Part shown: positions 1 through 62,708 of the stretch, piece by piece | Layout: every line of letters starts with the position of its first letter | Numbering within the stretch: the stretch's first letter is position 1 | Origin: Octopus bimaculoides | Lineage: Eukaryota | Direction of reading: 5' to 3' | Length of the DNA stretch: 62,708 nt | NCBI RefSeq assembly: GCF_001194135.2 | Contig: NC_068991.1 | Location: 13,272,466 to 13,335,173 of the forward strand | Program-made: the position numbers and the translations under genes | Notes under the pieces: model-generated | What the model saw: the letters and a program-made list of their open reading frames with translations, nothing else | What the model was told of the DNA's origin: nothing | Databases searched by the model: none

Positions 1-32
<32 letters not shown>

Positions 33-37
33 ATATG

Positions 38-81
<44 letters not shown>

Positions 82-261
82 TATACATACGTACAAACAT
101 ACAAATGTACATAGCAAATGTAGCAACGTTCATAGGTATATAAACATACATCCATTCACCCATCCATCCATCCATCCATCCATCCATCCATCCAAACATA
201 CATACATACATACATGCATGAAAACTGTATACACAATACATTGATACATACATACAGAAGT

Positions 262-456
262 CATCAACACCGTCTGGTCGAACTTGCTCGGACATTTTTA
301 ACCTGCACGCCCCTTCCGTCTCGGTCCTGCATTAGTTGAGGGAGGTCTTTGGGGAGGCGTCCAGTGTCTCTGGTGAGTTGACCTACATACTTTGTGTTCG
401 GACGACCTGCTAGAGTACGGCCATGCTTTGGCATCCATATCCATAGGTCACTTATA
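262..456 (-). mobile_element. RTE-clade LINE 3' fragment
   Basis: Translation ISDLWIWMPKHGRTLAGRPNTKYVGQLTRDTG..DLPQLMQDRDG resembles the RTE ORF C-terminus (LLWxPxHGxxxxGRP...DRxxW). Confidence 0.7.
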
Positions 457-897
457 CATAAATACATACATATCAACATACGTATATATGCATACATTAT
501 ATACCAACATACACACACACATACATACATACATGTATGCATTCTTACATACATAAAATCTTTATACAAAATGCATACATAGATACAAAATTATATATAT
601 ATATAAATACATACGTACATATGATATGTAAATTACATCATTGCATTCAAAAGTATATACAGGGCCGTATTTATAGGGGGTCGAAGAGTGCAATTGCCCC
701 AGGCATCCACTAGGTGTAGGGCCCTCCTTCTATGAAGGGTATGTAGCACTCAATACAGGAAAACCCCACATCTCGTCAATCATGCATGCAGAGACTCTCT
801 TTCAATAAACAAACGTATTTTAAGAAATGTAATGGATCCTCTTTTTTGATAAATAACCAGAGGTAGCGAAGAGCCTAAGTTAGTAAGTAAGTTAGTA

Positions 898-1280
898 AGG
901 AAGGAAGGAAGGAACGAACGAACGCACGAACGAACGAAAGAACGAAAGAACGAAGGAAGAATGGAAGGAACGAAGGAAGAATGGAAGGAAGGAAAGGAGG
1001 GAAAAAGGAAGGAACGAACGAACGAACGCACGAAGAAAGGAACGAAGGAACGAACGAAAGAACGAAGGAAGAATAGAAGGAACGAAGGCAGAATGGAAGG
1101 AAGGAAAAGAGGGAAAAAGGAACGAACGAACGAACGAACGCACGAAGAAAGGAACGAAGGAACGAACGAAAGAAGAATGGAAGGAACGAAGGAAGAATGG
1201 AAGGAAGGAAAGGAGGGAAAAAGGAAGGAACAAACGAACGAACAAATGAACAAACAAACGAACGAATGAACGAACGAAGG
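898..1280 (+). repeat. Compound (GAAG/GAAC)n tetranucleotide microsatellite with higher-order blocks
   Basis: Purine-rich array; the block gaatggaaggaaggaaa(g/a)gagggaaaaagg recurs three times (~980, ~1091, ~1195). Confidence 0.9.
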
Positions 1281-1377
1281 AAATATGTAATTAATTCATT
1301 AATTCATTAATTAATCAATTAATTACATATTTCCTTCCTTCCTTCTTAATTAATTAAGTAGATTAGTAATTAAAGTA

Positions 1378-1587
1378 CGAGGTCCGATCAATAAGTATCC
1401 GGACTGTTGCCATAGTAACGAAGCTAAAGCACGCAAAGTGAAGCCGCCAGGGATAGATTGACTTTGAACGCTGCTATGCATGCGCACTAAGTCTTAATGT
1501 TCTAGCTCTCTTCCGCTGTTTACAGCAGTGCTTGATAGGAAGGTGTGTAGCGTGTGATCGTTGCATTGACCATGACAGAGAAAGTTG
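1378..1587 (+). mobile_element. Mariner-type DNA transposon, left end with truncated transposase start
   Basis: TA followed by the TIR-like cgaggtccgatcaataagtatccggact; ATG ACA GAG AAA GTT (MTEKV) at ~1572, then lost into (ATGT)n. Confidence 0.6.
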
Positions 1588-1609
1588 TCATGGCGATTCC
1601 TGCTCATAT

Positions 1610-1905
1610 GTATGTATGCATTTACGTATGTATGTATGTATGCTTGTATGTATGTATGTATGCATGTGTGTATGTATGTATGTATGCATGTATGCATGTA
1701 TGTATGCATGTATGTATGTATGTATGTATGTATGTATGTATGTATGTGTGCGTGCGTGCGTGCATGCATGTATGTATGTGTGTATGTATGTATGTATTAT
1801 GTATGTTGGTGTTTATGTATGCATGCATCTGTATGTGTGCATGTATGTGTGTATGTATGTGTGTATGTATGTATGTATGTATGTATGTATGTATGGATGG
1901 ATGGA
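1610..1905 (+). repeat. (ATGT)n/(GTAT)n microsatellite
   Basis: Direct reading; it generates the spurious MYVC/HTYI ORFs. Confidence 0.95.
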
Positions 1906-2814
1906 TGTAGCGACTACATGGTTTCGGGTTTAGTTTCATAGCGCGGCACCTTTTACTACAGCCTCGGGCCGACCAATATCTTGTGAGTGGATTTGGTTGT
2001 CGGAAACTGTGTGGAAGCCCGTCGTCTAAATATATGAGTATCTTTACGTTTGTATCCCCCCCACCTTATCCCCCACTACCGCCGTTTGACAACCGTTGCT
2101 GAGGTATGTACGATTCAGGATCTAGCGATTCGGCAAAAGATATCGATAGAATAAAAACCAGACTAAAAAGTAAATACTAAAGTCGATTTGGTCGACTAAG
2201 TCCTTCTAAACGGTGCTCCAGCATGACCGCAGTCCAAAGACCGAAACAAATAAAAAATAAAAGATTTATGCAAATATATTTGTATTTACAACAGTCGGTT
2301 GTTGATTTAAAATTAAGAACAAAAAAGTTGTCTCCCTTGATAGAGTTACACAGCTGAAATAGTGAGACATAACATGCCTACAGAATTCATTGATTATATC
2401 AATATATTAGCATTGGACTGGTAACTATTTTATTGATTCTTAGGTGGACTTGTGCCTATAGTAGAAAGGAATATTTGGGGTGATGTAAGGTGACGAGCTG
2501 GGAGAGTCGTTACTAATATTAGTAACATAACATTATACTCTAGCGTTAATATTTATTTCTGTATTGAAGGACAGACAAGAGGGTTAAGTCGATTACATCG
2601 ACCCCAGTGCGTAACTGATACTTATTTAATCGGCCCCGAAAGGATCAAAGGCAAAGTCGACCTCGGCGGAATTTGAACTCAGAACGTATTGACAGACGAA
2701 ATTCCGCTAAGCATTTCGCTCGGCGTGCTAACGTTTCTTATTTCTTTATTGCCCACAAGGGGCCAAACATTTAACTGGATATAAACTATATGCTTAATCT
2801 ATACCTATTGTTTT

Positions 2815-3112
2815 AAGGGAATTTCGTTCCCCAACAATACTAGGTACTGAACCAGTATTTCCTTGGATGCAACCATCCCTTTGTGAAGTTAACATATCCT
2901 CTAATCAAATATATATGATAGATCGCTGACCACTACATTTATATATTTTTCTCCTTGTTTTTCTCCTTATTTCTTTCTGTGTTCCTTTCGGTTGAAGACC
3001 GTAGGCTCGAAACGTTAAAGACTTTCTCTATTCTCGAGCGTTAAACTAATACATCCATTTGTTGTTTACACCACTTGTCCTCGTGTGTTGTTGTTTCTTT
3101 CGTAAATTCTCC
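2815..3112. mobile_element. Penelope-like terminal-repeat fragment (tentative)
   Basis: Pyrimidine-rich repeat containing TGAAGA..gtag..GCTC GAAACGTT, the motif style of Penelope pseudo-LTRs. The family assignment is recalled, not searched. Confidence 0.4.
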
Positions 3113-3924
3113 CATATATATATATATATATATATATANNNNNNNNNNNNNNNNNNNNNNNNNNNNNNNNNNNNNNNNNNNNNNNNNNNNNNNNNNNNNN
3201 NNNNNNNNNNNNNNNNNNNNNNNNNNNNNNNNNNNNCTAGAGAGATACATACATACATACATACATATATATATATAGACACATATACACGTGTGTGTAT
3301 GTGTGATCACCACCACCACTACCGCTTGACAGCCAGTGTTGCTAGTTTACCGCCCTGTAAGTTAGCGGTTCGGCAAAAGCACGTTACTTAAAAAAAAAAA
3401 AAAAGAAAGAGTGAGAGAGAAGAACTGGGATAAATTTGTCCGTTTAAACTCTTCAAATATTCCACCAGCACAAAATTTGTCTAAATTTGTCCGATTGTGC
3501 ATGAATGTCACCAAAGCAAGAACGTCTAATTGAAATTTTGTCATAATGTGGAATCTCTTTTCCCATAACTGTGTATTAGTCCAAACTATGCATTATTTGC
3601 TAGTTTATCCATTACAGGACTCCCTTTGTGTGATTTGAGAAATATCACACTAAAAACACGCTAAATCTTATATCAACACAAGTACTTATACCAAAGGGAG
3701 ATAATTCATCAATTTTGAAGAGTTATCTCCCATGTAATTTTTTTTTTTATGACATGATCCTCTGTTGATTCGCTTTTCTGTATTCGGTCAAGACGAACAC
3801 AGAACTAAATAGTTATAACAATAGCGCACGTTGTTGTCGAATTCAGGAGTTATGGTTTACCAACATGTACTACCGCATTCAATTCATACCACAGATACAC
3901 TTGAAATAAACACTCTGAACGTTG

Positions 3925-4310
3925 AGACCACAAAATGTCCAGCAGCAGATCGGTGTTAATATTAAAGAGGATGGGCGAGAGCGCATCCCCCTGTCTAACA
4001 CCACGCTGAATCTCGATGGGTTCGCTTAATTGTCCCTCCAACCGAGAATCTAGTTGTGCAGCCTTCATACATCCCTTCCACAAGCCTTATTAAGTGCTCG
4101 TGGAAGCCAAGCCTTCGCAGCTCTGCATACACCAGTAAGCGCGGGACCGTGTCGAAGGCCTTCGCGAAGTCTATGAAGGCGATTTCCAGCCGCGATATTC
4201 TCGACCGTGCTGGCCTACCCATTGTCCGGCTGGCAAGCTGCTACAAAATGAATGAATTCTCGCTGCAACCGTCAGCCTTAATGAATCCTCGTTGAGCGGG
4301 ATTCGGGGGA
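3925..4310 (-). pseudogene. Decayed reverse transcriptase of an R2-superfamily (RLE-type: R2/NeSL/Utopia/HERO-like) non-LTR retrotransposon
   Basis: Minus-strand reading AQRGFIKADGCSENSFIL*QL...LEIAFIDFAKAFDTVP...MYEG, then a frameshift to IEIQRGVRQGDALSPILFNINTDLLL. QRGFxxxDGCxEN is the R2-group RT motif. One stop and at least one frameshift. Confidence 0.85.
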
Positions 4311-4321
4311 GTTACCTAAAG

Positions 4322-4619
4322 CAGGGGTTTTCAAACTTTTTGACTTGCGGACCCCTTTATATTTCAGGCTTTACCTTAGGGAATCCCTCATAAACGCTTA
4401 TGAAATTTATACATAAATATTTGCTTAAAATAACATATATTTTTACATTTATTTATTTAACAGTATTTAACAAAATAGGTTTATTGTCAATCAAAATATT
4501 TCGATTAAAAAACATATATAAAATCAAATTGCCCATAAAAAGTATTTGCTGTCCACGGACCCCCTGTCTTGTCCTCGCGGACCCCTTGTGGTCCGTGGAC
4601 TACAGTTTGAAAACCCCTG
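4322..4619. mobile_element. hAT (Charlie-like) MITE, 298 bp
   Basis: Perfect 16-bp TIRs CAGGGGTTTTCAAACT (4322-4337) / AGTTTGAAAACCCCTG (4604-4619); perfect 8-bp TSD ACCTAAAG (4314-4321, 4620-4627). Confidence 0.95.
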
Positions 4620-5672
4620 ACCTAAAGCATNNNNNNNNNNNNNNNNNNNNNNNNNNNNNNNNNNNNNNNNNNNNNNNNNNNNNNNNNNNNNNNNNNNNNN
4701 NNNNNNNNNNNNNNNNNNNNNNNNNNNNNNNNNNNNNNNNNNNNNNNNNNNNNNNNNNNNNNNNNNNNNNNNNNNNNNNNNNNNNNNNNNNNNNNNNNNN
4801 NNNNNNNNNNNNNNNNNNNNNNNNNNNNNNNNNNNNNNNNNNNNNNNNNNNNNNNNNNNNNNNNNNNNNNNNNNNNNNNNNNNNNNNNNNNNNNNNNNNN
4901 NNNNNNNNNNNNNNNNNNNNNNNNNNNNNNNNNNNNNNNNNNNNNNNNNNNNNNNNNNNNNNNNNNNNNNNNNNNNNNNNNNNNNNNNNNNNNNNNNNNN
5001 NNNNNNNNNNNNNNNNNNNNNNNNNNNNNNNNNNNNNNNNNNNNNNNNNNNNNNNNNNNNNNNNNNNNNNNNNNNNNNNNNNNNNNNNNNNNNNNNNNNN
5101 NNNNNNNNNNNNNNNNNNNNNNNNNNNNNNNNNNNNNNNNNNNNNNNNNNNNNNNNNNNNNNNNNNNNNNNNNNNNNNNNNNNNNNNNNNNNNNNNNNNN
5201 NNNNNNNNNNNNNNNNNNNNNNNNNNNNNNNNNNNNNNNNNNNNNNNNNNNNNNNNNNNNNNNNNNNNNNNNNNNNNNNNNNNNNNNNNNNNNNNNNNNN
5301 NNNNNNNNNNNNNNNNNNNNNNNNNNNNNNNNNNNNNNNNNNNNNNNNNNNNNNNNNNNNNNNNNNNNNNNNNNNNNNNNNNNNNNNNNNNNNNNNNNNN
5401 NNNNNNNNNNNNNNNNNNNNNNNNNNNNNNNNNNNNNNNNNNNNNNNNNNNNNNNNNNNNNNNNNNNNNNNNNNNNNNNNNNNNNNNNNNNNNNNNNNNN
5501 NNNNNNNNNNNNNNNNNNNNNAACGAGTCCCTCCAGTTATTATCAGAAGAAACCTTGCCTCCGGGATTAGCGTTTTTGCGTGTCCGCTTTTTCATTTTAG
5601 TAGATGGTTGCGCTGATGTCTGGTGTAGTGCCTGTTGTGGAGAGTCCTTAATTGTTCACGTACCTCCTCCTG

Positions 5673-5726
<54 letters not shown>
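5673..5726 (+). repeat. (CTA)n trinucleotide microsatellite
   Basis: About 18 uninterrupted CTA units. Confidence 0.95.
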
Positions 5727-5727
<1 letters not shown>

Positions 5728-5749
5728 CGAGTGTGAATAGTGCTCAGTT

Positions 5750-5913
5750 CATTGTTTTAGCTTTCGAATGACGCCACCCGCTGGCTAGGCGTGTAAACCA
5801 ATATTCCCCCACTGAACGAAAGTGGGGACCGAAACAACGTGGTCTGAGAGTCGAACCCACGATCCAGTGATCGTGAGTGCAACACCCCTAACCACTAGGC
5901 CACGCGCCTCCGC
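5750..5913 (-). mobile_element. tRNA-derived SINE (family D head), internally shortened
   Basis: Minus strand ggaggcgcgTGGCCTAGTGGttaggg...gtgGGTTCGACTCtc shows A and B boxes; related to the copies at 49540-49765 and 58903. Confidence 0.65.
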
Positions 5914-6962
5914 ATATACCCTAATTCAATGAGGAGGTAGTTCAGCTGATTCGAGCAATCAGAATAATCACCTTCGAAAACGACGGTGAACCATTTACTT
6001 CGTATGTCGTATAGTGAACTATATGTAGTTAGATCTAAGGCAGGCTTTTCTTTTCTTTTCTTTTTTTTTTCTTTTTTTTTTCTTACCGTGGGTATTTTAA
6101 ATAAATGTTAGAGCAGAGCATTGAAAATTCTGAAGTAAGAATGAACAATAAATAAATAAATAAATAAATATGAAAGAAGAAAGAAAATGAATGAAAACAT
6201 TATGATTAGACAACAGGTTATGTGATCTGTGATGTCAGCCGGGTGTGATTGGTAGTCTATCTGTGAGTAAGCAAATTGCTGGTGTCATGTTTGGCTTTAT
6301 TAATGAAAAAAAAATATATATACACATATACTAATAGTAAATAAAATGAAATAAATTCTATTCACTAAGTCGCTAAGGTGAGGTGGATATTAGATAGACT
6401 GTTATCAGATCCAGTCTGCATCTATTCGGGGTGGAGGTGGGGTAGGACTAGCTAAGATACATTGCTGCCAGGTACAAAATATGGAAACTAATTTTGGCTG
6501 TTAGCTGTTGCTAATTCACTTAATTTTTATCATTAATAATCCTATTTTAAAATCATATTTCAGTCTCCATTTGTCCCACCCTCCTCTTCTTTCTCCTCTC
6601 TCTGTTTTCTATCTGTGAGTCTTTTCAATATATTAAAAAGTAATATGTATTGCTACTAGTTCAGGCCTTGTGTCTAGGGTAGAAAAGAATATTCATCGCC
6701 ACTACTTGCTATGCTGTACTCCCAGAGTGGCATACACCATTCTATGCCTGACTGGCTCTACTGTAGCAGTACACAGTATGTGGATTTTCAAGGTGAGCTC
6801 TGATTGGCTGCATGCAAATGAGTTCATTACTGGGTTTCGGAACTCTCGAGGGAAAAAAAAAATTTCGCGTGCGGCCCGTCTGATGATGAGTTGTGTCTCA
6901 TGCGGCCCACTTCTCGAAAATGGTTGCTCTTGCCCTAACTAGACAAATGAAAATAAATAGAT

Positions 6963-7173
6963 ACTCTTTACTCTTTTGCTTGTTTCAGTCATTTGACTGC
7001 GGCCATGCTGGAGCACCGCCTTTTAGTCGAGCAAATCGACCCCTGGACTTATTCTTTGGAAGCCTAGTACTTATTCTATCGGTCTCTTTTGCCGAACCGC
7101 TAAGTTACGGGGACGTAAACACACCAGCATCGGTTGTCAAGCGATGGTGGGGGGGACAGACACAGACACACAA

Positions 7174-7214
<41 letters not shown>

Positions 7215-7370
7215 CGACGAGCTTCTTTCAGTTTCCGTCTACCAAATCCACTCACATGGCTTTGGTCGGCCCGAGGCTATAGTAGAAGACACTTGCCCAA
7301 GGTGCCACGTAGTGGGACTGAACCCGGAACCATATGATTGGTAAGCAAACTACTTACCACACAGCCACTC
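6963..7370 (-). mobile_element. SINE family A (tRNA-like head, internal (CA/TA)n, AAGAGTAA tail; possibly a CORE-type octopus SINE)
   Basis: Near full-length copy of the most abundant repeat in the window (ggagtggctgtgtggtaagtagcttgc...ccttgggcaagtgtcttc...gaaacaagtaaaagag). Confidence 0.9.
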
Positions 7371-7676
7371 AGATAGATAAATAAATAAATAGATAAATAA
7401 ATACACAAACAACTTTTATTGTATGTGTAGGATTAATTTAGTTCGTGGGGAGAAGATAGAGGAAGGAAGAGGGAATATCAATTGTTTCTATTGAACAGCA
7501 AGAAATATTTTGCATTGCTTGCTCTCTGCTTTAAATTAGTGCAACATGCATGTGATTTATAAAAGAAGGCTTCAAAAACAATGGATGCTGCCCTGCTGGT
7601 TAACTAATTGTTTTATTAATAACTAGCTGGTGAAGATTCGTATAAACGGTCGATCGATTTGTTATAAATATCTGGA

Positions 7677-8158
7677 TTGGCTGTGTGGTAAGTAGCTTGC
7701 TTACCAACCACATGGTTCTGGGTTCAGTCCCACTGCGTGGCACCTTGGGCAAGTGTCTTCTACTATAGCCTCGGGCCGACCAAAGCCTTGTGAGTGGATT
7801 TGGTAGATGGAAGCCCGTCGTGTATATGGTGTTTGTGTGTCTGTGTTTGTCCCCCCAGCATCGCTTGACAACCAATGCTGGTGGGTTCACGTTCCCGTAA
7901 CTTAGCGGTTCGGCAAAAGAGACCGATAGAATAAGTACTAAGCTTACAAAGAATAAGTCCTGGGGTCGATTTGCTCGACTAAAGGCGATGCTCCAGCATG
8001 GCCGCAGTCAAATGACTGANNNNNNNNNNAAAGAGACCGATAGAATAAGTACTAAGCTTACAAAGAATAAGTCCTGGGGTCGATTTGCTCGACTAAAGGC
8101 GATGCTCCAGCATGGCCGCAGTCAAATGACTGAAACAAGTAAAAGAGTAAAAGAGTAA
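7677..8158 (+). mobile_element. SINE family A copy (3' part duplicated across a 10-N gap)
   Basis: Same consensus in the opposite orientation to 6963-7370. Confidence 0.9.
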
Positions 8159-8455
8159 ATATCACGCAATTTTCACATCTGAGCGGTGTGAAAATAGGGA
8201 ATACCAAAGCCGTCTTAAGACAAGGGCAGACTTTAGGGGCCCGATTATACCCCAACCACCAAACCATGCGCCTTCACGCAAAGTTACTACATTAAATAAT
8301 TGCTTCTAGTTTTGGCACAAGGACCATAATTTTGAGGGATGGGACTGGTTTTAAAATAGAAAATAGAAACCAATAAAATAGAAACCAAATAAAATAGAAA
8401 CCAAAGAGGTCCATAATTAAAAAATGGTTGAACTTCCTTTGAGTTTTACTTTGAA

Positions 8456-8670
8456 GAGGCGGCGAGCTGGCAGAAAATCTCTAGCGCGCCGGGCAAATTG
8501 CTTAGCGGCATTTCATCTGCCTTTACGTTCTAAGTTCGAACTCCACCGAGGTCAACTTTGTCTTTCATCCTTTTGGGGTCGTTAAAATAAGTATCAGTTG
8601 AACATTGGAGTCGATGTAGTAGACTACCACCTCCCTCAAAAATTGCTGGCCTTTTGCCAAAATTTGCAAC
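8456..8670 (+). mobile_element. SINE family B (aaggcggcgagctggcagaa...ttctgagttcaaattccgccgaggtcgac...aaataagtacc)
   Basis: tRNA-like head and conserved core; other copies at ~2570-2770(-), 20480-20640(-), 37530-37620(-), 40156-40389(-), 50795-51013(-), 55465-55645(+), 59620-59780(-). Confidence 0.8.
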
Positions 8671-9502
8671 TATTTACAGAACAGGTGAATGTTATCAGAC
8701 AAATAAATAAAGGATTCGAAAGTAAATTGGAAGCAACGTATCAGAAAAATTACGCAAATTGTGACTGAGTTGTGTAAATATTATTAAACAACTAGCAGAA
8801 AACCGTCAGGAGGGCGGTCTTTCTGCTAGTACTAATTATAAGGCCAGTCAAGTAACAGGAGTGAATGTACGCTATTAACCAACCCCTTCCATTCACTCCC
8901 AAATGTAACTATGGGCCTATGTTAGAAAATTACGTTATTGTTATTTACAATAAAGATTATTATTGACAAAAGGAGAGAAATAAGAAATAGATTGATAGTG
9001 AGAGAAAGAGATACATACAATGATAGAGACAGATAGCTAGATAGATAGATAGAGAAGGAGAGAGAGTGGGAGAGCGTGGGACAGAAGTCTGTTATATAAC
9101 AAAAATTATGTAATTGTTTGTTTTCTGTATACAACTTAATTGTTCATCTTGTATGCAGATTTAAAATAAATATAATTGCCATAGAATTTTAGAGTGCAAA
9201 CCATTTTAACTTTTAACAATTGAGTAACTTTAGAATTTATAGAATTGATCCAAGTATGTGCTCGCGAGTGCGTTTGTATAAATGACAAGAGAGCATAGAT
9301 TACGTAATCACTTTCATTAGCTTACAGACGTTTCTGCTATTGGTAGCAGAGCACTCTGAACTGTGTGCTGGGGCACTGCTTCTCATAGAAGAAACGTCTG
9401 TAAGCTAACTCTTGTCTTCCATTAATTAACATTACAATCTATACTCACCCATAAGTATATTGAGTTCTAACAACTGATTAGTATTGTTATGCCTAACCCA
9501 AA

Positions 9503-9536
<34 letters not shown>

Positions 9537-9549
9537 ATAATTTTCCCAT

Positions 9550-9890
9550 CGTCTTGGCTCAACAGCCCTCACCGTTTGTTTTTACTGTCTTCTTCTCACT
9601 GTCCTGTTCTTGTTAACACTTTCACCCTCCGCAAAAAATCCCAAATTTTATTTAATTTGCTTTGCGGAAAGGACTGTTTCAACGAAGTCGCGTGCGTATT
9701 GTCCTTACCTTCGAAACGCGGAGTAGATGGAACAGGGACAACTGACGAAGGGGTATACTCTTTATGTTGCATGTCCCGTTTCTCTGTTTGTTTTTTTCGT
9801 TGTTCGAAAAAAAGTTCGTTTTCTATCTTTTCATTTTTATGTTTTCGTTTCTCATTGTGTTTAACGTTTTTTTTATGTCCTGTACCCATA
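9550..9890. mobile_element. Interspersed repeat, Penelope-LTR-like (tentative); paralog of 25375-25720
   Basis: Shares ttcGAAACGC...CTGA(C/T)GAAGG...tct(t/c)tatgt(t/g)gc and the upstream ttgcgg...aacga with 25375-25720. Confidence 0.45.
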
Positions 9891-9932
9891 TATGCATGTA
9901 TATATACATATATATGTAGGTATGTACATATA

Positions 9933-9965
<33 letters not shown>

Positions 9966-9968
9966 TAT

Positions 9969-10081
9969 TTAGTGCGCATGCACAGCAGAGTTCAATGTCA
10001 ATCTATGCCAAGCGGCTTCACTCTGCATGCTTGAGCTTCGTTACTATGGCAACAGTCCGAATACTTAATGATCAGAGCTAG
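9969..10081 (-). mobile_element. Second, inverted copy of the same mariner left end
   Basis: The reverse complement aligns over ~110 bp with 1378-1490 (ggactgttgccatagtaacgaagct...gcatgcgcactaa) and is flanked by TA. Confidence 0.65.
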
Positions 10082-13000
10082 TATCTGTCTAGACCAGGGA
10101 TAGGGAACATGTGGCCTTAAGGCCGCATGGAGACTTCTGGCTCAACAAGTCTGGCCTTCTGCAGTCTTTGATGTTAATATATATTTTTAAGACCTTGATC
10201 TATTTTTTTTTTGTCTATAGTTTTCATACATAAATTTACAATGCACACACACACATAGATGAGAGGAAAAATGACTGTGTTCAGTGATGTCACTCCTAGA
10301 AATTGGAAGCATTTTCCTATGAACCTATTGAATATAAACTGAAAGCAACATGGCTATAAAGGCAACATTTCCTTGTCAGTCACGCCAGCCTAGTGGGAGT
10401 GAGTGACCTCACGCATGATCCATGTAGAGTTCCTGTTTCGTCTACCTCTTCATTGTGGTTTGTGCTAAGTACTACTCAGTTAATTGTAGTCGTGACTAAG
10501 TTCATAGTGACTTGTGAGATTGTAAGTCTGAGTTAGTTATAGCCTCATTTGAAAGCGTACATTCACCAGTGCAGGTGTTGTTTTGCAGACTTCCTTTTTT
10601 TATCACTGAGACTTAGTAACAATGATCGAATTCATTGCTACTCTGTTAGGCCTACTGCACACTGTTCCAGATAAAACAGGGTCATTGGCTGTGGTTCCCC
10701 TGAAATTCCTTGAAATGAAATGAGTGTCACCATATAAACACTGCCTCAGTGTTTCTACGGTAGAACCCGACCAGTGAGCTGGTGGATTGATTTCAGCAGT
10801 TGCCAAAAGGTGTTTGGGATAGTTGTTGTGCAAGTGTATACCTTTTCTGTTGTACCATGCATTGCTATCTAGACAGGAATAACTGACCATAACGTTATGT
10901 ATATTAAACAACTTATGGTATTTAAGCACTTGAGAATTAGTTCTAATGAAGGATAAAGATTTCCTTGCAATGCTTGCTGAGATGTCAAGATTGATTGAAC
11001 AAAGTTATATTCCTCTCCCTGACTCTCTTTAGAATGAAGGATGTTCCTTGTATATTAATTTCTCACAAATGTTTCGTTGTAACAGGGTGCTGTTATTTTG
11101 ATCGAGCACTGGGGACAATGCAATCGAGTTCCACTCCCTCCAAAACTACTGACATTGTGCCAAGAGTTTATTATTAGTTATTTTTTTTTATCTATGCACC
11201 CTCTTTAAAGTCTGGTACACGTTCGTGGTACAATGTAATATTTTTACAAGAACTTTTGCAGGTACAATGTATTACCATTTTATTTCTTGAAATTTTCAGT
11301 TAACGTAGTTTAATTCTTGTACGTACTTATATCTTACCATGGGGCCCCCTCAACTGCAGGGCTTAGCGACAGCTCTGCCTCTCATAGTACATGAATTTGT
11401 GCAGTTTTGTGAACTAAAAAGTCCGTCACTAGTTTGTGAGAACTTTACTGGTTTTGTAGTATGTTCACAACTTTTTCTTTCACAGACCTAGCTGATGCCT
11501 TTCCACCTGTCTATGGTTTTTAGCAGAGTCTGTAAGACTCAAAGGTGGTGAAAGTGGGAAGAGCCTAAAACTTATGGGTCAAAGTAGTATACAACAGTAT
11601 GGAGTTTATAAAAGGCCGGATGGGTAAACTGGGTAACAGGTCAAGCTTGTCGCATATTTTTTTAGCAAAGGCACAAATATTTTGTGAATGTAATCAACGC
11701 CGGTACTCTTTTTCATGAAACCCTGAAAGATAAAGGGTGAAGTTAACCATGAAGGTATGCACTTTACTCTTGCGTCAGATCCGAACTGGATTCCTAGGAT
11801 TCTAGAGCAGTTTGAACTTGTGACTACACGTTTAGTAGTCAAACAACTTACCTTCAAAGAAAGGAGCAAATAAAAAAAGTAACACACACGTCTTATTTAG
11901 GGTGAAGTCCTGACTGAGTTGTCTGCCATTCAGTATATTTTGACCACTTTTAGACCAGGTAGGACCCAGGTTTAATCTCAGAAAACATCTTTTCGTTGTA
12001 TATATGTATATGTGTGTGTTTGTCCCCCGAGCATTGCTTGACAACCGCTGCTGGTGTGTTTATGTCCCCCGTCACCTAGCAGTTCGGCAATAGAGACCGG
12101 TAGAATAAGTACTAGGCTTATAAAGAATAAGTCCCGGGGTCGATTTGCTCGACTAAAGGCGCTGCTCCAGCATGGCCGCAGTCAAATGACAAACGAGTAA
12201 AAGAGAATATGTTGATATTTATATGTATCGAATATACAAACATAAATAACAAGACAAAATACAATAAATAAAGTCAACACAACAAAAATTATAGTGTAAC
12301 AAACAATAAATTATTTCTCTTTGTCATATTACAAATTGCTTCCAATAAGATAAGTTTCCAATTCTTAAAGAAATTGTTGCTTTCGTCACCGTTGTACTAT
12401 TTTTTTAGTGGAATTTTCAGTTTTTTTTTTACACCCTGGTAATTTATATAAGTATATATATTTACTTTTTTTTTTTACATACTTGATAATTATTTCATCG
12501 CGTTAATGAAACACTCAATAACATACACACACAAATTTTGTAAACATGTATGTATGTAATATATTTATGTGTGTGTGTGTGGGGATAAGTCCATGTGCGT
12601 TTATTACAAAAAAAAAAAAAAAAAATCCCACAGAAGTTAGTGCTTACTTTTTGAAGTGGTGAATGAAACAAAACTGCCCCTGGACTGGTAGCTAGTCCAC
12701 TGCTTTTGACTTTCCCTCCAGTATACATTTAACCTTTGTGTATAATTGGTTAGCACTCGCTTCATTAATAATGGAGGTATGATAAGTACAGTCAACCCTG
12801 ATGAAAATGTGAACACAAAAAAGGAGAGAAATAGAAATAGCTAGCTAGGTAGAAAGAAAAAAAAAAATTAAATATTTAATAGACTTTTTAATTTCTACTA
12901 CTCCATCACCTTCAAACACGTTAAAAAAAAACCGTAACCCACTCACAATATGACTCAGCANNNNNNNNNNNNNNNNNNNNNNNNNNNNNNNNNNNNNNNN

Positions 13001-14627
13001 NNNNNNNNNNNNNNNNNNNNNNNNNNNNNNNNNNNNNNNNNNNNNNNNNNNNNNNNNNNNNNNNNNNNNNNNNNNNNNNNNNNNNNNNNNNNNNNNNNNN
13101 NNNNNNNNNNNNNNNNNNNNNNNNNNNNNNNNNNNNNNNNNNNNNNNNNNNNNNNNNNNNNNNNNNNNNNNNNNNNNNNNNNNNNNNNNNNNNNNNNNNN
13201 NNNNNNNNNNNNNNNNNNNNCAAGGACACAAATGTATGTACAATAAAATATAAATTAACTCATTCTAAAAACTGAAACCCTCACAGGATGTGAAGCAATT
13301 GCTTTTCTTTCTTACTTTCTTTTACTTCCCCCACACTGTTTCTTTTCGAGGAACAATTATCATCAATTAGAAGAAGACACACACACACACAAAAAAAAAA
13401 AAAATGTAACATTGCTACTTGCCAGATGAGGAAGGGGTTGGCAGGACAAAGGAGAAAACAGAAAGAGAATTTCCTAGAATGGCTTTGATTGGTCATCAGT
13501 CTGACATTCCACCCTCATGGAGACCGTTTCCTTAGGAGAGATTAGAAATAACAATGAAAGTGTCATCCTTCTCTCTGACCCCTGGTCAAGGCTATGGGTC
13601 ACAATGGCCAGCTGTCTGTCCAACCTGAAACTTTTGTCAACTTGACCAGTTGTGATTTCAGACCTGTATCAGGCATGGGGTGATAAGTCTTTGACCATGT
13701 AAATATATTAGGAACTACACTGACCAATGTGTTCACTTTCATTTAAGATACTGTGGGTGTGATTTGGTTGCTATTACTAGCAGACTAAGTGACTGCATAG
13801 AATGTCCCTCTGATGACTTGCAGACACCAGTGTAAATAGCAGAATGGACCAAGTGATAGGAGGACCCTGCAGAAGAAGCAGACTAAGCAAGATCTGGGAA
13901 GGAATGGTAAAGGCTGATCTGAAGATAAAAATGACAAAGGACTGCAAAATATTGCGACTCACTGTGCTGGATAGAAATCCCCGCCATTGTTTTATGTCTG
14001 TTTTTTTTTTTATGCTTGCATAGATGAAGATGATGATAATATACACATAATTTTGGCTTACAAAATAATATTCAATTCATGTAGTAGCGTTTATATACTT
14101 ATTAAAAACCCCCAGAATTTTCACTACCATTACTTAGAATTTTGCACCACATGCATTTTTTTTTTCAGAATGATGTCATCCAAAACACCATATTTGGAAC
14201 AAAAGGAATAAGCACAGGTAACCGAATGAATCTTCAGCTGTTTTCTTGTAATTATATTATATACAGTTTTTTTTGTTTATTTTATAGTGAAAAAAAAAAC
14301 AAAAAAACTCTACTTAGTCATCACTTGTAAGATAGTATGGCTTGATAACATACACTATGTTTTTGCTAATTGCTTTGGTTGCTCATTAAATCAAATCTCA
14401 GCTATCTCAACAGAGAGAGGGCTGTACCAGCACCTGGTTGGTACGCAATATAGCTGAAATAGAGAGGTACAATGTGAATCCATGGCTTGAATGCCTTAAC
14501 AAGGCCCATACCTTCACTATTTTGCGGTTCTAAAATATTAATGCTCAATACAAAGCTTTAGATAGGCAGTATGTAGAGCCGAGGATCAGAAACTTATTTG
14601 GTAATGGTCCACTTTTGGTCTATTTTG

Positions 14628-14776
14628 TAGTCATGGCCAAAACTTTGGGACATAGATCTGAAAATTAGAATTTTTATATTCAATCTCCAAAGTTATATTT
14701 GAATTTAATTGTACTTGGGCATAACAACTTGAATTAAAAAAAAAAAAAAAACGTTCCAAACTTTTGGTCATGACTG
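14628..14776. mobile_element. Tc1-like MITE (~150 bp)
   Basis: Imperfect TIRs tagtcatggccaaaactttggga / ttccaaacttttggtcatgactg; TA on the right flank, TG on the left. Confidence 0.7.
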
Positions 14777-16275
14777 TATTTCTATCCAGGGTCCACATAT
14801 ATATCTTCCATATCTAAATATTCTCCATCTATTCCTCTATTTTCCACCAATGAAAATGCTTATGTAAGTAAAAATTAAACCAAATCTGACACAAAAGACC
14901 TCAATTACTCAATGGTCACCAAATACTTTAAATCTGAAAAGGTCCAAAGCTCATACAGAACATCTCAATGGCCCACCTATAGTTGACCTACAGTGCAGAG
15001 TCCAATATATACATACATATATATATACGTGTAGTACAATTCTTTCTGAATTTTCAGATTTTTTTTTTTTATGCTCGGCCACTTCGTTTTAAATTGAATT
15101 AATATTCAATTTATCACCCTATCTATCTCTCTATATATATATATATATATATATCATAATTCTAATAACTTTAGTGGGATGTCCAAAAACTCAATGAAAC
15201 ACTACCTAATCCATTTTACAATTGTGTGTCTTATTCTTTTCTTGTGTGGTGTTTTATAATTGGCAGTGGCCATGCTAGGGCATTGCGATCTAGCATACAG
15301 CTGATTATATTAGCTTCCTGTACTTATCTCACAAGATGTTTCATCTGATGCTCTACCAATTCTGCCATACATTCCCCCATGAATGGTTTAACTTTTTAGC
15401 ATTTAACCAGCCAGCCAGCCATATCCGGCCTAAATATTCCGTTTTATACTTGGACTAGCCACATCTGGATACTAACACCTTCCCTATAATGAATGTTGCT
15501 GTAAAAATATACAATAACATCATTGAAATCTTGAAGCTATGAGACAAATGCATGATTACTTCAAAATAATGTGAACAATCTTTATATTTAACAGAAAAAT
15601 CTGACTGCTTAAGGGTTAACAAACATATTTTTCTAACTTGTGTTTGCAGCTCGACATATGGGTTAGTGGATGTATGAGAGCTAAGAAGAAGGGGAAGAGA
15701 GAATACAACGCCCATCATCTTTTTACATCCGCTTTCTATGCTGGCAAAGGATGGGTTTCACAGTTCAAGTGAGTTCTTATTGAGAGCTACTTCTCATCTT
15801 AAGGCTTATAAACCATTTATCTGATATTAATAGAACAAAGAAGAGGTGGGTTAAGTAAAATAAACAAATGGGGGAAGGGGGTATATTTGTGGCCTAAAAA
15901 CTGTGTGTATGTGTGTAGTCATGGCTAACAAAAGAAAAAGAGATTTAAGAATTAAAAGAGAGAGGGAGAGAGAGAGAGTTTAAATCACTTAACAAACGCT
16001 AAGTTAGTTAGTTCAAACCAATTCTGGTGCATCATCATCTATGAAAATTTGACAGAATGAATAAATGGAGAAAAGAAAATGGGAACACCCACACTTGCCC
16101 TTTCTTGTTATTATTATTATGAACAATATTAAATGTGTCCTTAAAATATATATTTATTTTTAAACCTGAAAGAGAGCAAGAACACATGCCAACCAACATT
16201 ATACTGATGGTGATGATGATGACAATAAGCATCATCATCATCATTGCCACCATTGTCATTATTCTTGTCAACAGT

Positions 16276-16281
16276 TTTATT
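16276..16281 (-). promoter_or_regulatory. Candidate proximal polyadenylation signal (AATAAA) for SOCS5
   Basis: First AATAAA I find on the minus strand downstream of the stop codon (~310 nt). Usage is unverified; AT-rich DNA yields many such hexamers. Confidence 0.3.
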
Positions 16282-16317
16282 TTATCATTTTCTTTTTTTT
16301 TTTTTTTAAATTCTGCT

Positions 16318-16523
16318 TCATCATCGTCATTTAACGTCCATTTTCCATTCTGGCATGGGTTGGACTGTTTTACTGAAAATTGGTAAAGTGGAGAGCTGGA
16401 CTAGGTTCCAATCTGATTTGGCACGATTTCTAATCACATTGGAACCTGGTGCAGCTCCCCAGCTTTCAGTCAAACCATCCAACCCATCCAGCATGGAAAA
16501 CACATGTTAAATGACGATGATGA
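16318..16523. repeat. Inverted pair of SINE family C 3' tails forming a foldback in the SOCS 3' UTR
   Basis: 16318-16418 and 16432-16523 are reverse complements with scattered mismatches and one indel. Confidence 0.85.
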
Positions 16524-16591
16524 TGATGATGATAATGTAAAAAAAAAGGGGGGGGGCAGGGGGATTGTGTCTGTTTAAAATGTCTGGTCTA

Positions 16592-18115
16592 TTAGAAATG
16601 CTTTTCAGTAACCTTCATTTTGTAATGATAATACTTGAGGAAGTCTTTTAGGGCTAGTGGGAGGGGAAGCTCCGACACTTTGTCGTAAGTGATAAAGCTA
16701 CAGATGGCAGCTCTGCACAGATGCTGCAGGGAGAATGGATAAGTCCTGGTGAGGGGTCGAGTAAGCATTGGTTCAAAGAACATGCAACAGCTGGGGTCTT
16801 TGTAATGTTCGATCAGGCGGCAGACGGTACTGGCTGCAAAGACACCCGGGTCATGGCAGTCGAAACTGAACTTGTGGTTGCACTGCTCGATGCGTGCGTG
16901 AAGGGACCTTCCGTAACGTCGAAAACTGACAGAGAAAAGAAAGTCCTCCTGCGCACTGTCTCGCAACAGAAATGTTCCTTCGGCTTTGTTGTCAAGCAGG
17001 TTCTCTGCTTCGTACCGATCCATGACCCCCCAGTAAAAACTGCAGTTTGCAATCTGCTGCAGGTCAGGCACTAGACAGTGAGTGTATTCGACCCGACTGT
17101 GAATACGCTGATAGGTGTCGCTGTTGGGGGCTTCGTGCGGTGGGTAATCCTGAATGGGTGCATCATTGAAGTCGTCGTCGTTGAAATAATCTAGAGAGAA
17201 CTGGCTGTGACTCCCAGGGTTAGCCTGTAGCGAACAGCTCTGCTGGAACGACGAGCAGAGTTGGTCGTTAGATGCCAATGTGGAAACAGACCGAAAATTG
17301 CGGCATGCACAAAATGTATTTCTGTCTACGTGGTTTCCAGCAACTCTGGAACCACCTTGTTGACCTTCCTGTTGCTGTTGCTGTTGTTGATGACAAGTTG
17401 TATTGATGTTATCAGTGGAACAGCCAACCGAACCCGAGGTGTTGTTGATGTTGTTTAAAGATCCAGCAAACTGCCTGGCTGACATTCGATGGTGCTGCTT
17501 GTCAACAGAACTAAATAAAGTCTTCTTTGAATGGTGTTTCCGATGATGGCGACTCTTCGGTAAACGCAAGACGTTGTTTGTGGAGATTTGGCAAGATGGA
17601 GTCAACAAGAAGTTGGAAGATGATGGTCGTTGTGAACAAGTGGCCAGTAGCAACTGGTGTTCACAACTGGAAAAGTTTGAACATCTGGAAGTTCCAACAC
17701 AGGGTTGTGAGTAACCCATGTACCGGGACTGCTTAGATTGTTTGTCTCGAAATTTGATTGACCAAGGTTTCTTGTGTTTGTTTTTTGGTGGCGATCCTGA
17801 ACACGAGCCTGAAGCAGCTTCCATGCCGACATTTGATTTGTATCCGCAATGTTGGCACGAAGAGGGGCAATCTGTGTGTTTTTTGGTTTGTTCAATCTGT
17901 AGGGAGTCAGACAGGGCATGCTGCTTCAGCAAGATCGGTTCACTACTTATCTGCGAGGAGCCTGAAGTTAACGAAAGTGTAGCAGCTTGTCGCTCGTGGA
18001 GCTCGGCGATACTGACGAGAGACAGTTCACTGCCACAGCAGAAAAATGGACGAATGGGCGATCGATGGTGGACAGTACTTGATTTGTTCTTTCCAGCATG
18101 ATTAAATGTGGCCAT
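16592..18115 (-). CDS. SOCS5: Suppressor of cytokine signalling, SOCS4/5 (SOCS36E-like) subfamily: long low-complexity N-terminus, SH2 domain, C-terminal SOCS box; 507 aa from the first ATG
   Basis: The C-terminal ~170 aa ([69 protein letters not shown]...FEPML...[13 protein letters not shown]...[17 protein letters not shown]) match the SH2 and SOCS-box motifs I recall for SOCS4/5. First ATG is at 18115; the ORF ends in tandem stops TAA TAG (16594-16589). The frame stays open up to the acceptor at 18162, so an upstream coding exon is possible. SOCS4 vs SOCS5 cannot be separated; it is probably co-orthologous. Confidence 0.95.
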
Positions 18116-18162
18116 TGCCCCAGACTGCACACTGGATTGACTTTCACTGGAGGGACTGCTTC

Positions 18163-18188
18163 CTGCAACAAAATAAAAGAAAGAAAAA
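18163..18188 (-). promoter_or_regulatory. Splice acceptor (polypyrimidine tract + CAG) of the large SOCS coding exon
   Basis: Minus strand reads tttttctttcttttattttgttgcAG|gaagcagtcc; the exon starts at 18162 and the SOCS frame is open from there. Confidence 0.75.
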
Positions 18189-18870
18189 CGATTAATTTAG
18201 TTGAAAACAAATCAAAATGATTTAAAGTTAAAATGAATTAAACTCTTTATAAATACCATTTTTTGAGAGTTTTAAATGGCAAGATAAACTGCAGCCATTT
18301 CATGATGTAAAGTGGCTGGTGGTAAGAGGACTCTTCCAACCCATGCCAGCATGGAAAAGATAAATTATGATAGCGGTGGTGGTGGTGATGATAATTAACT
18401 GTATCCATAGAGCAGCAGATTCCAAAATTGGTAGACTATGCCAAGTTCTGTTCGTTCTGGAAAGGTTTCTGTGGTTCAATGCCCTTCCTAATGCCAGTAC
18501 ACTATATATATACATACAATATATATCTTTTACTTGTGTCAGTCATTAGATTTGCAGCTATGCTGTGGCACAGCCTTGAAGGGCCTGGTTGAACAAATCA
18601 GACATAGGCCTTTTTTTGTTTTTCTTTTTTAAATCTGGTACTTTTTCTGCCAGCCTCTTTTTTGCCAAACCACTAAGTTTCAGGGACAAAAACAAACACA
18701 CTCACACATGACAGGTTTCTTTTAGTTTCTGCAACCAAATCCAGTCACAGACTTTTGATTGACCCAGGGCTACAGCAGAAGACACCTGCCCAAGGTGTTG
18801 TGCAGTTGGACCGAACCCAGAACCAAGTGGTTGGAAACTAAACTTATCATACAGCCACATCTACACCCAC

Positions 18871-18907
<37 letters not shown>

Positions 18908-20170
18908 TCATCATCATTGTCGTTTAACGTCCGCTTTCCATGCTAGCATGGGTTGGACGATTTGACTGAGGACTGGTGAAACCAGATGGCTACACCAGGC
19001 TCCAATCTGATCTGGCAGAGTTTCTACATCTGGATGCCCTTCCTAACGCCAACCACTCCGAGAGTGTACTGGGTGCTTTTACGTGCCACCGGCACGAAGG
19101 CCAGTCAGGCGACATATATATNNNNNNNNNNNNNNNNNNNNNNNNNNNNNNNNNNNNNNNNNNNNNNNNNNNNNNNNNNNNNNNNNNNNNNNNNNNNNNN
19201 NNNNNNNNNNNNNNNNNNNNNNNNNNNNNNNNNNNNNNNNNNNNNNNNNNNNNNNNNNNNNNNNNNNNNNNNNNNNNNNNNNNNNNNNNNNNNNNNNNNN
19301 NNNNNNNNNNNNNNNNNNNNNNNNNNNNNNNNNNNNNNNNNNNNNNNNNNNNNNNNNNNNNNNNNNNNNNNNNNNNNNNNNNNNNNNNNNNNNNNNNNNN
19401 NNNNNNNNNNNNNNNNNNNNNNNNNNNNNNNNNNNNNNNNNNNNNNNNNNNNNNNNNNNNNNNNNNNNNNNNNNNNNNNNNNNNNNNNNNNNNNNNNNNN
19501 NNNNNNNNNNNNGAATTAATTAAATAAAAATGAAAAAAATAAACAAACATATTCGTCTACAATACACACTCTCAGCTGATGTATACAAACACCCAACACA
19601 CACAAGTGTGTGTGTGTGCATTTAACGCATTGACTCCTCCTCCTCTTATTTTTAATAAACCTATTCTACTGTACCAGTAATACAACCCTCCTACTTACCT
19701 CACCAACAATAACAAACACTGGCCTTGTATACATAATGCACATGTATACATACAGGCATACATATATACACACACGCAAACACATGTATATGCACACATT
19801 TGTATATTTGGTTCACATCTGGTTAGTGAGAGGATATGCAAGTAACATAACCATTCTCTTGACTGTAACCAATGTAATTCTCACTTCCATCACCAACCAG
19901 TACCACCAATTCTGTTCACAATCACATGCAATTTGCCATTATGTCACAACAATTTCACCCTTCACCCTTCACTCCAGAATCCATCTTCCATCCGAGCAAT
20001 TGCATTACAAAGCAAAAACCCCTTTGGTGCCAGCCCCTGGTTTTATGATTCAAACATTCTGCTTTAATGGGATCTAAATCGAAACCTTTCATCAGAATTT
20101 TGTATTAATTTTATGTTACCAGCTTAATAATACCAAAGTTATTTTACTAAATTCTTCATTAGGGGGTTAA

Positions 20171-20391
20171 CCCTTTAACACTTAAACTGGCCACATCCAG
20201 CCAAAACATTCCAACTGTTTTATGTTCAAACTGGCCAGATCTGGCCTCTCACACCAAACCTACAATATCATTCTAAAAATTAACAGTTACCTCATCAAAA
20301 TGTCTAAGCTACAAGATAATGCATGATTAATTTATAAAAAGTATGATTAAATAAGCATTACTTTTGATAGAATAATGTGAATGCTAGAGGG
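20171..20391. mobile_element. piggyBac-type MITE (family 1)
   Basis: TTAA on both flanks; CCCT...AGGG termini; homologous to 22492-22698 and 52474-52693. Confidence 0.85.
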
Positions 20392-21778
20392 TTAAAATTA
20401 ATTGAAACAAAGGCAGCATAATTCAAAATAATACAGGGTTCAGGAAATTTCTAATAAATCACATCAGCTACAGTACTTGACTGGTACACATTTTATCAAC
20501 CTCTGAAAGGATGAAAGGCAAAAATCAACTTTGGTGAAGCTTGAACTCAGAATGTAAATCGCCAGAAAAAGAATGTTACCAAGCATTTGTCTGATGTGCA
20601 AAGGATTCTGTCAGCTCACCACCTTAATAATAGTAAGAATTGTTACTGATTTAGATACAAGGTTGCGATGGGCTTATTCATACCACTAACTCTTGTAGTA
20701 AGCTGGTACATTATTTTATTAACCTTGGAAGCAATGCATGTCAAATTTGACCTTGGTACGATTTGAAACCAGAATGCAAAGAGTCAGAAGAAATATAGTG
20801 AGGTATTTTATCTGATACTCTAATGTTTGTGCCAATCCACCACACTTCAAATATAAAAATATAAGTAACACAACACAACACTGAGGGTGGTAACTCAGCA
20901 TGAATGGAATCTTATGACTCATGCTAAGAAAAAAACAACAACAACAACAAAGAACCCAGAAAACCTGTTTATATTTATAAATTTTTCTCTTCCTATCACT
21001 AATATTTGATGATCTAGAATTTATGCGTTCACACACACACACACACATAGCTAGATAGACAGACAGAGGTTTCTCTTCCTACTATCGCTAATTTATCTCA
21101 TAATCTGAAATAATCGTTATATATATATATGTGGGATTCTCTTCCTCACGTTGATTTGATAAACTGGAGAAATGTATTTCACATTTTATCATGAGTAATC
21201 AACAAGAGATCCCATACTACACAGCATCTAAACCTGCAAGAAATAGCAACCTAATCTCACTGACATTACATCATACCGTAAAGAAAAGAAGCATGTGACT
21301 AATGGCTTGCTCTATCAGAGTTGACCTGGAGGAAAATAATTACCCCACCACACGAAACTTCTGCTACAGTTTATTTAGAAACTTGTAGCAGAAATTGGGA
21401 AGAAAATGCCAAAAAGAAATATTTTTAAGAAAGACAGATACACACAGATAAATTATTGATTTCTTCCTCTGGCCCAAATCCACAGATTTTTGGGAAGGAA
21501 TAACAGATTTATTGACCCTTGAAAAAGACGATAAACAAATTTGATCTTGGCAGTATTTGAATACACAATTAATACATTATTAATAGCAGTACTTGTAGAA
21601 ACTCCAAGGTTATTTTGGGAACAATAAAGACTGTCGGAAGACGTTTGAAAACAATGAAATACATAATTTCTTTTGAAATTGACTTTATTCTAAACAGGCA
21701 GAAGTGAAGGTACAGTCTTAGAGAACATCTTTGAAAACTATATTCCTTTTTTATACATTTCTCACCTCTTCTACTTCA

Positions 21779-22180
21779 TTCATCATTTAACGTCCGCCTT
21801 CCATGCTAGCATGGGTTGGACGATTTGACTGAGGACTGGCGAACCAGATGGCTGCACCAGGCTCCAATCTGATCTGGCAGAGTTTCTACAGCTGGATGCC
21901 CTTCCTAACGCCAACCAATCTGAGAGTGTAGTGGGTGCTTTACGTGCCACCGGCACGAAGGCCAGTCAGGAGGTACTGGCAACAGTCATGCTCAAAATAG
22001 TGTATTTTACATGCCACCTGCACAGGAGCCAGTCCAGCGGCACTGGCAACAACCTCGCTTGAATGTTTTTTCACATGCCACCGGCACAAGTGGCAGTAAG
22101 GCAACGCTGGTAACGATCACGCTCAAATGGTGCTATTTATGTGCCACTGGCATGGAAGCCAGACAGCTGTTCTGGCAATA
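21779..22180 (-). mobile_element. SINE family C (ggaagggcatccagc core, (GAT)n tail, internal short tandem repeats)
   Basis: Further copies at 18905-19110(-), 36225-36420(+), 37061-37400(-), 47150-47345(+), 50500-50750(+), 57874-58032(+), 62563-62700(-). Confidence 0.85.
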
Positions 22181-22236
22181 TCTTGAAGAAGCTACCTATA
22201 ATTCTTCATGATTGAAATTACTGAAAATTTGGTTAA

Positions 22237-22458
22237 CCCTTTTAATATCAACCCACCTGAGATCGCACTTGGTTCTATAATACAAACAAACCTCTTTTAA
22301 AATGATCGAAGTTAAAATCTGCTATCATAATTTCATGCTGATTAATGTTACAAAATACCAGCGTAATAAGTGCAAAATTATCTTAATCAATTCTTCATTA
22401 TTTCAAAGACTATTAAAAACAGGCAGGTGTATTTCAATAGAAATATAATTACAAAGGT
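22237..22458. mobile_element. piggyBac-type MITE (second family, degenerate right end)
   Basis: TTAA|CCCTTT left end; right end aaaggtgttgaa is degenerate. Confidence 0.45.
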
Positions 22459-22491
22459 GTTGAAGAATAATGTATATTACAAACACATTAA

Positions 22492-22698
22492 CCCATAAGC
22501 ATTTAAACTGGCCATATCCAGATCAAATATCCTACCTGTTTTATGTTCAAAACTAGACACACATAACCTACAGTGTCATTCTAAAAATATACAATCACGT
22601 CATCAAAATTTCAAAGCTGTGAGATAATCTATGATCAATTCCACACAATATGAATAAATAAGCATTACATTTGACATTGTAATCTGAATGCTAAAAAG
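22492..22698. mobile_element. piggyBac-type MITE (family 1)
   Basis: TTAA flanks; aligns with 20171-20391. Confidence 0.8.
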
Positions 22699-24168
22699 TT
22701 AAACACTTAACTATGGAACACAATCAAAGACACTAATTTTATTTTATTCTGTTACTGTTAATGGTTACATTGGCAATAATTTAACATATCTTAATTTGCT
22801 GAACAAGAGACGGAAAACTGCAGGAAGCAAGACTTGGTCGTTGGTGTAGTGAGATAATCGGAGTTTCAGGCTACCTGTCACGAAGGCAGTACCTCTGAAT
22901 GGTGATGCAGGATAGATTAGACAGATTCTTTAGCTCCACCTGCATACACTTCAGACCAAATGAAACCTGGGAACTCCTATAGTTATCTAGCAGTTTTGAT
23001 ATTTTGATTTTGTACATCATACTCCAAGAAACAATAACCCGACCCCCGTTTATAAAAATCATTGGATCTTTTTTAAAACGGGGGCCACATTTTTCATTAA
23101 CGAAACACTTTCAAACTTGGAACACTGGTAGAATGTGTCATATAAAACATCTTTTTCTCTTAGTCTTCTTAAAAAAAAAAGAAATCGATAAGTTATTCCA
23201 TGTTAAAGTTGTCGTATTTCTGTAATTTCAACCAATCACTGACGTCCATTCAGCCGATATACATTAAGTGCCGACTACATAAACAAACGATTCTGAAACA
23301 ATTAACCCTAACCCTACGGTTAGGGTTAGGGTTAAAGCAAATAAAACGAAGGTATGGAGATTAAATACGCTTTACATAGCTTAATCAGCCAAAGGAGTAA
23401 ATATAAACAACTGAATACNNNNNNNNNNNNNNNNNNNNNNNNNNNNNNNNNNNNNNNNNNNNNNNNNNNNNNNNNNNNNNNNNNNNNNNNNNNNNNNNNN
23501 NNNNNNNNNNNNNNNNNNNNNNNNNNNNNNNNNNNNNNNNNNNNNNNNNNNNNNNNNNNNNNNNNNNNNNNNNNNNNNNNNNNNNNNNNNNNNNNNNNNN
23601 NNNNNNNNNNNNNNNNNNNNNNNNNNNNNNNNNNNNNNNNNNNNNNNNNNNNNNNNNNNNNNNNNNNNNNNNNNNNNNNNNNNNNNNNNNNNNNNNNNNN
23701 NNNNNNNNNNNNNNNNNNNNNNNNNNNNNNNNNNNNNNNNNNNNNNNNNNNNNNNNNNNNNNNNNNNNNNNNNNNNNNNNNNNNNNNNNNNNNNNNNNNN
23801 NNNNNNNNNNNNNNNNNNNNNNNNNNNNNNNNNNNNNNNNNNNNNNNNNNNNNNNNNNNNNNNNNNNNNNNNNNNNNNNNNNNNNNNNNNNNNNNNNNNN
23901 NNNNNNNNNNNNNNNNNNNNNNNNNNNNNNNNNNNNNNNNNNNNNNNNNNNNNNNNNNNNNNNNNNNNNNNNNNNNNNNNNNNNNNNNNNNNNNNNNNNN
24001 NNNNNNNNNNNNNNNNNNNNNNNNNNNNNNNNNNNNNNNNNNNNNNNNNNNNNNNNNNNNNNNNNNNNNNNNNNNNNNNNNNNNNNNNNNNNNNNNNNNN
24101 NNNNNNNNNNNNNNNNNNNNNNNNNNNNNNNNNNNNNNNNNNNNNNNNNNNNNNNNNNNNNNNNNNNN

Positions 24169-24216
<48 letters not shown>

Positions 24217-24228
24217 CATATGTTGTGT

Positions 24229-24730
24229 ATCTGTGTTTGTCCCCCCACCATCGCTTGACAACCGATGCTGGTGTGCTTGGGTCCCTGTGACTTGGCGGTT
24301 CGGCAAAAGGAGACCGATAGAATAAGTACTAGGCTTGCAAAGAATAAGTCCTGGGGTCGATTTGATTCGACTAAAAGGCGGTGCTCCAGCATGGCCGCAG
24401 TCAAATGACTGAAACAAGTAAAAGAAAAAAAAAATAGAAAAAATATATATATAAACACACACACATATATGTGTGTATATATATACAAACATATATGTGT
24501 GTGTGTGTTTGTAACCCCCAATATCGCTTGACAACCAATATTGGTGTGTGTGTCTGATTGTATCCCCAACATCGCTTGACAACCGATATTGGAGTGTCTT
24601 AGCGGTTCGGCAAAAAGGACCCGATAGAAAAAGTACTAGGCTTACAAAGAATAAGTCCTGGAGTCGATTTGTTCGACTGAAGGCGGTGCTCCAGCATGGC
24701 CGCAGTCGAATGACAGAAAAGAATAAAAGG
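24229..24730 (+). mobile_element. Two tandem SINE family A 3' halves, the second with an internal duplication
   Basis: The consensus tail occurs twice; atcgcttgacaacc(a/g)atattgg is duplicated at ~24522 and ~24571. Confidence 0.8.
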
Positions 24731-25374
24731 ATACGCACACACAAAGCGAGAGCGATTTCATCAAGTATCTTGCTGATATGTAGACAGATGTGTAGATGAT
24801 GAAACATCTCCCACACATCTGTGTAAGGCACACACAGACTTTGTTACCTTCCATCATACACACAAGCATTCATAGAGATTTCGAATCACAAAACCAGGTC
24901 ATTTTACATGTGCTTGCCACCAGTTAGTTATATATGACAGCTGTCTGGATGTGAATAGCGAGATTTTTACCATTATTATTATTATCATCATCATCATTAT
25001 TATAAAAAACTATGATGCAAGTTGCATAAGTAGAGGCGGTGGTGGTGGTGGTGGTGGTGGTGGTGGTAATGATAAGAACAAAAAAAAAGTCCTAGCAACC
25101 CCTCCCCCCACATATGTTGCCGTCAAAGCACTTACTGCTAAGGACTACTTAACACATTTCTCAGTGAGCTCAGCATGAAGACTTTCACCAACCTTTTACT
25201 ACTATTACCACCACCGCTACCACAACCACCACAACCACACAGAAGGAGTGTTCTACATGCTAGAAATCGCAGCCAGCTCTCTCAAATCATATCCTGCAGC
25301 CTAAAAATAGGATATACAGGACATTGCAGGGATCTTTCTGAATTGACGGGCACCACTTGTTTTCTTACCGAAAA

Positions 25375-25720
25375 TGTATTACTTTCGTAACATCCGTGTT
25401 CTCTGTCTTGTTTTTTGTCTGCCACGACATTCCTCCATGGCACAGGTTTAATTTGTGTATACAAATTTAACTTGCGGTCCATGGGAAGAGCCATTTTAAC
25501 GATGCGTCCTGCCCAACTCTTCGAAACGCTGGTGTTAAAATGGGGGTAGCTGATGAAGGAAAATGTTCTCTATGTGGCTTGTGTGTTTTCTGTACTCTGG
25601 TTATTATTATTTTCTTGTCTACGTTTTGTTTGCAATGTCTTGTACCCAGATATGCACCTATATATACAGATGGACGTAGGTATACACATTACCTGTACGT
25701 ATATATGCATATACTCATTT
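25375..25720. mobile_element. Interspersed repeat, paralog of 9550-9890 (Penelope-LTR-like, tentative)
   Basis: See the 9550-9890 entry. Confidence 0.4.
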
Positions 25721-25739
25721 ATTATTTGTTTTATATATA

Positions 25740-26067
25740 TATATACTTAAGACTTCGTTGTGATCTGAACAGAACCGCTTCTGACACAGAGAATCGGGAG
25801 CCCTTTTGGTCATTCTATTTTCCTTGCTGGAAGGGTTCCTAACCCATGAGCAAAGAGGGGTTAGATGATGGCGGTGGCGTTTTCAAAGGGATAGCATGTG
25901 TAACCTGATCACCTCTGCCGATCAAACTCCCAACCCATGCGCTCCAGTTGCAACACTGATTCTGCCCAAATTCGACGTCGATGTTACTTAGTTTGGTTTG
26001 AAATAAAGAACTTGATTAGCTTAACAATCCCAACTTAATCCCGGGCAAAGCCGGGCTATACTGCTGG
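25740..26067 (+). mobile_element. Non-autonomous Helitron (3' terminus clear, 5' end uncertain)
   Basis: GC hairpin cccgg-gcaaag-ccggg (26040-26055) followed 8 nt later by CTGG|T, fitting the Helitron hairpin + CTRR end. Confidence 0.65.
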
Positions 26068-26380
26068 TAAAACATAAATGAAAAGTGGTGCCCGTCAATT
26101 CAGAAAGATCCCATTGCAGTATTATAGTCGGAGATTTTACACACAGGCACACATTCACAAGTGGCATGGACATAGCTGGAAATCCTTTCATCATGGGCCT
26201 GCTTGATCAGGACCGCTATGGTGCTAAAGCAACTAACAAGAATCACTATTATTAATCACCATACTGAGAGGTCCTTTATGTAGTTGCTCAACATGTTAGA
26301 AATGGTAGCTAGATCTTTCTCATGTAGTATGTGGAAAATAGAGACAAAGTCTTCGGATACTGTAGTCTTAGATACATTAT

Positions 26381-26754
26381 ACTCTTTTACTTGTTTCAGT
26401 CATTTGACTGCGGCCATGCTGGAGCACCGCCTTTAGTCGAGTAAATCAACCCCCAGGACTTATTCTTTGTAAGCCTAGTACTTATTCTATCGGTCTGTTA
26501 TGCTGAACCGCTAAGTTACGGGAAAGTATACACACCAGCATCGGTTGTCAAGCGATGTTGGGGAACAAACATACATATATATATATATACAACGGGCTTC
26601 TTTCAGTTCCTGTCTACCAAATCCACTCACAAGGCTTTGATCGGCCAGAGGCTATAGTAGAAGACACTTGCCGAAAATGCCGCACAGTAGGACTGAACCC
26701 AGAACCATGTGGTTGGTAAGCAAGCTACTTACCACACAGCCACTCCTGCGCCTA
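26381..26754 (-). mobile_element. SINE family A, near full length
   Basis: Complete head (taggcgcaggagtggctgtgtgg) to tail. Further full or partial copies at ~12000, 18530, 30269-30682, 32510, 39580, 40533, 49000, 53054-53449, 54093-54617, 56432, 58070. Confidence 0.9.
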
Positions 26755-27129
26755 TGTCTAAAAAAAAAAAAAAAAAAAGACTGGTTTGTTGGTACATCTA
26801 TGATCATAGATATTCTTAATTAGGTCTGGACTGGAGTTAAACAATAGCAACAATCATTTAAAGATGGCGGTTCTGCATGTTTGCTCAAATGGCTAGAAAT
26901 AGTAGCCATATTTCCCTCAAATTACACCAGTAAGGCGGGGGGGGGGGGAGAAGAAAATGGTTGCAACTGGAATGTCTTTGACCACAAGTTGGCATTTTTT
27001 GTGTTGGAACATGAAAGAATATAAGGTTAGTGAACCACCACCACCACAATTGTTTTCATACTGGCCCATAGACTATATATTTGTTGTGTAAAGCAGTGAA
27101 CATTGAACCAAATTGAATCAATCCTCACA

Positions 27130-27640
27130 TATTGTTGTGTCTATTCCCATCTATGCTGAAGGGTCAGGGACCATGGATGCATGCACCATCTCCATTGAAT
27201 CTCAGCTCTGGCCATGGATGTGCATCATTCAGCTATAGTTCTTCTGGTCCATTCTAAGTCTGTGTCTAAGTCTTTCCATTCCTCGTTTCCCACCGACTTT
27301 TCCCTTTTAGGAAATGGGTGCTGAGATTCTGGGCCTTGGTGACGAGCCCAAAACAATGCAGCTTCCATTTCCTGACCGTTGACAACCCCACCCCTTTTCT
27401 GTCCCCCATTTCCTCCAGTTACTGACTCATTTGCTGATGATCAATCCAGTTGATCCCCAGAACTCATTGGTAGCATATCCTTTCAAATGTTCTGAGATTG
27501 GTAGTGCCCTTTGTTTTAAGGTCCACTTTTCAAATCTATACAATGCAACAGGCCAAACTAGTGTCTTCAGAAGATTTAATTCAATACTCTTAAGAGCTCC
27601 GTCTTCCCAGATTGTATTGAATGGTTTTAAAGGCAATCTT
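27130..27640 (-). mobile_element. RTE (BovB-like) LINE C-terminal fragment, decayed
   Basis: IWEDGALKSIELNLLKTLVWPVALYRFEKWTLK resembles the RTE motif IWxD..TKxRLxxxLVWPVxLYGxExWTL. Confidence 0.7.
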
Positions 27641-28095
27641 GTTGCTCCTGAGTTATGCTCCTATTTTGTGGCCCCAGTCTCCTGTGTCTGTGATAACACT
27701 CAGATATTTGAACTTGCATATCACATGTAGCTTATTTTTATCAATGGTGGCAATATTTTTACTTATTAGACTTGCAAGAAATAACACCTTAATCTTCCTC
27801 AAACTATATCTTATCAGCTTGGTAGGGGGCATAATTTGAAAGAATTTGGCTATATTTCTAATATGTTGAGTGGCCAGGTAGGTACTCTCCCACCAACATT
27901 GGTTCGTGACTCCTCCTAAGTCAGCAAAATTCTCAATTAGCTTCAAAATTAATTGATAACAGAGAAAGGTAGTGTAATTAATTAGTAATATAGTTACAGA
28001 AAGGCTAAGTTTATCTAAGAACTAGGCTGTGAATGTTATTGTTGCTACTGCTTAGCATGAAAAGGCCAATGATCAAAGGCAATCAAGCTATGACC

Positions 28096-28281
28096 ATGAA
28101 GTAGTTGTATGCTGTCAACTTAATGTGATAGTCCCCTGAAGGGAATACTACTACTGTTGGTTAGACCGAGGAAGCTGCACCGCTTCCTGTCGGCCTTGAC
28201 ACATTTCCGACAGGAAGCGGTGCAGCTTCCTAGGTCTAACCAACAGTATCACATTAAGTTGACAGCATACAACTACTTCAT
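28096..28281. repeat. Long near-perfect inverted repeat (75 bp paired, 13-nt loop)
   Basis: 28096-28130 pairs with 28247-28281; 28152-28193 pairs with 28207-28248 (1 mismatch). Confidence 0.95.
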
Positions 28282-28818
28282 AAATCTCTCCGAGAGATTT
28301 AGAAATGTATTATTTCTAAAAAAGCTATGACCATTTCATCCTTTTTCTTTATCCCCAAGCAGTGTGGAACCAGAAGCACATAATTCAATCTATGTTAGCC
28401 CCCTTTTAAGATAGCTGTGTGTTTTGAGGTAGATAAGGCTGCTGTTTCTAGCAGAGATTCCATTTTAAGTCCCTCAATCATAAAGAAATAAATGATGGTG
28501 GTGGTGGAAGTGGTGGGGAGAAACCATGGTGTGCTACTGTGACAGCAGCAGTTGAAACAATGCAAATGACAGTGAGGGGACCTCTACACAGTTGATCTAC
28601 CTACTAGAAATAGAAGCTAAATTTTTCTTATATCACACACAATCTAAAATGGAGAGAGAGAGAGAGAATATATTGTATAGTATTTTCTTATTAGTTGTCG
28701 ATCATGTTTAAAATGATTTTGATCCCATACTTGGTAGTTGACTCACAAGTGACCTGTGGAGTTATACAATTTCTTCAGTTAAATCATCCAATCTTTAAGC
28801 AGACGCTGCTAACAATTG

Positions 28819-28866
<48 letters not shown>

Positions 28867-29077
28867 AGAGAAGATAAAAAGCGACTTTATGTTGTACTTC
28901 TAGCTGCATAAAATATTAATCTCATTCACTCATAAACCAATTCACACAGGAACACTATGCAATGCCCTCCATAACTTTTGAATACATTTTGGACTTATTT
29001 TTTTTTATCTCTAATAAGAAAGAAATGGTAGTGGCGGTGGTGGTGGGGTATCTGTATATATATCTGANNNNNNNNNN

Positions 29078-29113
<36 letters not shown>

Positions 29114-30268
29114 CGGAGAGAGAGAGAGAAAAAGAGATTTATATCTAAATTAAGTTGTATAATTATGGATTTCAGACGGTATGTTCACTTCTCTTATACA
29201 TGTTCCAACAAAGAATATGCGTATTTTATAAAAAAAAAAAAGACCTAAGTACAGTGGAATGTGGCATGGACGGGGTAGGGGTAAGATTTAACAGGTTTAT
29301 TGCTTAGGGATGTGACATAAATGAATCCAGACATCATAGTACAGCAGTTTATATATTTTAATGACTTTGAGAATGGAGAACAGTACTTGTGGCTTTTTTT
29401 TCCTCTTTTCTTTTTCGAAGGTCTCCTTCGGGAATAAAGGAGAAAGAGAAGCAGAAGAAGCAATTTCCAAACCAGAGTCTTGGCCTAAATTCATGAAACA
29501 AAGAGTAGATTCTGCTAAAAATCCCTCAAGAGGCAGGTGGTGGTGGTGGTGGTGTTAAAGTAAGAGATAGATTGCTTACCACCCAAGAACAGGAATAATC
29601 CATTTAAAGGGCTATGGGGCATGGTTTCCAGTTACCGAAATATTTGGGATAACTTTAGGCTACAGTAGAAGACACTTGTCCAAGGACCAAAAGTGGCGCA
29701 ACATAATATAAAAGCAAAGTTCTTAATATGGATTTCTGGACCCAGGAATATAGACACAAAGAGACATTTTTAAGAAAGGAACATTTCAGTCTAATCAATA
29801 CTAGGAACTTGAATGGTATTTTAGTTATTTTATTGATCCTAGACTATCTAGGACTATATTATGTAATGCTTCCATTCTGCTGAGGTTGACTTTACATTTC
29901 ATCTTTTTGGGGTTAATAAAATAAGTACCAGTCAATTATTGGGGTTCATATAATAGAATAGCCCCCAACTCCCAAATTTCATAACACAAAGATTACCTAA
30001 CGTGTTCTACACATCTCAATATGTTAAGTGTAATTTAGGGTAGATTTGGTTGCTATTTCCAGCTGGTCAAGGGACAACATAGAGGTTTCTTTATTGGTTC
30101 TTACATAGTTATTGAATATTGTGGCATGCAAAAATGCGACAATATTGAGAGAAGTACCGTGTGGAGACAGCCGAGACTGGATCTCCTGGATCATTGTGGC
30201 TACTACAAAAATAATAAATTAAAAATTTCCAAGATAAACAAAAATACATGCAATATTCAGAAAATAGC

Positions 30269-30682
30269 ACTCTTTTACTTGTTTCAGTCATTTGACTGTG
30301 GCCATGCTGGAGCACCGCCTTTAGTTGAATCAAATCGACCCCAGGACTTATTCTTTGTAAGCCTAGTACTTATTCTATCGGTCTCTTTTGCCAAACCGCT
30401 AAGTTACGGTGACCTAAACACACCAGCATCGGTTGTCAAGCGATGTTGGGGGGACAAACACAGACACAGACACACACACACACATATATACACACACACA
30501 CACATATATATATATATACGATAGGCTTCTTTCAGTTTCCGTCTTCCAAATCCACTCACAAGGCTTTGATCGGCCCAAGGCTATAGTAGAAGACACTTGC
30601 CCAAGGTGCCAAGCAGTGGGACTCAACCTGAGACCATGTGGTTGATAAGCAAGCTACTTACCACACAGCCACTCCTGCGCCT
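30269..30682 (-). mobile_element. SINE family A, full length
   Basis: Head-to-tail match to the consensus of the other copies. Confidence 0.9.
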
Positions 30683-31982
30683 TAGAGTATCCACACCAAA
30701 TACCAAAAAGGGTATTTCTAGGCACCGTACACATTATGTACATTGCACCAAGGCCAAATACACACACAAAATATAGAAATAAGCACCATTAAGTACTGCA
30801 TACATTATGGAGAATATTCCAGAGAACCTCACAGTATCTGCTTCGAATCTCTTTGCTCTGAGTTCGAATTTCACCAAGGTCAACTTCATCCTTTCAGGGT
30901 AAAAAAAAAAAAAAAAAAAAAAAAGACCTGTCAAGAGTTGTTGACTGGATGCTTTGTTCTGATTCTGTGCACTCTGAGTTCAAATCTTAGTGTAGTGTAC
31001 TGTCGTCTGGTTTAGCATAATCACTCAGCACCTTGAATGTCTATAGTAAGCGTTTGGACCAAGTTATATTTTTGAGGTCACCTTTGTCCCTCTCACCAGT
31101 CTCGGAGACCCTGTTAAGGATCACGAGCTTTGCCCTCCTCTCCAAACAATTATATCTTGTCATTCTGAGGAGTCCTTTCTTGAAAGGCTGAACATGTCTT
31201 TTGGATTCATGGTTTATAGTGGTAACATACCTTGTTATTGGCTTGATTGATTTCATGGACTATCTTGTGCCCTAATTTTCGAAAGCCATCTTTGTTGACA
31301 ATTCAGTTATTTTAATGCCTACGTTTCTTAGAGACCTCATCAGCCACAAATAAGATGGCACTAACTTATTTCAAAATTATTTTTGAGGGTTCTCATTTTT
31401 TTTTAATGATACACTTGAGATTAATTAATCAAGATAATATAGCCCCTTAATGCTATATCATACCACCAGAGGAGCCAGTCATTGTCAGTAGTAGAAGGTT
31501 CACAGGGCAAGTTCCTCATCCACTCACAACAACCTTTATGTAGTGATGAATAGATAAGGTACCATATCTACCCACTCATAGGGCAGAGTACCACATAAGT
31601 AATTGACACAAGTAATTGACTTCCAGTAAGACAAACTATTCAGCTAAAATACCCACCTACCTACGTTAGTTAAGATATTTACAGCAGCAAGAACATATCC
31701 AGCTATCTCTGACCTAAACTTACGGTGGTATTAAATAATAATGGTGATATTTCAAACAGGACATCAATTTTTCTGTTTCTCTTCCACACAAACACAACAC
31801 AGTTCAGGCCAAGAAGTGCAACATAATAAATAAATAAATAAATAAATAAATATATATACACACACATACAAATATACATACATATTACAAAGACACATAA
31901 ATACAGACAGACATGTACACACACAGATATATATATATATGTATATACATATATACATATACACACACATATATACAATTGC

Positions 31983-32022
<40 letters not shown>

Positions 32023-34544
32023 CACACACACACACACATCCATAAATATATACATAAGCAGACTTTAAACAAAACTGATGATGTGAATACATACATACAT
32101 ACATGTATATACAAATATACTCATACATACATTAAATATACATACATACATACATACATACATAAATATATGGCACACACGCACATAAATGACTTGACAT
32201 TATTCACACATTGCCTGTAACATGATCTTGCTGAGAACCATGAGAAATACAGGTCAGATGTGAAAGGAGGCTTGGAACAAACAAAAACAAATGTTCCTGC
32301 ACGTTCACACACACACACAAAAGAAGAGAAGAAAAAAAAATCCCACAAACAATATGAAAAGCAGTAACAAAAGACAAAGACAAGCTGGAAAAATAGATGG
32401 GGGCGGAAAAGAATAGTTTCTTAATTTGGCACAGGAATGAGTGACTAACCCTATACAGTGAATAATGAGTTACAGTTTTCCTTAATATATATATATCTTT
32501 TCTTTTATCTTTTCTTTTACTTGCTTCAGTCATTTGACTGTGGCCATGCTAGAGCACCGCCTTTAGTCGAGCAAATCGACCCCGGGACTTATTCTTTAGA
32601 AGCCTAGTACCTATTCTATCGGTCTCTTTTTGCCGAACCGCTAAGTGACGGGGACATAAACACACCAGCATTGGTTGTTAAGCAATGCTAGCGGGACAAA
32701 CACAAACACACACACATATATATATACATATATACGACGGGCTTCTTTCAGTTTCCGTCTACCAAATCCACTCACAAGGCTTTGGTCGGTCTGAGGCTAT
32801 AGCAGAAGACACNNNNNNNNNNNNNNNNNNNNNNNNNNNNNNNNNNNNNNNNNNNNNNNNNNNNNNNNNNNNNNNNNNNNNNNNNNNNNNNNNNNNNNNN
32901 NNNNNNNNNNNNNNNNNNNNNNNNNNNNNNNNNNNNNNNNNNNNNNNNNNNNNNNNNNNNNNNNNNNNNNNNNNNNNNNNNNNNNNNNNNNNNNNNNNNN
33001 NNNNNNNNNNNNNNNNNNNNNNNNNNNNNNNNNNNNNNNNNNNNNNNNNNNNNNNNNNNNNNNNNNNNNNNNNNNNNNNNNNNNNNNNNNNNNNNNNNNN
33101 NNNNNNNNNNNNNNNNNNNNNNNNNNNNNNNNNNNNNNNNNNNNNNNNNNNNNNNNNNNNNNNNNNNNNNNNNNNNNNNNNNNNNNNNNNNNNNNNNNNN
33201 NNNNNNNNNNNNNNNNNNNNNNNNNNNNNNNNNNNNNNNNNNNNNNNNNNNNNNNNNNNNNNNNNNNNNNNNNNNNNNNNNNNNNNNNNNNNNNNNNNNN
33301 NNNNNNNNNNNNNNNNNNNNNNNNNNNNNNNNNNNNNNNNNNNNNNNNNNNNNNNNNNNNNNNNNNNNNNNNNNNNNNNNNNNNNNNNNNNNNNNNNNNN
33401 NNNNNNNNNNNNNNNNNNNNNNNNNNNNNNNNNNNNNNNTATATATATGTGTATGTATATACACACATATTTGTATATGCTGGTCTAAAATCCAGAGTGA
33501 AGTAAGAAGTAGTGTTCTGTAAATTAGCAGTCTGACAAACAGAGAGCAATAAAATAAACATTGGGGTCATGTGATTGACAAACTTTGGAATGCGGTGTAT
33601 TATCATGGCCACAATCCAATTCCTGAAACTAGTGAAAGAATACACACACATGAGAGAGAGAGAGAGAGAGAGAGCCACAGCCACAACAGAGTGGGTGCTT
33701 TTTACGTGGCACCAGCATCTGCGTGTTTTACATGGCACCGATATCCAAACACCAAGGTACCACAACACAAGGCCAAAGGAGATTTAATCAATGTCAGTTC
33801 TTGATCAAGACATTATTCTATTGGACCCAGAGCAGATGAAAATTCAAGATGACAGGATTCGAACTCAGAACACAAATAGCATAAAGCAATATGCCATATG
33901 CCCTACTGATTCTCCAAATCAATTACCTTCCTTTCTTCTGTATTATTTGGAATGGTACAGAATTGGCAGAGTCATGTACCAGTTAGTTTATGGTCCGTGT
34001 TCAAATGAGGTTGAGACTCACTTTGGTTTTCATCTTTCCAAAAGCAATGAGACCAATTACCAGTCAAGTACCAAGGATGGTGTGTGACAGTTAATATAAT
34101 CATAAAATGTGAGGTTTTCTTGAGTTATTACGAAAACGAAGTCAAAGCCATCCATTTTGGAGAAGATATCTCTGAGTAACTTCAATAGTGTGTGTATGCC
34201 AACCTCAACGGAATTTGAACATACAACTTATGAAATGGAAAGAAAAACACCGCAATGCTCTATTACCGCCCTCACCAATAAAGATACTAATAATGGTTTT
34301 TATTTTTGGCACAAGGCCAGCAATTTCGGGGAGGGAGAGCGGAAGAAATATTGCTAAGCATTTCGTCCGACGCGCTAACGATCCTGCCTGCTGGGCGCTT
34401 TAATAATTTCTTAGCATAGACCCAATACCACAAATTTGGTGGGAGAGGTGTTATTTATTGTATAAACTCCTCTCTACCCAAGTACGTCACTGGTATTTGA
34501 AGTCAACTACGGCGGGATTTGATCTCCGGCCTCAAAAATATTTC

Positions 34545-34768
34545 GGCGATCTTTCGGTACGAGTCCTAAATATCGGCCTTTTCCGTAACACCCGCACGAT
34601 CTTCACTACGGTGTTAGTGTTACGGTTAGAGACGGAATTCCCTAACCGTAAACCCTTCAAAATCGCGCTCTCTGTATGTCTTTCGCTGTTATGACGTCGT
34701 TTCCCTGCTTCTCTCCAACACTTTTTACGGAAAAGGCCGATATTTAGGACTCGTACCGAAAGATCGCC
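34545..34768. mobile_element. MITE with perfect 44-bp TIRs, Merlin-like
   Basis: TIRs 34545-34588 / 34725-34768 start with GGCGA; flanks AATATTTC / AATATTTT (7/8 TSD match). Confidence 0.8.
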
Positions 34769-34859
34769 AATATTTTCTATTTTAGCTCTACCGACTCCGG
34801 CTAAACCATCAACCCAATAACAACAACAATCATAAACCTCCTTTTCCTCCAAAAATGTC

Positions 34860-35100
34860 AACAGGTAAATAAAAAAAAAAAAAGATTGCCGATTGTTGTA
34901 TGAGATCCAACCGGAAGACAGTAGAGACTGTACAGGTGTATACACCCACCCATACATACACATGATGTTCTATACACCACAATGCAGACAAACGAACGAT
35001 GTCAGTCGGTGTGAATGGATATTAAAAGCAGGCGCCGCTCTACTGTCAATAAAACAAAGGTTTCATAGAGAAACATTAGCGAGTCAATAAGTATCTATGT

Positions 35101-35131
<31 letters not shown>

Positions 35132-35420
35132 CACACACACACATACATACATACTTATTGACCCGCTAATGTTTCTTCTATACAGCTCTGTGTGTGTGTA
35201 TCATCTTGCTATGCACCGAGTACGCTTTCTTCCATTTGTAGATCCGAACGTTTCTGTTTTCACACACGATGTATGCGCGCGCCCATACGTGAATAACCAC
35301 GCACAACCTCTTCAAAGAAGTTAACATTGTTTGTATAGACCCCCTGCGCGCATGGCAAAGGGATTTGAGGTGGTGGTTAGGTAGGTAGGTAGGTAGGTAG
35401 GAGGTGACTCGATTAAACCA
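34860..35420. promoter_or_regulatory. CpG-enriched segment, candidate promoter/enhancer
   Basis: Locally many CpGs; an ETS-like CCGGAAG (~34911) and an NRF1-like GCGCGCATGG (~35347). No transcript evidence. Confidence 0.25.
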
Positions 35421-35965
35421 AGCGAACACATGGTACCAGTAATTCACTGTTACACGGATAGCATGCTTTATCGAGCCCCCGAAGAGATGAATGGTAAAAC
35501 TGACTCGCGTGAGACTCGAACACCAAAATAAGCCATAACAAATACCTTACGATATTTTGACTGAAACAACGAGTCCGCCATACATTCATAGGTACATACG
35601 TATGTATACCTATGAATGTGTAAATACATATAGATATACTTTTATATACATATAGACACATATATACATATACACACACATATACATACCCATACAATAA
35701 CAATAATACATATATATACATACATATAATATATACACGTATATATATATATACATGCATACATATACACATACATGCATATACATATATGCATACATAT
35801 ACATACATACATACACAAATACATATATGCATACATATATATGCACACATAAATACACTTCTATATACACACACACATATATATACATATACACACACAT
35901 ATGTATATATACATACAAACATATATAGATATATATACACACACGCATATATACACACACACACA

Positions 35966-36045
<80 letters not shown>

Positions 36046-38248
36046 AACATATATACACACACATGCATATAGATACATACAAACATATACATACACACAC
36101 ACATATACATACACATATATACATACACATACATACATATACAGTAGTGGCTGTGTGGTGAGTAGCTTGCTTACCAACTACAAGGTTCTGTATTCAACCC
36201 TACTGCATAGCACGTAAAAAGCACCATTCGAGTGTGGTCCATGCCAGTGGCTGCCTGACTGGCCCATGTGCTGGTGGCATGTAAAAAGCACCCACTATGC
36301 TCTCAGAGTGGTTGGTGTCAGGAAGGCCATCCAGTTGTAGAAACCTTGCCAGATCAGATTGGAGCCCAGCGCAGTCTCCTGGCTTACCAGTCCTCAGTCA
36401 AATCGTCCAACCCATGCCAGTATGATATATATATATACACAAACACATATACATACACACATATATATACACACACACACATATACATATATACACACAC
36501 ATATATATATATATATATGCACGTGTATGGAAATAAGGTAAAACTTCAAATGATTAGTCACACTCAGGTCAAGAAAGAAGATGGAAAACCCAACTTTGAT
36601 TCTTGTGAATTTGGGTGGAAATTCCCTACTTGAATCTACTTAACCTCAAGGTAACAACCGAATCTCATTTAAATCACATCCTACCGTCCACGAGGGCAAA
36701 AGGATACGATTTTCACAACAGACAAAGAGTAGTCTTTCTCCATTTTACCAAACGGAAATCAATTAAAAAAAAAAAAAAATTCAAATTTCAATTTTATGCG
36801 GTTTAAACCCCTCCCAGTTTCAAGAGCGTTNNNNNNNNNNNNNNNNNNNNNNNNNNNNNNNNNNNNNNNNNNNNNNNNNNNNNNNNNNNNNNNNNNNNNN
36901 NNNNNNNNNNNNNNNNNNNNNNNNNNNNNNNNNNNNNNNNNNNNNNNNNNNNNNNNNNNNNNNNNNNNNNNNNNNNNNNNNNNNNNNNNNNNNNNNNNNN
37001 NNNNNNNNNNNNNNNNNNNNNNNNNNNNNNNNNNNNNNNNNNNNNNNNNNNNNNNNNNNNNCTAGCATGGGGACGATTTGACTGAGGACTGGTGAAACCA
37101 GATGGCTACACCAGGCTCCAATCTGATTTGGCAGAGTTTCTACAGCTGGATGCCCTTCCTAACGCCAACCACTCCGAGAGTGTAGTGGGTGCTTTTTACG
37201 TGCCACCGGCACGAAGGCTAGTCAGGAGGTACTGGCAACGGCCACGCTCAAAATGGTGCATTTTATGTGCCACCCGCACAAGAGCCAGTCCAGGAGCACT
37301 GGCAACGATCTTGCTCGAAAGTCCTTACACATGTCGCGGGCACAAGTGCCAGAAAGGCGACGCTGGGCACAGGTGCCATCACAATTTCGCTTTCGCTTGC
37401 CCCAATAAGTCTTTGCTAATAATCCCTTTTGGTATAGGCGCAAGGAATGAAGTTTTGAGGAAGAGAATGTGGTGGTGGTGGAGAATAATCGATCACATTG
37501 GCCCTAGTACTACTTAACTAATATTTTATTTTATCAACTCTGAAAAGATGAAATGCAAAGTTGACCGTGGCAGAATTTGAACTCAGAATGTTAAGAGGGA
37601 CGAAAAGCCACTAAGCATATAACAAGTTGTTCGACATGCTAGAAATAGCAGCCAAATCATAACTGGAATGAAGTTCTGGAAAATACAGAAAGACGAGGTA
37701 ATCAGGGATGGAATGTCTCTGACCTCAGGTCAACACAATGATGATCAAACAAGATGGACTGGCCATAATTGATGTCTTTAATTATTAGTCTGTTAGATCC
37801 ATGCTGGCCTGAAGCCAAAAAACCATCAAGAAGTGGTCAATATTCTATTGGTCCCACCTCTAGAAAGGTAAACAGAGTTTGAACACAGAACATCAAAAAG
37901 GACGTTCTCTCTCTCCCTTAAGTCTGCCAATACATAGCCTCTGTACACTCAATGAGGCATGCGACCTAGGGTTTTATAAGAAAATACTTTGAATTGATTT
38001 AAGCGGTTGCCTCCGCTCTGCCTTGATTTTTAAGATTCTTCCTTATCAGTGTTTATTTGCTGATATTTCTTTATTATTATTCCATCCCAACACTATTTTA
38101 CTCAGGTAAATCCTCTCCTTTAGCTGTTTTGATACTTTGTCATTGCACCTTTCCCCAATGTCTTACACCCTTGTGCTCGGCAAAAAGAAAGACAAAGATG
38201 GTCCGATGTGTTCAAACCAAACTTTTCATCCTTTTGGAGAATGATTAA

Positions 38249-38526
38249 CCCATTCCCTACCAGTGATCTCATATGAGATCACTTAAAAATTACAAATTTC
38301 GTAATTATCTGTCAATATTTACACATATCTAACCTTTTTGCTATATCTACTAGGTATATTTCTCTGATATTCAAATGAGGTTTGCTAATTTTTCACCCAA
38401 TATCTCGCTTATTTCTATTTAAAATGTTATTTTGATCATTCCAGCGTGTCTCTAAGGCTGTTTTATGCTAGAAATCAAAGTTTCTTAAAAAAAATTCCAG
38501 TTAATAGAATTATGGGAGGTAATGGG
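38249..38526. mobile_element. piggyBac-type MITE (third family) with an internal 22-bp perfect palindrome
   Basis: TTAA flanks; TIRs cccattccctacc / rc cccattacctccc; agtgatctcatatgagatcact at 38262-38283. Confidence 0.8.
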
Positions 38527-40155
38527 TTAAATTAAAGTACCTGTCATGTACTGAAGTTGATGTTAACGACTAACCTCTCATCTCAAAATTGCTGGCATTG
38601 TGCTGAAATTTGAAAATTACAATTAGCAATCATTTTTCAGTGATGGGTTGACAGAATCGTAAGACCATCGGGACAAAATGGCGAGTGGCATTTACTGACA
38701 GCTCTCAATCCTCTGATTGCAAATCCCACCTTGGTTAAACTTGCTTGTCATCTTTCTGGGGTCAACGATACAAAGCCTCTGTCAAATGTTGAAATCGATA
38801 TAATCGACCAACTCTTTACCCCGAATTTCATTGCCCTTGTGTATATCTTAGAGATGATGCTGACTAGACAAGTATTGGGATCAATTAAATCAGCTATAAT
38901 CTCGTTCGAACACCCAAATTTTTGAAACGGATCTCGTTAAATTTCTTTCTAACTACTTTTTCAAAATATCAATCTGTGGGGGCTCATTAAGTGTTTTAAA
39001 AAGGTTGTGGATCTTTTCAGATTGGCTGCACTTGTAGAAATTTAAAAAATTTGCTGTATGGATGAAGTTTTCCATGCTGAATTCTTGGGAGATAATTCAC
39101 TTTTCCCAGAAAATTAAAAATATTAAAAAAAAAAGTTACAGAGGTTTAAAGTTTGATCATTTTTACCCAGTCAGAAAACAGAAAACATCCAAGTTCGTGA
39201 GTTCGAAAAATGCTTACATCCACAAAGGCTGACTTCAAGTTAAATGCTTTTAATAACTTGTTGGGCCTGCCTCAAGCAAGGAAATACATGGTGTTGTTTC
39301 GGCACTAGTTTCATCCATTTTGTTTTTTTTTTAAAGGATATTATGCATTATGATATAACTGAAGGACTACTTGGCTCTTACTTCTAGCAGGTCGAAATAC
39401 TGTGTAAGGTTTTATGTGAGCTGTTCCCATGGGTACAAGCAGTTACGACTTCCAGTCTGACTGCCTAAAAATTAGTTAAATTCAAATGATTGTGAATTAT
39501 TAATTTCTACATATATATAAAAAGAATGTGATTTTTTGTTGTCAGCATTATATATACATATATATATTTGTGTGTTGTGTCTATGTTAGTCCCGTCCCTG
39601 CCAGCATTGCTTGACAACTGATGTTGGTGTGTTTATGTCCCCGTAACTTAGCAGTTCAGCAAAAGGGTCTGATAGAATGAGTTCTAAGCTTACAAAGAAT
39701 AAGTTCTGGGGTTGATTTATTTGACTAAAAACCCCTTTAAGGTGGTGCCCCAGCATGGCCGCAGTCAAATGACTGAAACAAATAAAAGAATAAAAGAAAG
39801 CAATCAAAACTAGTTTTTAGAAAATAATCCAGTGAAAATCTGAACCCCTTTCCCTCCAAAAACTAAGTGGTTTGCAGAAATTTAACAAGATCTTTGTATA
39901 TACCATCTGCACTAACTGCTACTAAATAACACCCGTTTCTAATTATGTTGTGTATGGATTCCAACAGGGTCAACTTAGCCTTTGTAACTTCCAGGGTCCG
40001 TAGAAGAGAGTAAAGTACCAGTGTCGAAACTGAGTTTCATTTAATTGATGACACCCTTCTCTTACTAACTGTGGTATTGATGTGTGTGCGAGAGCTTTTC
40101 ATTCCTCCACGGCTGATTAAAGTAACGTTAGCAGTCAAGTCCTGGGGTAATTTCT

Positions 40156-40389
40156 TATTTCTTTACTGTCCACAAGGGGCTACACACAGAGGGGACAAAC
40201 AAGAACAGACAAACAGATTAAGTCGATTATATCGACGCCAGTGCGTAACTGGGACTTATTTAATTGACCCCGAAAGGATGAAAGGTTAAGTCGACCTCGG
40301 CGGAATTTGAACTCAAGAACGTAGAGGCAGACGAAATATCGCTAACATTTCACCCCGCATGCTAACGTTTCTGCCAGGTCGCTGCCTTA
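40156..40389 (-). mobile_element. SINE family B with a 14-bp TSD
   Basis: CTGGGGTAATTTCT at 40142-40155 and 40390-40403. Confidence 0.9.
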
Positions 40390-42237
40390 CTGGGGTAATT
40401 TCTGGCCACTGGGTGTATATTAGATATTACAACAACAACTATTACTACTTACTACTGAAGGTATATTATTTCGATACGGTATCGGGTTCAAGTTAAGTCA
40501 TGCTTGGCTTTGTTTTTCACCCACTTCCTAGCAGGAGTGGCTGCGTGGTAAGTAGCTTGCTTACCAACCACATGGTTCCGGGTTCAGTCCCACTGCGTGA
40601 CACCTTGGGCAAGTGTCTTCTACTATAGCCTAAGGCCGACCAAAGCCTTGTGAGTGGATCTGGTAGATGGAAACTGAAAGAAGCCCGTCGTATATATATG
40701 TGTGTGTGTGTGTCTGTGTTTGTTCCCCTAATATCGCTTGACAACCGATGTTGCTGTGTTTACGTCCCCGTAACNNNNNNNNNNNNNNNNNNNNNNNNNN
40801 NNNNNNNNNNNNNNNNNNNNNNNNNNNNNNNNNNNNNNNNNNNNNNNNNNNNNNNNNNNNNNNNNNNNNNNNNNNNNNNNNNNNNNNNNNNNNNNNNNNN
40901 NNNNNNNNNNNNNNNNNNNNNNNNNNNNNNNNNNNNNNNNNNNNNNNNNNNNNNNNNNNNNNNNNNNNNNNNNNNNNNNNNNNNNNNNNNNNNNNNNNNN
41001 NNNNNNNNNNNNNNNNNNNNNNNNNNNNNNNNNNNNNNNNNNNNNNNNNNNNNNNNNNNNNNNNNNNNNNNNNNNNNNNNNNNNNNNNNNNNNNNNNNNN
41101 NNNNNNNNNNNNNNNNNNNNNNNNNNNNNNNNNNNNNNNNNNNNNNNNNNNNNNNNNNNNNNNNNNNNNNNNNNNNNNNNNNNNNNNNNNNNNNNNNNNN
41201 NNNNNNNNNNNNNNNNNNNNNNNNNNNNNNNNNNNNNNNNNNNNNNNNNNNNNNNNNNNNNNNNNNNNNNNNNNNNNNNNNNNNNNNNNNNNNNNNNNNN
41301 NNNNNNNNNNNNNNNNNNNNNNNNNNNNNNNNNNNNNNNNNNNNNNNNNNNNNNNNNNNNNNNNNNNNNNNNNNNNNNNNNNNNNNNNNNNNNNNNNNNN
41401 NNNNNNNNNNNNNNNNNNNNNNNNNNAAAAAAAAAAAAAATTTTTCCCCAAAAAATCCGGTAAGGTGGTAAATATTTACCGCAACAAATTCAAAGTCCTA
41501 GATCCATCGACACATTTGGGCCGTCTTAGGCTGTCTGTCTTTATTGGATTAAATAAATTTTAATTATCGTTTGAGGTACGCAGTGTGTGTTCAAAAATTG
41601 AAATAGCTATTATTGATTTTTAACACTGGCAACAGGCTTCAGAATAAGTAATTAAATCGACCTTAGGTCGGTAGCTAATTCGTTTTAATGACCCAATAAG
41701 TTCAGACTGAATTCAGAACAGTAAGTCGCTTTGTTCGACGCCCTTTACTTATCTGCTAATCCGCTGCCCTAATGGTTGCTATTCCGGAACAGAACAGGAA
41801 GCCAAAATATTTGTCCAATTAAATCGGAGATATGAAGCTATGCGAGTGTTTTAGTGCATTTCCATACAATTTTAATACTGAAAACATTTTTGGTTAAACA
41901 TTAACCCACTTTTCTATAGAGTATAAGCAATCATAATACGAACTCCTTTGAAATAAAAGACAAAACGAAGGAGCCATCCACCGTACTCACTTTACGTGGT
42001 CGATAAAACATGCTAAAAACAGTAGCCGAAACACAGTCAAATCGCACCCTACAACATTTACATGATACACACGGACACACAGCTTAATCAAAAGATATTC
42101 CAAACATAAAATTTTTTTCTATACATTATGTACCCCTTCATCAGCTATTTCCGTACCCTTTTCTTATCCAAGAGGGATTGGAGCTTCAGGGATAAGCTAT
42201 TCCAAAACTGCTCCCACCCAACCCCTCTATGTCTATC

Positions 42238-42311
<74 letters not shown>

Positions 42312-42555
42312 TGTGTGTGTGCGTGCGTGGTAATCCTTCGTTTTCACTCGACGAAACCAAAACAACAAGCGACTTTTTGTTTTGGTTTTTGATTACTAAT
42401 CCCATCGAAGGATTATGTTATAATAAACAATTTCGGATTAAACTGTACCCGATTTCTCAATACTTAGGGTAGAATACAAATTTATTCTTTAACAAGAATA
42501 GTATTGACAGTGACTACATAGGACTCAATAATAATAATAATAAAAGAGTAAAATT

Positions 42556-42680
42556 GATAATTTTTCAGATTAACACCCGCACGATTACCTAACCCTAACA
42601 CCGTAACCGTAATACTAATCCTAACCCTAACCGTAACCCTAACACCCTAGTGAAAATCGTGCGGGTGTTAAAAAATTACC
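42556..42680. mobile_element. 125-bp Merlin-like MITE filled with telomere-like (TAACCC/TAACCG) repeats
   Basis: 8-bp TSD GTAAAATT (42548-42555, 42681-42688); TIRs share taacacccgcacgatt; the right end reads GGTAA inward. Confidence 0.75.
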
Positions 42681-42775
42681 GTAAAATTGATTAATTTATT
42701 AACAAATCAATTAATAATTAATAATTTTGCCAAGTAGTTCGGTACGTTAAAATAACCTTTTTAGGTAAAATTATA

Positions 42776-42951
42776 CAAATATTCTATAATTATAAACATA
42801 ATTATAATCAGGGGTCAGCTAATTGCTGTTACTGTCTGGGAGATCTCTATGGTAGCAGAAAGGGCATTTTAACCCCTATTTCTAAATTCGGTGGGTGGCG
42901 AAGCAATTAGCTGACCTCTGATTATAATTGTTTATAATTACAGAATATTTG
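42776..42951. repeat. Foldback/MITE with ~50-bp inverted arms
   Basis: caaatattctataattataaacataattataatcaggggtcagctaattgct pairs with agcaattagctgacctctgattataattgtttataattacagaatatttg. Confidence 0.85.
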
Positions 42952-42953
42952 TG

Positions 42954-42991
<38 letters not shown>

Positions 42992-43560
42992 TACACGTGT
43001 ATAAAGAATGAAGTACAAAGCGGATAATGCAGGCTTAGATATACGAAATCTGAGGATTTAGGGGGGAAAAAGTATAAGAGATGGTCATAAATGGAGCATC
43101 TTTTATTGTAGGTCTGCTTGGTACGGATCGACAGTGAACGCAAGAACATTAACAAATAAAACATATACAAATATAAACAAATTTTGTCTATACATTTCAT
43201 CAAAATATATCTTGTCGTACTAACGATTATAAATTAAACGTATTACACACACACAAATATGTGTGTATATATATATATATTAATAAATCATAGGGCAGCA
43301 AAACAATTTTAGAAATTTTATTTACCACCAGTGGTCCAGCGAGAATAAAAATTAGTCAATAGACTATATGGTAGAGATGGACTATATGTAATCTGAACCT
43401 TTCCCCCCCTTATTTATTAATCTTTTTTTACGGAATCCCACGTTTTAGGCTTTGGAGATTACGATTCTGAAAAAAAAATTTTTGAAAAATTTCAATTCCT
43501 CCCCCCCACCAAGCAGGCTATTTACATGCTAGAAATAACAGCCAAATCTCACAAAACTAG

Positions 43561-43613
43561 TGTTAGGGTTAGGTTTAGGGTTAGGGTTAGGGTCAGGGTT
43601 TGAGTTAGGGTTA
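43561..43613 (+). repeat. Degenerate interstitial (TTAGGG)n array, truncated by a gap
   Basis: gttagggttaggtttagggttagggttagggtcagggtttgagttagggtta. Confidence 0.85.
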
Positions 43614-44125
43614 NNNNNNNNNNNNNNNNNNNNNNNNNNNNNNNNNNNNNNNNNNNNNNNNNNNNNNNNNNNNNNNNNNNNNNNNNNNNNNNNNNNNNNN
43701 NNNNNNNNNNNNNNNNNNNNNNNNNNNNNNNNNNNNNNNNNNNNNNNNNNNNNNNNNNNNNNNNNNNNNNNNNNNNNNNNNNNNNNNNNNNNNNNNNNNN
43801 NNNNNNNNNNNNNNNNNNNNNNNNNNNNNNNNNNNNNNNNNNNNNNNNNNNNNNNNNNNNNNNNNNNNNNNNNNNNNNNNNNNNNNNNNNNNNNNNNNNN
43901 NNNNNNNNNNNNNNNNNNNNNNNNNNNNNNNNNNNNNNNNNNNNNNNNNNNNNNNNNNNNNNNNNNNNNNNNNNNNNNNNNNNNNNNNNNNNNNNNNNNN
44001 NNNNNNNNNNNNNNNNNNNNNNNNNNNNNNNNNNNNNNNNNNNNNNNNNNNNNNNNNNNNNNNNNNNNNNNNNNNNNNNNNNNNNNNNNNNNNNNNNNNN
44101 NNNNNNNNNNNNNNNNNNNNNNNNN

Positions 44126-44156
<31 letters not shown>

Positions 44157-47043
44157 ACAGAATATTCATACGAGGTATGGGACAATAAAAAAAATGTAAG
44201 GAAAGTAAGCGAAAACTTGCCTGGCTTTTTCACACGGAAGAAAGCAACGGCCGTATTTTTACACATCTGCATTCGGCTTACTACGTCGTTGCCAATTGAA
44301 CGAGAGAAAGAGACACAATATATGAATGAATATCTTAGCTAAACAAGCGTACAGGCCGTACGAAGACGGAAAACTGAATGAGTGGGATATAATCAAACAA
44401 GCTTGAATGAAACATCAGCAGTTGCGTGCGCAGCAGCAGCAAAAACCAATGAGAGAGGGGGAATCAAACAAGTACACATATATATATGGGTAGTAGGAAG
44501 AGGAGGACTGAACGAACAAGCACAGACAAATAGTTTTATCGCCGCCCACACACAAAACAAAGACCGGCTCATAACCCGGTCGCTTGACGTGCTAGAAACA
44601 GCAGTTGAATTTTCATCAAATGGTGTCTTGAGGAAAAGTAATTTTCTTTTTTTTTTTTTTATGTTTGAGTCAGGAGAATGATAGTGCCTGTGACCCTCAA
44701 AAAGCATCTAAAATTGATGGGACAGAGGTATAATCTATAAACTATGGTAAGACGCTTGCTTCCCAACTACAAGGTTTCGGGTTCAGTCCCATTGCGTAGT
44801 ACCTAAGGTTGTCAACTCACCGTCCCGGGTCGACCAAAGCCTTATGGGTGGATTTAGAAGACGGAAATTGAANNNNNNNNNNNNNNNNNNNNNNNNNNNN
44901 NNNNNNNNNNNNNNNNNNNNNNNNNNNNNNNNNNNNNNNNNNNNNNNNNNNNNNNNNNNNNNNNNNNNNNNNNNNNNNNNNNNNNNNNNNNNNNNNNNNN
45001 NNNNNNNNNNNNNNNNNNNNNNNNNNNNNNNNNNNNNNNNNNNNNNNNNNNNNNNNNNNNNNNNNNNNNNNNNNNNNNNNNNNNNNNNNNNNNNNNNNNN
45101 NNNNNNNNNNNNNNNNNNNNNNNNNNNNNNNNNNNNNNNNNNNNNNNNNNNNNNNNNNNNNNNNNNNNNNNNNNNNNNNNNNNNNNNNNNNNNNNNNNNN
45201 NNNNNNNNNNNNNNNNNNNNNNNNNNNNNNNNNNNNNNNNNNNNNNNNNNNNNNNNNNNNNNNNNNNNNNNNNNNNNNNNNNNNNNNNNNNNNNNNNNNN
45301 NNNNNNNNNNNNNNNNNNNNNNNNNNNNNNNNNNNNNNNNNNNNNNNNNNNNNNNNNNNNNNNNNNNNNNNNNNNNNNNNNNNNNNNNNNNNNNNNNNNN
45401 NNNNNNNNNNNNNNNNNNNNNNNNNNNNNNNNNNNNNNNNNNNNNNNNNNNNNNNNNNNNNNCGCGTATACATCGGGCTTCTTTCACTTTCCGTCTACCA
45501 AATCCACTCACAAGGTTTTTGTCGACTCGAAGCTATAGTTGAAGATACTTGCCGAAGGTACCATACAATGGGGCCGACACTTATCCTCTTTGTTTTTTTT
45601 TGCCCCTGAAAGGACGAAAGACGAAGTTGGTAACCTCGGTGAAATTTGAACTTAGAACACAGTGAAAAAAATCGGGACATATAGCACGAAGCTTGTTTCA
45701 ATGACTTGAGTTAGGACTGAACACACTGGTTAATGTAGTCCTACACACAAATGACACGATTTACAGACGGATACACCGTCTTAACAAAGAACAATATGAC
45801 ATGTCACAACCAGAACGTCTTTAACATTATGCCTGCTCAGAGACGATATTCAACAACAGCTGGCTTGAAATAGCTCCCAAATTTCCCTCAAAAGACACCC
45901 AACCATCTTAAAAAGAGAAATTAGAGTTTGGAACATAGGTTTGATAATTAAAATTTCTATTTAATTTGCAAAATACTATTACTACTTACGGTGGGGTATA
46001 ACAATTTTAATGTTCTTAGCTTTTGGTCACAACTGTATATACACTATACTTGAAATTACACCAGGATGGTCACAGATGGAACGTCTGTAATCTTAGGACT
46101 GCTCAGTCAGAGCTGACACGGTGCTGAACACTCTGCTAGAAACAGCAGCCAAGTTACCCTCAAACAGTACCTGAATACTACAAAGAAGACACATTGACTA
46201 TATTGTATAAAGTACTATTCTATACTTGAAATGAAGGTGAGATGGTCATGGCAAGAACCTCCTTCAGCAAGAGTTTGTCTGATGAGGGCTGGTATGTGAC
46301 TAAACAACAAAACAAACAAATTTAAGAAACATTAGCATTAACACAAGGATATCTAACAAACGATCATAGCTAAATAATCTGGTCTTTTGCTTCTTGTTGT
46401 ATATATAAATATTTTAAATATGTGTTTTATCTTTCCATCAATCTAGCAATCACACCTACATATCAAGGTATATATCAACCGAATATATATGTCTACGTAT
46501 CTATCTATACAGCCATGTAACGTACCTGCCAATTATATATCTATTCGTCTTTCTAGACATTTGTGTACGTCTCTTAACTATGAGGGAATTGTACATATCT
46601 CCTTATAACAGATTACCATGTACGTACATGCATAGGCAGGTACATATGAAAAGAGAGAGAGAAAGTGTCACAAACACAACTATTAATTTATATCTATACA
46701 GTCTTTATAATCTCACTGTGTGTGTGTGTGTGTGTGGGTGTAAATGTATATACACACACACACACATTTAGGTTCCTACTTGTAGGTCAGTTTGCCGATA
46801 TATCTAACCAATATAGTTATTTAATCATGAATATATATTCTATGTTTATGTAGTCTTATATACTTGAATGTGTGTGTGTGTGTGTGTGTGTCTAACCAAT
46901 CTGTCTATCCACTCAACCTTGTATATACCCAGCAATCTACACATACGTGCACAGCATCATTATCAAAAATTCGTTTTAATGTCCACATATCTATATCTGC
47001 CTCTATCTCTGATGCAAACATATATGCATGTATGTGTGTGTAC

Positions 47044-47088
<45 letters not shown>

Positions 47089-48558
47089 NNNNNNNNNNAC
47101 ACACACAAAGAAGATCCATCAAGCCAAGTGAAATCGTAGTCATGGCAGATAAATGGTATCCTGCAACTGGCATGTAAAAGTACCCATTACACTCTTGGAG
47201 TGGTTGGTGTTAGGAAGGGCATCTAGCCATAGAAACCATGCCAAATCAGACTGGAGTCTGGTGCAGCCCCTCAGCTTACCAGCCCTGGTCAAACTATCCA
47301 ACACTTGCCATCATGGACAACAGATGCTAAATGATGATGATGATGTGGGAACAACAATGGAATTTATAGGGAAACCAAAAATACACACATAGATGCAGAT
47401 AAGCTCAACCCCTCATCAGGTGTCAATGAAATATCATCACAGTTTTGTCACTTTCAACAATATTGTTCAATTTGGTAGTGTAATGTAATATTGATATATA
47501 TCAGCACTGGTATGTGGTTTTGGATTAAGTTTAACTGTGTGGTCCTTTGGTATCTGTTACTTATAATGTCATGTGAAGGAATTTGGTGGATGTTAACTTC
47601 AAGAAACGCTTTGCATGCATATGTATGTGTGCATTCACATGTGGTGATTTAGCCATGTTTGGTGTAGCCTATGCCCTCAGTACTAGACCATAACAGTATA
47701 AACACTGACATTCCTTGTTGACATTATAACTGATTATTCTGCACTTTATACACTCCTAGAATAAAAGATATCCCATCCTTCACTTATAAAACAGATAGGG
47801 GTTGGTGGCAGGAAGAGCATGTGGTTGTAAAATCCAAACTCAAAATAAAGCTCTTGGGACATTAAATTATCTATGGACCTTTTGTTTACTACTTTATTCT
47901 GGTGCTCCACCTCCATAGTAATTCAATGTTTAACAGAAATTTTATAGATACTTCTTTTAAAATTCCTATTTGAATAACAAGTTCTATGCAAGATACTAAA
48001 TTGTTGATTCCATGAGATTATTCCTCTTACCAAATGCCGCTAAGTCATTGTTTACTTTCCCTCAAAGAGAAAATAATTTCAATTAATCAAAAATTTATGC
48101 TGCTTGTAATTTAGTATACCTTCACACACAATATATGCAGAAATATAATAGGCAGAAACAAGAAAGAAAGAGAGAGAAGAAGGAGAGAGAGCATTTTGCA
48201 AATGTACAACTTGCTGAAGGACTCGCTCACAGAGGCAGCTGCAGGTGACCTCTGACAGATGCGTAGAAGAGCATTGCTCTTCTTTCAAACACACAACTGT
48301 CATATACAACAGGGTTAAATATGTAAGGCGAATTTCCTATATAAATATTTATCTATGTCAGTATGACTTCTGTTCATCCAGTAAGTTAGATTTTGTAGGC
48401 AAGCTGATGATACTCTTTGCAAGCATTACACACACACACATATTTATATATACATGCAAACACAGAGCACATACATGGAATTCCAGAATAGTGTGTATTT
48501 ACATAATACAAACAAATTTAATACAGTGTATGCTCATACACATTTGTATGCACATGTA

Positions 48559-48589
<31 letters not shown>

Positions 48590-48750
48590 TATATATTATA
48601 TATTCCATATTCTATATCCCACATTGGTTTTGCAGGAATATAAATAAAACATAAAAAACAGACAGGGCTGGAACTCTTTTAAACAAAATAATATATTCCT
48701 CTATACACAATCATACAACCCCCCCCTTTTTTAAATTTATTTTTACTCGC

Positions 48751-48784
<34 letters not shown>

Positions 48785-49426
48785 ATGTATGTATGTACAC
48801 ATGGGTATATAAGGTTTCATCTTTTTTATCTTCTCGATGCATGAAGAATGTACAAAGCAAGAAGGAATCTTGAAGTAGTGACATTGGTAGATCAGCAACT
48901 TTCAAGGAATAAACACTAATACAAACATATTCTTAGTGATCTCTCCTGTTTGCAGATACAAACGCATACACATTGTTGTACGCACACATGTATATCTGTT
49001 ATCTTTTGCTTGCTTCAGTCATCGGTCCGTGGCCATGCCGGAGCACCACCTCGAAGGGTTTAGTCAAACAAATCAACCTTAGTACTTGCTTTTTTTTTTG
49101 GAGTCTGTTACTTATTATTCTGCTGGTCTCCTAATTCCAAACCGCCAAGCTGTGGGGATGTAAACAAACCAGCATCGGTTGCCAAACAGTGGTGGTAGTG
49201 CTAGTGGCAGTGGTTGGACGGAGACACACACATACAATGACACACACCTAAGAGTGTGGTTTTTTATTTAGCTTCTGTCAACAATATCTGCTCACAAGGC
49301 TTTGGAAGGCACAGAACTGTAGTTTAAGACACTTACCCAAGGTGCCACAGTGGGACTGAACCTGAAACCTTGTGGCTGGGAAGTGAACTTCTTAAACACA
49401 CAGACATGCCTGTGTCATTTATATAT

Positions 49427-49457
<31 letters not shown>

Positions 49458-49539
49458 CACACACACACAGATCACAGTATTCATGATATTGACCAGACTA
49501 GCACATGTAGTTATACATCACTGGTCACAATGCGCTTTG

Positions 49540-49765
49540 CATTGTTTCAACCTTCAAATGATGCCACCCTGCTGGCTAGGCAAACAGGCCAACATACCCC
49601 ATGACTGGCAGACTCCCTGATAGGCTCCCATTACAACTGAGTGAACTGGAGCAATGTGAAATGAAGTGCTTTGCTCAAGAACACAATGTACTACCTGGTC
49701 CAGGAATGGAACTCACGATCTAACAATCTTGAGTGCAACACCTAATCACTAGGCCATACATCTTC
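49540..49765 (-). mobile_element. tRNA-derived SINE (family D) with a CORE-like segment
   Basis: Minus strand tggcctagtgattaggtg...gagttccattcc...gttcttgagcaaagcacttcatttcacattgctccagttcactcag. Confidence 0.6.
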
Positions 49766-50794
49766 ACACACGCACATGATAATGGATTCTCCCTTTGGAA
49801 TGATGTATGACTGTTCAGTCGGTCGAACTACTGAATATCCTCCCCAATGAATTATCTTACATGTAGGTGAGTTTCTACAGATAGGAACACCCTGAATGTA
49901 ATTCTCAAACTGAAACAGTGTAATACTAATAAAATACATCAGACGACTTTCTAAACAACTTCCATCAACTCAATTCCCTGGCAAGGCTTGGATCAATCTG
50001 GGACACGATAAAAAATACTCTTGCCAATGAAACCATGCAACGGGACTGAACCCGAGAAAAAATTGATGGTGAAAGCAATGTCTTAATTGCACAACAATCT
50101 CTGTATTCCACCGCAGAATGAGTTTATATGGGTGTGGATGTGCATGAACTTGTCTGGTTATGTAAATATGCCTTTGTATCCGCTGAAGCAGAAATTTGTT
50201 AAAATATAACTACTAGTGTTGATATTATTGAGCAAAACACACAAAGGTGGATAGCCTGCATCCAATAACTGTAAACCAGTGAAAGAATTAAGACACACAC
50301 ACACACACAGACACATCTGTTTATCAAACCAACCATCTGCTTCTCTATCTAATGTGTGTGTGTGTGTCTGTGTGAGTACATGCTAGGTAAAATTATGTAC
50401 CCCACACCCAAAAGTTTTATGCAACTGCCATTGAGTGAAATCTTTAGGTATAGATTTTTAATCTAACTTAGTTTGGGTGAAACATGAATTGTCTTTTCAG
50501 GTGCCGGTACCACGTAAAAAGCACCTGTGTTAGTGCTGCGTAAATGCACCTGTAGTGTTGCTGTGTAAGTGTACCTGTGCTAGTAGCATGTAAAATGTGC
50601 CTAGCATACTCTTAAGTGATCGGCGTTAGGAAGGGCATCCAGTCATGGAAACCATGCCACAACAGAGAATTGGAGCCTGGACAACCAGCTAGTTCAGCTC
50701 CATGTCAAACTGTCCAACCCATGCCAATATGGAAAACGGAAGTTACATGATGAAGGAGATGACACACATGCATGATGGATGTTTTTCAGTTTCC

Positions 50795-51013
50795 TATTTC
50801 TTTATTGCCCACAGGGGGCTAAACATAGAGGGGACAAACAAAGGAATTAAGTCGATTACATCAACCCCAGTGTGTAACTGGTACTTATTTAATCGACCCT
50901 GAAAGGATGAAAGGCAAAGTCGACCTCGGCGGAATTTGAACTCAGAACATAGCGGCAGATGAAATACCGCTAAGCATTTTGCCAGGCGTGCTAACATTTC
51001 TGCCAGCTCGCCG
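50795..51013 (-). mobile_element. SINE family B inserted in a SINE family A copy
   Basis: 17-bp TSD gatgt(t/c)tttcagtttcc at 50778-50794 and 51021-51037; SINE-A head sequence follows on the right. Confidence 0.75.
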
Positions 51014-52017
51014 AAAGATAGATGTCTTTCAGTTTCCATTTACCAAAACCACTTACAAGGCTTTGGTTGGCCCAAAGCTATTGTAGAAGGCACCTGCCCA
51101 AGGTGCCATACAGAAGAACTGACCCTGAAACCATGTGGTTGGGAAGCAAACTTCTTACCACAAAGCCATGGCTACATGTGATTTTTTAATTTTTTTTTTT
51201 TCAGGAATGCTTTTAATAAATGCCAACATCCCAGCTATCCCAAAGTAGCACATTATGCAATGTGTCTGTTATATAACGGAGATCAGTTAGAAAGAATCAA
51301 CAGCATTTGAGTGATGGCCACGTTTATTGTGACATTGTGTCAAAACCCATTATAACACCTTCAACCGTTTGTCAACCTGACATTGAATGTTGTCAGGCCC
51401 GACTTCATATATGCAGAAAGTAAACAAAGCAAAAAAGCACTGCTATACATTTATAACAACAGCAGCACCACCGCCGCCACCACCACCACCACCACCAATA
51501 CAATCACTACCAAGACCAGTAATACAACCACTACCTCCACCCCCACACTAATACTATTACAGAAACTAATACTACCACAACTGTTGCTGCTACTACTACT
51601 ACTACCACCACCACCACAACTTTTAACCATCACCACCAGCAATGTTACTACTACAACTACTACTTCTCCTCCTCCTCCCCCTCCCCCTCCTCAATTATTT
51701 TCATTGGCATTCAGTCATTGCGTAGTGTCAGTCTATAATGCCATTCTAGTGATAATATATGTAGATACACACTGATATGCATACATACATACATACATAT
51801 ATATATACATACATACATACATACATACATACATACAGGGAGATTATCTACCAACACACATCCATATGCATACACACAAGCGAATATATGATCATATCAC
51901 ACACACACACAAAATCATAAATCTGCAGAATTACATCAATCTTCTACGTTGACCTCATCAGTCTGGGAGGAGCAGCAAAGGTCATGAGAATTGACCCACC
52001 TTCTCTGTCGAAATGAT

Positions 52018-52024
52018 AATAATG

Positions 52025-52075
<51 letters not shown>
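52018..52075 (+). repeat. (AAT)n microsatellite
   Basis: Direct reading. Confidence 0.95.
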
Positions 52076-52077
<2 letters not shown>

Positions 52078-52473
52078 GATCACATCTCTCCCTACCACTT
52101 CCCAAACAATTATTGAGAATTAATTTGAAAAAGTCAGCACAACTTGATATATGGTAAACTGGAAGTTTACACTTAGTCTAGTTGCTATCACACCACACCA
52201 CAAGGCCACTAGTTACCTCCACCACCACCTTGTATACTCCCTTACAACTATTACCACTACACTCCTGTAACAACCACACAACTATGCCACTAAAGCTAGT
52301 AAACTGCTATTACACACATATACACACACACACTTCCAAGCCAGCAAAGGGTGATGTATGTGGAATGATTTGAAGCAGATTTGGCTGCTATTAATCTAAC
52401 AGGTTCTATAGGCTCCACATGTTGGCTCGGGGTCAAAATTAATTTCTTAATGTTATTAGTACAGATGTTTTAA

Positions 52474-52693
52474 CCTTTTAGTGTTTAAGCAGGCCATATC
52501 CGGCCCAAATATTCAACCTGTTCTATGTTCAAACTGGCCAGATCTCACTTCTCACACCTATCCTACAATGTCATTCTAATAATATACAATCACGCCATCA
52601 AAATCTCAGAGCTGCAAGATAATGCATGATTAATTGAAAACAGTGTGATTAAATTAGCATTACATTTGATACAGTAATCTGAATACAAAAATG
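52474..52693. mobile_element. piggyBac-type MITE (family 1)
   Basis: TTAA flanks; aligns with 20171-20391. Confidence 0.8.
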
Positions 52694-52849
52694 TTAAAGA
52701 TGGTGCATTATTGACTGAACAAAGGATTAGAGTAGAGGAGGATTATTGACTGGTTTACTGTGAAACTGGTATAGATAGAGTTCAATCTCAGCTGCAGTAC
52801 TTCTAATATGTAAAATATATAGAAGGTCCACCAGAAGTTCTTGTCATTG

Positions 52850-53660
52850 TTATGGTGGGGGGATTTATGCGCCTCAATGGCCCCGAGAGTTATGCAGCAG
52901 AGTGTAAGCTCCTAGTAGGGATCCCATGCTGGACAGGTCAAGGGATGGAGGCTACACTGATAGAGACCATTCACACCCAGAGGTAAAAATGGGTTTATGT
53001 AGGGCCAATACCCTTAACTAGAAAAAAGCAAAGTTATAAAAATGCCAACGACATAGGCGTAGAAGTGGCTGTGTGGTAAGTAACTTGCTTACCAGCCACA
53101 TGGTTCTGGGTTCAGTCCCACTGCGTGGCACCTTGGGCAAGTGTCTTCTACTAAAAGCCTCGGGCCGAACAAAGCCTTGTGAGTGGATTTGGTAGATGGA
53201 AACTGAAAGAAGCCCGTCGTATATATGTATGTGTGTATGTTTGTGTGTCTGTGTTTGTCCCCCAATATCGCTTGACAACCAATGCTGGTGTGTTTACGTC
53301 CCCGTAACTTAGCGGTTTGGCAAAAAGAGACCGATAGAATAAGTACAAGGCTTACAAAGAATAAGTCCTGGGGTAGATTTGCTTGACTAAAAAAAAAAGG
53401 CGGTGCTCCAGCATGGCCACAGTCAAATGACTGAAACAAGTAAAAGAGACACTTCAAACCCACAAGACCTGGGAGAGGAAGGGTTTTCCTCAGGGAAACA
53501 TATGATGCAGGGCTTGACCAGGAACTCACAAGGGAGCTAGAAGTGAGAACACCCTAAAACTAGTGGAGACAGATACTGAGGTAGAGCAGAAAAAGCAGAG
53601 AAGACAGCCCTGATTTGTGACCAGGGGAGCAAACCTGTTGATGGCTTAAGCTCCAGAGAG
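52850..53660 (+). mobile_element. RTE-like LINE remnants (5' UTR-like part 52850-53050, 3' part 53455-53660) separated by a SINE-A (53054-53449)
   Basis: gtgtaagctcctagtagggatcccatgctggacaggtcaaggg resembles RTE 5' UTRs I recall; the 3' part is a weak, decayed C-terminus. The SINE is clear. Confidence 0.4.
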
Positions 53661-56102
53661 AGAAATGGTTTTAAGTAAGTATAGAAGACACTTGCCTGAT
53701 ATACTAAGCAGGGAGATTGAAGTCGAAACAACTTGGTTGCAAAACAAATTTATTAATCAAACAGCCATCGTTTGTAGATATCTAATTAATATGGTTGTTT
53801 TGGAACTGGTAATAAACACCTATACATTAGTTATACTTTAAATCAGGAAGTTCCAAACCACTGGACCATTTTCGTTAATGGCTTGTATTTATTTATTTTT
53901 TTTCCATTGCCATACTCAAGATAAATAATGTATATACCTTTGTTGTTGACATAAAAACTGTCTACATTTAAATATTGGATGACAAGGAAGGCTGGGGCGA
54001 AGTGGGGGTAAGAAGAACTGCGTAAAAGATTTTTGTTTTGTCATTTGAAAGTAAAAAATATCCAAGTTTATAGATTTTATGACTTATCTGATACTCTTTT
54101 ACTTGTTTCAGTCATTTGACTGCGGCCATACTGGAGCACCGCTTTTAGTTGAGCAAATCGACCCCAGGACTTATTCTTTGTAAGCCTAGTACTTATTTTA
54201 TTGGTCTCTTTTTGCCAAACTGCTAAATTACGGGGACGTAAACACACCAGCATCGGTTGTCAATCGATGGTGGAGGGGACAAACATAGACACACAAACAC
54301 ACATNNNNNNNNNNNNNNNNNNNNNNNNNNNNNNNNNNNNNNNNNNNNNNNNNNNNNNNNNNNNNNNNNNNNNNNNNNNNNNNNNNNNNNNNNNNNNNNN
54401 NNNNNNNNNNNNNNNNNNNNNNNNNNNNNNNNNNNNNNNNNNNNNNNNNNNNNNNNNNNNNNNNNNNNNNNNNNNNNNNNNNNNNGGCTTCTTTCAGTTT
54501 CCGTCTACCAAATCCACTCACAAGGCTTTGGTCGGCCCGAGGTTATAGTGGAAGACACTTGCCCAAGGTGCCACGCAGTGGGACTGAACCCGGAACCACG
54601 TGGTTGGTAAGCAAGCTTTCTTCTTTTTTTTTTATCATAAATCAGAATGTCTTCTGTGATTTGAGTGGGTTTCATTTCTAGATTTTTAGATGTCATTTAG
54701 AAGACGAAGGAATAAGGGGACGAATGAGTTAGGAGGGGGGTGAAGATGTGACGAGAGGCAGAGAAGAGAGACGGAGGGAAGAGACGGAGAAGAGAGATGA
54801 AGAGGGGAGAGATGAAGAAGAGGGGAGGGACGAAGAAATTGGGCGATGGGGAAGAAGACAGAAGAGGAAGAATAAGACATGTTAAATATGGTGTCATCTA
54901 GTTTGAATGGAAACACACTAAATATGGTAATGAAATAGAGAGAAAAGGAGGTGATGATGATGATGATGATTGTGGTAGTGATGGGCGGGTGGGGAGTGGT
55001 GATGACTATTTAATGACTAGTTGGTATTTCATATACTTACACAGCTCCCTAATTATCAGTAATCTTAATCTGATCATTTTCATCAGTATTCTAGACTTAA
55101 ACAAAAAAACAAATAAATAAAATATAAAAATATCTCAGTTCACCATCACCATCACCATCACTACTATTACTACTGAGTAGGTGGATGGGTTTCTGCATGG
55201 TCAGCTGACCTGCTAGAAATAACAGCTAAATCTATTTCAAACCATGCACCGTGGGGTAGGCTTTTAAAGGATAACATAATCTGGCATATATTTGGAAAGA
55301 CAAGATGGTCATGGTTGGGACACATTTGACCATAGTTCTGCTTGATCAAAAGGCTCACTTTTACTACTAACGATCTTCAACGGTGCTGTTAGCGCCCCAC
55401 TGGCACGGGTGCCAGTCATCGAATTTGGTTCAATTTTGGTTGGAGCATGGAAACGCTTCACAGTATTTAAATAAGGCAGCGGGATGGCAGAATCGTTAGC
55501 ATGCCAGGCAAAATCTCGTTAAGCATATTGTCTGTCTTTACATTCTGAGTTCAAATTCTGCTGAGGTCGAATTTGCCTTTTGTCCTTATGGGGGTTGATA
55601 GATAAGTACCAGTGGTGCGCGGGGTTCGATATAATCAACTTAGCAGATCTGTGAACAGAGACATTCCAGCCATGACCATTCCATCTCTTGGATTATATTA
55701 TCTAACATGTCCTTGCATTACTGAATATGATGTCCTGTTCAATGTTGTAGTTTCTCCTCTCCTGGTGGTGCACTTCTAGTAATTATAGATAACGAAACAT
55801 ACACACACACACATGCACAATGACAACAAAGTGGGAGGTCAATCCACAACAGACGGAGGGCATAGAGATGGTCAGTAGAGCCTCTTAGCCACCAAACATT
55901 TCTATGTTCTTTTCCATCTACCTAGCAACACACACACACACACACTGATGGTATTAGGGTCAGGAATAAACCCCCAAATTATAAGCGGAATTAATAAGTA
56001 ATACCTAAGCTGATTTACATATATACAACGATATGTATGTATATATATGTGTGTAGATATGCATACAACAACACATAGAGAAAATACATAAGCAGACATT
56101 CA

Positions 56103-56142
<40 letters not shown>

Positions 56143-57061
56143 TGGTATTGTCAATGCAGAGATAAAGACAGCAAATCATCCAACATTATTAATCCTCTTA
56201 GGTCTGTGATAATGATGGTGATGGTTTGAAGCTGTTCAGTGGTGCACTAAATAAGGTTTTAAATGTTCTGATTTCACGTCTGACCTTATGGTGACATTGC
56301 TCTTTTACTGCTCCACTGTTAATAAAACAAGCTAAGTATTGTGTGTTCCAAGAGGGAAAGTACAATTCTAACAACCATATAGTGCCCGGACAAAATCATA
56401 GATATCTAGTGAGGAAAAAAAAAAAAAAAGTTAGGAGGAGTGGCTGTATGGTAAGTAGCTTGCTTACCAACCACATGGTTCCGGGTTCATTCCCACTGCG
56501 TGGCACCTTGAGCAAGTGTCTTTTACTATAGCCTCGGGCCGACCAAAGCCTTGTGAGTGGATTTGGTAGATGGAAACTGAAAGAAGCCTGTCGTATATAT
56601 ATATATATATATNNNNNNNNNNNNNNNNNNNNNNNNNNNNNNNNNNNNNNNNNNNNNNNNNNNNNNNNNNNNNNNNNNNNNNNNNNNNNNNNNNNNNNNN
56701 NNNNNNNNNNNNNNNNNNNNNNNNNNNNNNNNNNNNNNNNNNNNNNNNNNNNNNNNNNGATGCCAATCTGCTGAAGAACAATTTACCAGAAAGTCTCAGT
56801 ACCCCTCCTTGCATAAACCAAAGTGTCCTTTTTTTTTTCTTTTTCGTAATTATCATATTAGGCATAGCTGTAATATCAGAATTTAAGAAGTTTGCTTCCC
56901 CACCACATGGTTATTTAGAAGAAAGTGAAGGTAGTTGACAGGAAGGACATCCAGCCGTACAAAAAAAAAAAAAAAAAAAAAAAAAAATTCTGCTGACAAA
57001 TTCCACCTGGCTCAATACAAACATGGGAAAGTGGATATTAAAATAATGATGATGATGATGA

Positions 57062-58614
57062 TACCATGACTATGCTAATGTTCTCTAAATTGAATGTAAA
57101 TATCTTTACATAGTTAAGTGACGCATCTAAGAGAAAACAGATGCAAAACCTGTTCTTCTGAAAGTCAATCTCAACAGCTGCTGCAACAATGTGCAAAAAT
57201 GAGATACAGTTTATTTAATATATCAAATTGCATTCCAACTTATAATTTACTTCCTTGCTCGAGAGTGTTGTTATTTTATCCTTCGGCCGGTCCTCTTCTG
57301 GCCAGGCCCATGATCAAAGATGTAGTTAAAACTGTCTTGCATTATATTCAGGTAAGGCAGTGAGCTGGCAGAATCATTAAAGCACTGAACAAAATGTTGC
57401 TGGGGTTGACTTTGCCATTCATTCATTCAGGGTTGATAAAAGAAGTTACCATTTGATGGGAACATAGCTGTTATTACTAGTAGGTTGCTGAGTCGTTTAG
57501 AAGTTTTCTCATTAAATATAATTTCTATTTACTAGTAGAGTAGGTTGAAAGAAAAATCAGTAGTTGATACCCGAGTACTGAACAAAAGACAAGTAAATGC
57601 TTTGTTAGGTTGTTTGGGGTGTCAGTGTTCACTGGATCAACGGGGTAACTAATCGCAGCCAGATGTAAACCCTTGAGGAATAAACATATTTTTTTTTCGT
57701 AAAGAATTAAATTCAACTAAAGATATAGATATTACACGCTTCTCATATCTGTGGGGAGATTCAGAAAATTTTGTTCTGGTGCTTTCTATAAATCTTACTA
57801 ATGGCAAAAAAATATTCAAAATTAGACATACAGACATCCATACATTCATATACAGACACACACATGCACACATGAGTGGTTGGCGTTAGGAAGGGCATCC
57901 AGCTGTAGAAACTCTGCCAAATCAGACTGGAGCCTGGTGTTGCCATCCGGTTTCACCAGTCCTCAGTCAAATCGTCCAACCCATGCTAGCATGGAAAGCG
58001 GACGTTAAACGATGATGATGATGATGATGATGATATATATATACACACACACACACTCACATATATATATACGATGGGCTTCTTTCAGTTTCCACCTACC
58101 AAATCCACTCACAAGGCTTTGGTTGGCCCGAGGCTATAGTAGAAGACACTTGCCCAAGGTTCCATGCAGTGGGACTGAACCCAGAACAATGTGGTTGGTA
58201 AGCAAGCTTATTACCACACAGCCATGCTTGCACCTGTATGTAAATGAAATTAAAGAAACATACATTTATATAATGACATCATGATTATGCTAATGTTCTC
58301 TAAATTGAAACATTGAATGTAAATACCTCTACATCGTTAAATGACGTGTCTAAGAAAAAACAGATGTAAAACCTGTTCTTCTGAAAGTCAATCTCAACAG
58401 CTGCTGCAACAATGTGCAAAAATGAGATACAGTTTATTTAATATATCAAATTGCATTCCAACTTAGAATTTACTTCCTCGCTCAAGGGTAGTGTTGCTGT
58501 TTATCCTTCGGCCAGTCTTCTTCCCGACAGGCTTATGATCAAAGATGTAGTTGGAACCATCTTGCATTACATTCAGATAAGGCGGTGAACTGGCAGAATC
58601 ATTAATGCACTGAA
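57062..58614 (+). repeat. Local direct duplication of ~330 bp (57062-57392 and 58278-58614)
   Basis: Alignable throughout; a third, more diverged piece lies at ~59435-59560. Confidence 0.9.
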
Positions 58615-58902
58615 TTCCACCGAGGTCGATTCATCCTTTNNNNNNNNNNNNNNNNNNNNNNNNNNNNNNNNNNNNNNNNNNNNNNNNNNNNNNNNNNNNN
58701 NNNNNNNNNNNNNNNNNNNNNNNNNNNNNNNNNNNNNNNNNNNNGTCTTCTTCCCGACAGGCTTATGATCAAAGATGTAGTTGGAACCATCTTGCATTAC
58801 ATTCAGATAAGGCGGTGAACTGGCAGAATCATTAATGCACTGAACAAAATGTCTAACAGCATCTCTTCGGGTTTTATGTACTGTGTACTGAGTTCAGATC
58901 GT

Positions 58903-59287
58903 GGAGGCGCAATGGCCCAGTGGTTAGGGCAGTGGACTCACGGCCATAGGATCGCGGTTTCGATTCCCAGACCGGCCGTTGTGAGTGTTTATTGAACGAA
59001 AACACCTAAAGTTCCACAAGGCTCCGGCAGGGGATGGTGGCGAACCCTGCGGTACTCTTTCACCACAACTTTCTCTCACTCTTACTTCCTGTTTCTGTTG
59101 TGCCTGTAATTCAAAGGGTCAGCCTTGTCACACTTTGTGTCACACTGAATATCCCCAAGAACTACGTTAAGGGAACACGTGTCTGTGGAGTGCTCAGCCA
59201 CTTGCACCTTAATTTCACAAGCAGGCTGTTCCGTTGATCGGATCAACTGGAACCCTCGACGTCGTAAGCGACAGAGTGCCAATACCA
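58903..59287 (+). mobile_element. tRNA-derived SINE (family D), full length, nested in a SINE-B
   Basis: A box TGGCCCAGTGG, B box GGTTTCGATTCC; TSD actgagttca at 58887-58896 and 59288-59297. Confidence 0.85.
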
Positions 59288-60219
59288 ACTGAGTTCAAAT
59301 GCTACTGGGATCAACTTCATCTTTTATTGTTTCAGGGTTGATAAAATAAGTACCAGTTGAGCACTGGGGTTGATATAACTGACTTAACCCCATTCCCGAA
59401 ATTACTGGTCTTGTTCCAAAATTTGAATCCAGCATATCAAATTGCCCTTCACTACATCATGCGCAAAAGTGGTGTTGTTTATCCTCGGGTCAGTCCTCCT
59501 CCCTATAGGGCTTAGATCTAAGACATTCTAGTTGAAACAGTCTTCTTGCCTTATAATTCAGGCACACAGCCTATTGGTTTCAAATTTTAGTACAAGGCCA
59601 GCAATTACGGAGGAGGGGGTAAGTCGATCCCAATGATTCCAGTGCTCAACTGGTACTTATTTTTCTCGACCCCCAAAAGGATGAAAGGCGAAGACAACCC
59701 CAGTGGAATTTGAACTCAGAATATAAAGATGGCACAAAATGCTGCCAAGCATTTTGCCCAGCCTGGTAACAATTCTACCAGATCGCATACCAAAGACTTT
59801 ACCTAAAGTGTTCTTGCACTCTTAATACACCCCACCACATACATATATTGCACTCGCATTATATAAACAATATATATATATATATATATACATGTTATAT
59901 ATCTATTCCTGTATCTATATACATAATATATAACACATGCACACATCTTGTATACACACGCCCACACATAATGTTGAATATTATATATCAAACACGCTGT
60001 GTGTGACCAATGATGCATGTCGTACAACAGAAGGCTTAGTCATCAGCATATAAACGTTACTGACAATGCGGAAAATGGATGTACATTTAACGAACATACA
60101 TGTGTATACATACATAATCATGTCCTTGATGGCATGGGTTGAATTATTATATGTACATATGTATGTGTGTGCATCTATATACATGTGTATGAATATATAT
60201 ATATATATATATATATATA

Positions 60220-60429
60220 CAGGGGAGGTGGATGCTCAAAAGGTACGGGTTCTGGGTAAAAGAAAATACGAGATGAATAGTTATGATTTTATACAACATA
60301 TTCCTCTCTCAGATTCACACACTTATTGCAGCAGTCCTTCAGTTTTTCTAAGCCCTGTAAAAGATCTCTGAAGGTTGGGCATCCAGCCAGGCCCCTTGCA
60401 ATGCCCTCAAAGCCAGGAACTTTTCAGCA

Positions 60430-60435
<6 letters not shown>
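60220..60435. mobile_element. Mariner-type MITE
   Basis: The right end reads cgagggtgctgaaaagttcctggcttt inward; the left end after TA is degenerate. Confidence 0.55.
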
Positions 60436-60460
<25 letters not shown>

Positions 60461-60646
60461 CTATATATATAAACACACACATGTATGTATGTGCATCCTG
60501 TTCATGTTCCATGCTGACATGTGTATATATCACTCACAGATATTCAATTACTTGTTTCAATCATTGCACTGTGGCCATGCTGGATCACATGAACTGCAGT
60601 ACTTATTCTCTAAGTGAGGTACCTAGTCTATCGCTACAGTTTAGGT

Positions 60647-61008
60647 CAGGGGCGGGTAAACTTTTTAGTGCGGTGGGCAAAATTTCCAAAGACAAAGGTC
60701 TGCTGATGGATCACAAGTTCTAATTCTTATATTTGTGTAAATCTTGTATATATCTATGTATAATTTGATATACATTAATAAGGATAAGTTTAAGACGTTA
60801 AATTAACACCGCCACTCAATTTAGGATGTTTATATTACTTATAGGCGCAAGAGTGGCTGTGTGGTAAGTAGCTTGCTTACCAACCACATGGCTCCGGGTT
60901 CAGTCCCACTGCGTGGCACCTTGGGCAAGTGTCTTCTACTATAGCCTTGGGCCGACCAAAGCCTTGTGAGTGGATTTGGTAGACGGAAACTGAAAGAGGC
61001 CTGTCTTA

Positions 61009-61070
<62 letters not shown>

Positions 61071-61816
61071 AAGTGTAGTATATTGCCACTTAAGTGTGGC
61101 TGACCCCTAGGGGTGGATGTTACTGTTGCTNNNNNNNNNNNNNNNNNNNNNNNNNNNNNNNNNNNNNNNNNNNNNNNNNNNNNNNNNNNNNNNNNNNNNN
61201 NNNNNNNNNNNNNNNNNNNNNNNNNNNNNNNNNNNNNNNNNNNNNNNNNNNNNNNNNNNNNNNNNNNNNNNNNNNNNNNNNNNNNNNNNNNNNNNNNNNN
61301 NNNNNNNNNNNNNNNNNNNNNNNNNNNNNNNNNNNNNNNNNNNNNNNNATGTGTATGTTTGTCCCTCTAGCATTGCTTGACAACCGATACTGGTGTGTTT
61401 ATGTCCCCGTCACTTAGCGGTTAGGCAAAAAGAGACCGATAGAATAAGTACTAGGCTTACAAAGAATAAGTCCCGGGGTCGATTTGCTTGACTAAAGGCG
61501 GTGCTCCAGCATGGCCACAGTCAAATGACTGAAACAAGTAAAAGAGTATGAGGTAATCTTATTTTCCAGCCAGAGTGTAGTTAGGTCTCAAGGGGGGGGG
61601 GTACAAACCTAGCAATATGTTTTATAGAGAAAATAAAATTTCCATTCACATGGTAATTATGGGACGATTTTCGCAAATAGGCATACATATATTGTTTAAA
61701 TTTCATAATTGAAAAATTTACTATAGTCTGTATATGCAAGTATACCAGCCTGCGGGTGCAATAAAATGGGCTTGCAGGTGCAATTGCGCCCGTGGGCGGG
61801 GGTTTCCCCACCCCTG
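60647..61816. mobile_element. hAT non-autonomous element carrying a nested SINE-A (60842-61548)
   Basis: 15-bp TIRs caggggcgggtaaac / rc caggggtggggaaac (2 mismatches); perfect 8-bp TSD GTTTAGGT (60639-60646, 61817-61824). Confidence 0.9.
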
Positions 61817-62708
61817 GTTTAGGTGAACCAATAAGAGACAGAAACATTAACAAAGCAACACTGATTGTCAATCAGCAAGAAACAGACAGAAATACATATC
61901 GATGAAGTGCTTCAGCAAATTTCCTGTCCAAACAAATCCACTTGCAAGTTACTGGTTGGCCCAGGGTAAAGAGCCAGACACCTTTTTCATTGTGCTGCTC
62001 AGTAAGAATGAACCTGCAAACCATGTGGCTGCGAAATGAACTTTTTAACCAGCCACACATGCATGTATATATGTATGTATTATCAAATATATACAAGCAC
62101 ATTCGTTCACAATCTCCTTTCCTACACCTACTCAGAAATGGAAATACAGATTTTTTTTTTTCTTCCCCCACAAGGGGTGTGGTTAGAAACCAACTTATGA
62201 CTAATAACAAAATAGTAGCAACAAAACATAACATAGATATGAAACCCCACTGACAATGATATGGGAGCGATGAAGAGATAGGGCCGATTCTGCAGTAGTT
62301 ATACTGCTATTACTAATAATAGTATTACCACATGAGTATGTAAGGGTGTATCTATGTACATTATCTATTCACCTATCTATATATCCATCTCTCTCTCTCT
62401 CTCTTTTATATGTATATTTATATAAACACCTACACATACATGTGTGTGTGAGTGTGTGGTGTATGTGTATACATACATACATACATGAGTGTGTATATGT
62501 GTGTGTATATATATATAAACATACATGAGTGTGTGTGTGTGTAGATATATATATATATCATCATCATCATCATCATCGTTTAACGTCCGCTTTCCATGCT
62601 AGCATGGGTTGGACGATTTGACTGAGGACTGGTGAAACCGGATGGCAACACCAGGCTCCAGTCTGATTTGGCAGAGTTTCTACAGCTGGATGCCCTTCCT
62701 GTGTATAT

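What the first reader, a model, noticed from the sequence alone, without database searches (positions are those of the whole stretch)
16318..16523. Long SINE-derived foldback 68 nt behind the SOCS4/5 stop codon
Seen: two 3' tails of SINE family C lie in opposite orientation and fold into one hairpin with ~90-100-nt arms (16318-16418 with 16432-16523; loop tggcacgatttct 16419-16431). It sits between the stop (16592) and the first AATAAA I find (16276-16281), so it should be in even the shortest 3' UTR. Established: long imperfect dsRNA is the ADAR substrate, coleoid cephalopods edit mRNA heavily, and SOCS mRNAs are tightly controlled JAK/STAT feedback transcripts. Inference: an exapted retroposon foldback may act as an editing, Staufen or siRNA element tuning SOCS turnover or translation.
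Basis: partly seen in the sequence, partly recalled or inferred. Interest (0 to 1): 0.7.

Follow-up and report, generated by a model that had tools for sequence, protein, structure and literature searches.

The report
Inverted SINE hairpin behind octopus SOCS gene
Two truncated copies of a common octopus SINE sit head-to-head just after the stop codon of a SOCS4/5-like gene and would fold into a roughly 100-bp RNA hairpin, but across three octopus species it decays at the neutral rate, so it looks like tolerated transposon debris and not a tuned regulatory element.

Summary
The arms are the 3' ~100-115 nt of an abundant interspersed repeat with a (GAT)n/A-rich tail. The gene is the Octopus bimaculoides SOCS4/5-like gene (SH2 + SOCS box). 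No canonical poly(A) signal precedes the foldback, and the first AATAAA is at 16281-16276.

New findings:
- The two copies are both 5'-truncated, 13 nt apart in the consensus. They abut with no foreign spacer, and the 'loop' belongs to one copy. This favours a single snap-back-type retroposition event.
- The foldback is orthologous in O. sinensis and a third octopod, so it is older than about 34 My. It is absent from cuttlefish.
- Divergence equals the intron/intergenic rate, there is no covariation or concerted arm evolution, and stability has fallen to -73 kcal/mol in the third species, as random substitutions predict.

Best reading: an ordinary, neutrally evolving inverted-SINE dsRNA (IRAlu-like). 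It is plausibly hyper-edited as a by-product. I could reach no RNA-level data, so transcription and editing remain untested.

The parts
16592..18162 (-). Last, and main, coding exon of the SOCS4/5-like gene (O. bimaculoides LOC106867384). The splice acceptor AG is at 18164-18163 and the stop TAA at 16594-16592.
   Evidence: ORF. Pfam SH2 (6.8e-10) and SOCS_box (1.7e-12). Translation identical to P0124/P0125/P0126 from GSSPSS onward. Sequence.
16548..16591 (-). 44-nt spacer between the stop codon and the foldback. It is C-rich and contains no poly(A) signal.
16432..16547 (+). SINE copy A: 5'-truncated, sense on the + strand, so antisense in the SOCS transcript. Core arm 16432-16523, (GAT)n-type tail 16524-16538, A9 tail 16539-16547. 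This is the 5' arm of the RNA hairpin.
   Evidence: Alignment to family copies. Pairing.
16293..16431 (-). SINE copy B: 5'-truncated, sense on the minus strand. Arm 16318-16418, tail and A15 at 16293-16317. Its 5'-most 13 nt (16431-16419, AGAAATCGTGCCA, matching family consensus AGAAACTCTGCCA) form the hairpin loop.
   Evidence: the loop matches the consensus..
16419..16431 (-). Hairpin loop. It is not foreign spacer but the extra 5' sequence of copy B.
16378..16386 (-). 9-nt bulge in arm B. The corresponding segment is deleted in arm A in all three species.
16276..16281 (-). First canonical AATAAA, 311 nt after the stop. It is conserved in O. sinensis and deleted in the third octopod.
16153..16158 (-). 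Second AATAAA, 434 nt after the stop.
44219..44281 (-). Alternative upstream coding exon (VSRMQMCKNTAVAFFRVKKP) of isoform X1. It shows that 18163-44218 is an intron of the same gene.
   Evidence: tblastn. Protein sequences.

Best explanation
The element is an old, neutrally evolving inverted pair of 5'-truncated copies of an abundant octopod SINE with a (GAT)n/A-rich tail.

Origin (inferred). It was most likely created in one retroposition event. The first-strand cDNA of one SINE RNA stopped about 140 nt from the tail and snapped back on itself. This gave a ready-made palindrome whose two outer ends are the poly(A)/poly(T) tail and whose loop is the extra 13 nt of one copy.

Position (shown). 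It landed 44 nt behind the stop codon of the SOCS4/5-like gene, upstream of every canonical poly(A) signal.

Behaviour (inferred). It is presumably carried in the 3'UTR. There it would fold into an imperfect duplex of about 100 bp, with helices of 18 bp or less interrupted by mismatches. This is the ordinary kind of substrate that octopus ADARs hyper-edit promiscuously. Any effect on SOCS mRNA, such as mild repression of the kind inverted SINEs cause in mammals, would be incidental.

Evolution (shown). Nothing in its evolution indicates that the structure is maintained by selection. Also shown are the structure, the SINE origin, the head-to-head junction, the orthology and age, and the position relative to the stop and poly(A) signals. 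Transcription through it, editing, and the snap-back mechanism are inferred.
For: Structure and SINE identity.

Junction:
- The loop matches the family consensus, so the copies abut with 0 nt of foreign sequence.
- Both copies are truncated within 13 nt of each other, whereas none of 24 other copies is truncated in its 3' 150 nt.
- The inverted repetition ends exactly at the A/T tails, and the flanks beyond them are unrelated.

Age:
- The orthologous copy in O. sinensis is L001 83960-84165. That lineage split about 34 My ago (PMC10700109).
- A more distant octopod also carries it (L002-L005).
- A four-point estimate gives only about 0.047 arm-to-arm divergence before that deeper split. The arms were therefore about 95% identical then.

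Neutrality:
- Foldback identity between O. bimaculoides and O. sinensis is 94.7%, against a noncoding mean of 92.6% (sd 3.5). 30% of 206-nt noncoding windows are at least as conserved.
- Against the third species the foldback is 84.2% identical and the intron 83.7%.
- The covariation term is +7, and there is one double change in 74-99 pairs.
- The within-species arm distance sum (0.445) exceeds the cross-species sum (0.411), so there is no concerted or compensatory evolution.
- Observed stabilities fall inside the range of randomly placed substitutions: 13%, 75% and 10% of simulations were at least as stable.

Context:
- The cuttlefish orthologue has no foldback.
- Octopus has an exceptional load of dsRNA-forming loci and of hyper-editing (PMC5625713), with most editing in introns and 3'UTR hairpins (PMC9699675).
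- A second short-loop, head-to-head truncated dimer, from another SINE family, lies in the O. sinensis intron at L001 61028-61340.
Against: - I could obtain no RNA data. Inclusion in the mature 3'UTR rests only on the absence of an earlier AATAAA/ATTAAA.
- Three species give little power. Weak constraint on overall duplex stability, as opposed to constraint on individual pairs, cannot be excluded. The O. bimaculoides/O. sinensis copies are still very stable (-114 kcal/mol for the core) after more than 34 My.
- The simulations assign all differences between the third species and the other two to one lineage.
- No target-site duplication is recognisable, so the single-event origin is an inference from geometry.
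- Two near-simultaneous insertions from one master copy would give the same arm similarity.
Confidence: 0.68

Rival explanations
1. Exapted regulatory dsRNA. The hairpin is maintained because ADAR editing, Staufen binding, nuclear retention or dicing at this site tunes SOCS4/5 mRNA stability or translation.
For: - It is retained for more than 34 My in three octopods, and the duplex is still strong in two of them.
- It lies immediately behind the stop codon and before the first poly(A) signal.
- Inverted SINEs in mammalian 3'UTRs do repress expression (PMC5080714, PMC11263572).
Against: - Divergence equals the neutral rate.
- There is no covariation and no concerted arm evolution.
- About 13-20 pairs are broken, an 8-nt arm deletion has occurred, and dG has fallen to -73 in the third species, as expected from random substitutions.
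- The cuttlefish orthologue lacks it.
- Retention alone is expected, because neutral deletion of about 250 bp is slow.
Confidence: 0.08
2. Same neutral element, but made by two independent insertions of the same SINE subfamily that happen to lie head-to-head.
For: - The family is dense, at about one copy per 5-6 kb here.
- The arms share subfamily-like characters, and some of these also occur in other copies.
- No target-site duplication flanks the composite.
Against: - There are 0 nt of foreign spacer, and the two truncation points are 13 nt apart, while 0 of 24 other copies are truncated in that region.
- No remnant of the 5' part of copy B lies beyond copy A, so this is not an insertion into a longer copy.
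- The arms were about 95% identical at the deepest split sampled.
- A second dimer with the same architecture exists in another family. I estimate only about 0.2 such cases expected by random placement among about 70 copies; this is my rough figure, not a formal test.
Confidence: 0.2
3. The hairpin, or its terminal ~70 nt, is a precursor of a miRNA or of endo-siRNAs.
For: - The terminal part 16385-16466 is a hairpin of pre-miRNA size.
- It gives weak Rfam hits to the bantam and MIR7125 hairpin models.
- Adjacent inverted repeats are a known cradle of miRNA genes (my own knowledge).
Against: - The Rfam scores are far below gathering: 28.7 against 61, and 23.4 against 100. Nothing in the window reaches gathering.
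- The apical region carries substitutions on both arms in the third species and shows no extra conservation.
- I had no small-RNA data.
Confidence: 0.03
4. The foldback is not part of the mature mRNA, because of a non-canonical earlier cleavage site or a 3'UTR intron. It would then matter only as a DNA palindrome or as a feature of read-through or pre-mRNA.
For: I obtained no transcript evidence. The first AATAAA after the foldback is not conserved in the third species.
Against: - Only 44 nt without any AATAAA/ATTAAA separate the stop from the element.
- Octopus 3'UTRs are reported as unusually long, with otherwise ordinary cleavage and polyadenylation (PMC9699675).
Confidence: 0.1

Closest known systems
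Inverted Alu repeats (IRAlus) and inverted SINEs in mammalian 3'UTRs (PMC11263572, PMC4378195, PMC5080714)
   Same: Two copies of one SINE family lie in opposite orientation within one presumed 3'UTR. They are predicted to form a long imperfect intramolecular dsRNA. In mammals such structures are ADAR and Staufen substrates, and they are mostly by-products of SINE density, not conserved elements.
   Different: The SINE family is unrelated (octopod, with a (GAT)n tail). The arms are about 100 nt instead of about 300 nt. The loop is only 13 nt and there is no foreign spacer, whereas IRAlus are normally two independent full-length insertions hundreds of nt apart. No editing, retention or repression has been shown here.
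Repeat-derived hyper-edited dsRNA and 3'UTR/intron hairpins of octopus (PMC5625713, PMC9699675)
   Same: Same organism group and same kind of structure, a nearby inverted repeat of an interspersed element in a non-coding part of a transcript. This class is already described as very abundant in Octopus.
   Different: Those studies are genome-wide. I found no report on this locus, and its editing status is unknown.
L1 5' inversions by twin priming (Ostertag & Kazazian 2001; my own knowledge, not checked here)
   Same: An inverted 5' segment is produced within a single target-primed reverse transcription event. The product is 5'-truncated.
   Different: In twin priming the inverted and direct segments cover different, adjacent parts of the element. 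Here both arms cover the same part, including both tails, which fits snap-back copying of the nascent cDNA and not twin priming.
miRNA genes born from adjacent inverted MIR/L2 copies (Smalheiser & Torvik 2005; my own knowledge, not checked here)
   Same: A hairpin formed by two inverted copies of one retroposon family.
   Different: There is no evidence of small-RNA production or of conservation of a mature arm here.

Membership tests
Inverted-SINE (IRAlu-like) 3'UTR dsRNA element | Two copies of the same SINE family lie in opposite orientation close together on one transcription unit | tested here: met
   Both arms align to the same interspersed family in opposite orientation. They lie downstream of the stop on the gene's strand.
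Inverted-SINE (IRAlu-like) 3'UTR dsRNA element | Predicted long intramolecular duplex | tested here: met
   99 bp, dG -118 to -122 kcal/mol, z = -12.4.
Inverted-SINE (IRAlu-like) 3'UTR dsRNA element | Located in the mature mRNA 3'UTR | not testable with these tools
   Only indirect: no AATAAA/ATTAAA before 16281. No RNA-derived contigs were retrievable.
Inverted-SINE (IRAlu-like) 3'UTR dsRNA element | Clustered A-to-I editing, binding by dsRNA-binding proteins, or an effect on expression | not testable with these tools
   No RNA-seq, CLIP or reporter data were available. Only the general octopus literature applies (PMC5625713, PMC9699675).
Conserved structured cis-regulatory RNA element | Sequence conservation above the local neutral rate | tested here: not met
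   94.7% against a noncoding mean of 92.6% (sd 3.5), with 30% of windows at least as conserved. 84.2% against 83.7% for the intron in the third species.
Conserved structured cis-regulatory RNA element | Compensatory (covarying) substitutions that preserve pairs | tested here: not met
   RNAalifold covariation term +7. Score 0.045 against 0.048 in shuffles, with 333 of 500 shuffles as high. One double change, and 13 pairs broken only. Power is low with three species.
Conserved structured cis-regulatory RNA element | Stability retained beyond the neutral expectation | tested here: not met
   Observed dG lies within the simulated distributions. For the third species, -73 against -64.3 +/- 8.5, with 13% of simulations as stable.
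SINE (non-autonomous retroposon) | Dispersed multi-copy family with a defined 3' end carrying a simple-repeat or A-rich tail | tested here: met
   At least 24 further copies in 157 kb, ending in (GAT)n. RTE-type LINEs with microsatellite tails are reported in octopus (PMC9115989).
SINE (non-autonomous retroposon) | Pol III-type (tRNA-like) head | tested here: inconclusive
   ARAGORN finds no tRNA in the window or in my partial consensus. The consensus 5' end was not resolved, and the arms lack the head in any case.
Twin-priming 5' inversion | The inverted and direct segments derive from different, contiguous parts of the element | tested here: not met
   Both arms cover the same consensus segment and both carry the tail.
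MITE / foldback DNA transposon | Terminal inverted repeats of a DNA element flanked by a target-site duplication, with family copies sharing the whole palindrome | tested here: not met
   The other family copies are solo, unidirectional and longer at the 5' end. No duplication flanks the composite.
miRNA precursor | Match to a known family, or conserved mature arms with small-RNA reads | tested here: not met
   The best Rfam hits are far below gathering and none reaches gathering. Small-RNA reads are not testable here.
SOCS4/5 subfamily (host gene) | Central SH2 domain and C-terminal SOCS box behind a long N-terminal region | tested here: met
   SH2 at 365-443 and SOCS box at 465-499 of the 512-aa ORF. 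The best named relatives are SOCS5/SOCS4-like proteins.

The most novel reading that the evidence does not exclude
The hairpin was born ready-made by snap-back reverse transcription of a single SINE RNA. This would be a recurrent mode of SINE insertion in octopods, seen here in two different families within 157 kb. Retroposition would then directly seed short-loop dsRNA hairpins in introns and 3'UTRs. That could contribute to the exceptional dsRNA and hyper-editing load of octopus transcriptomes, and possibly to hairpin (miRNA) birth.
Probability: 0.25. Interest if true: 0.5.

Novelty: new member of a known kind. Interest (0 to 1): 0.2.

Why it matters
As it stands it matters little. It is one more inverted-SINE hairpin in a genome already known to be full of dsRNA-forming repeats, and it shows no sign of selection. 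It is useful as a clean, datable example. The arms were about 95% identical at the deepest split I sampled, and the element has since decayed independently in three lineages. That shows how long a 3'UTR dsRNA can persist neutrally next to a tightly regulated signalling gene. The zero-spacer, same-truncation architecture, seen twice here, also points to a testable mechanism (snap-back retroposition) for how octopus genomes acquire hairpins.

Tried and rejected
RNA-level evidence. None of these routes gave anything:
- Exact-product look-ups for the window's 507-aa ORF, for P0124, and for three small ORFs spanning the hairpin found nothing. One search used wrong coordinates and was repeated.
- A search with the C-terminal 120 aa returned no octopus fragments.
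- The supplements of PMC9699675 do not mention the O. sinensis gene id.
- The Logan contigs of the third octopod include 740 nt of intron. They differ between samples only by intron polymorphisms plus one C/T difference at the truncated end of L005, in the poly-T run just before the foldback. They are therefore probably genomic and say nothing about editing.
- I could not identify the species behind SRR11869385. The only text hit was an unrelated plant paper.

Cuttlefish:
- There is no foldback, and no significant 3'-flank conservation with octopus.
- I first took contig L007 for a transcript, but it is collinear with the genome. I therefore dropped the inference about cuttlefish 3'UTR length.

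Other negative results:
- Rfam gave only sub-threshold hairpin hits.
- ARAGORN found no tRNA-like head.
- The long 'palindromes' in L001 at 4127-4532 and 58276-58799 are TA/TACA microsatellites and not TE hairpins.

Origins I rejected:
- Twin priming, because both arms cover the same segment.
- Insertion of one copy into a longer pre-existing copy, because no 5' remnant lies beyond the other arm.
- Replication or repair fold-back duplication, because the inverted repetition stops exactly at the A/T tails.
- A MITE.

Full report
**1. Observation**

The minus strand carries a long ORF ending ...[12 protein letters not shown], with the stop at 16594-16592. Downstream on that strand lie, in order:
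- a 44-nt C-rich spacer;
- a T9 run (16547-16539);
- an (ATC)n-like stretch;
- about 92 nt of arm A (16523-16432);
- a 13-nt loop (16431-16419);
- about 101 nt of arm B (16418-16318);
- a (GAT)n-like stretch;
- an A15 run (16307-16293).

The repeat finder recovers the arms as three collinear inverted segments of 77-87% complementarity. As RNA, 16600-16270 folds to -122.2 kcal/mol, against -64.4 +/- 4.7 for shuffles (z = -12.4). The longest perfect helix is 18 bp and there is a 9-nt bulge at 16378-16386. No AATAAA or ATTAAA precedes or lies inside the foldback, and the next one is at 16158-16153.

**2. Host gene and organism**

The ORF has an SH2 domain and a SOCS box. Its closest named relatives are molluscan SOCS5/SOCS4-like proteins. 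The exon translation is identical to the three O. bimaculoides LOC106867384 isoforms and 96% identical to O. sinensis LOC115229012, so the window is O. bimaculoides. An alternative upstream coding exon maps to 44281-44219. Most of the window above 18163 is therefore intron of this gene.

**3. The arms are SINE 3' parts, joined head-to-head without spacer**

A 24-nt core of the arms occurs seven times in the window, against none expected. BLAST with a good copy finds at least 24 further copies in the window plus the 94-kb O. sinensis locus. These copies run in one direction, extend much further 5', and end in (GAT)n. This fits a SINE mobilised by an RTE-type LINE with a microsatellite tail, as described for octopus (PMC9115989). 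I could not demonstrate a tRNA-like head for this family.

Copy A is sense on the + strand and copy B is sense on the minus strand, so the tails point outward. The 'loop' AGAAATCGTGCCA matches the family consensus AGAAACTCTGCCA. Copy B is therefore simply 13 nt longer at its 5' end, and no foreign nucleotide separates the copies. None of the 24 other copies is truncated within its last 150 nt, yet both arms are, 13 nt apart. The inverted repetition stops exactly at the A/T tails, and the flanks beyond are unrelated.

This geometry has three consequences:
- It excludes twin priming, because both arms cover the same segment.
- It excludes insertion into a longer copy, because there is no 5' remnant beyond the other arm.
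- It makes two independent hits unlikely.

The geometry is what snap-back copying of a nascent cDNA during target-primed reverse transcription would give. That mechanism is an inference. No target-site duplication is recognisable.

**4. Orthologues and age**

The O. sinensis locus (L001) is collinear with the window at about 92% identity and contains the foldback at 83960-84165. Four Logan contigs from an unidentified, more divergent octopod (L002-L005) also contain it. Their CDS is 93% identical and their intron 84% identical to the window. In that species arm B has an 8-nt deletion, and the first AATAAA region is deleted. These contigs include intron sequence. Between samples they differ by intron polymorphisms and by one C/T difference at the truncated end of L005, in the poly-T run just before the foldback. 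They are probably genomic.

[quoted passage not shown] The cuttlefish orthologue (L006, L007) has no inverted repeat behind its stop codon, and there is no significant 3'-flank similarity.

**5. Tests for selection**

(a) Substitution rate.
- Against O. sinensis, the foldback core is 94.7% identical. The mean of 370 noncoding 206-nt windows is 92.6% (sd 3.5), and 30% of them are at least as conserved.
- Against the third species, the foldback is 84.2% identical, the adjacent intron 83.7% and the CDS 93.2%.

(b) Covariation.
- RNAalifold gives a positive (penalising) covariation term of +7.
- On the 74 core pairs, 55 never vary, 5 vary on one side, 1 changes on both sides and 13 are only broken.
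- The covariation score is 0.045 against 0.048 in shuffles.

(c) Stability.
- dG of the core is -114 in O. bimaculoides, -115 in O. sinensis and -73 in the third species.
- Placing the same numbers of transitions and transversions at random gives -64 +/- 8.5 for the third species, with 13% of simulations as stable. The corresponding figures are 75% and 10% for the other two.

(d) Arm-to-arm distances.
- Within species: 0.152, 0.141 and 0.293.
- Across species: 0.183 and 0.228.
- Orthologous: 0.196 and 0.121.
- The within-species sum (0.445) is not smaller than the cross-species sum (0.411), so there is no concerted or compensatory evolution.
- The four-point internal branch is about 0.047. The arms were therefore about 95% identical when the third lineage split off, and they have decayed independently since.

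All four tests fit neutral decay. Power is limited to three species.

**6. Context**

Inverted repeats are common in this locus. At least five other pairs with 130-400-nt arms lie within 1.5 kb of each other in the same window. O. bimaculoides has the strongest repeat hyper-editing signal and an exceptionally high fraction of dsRNA-forming loci among 19 species (PMC5625713). In O. vulgaris most editing lies in introns and 3'UTRs, in line with their hairpin content, and 3'UTRs are long (PMC9699675). In mammals, inverted SINEs in 3'UTRs are edited, bound by Staufen, retained in the nucleus, or lower expression independently of dsRNA sensors (PMC11263572, PMC4378195, PMC5080714). This element works like those, if it is transcribed. 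Membership in the IRAlu-like class is met for the DNA-level features and untested for the RNA-level ones.

**7. A second dimer of the same architecture**

In the O. sinensis intron, L001 61028-61340 is a head-to-head pair of 5'-truncated 3' parts of a different SINE family with a tRNA-like head. The loop is 25 nt, part of it apparently belongs to the sense copy, and the arms are 85-89% complementary. It is not present at the orthologous point of the window. My rough estimate is that about 0.2 such cases would arise by random placement among about 70 copies, against the 2 seen. This supports a single-event origin for such hairpins, but two cases are no census.

**8. Verdict**

The element is an ordinary, old, neutrally decaying inverted-SINE hairpin, probably born in one event. 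It is very likely carried in the SOCS4/5-like 3'UTR and plausibly hyper-edited as a by-product. The proposal that it is exapted to tune SOCS expression has no comparative support. Transcript, editing and small-RNA data are what would decide the open points, and I could not reach any.

Noticed in passing
window 6958-8151: Head-to-head pair of near-full-length copies of a second SINE family with a tRNA-like head (reverse complement ...GGTTCCGGGTTCAGTCCCAC...). The arms are about 400 nt and 94-96% complementary, with a 304-nt spacer. It lies 8.4-9.6 kb downstream of the SOCS stop. It would form a much larger and better dsRNA than the reported foldback.
   Followed up: partly
L001 61028-61340 (O. 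sinensis, SOCS intron): Second short-loop hairpin with the same architecture: two 5'-truncated 3' parts of the second SINE family, head-to-head, with a 25-nt loop and arms 85-89% complementary. It is absent at the orthologous point of the window (about 35246).
   Followed up: partly
window 28096-28281: Near-perfect palindrome of about 186 nt (35-nt arms 100% and 42-nt arms 98% complementary) in the SOCS intron. It is flanked on both sides by ATGGTCATAGCTT and absent from O. sinensis, which carries a different 42-nt-arm palindrome (L001 70810-70893) in the same interval. It looks like a young MITE-like insertion.
   Followed up: partly
window 53232-53392/54143-54303, 56441-56604/58061-58224, 36254-36385/37095-37226: Further inverted repeat pairs with 130-165-nt arms (82-91% complementary) within 0.7-1.5 kb of each other, all inside the SOCS gene's intron. 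The pre-mRNA therefore has several other dsRNA-forming sites.
   Followed up: no
window 16203-16248: (ATC)n/(GAT)n microsatellite that is self-complementary and forms a small hairpin just after the first AATAAA. It gives sub-threshold Rfam mir-598 hits on both strands, which are almost certainly chance.
   Followed up: no
window 16265-16292 vs L002 ~2535-2545: The first AATAAA behind the foldback is conserved in O. sinensis. It lies in a stretch of about 24 nt that is deleted in the third octopod, so that poly(A) signal is not a conserved 3' end.
   Followed up: partly
window 17362-17392 (minus strand): CAA/CAG poly-glutamine run in the N-terminal region of the SOCS protein. Its length differs between species: Q7 in O. 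bimaculoides, Q5 in O. sinensis, and shorter and interrupted in the third octopod.
   Followed up: no
window 15850-15949 and 15450-15549: Two 100-nt blocks, 0.65-1.1 kb downstream of the stop, are 98% and 97% identical to O. sinensis against a 92-93% background. They are not significant on their own but are candidate conserved 3'UTR elements.
   Followed up: no
window, 17 runs of N (e.g. 4631-5521, 19122-19512, 23419-24168, 43614-44125): Assembly gaps. Several of them abut SINE copies, so repeat counts in the window are lower bounds.
   Followed up: no
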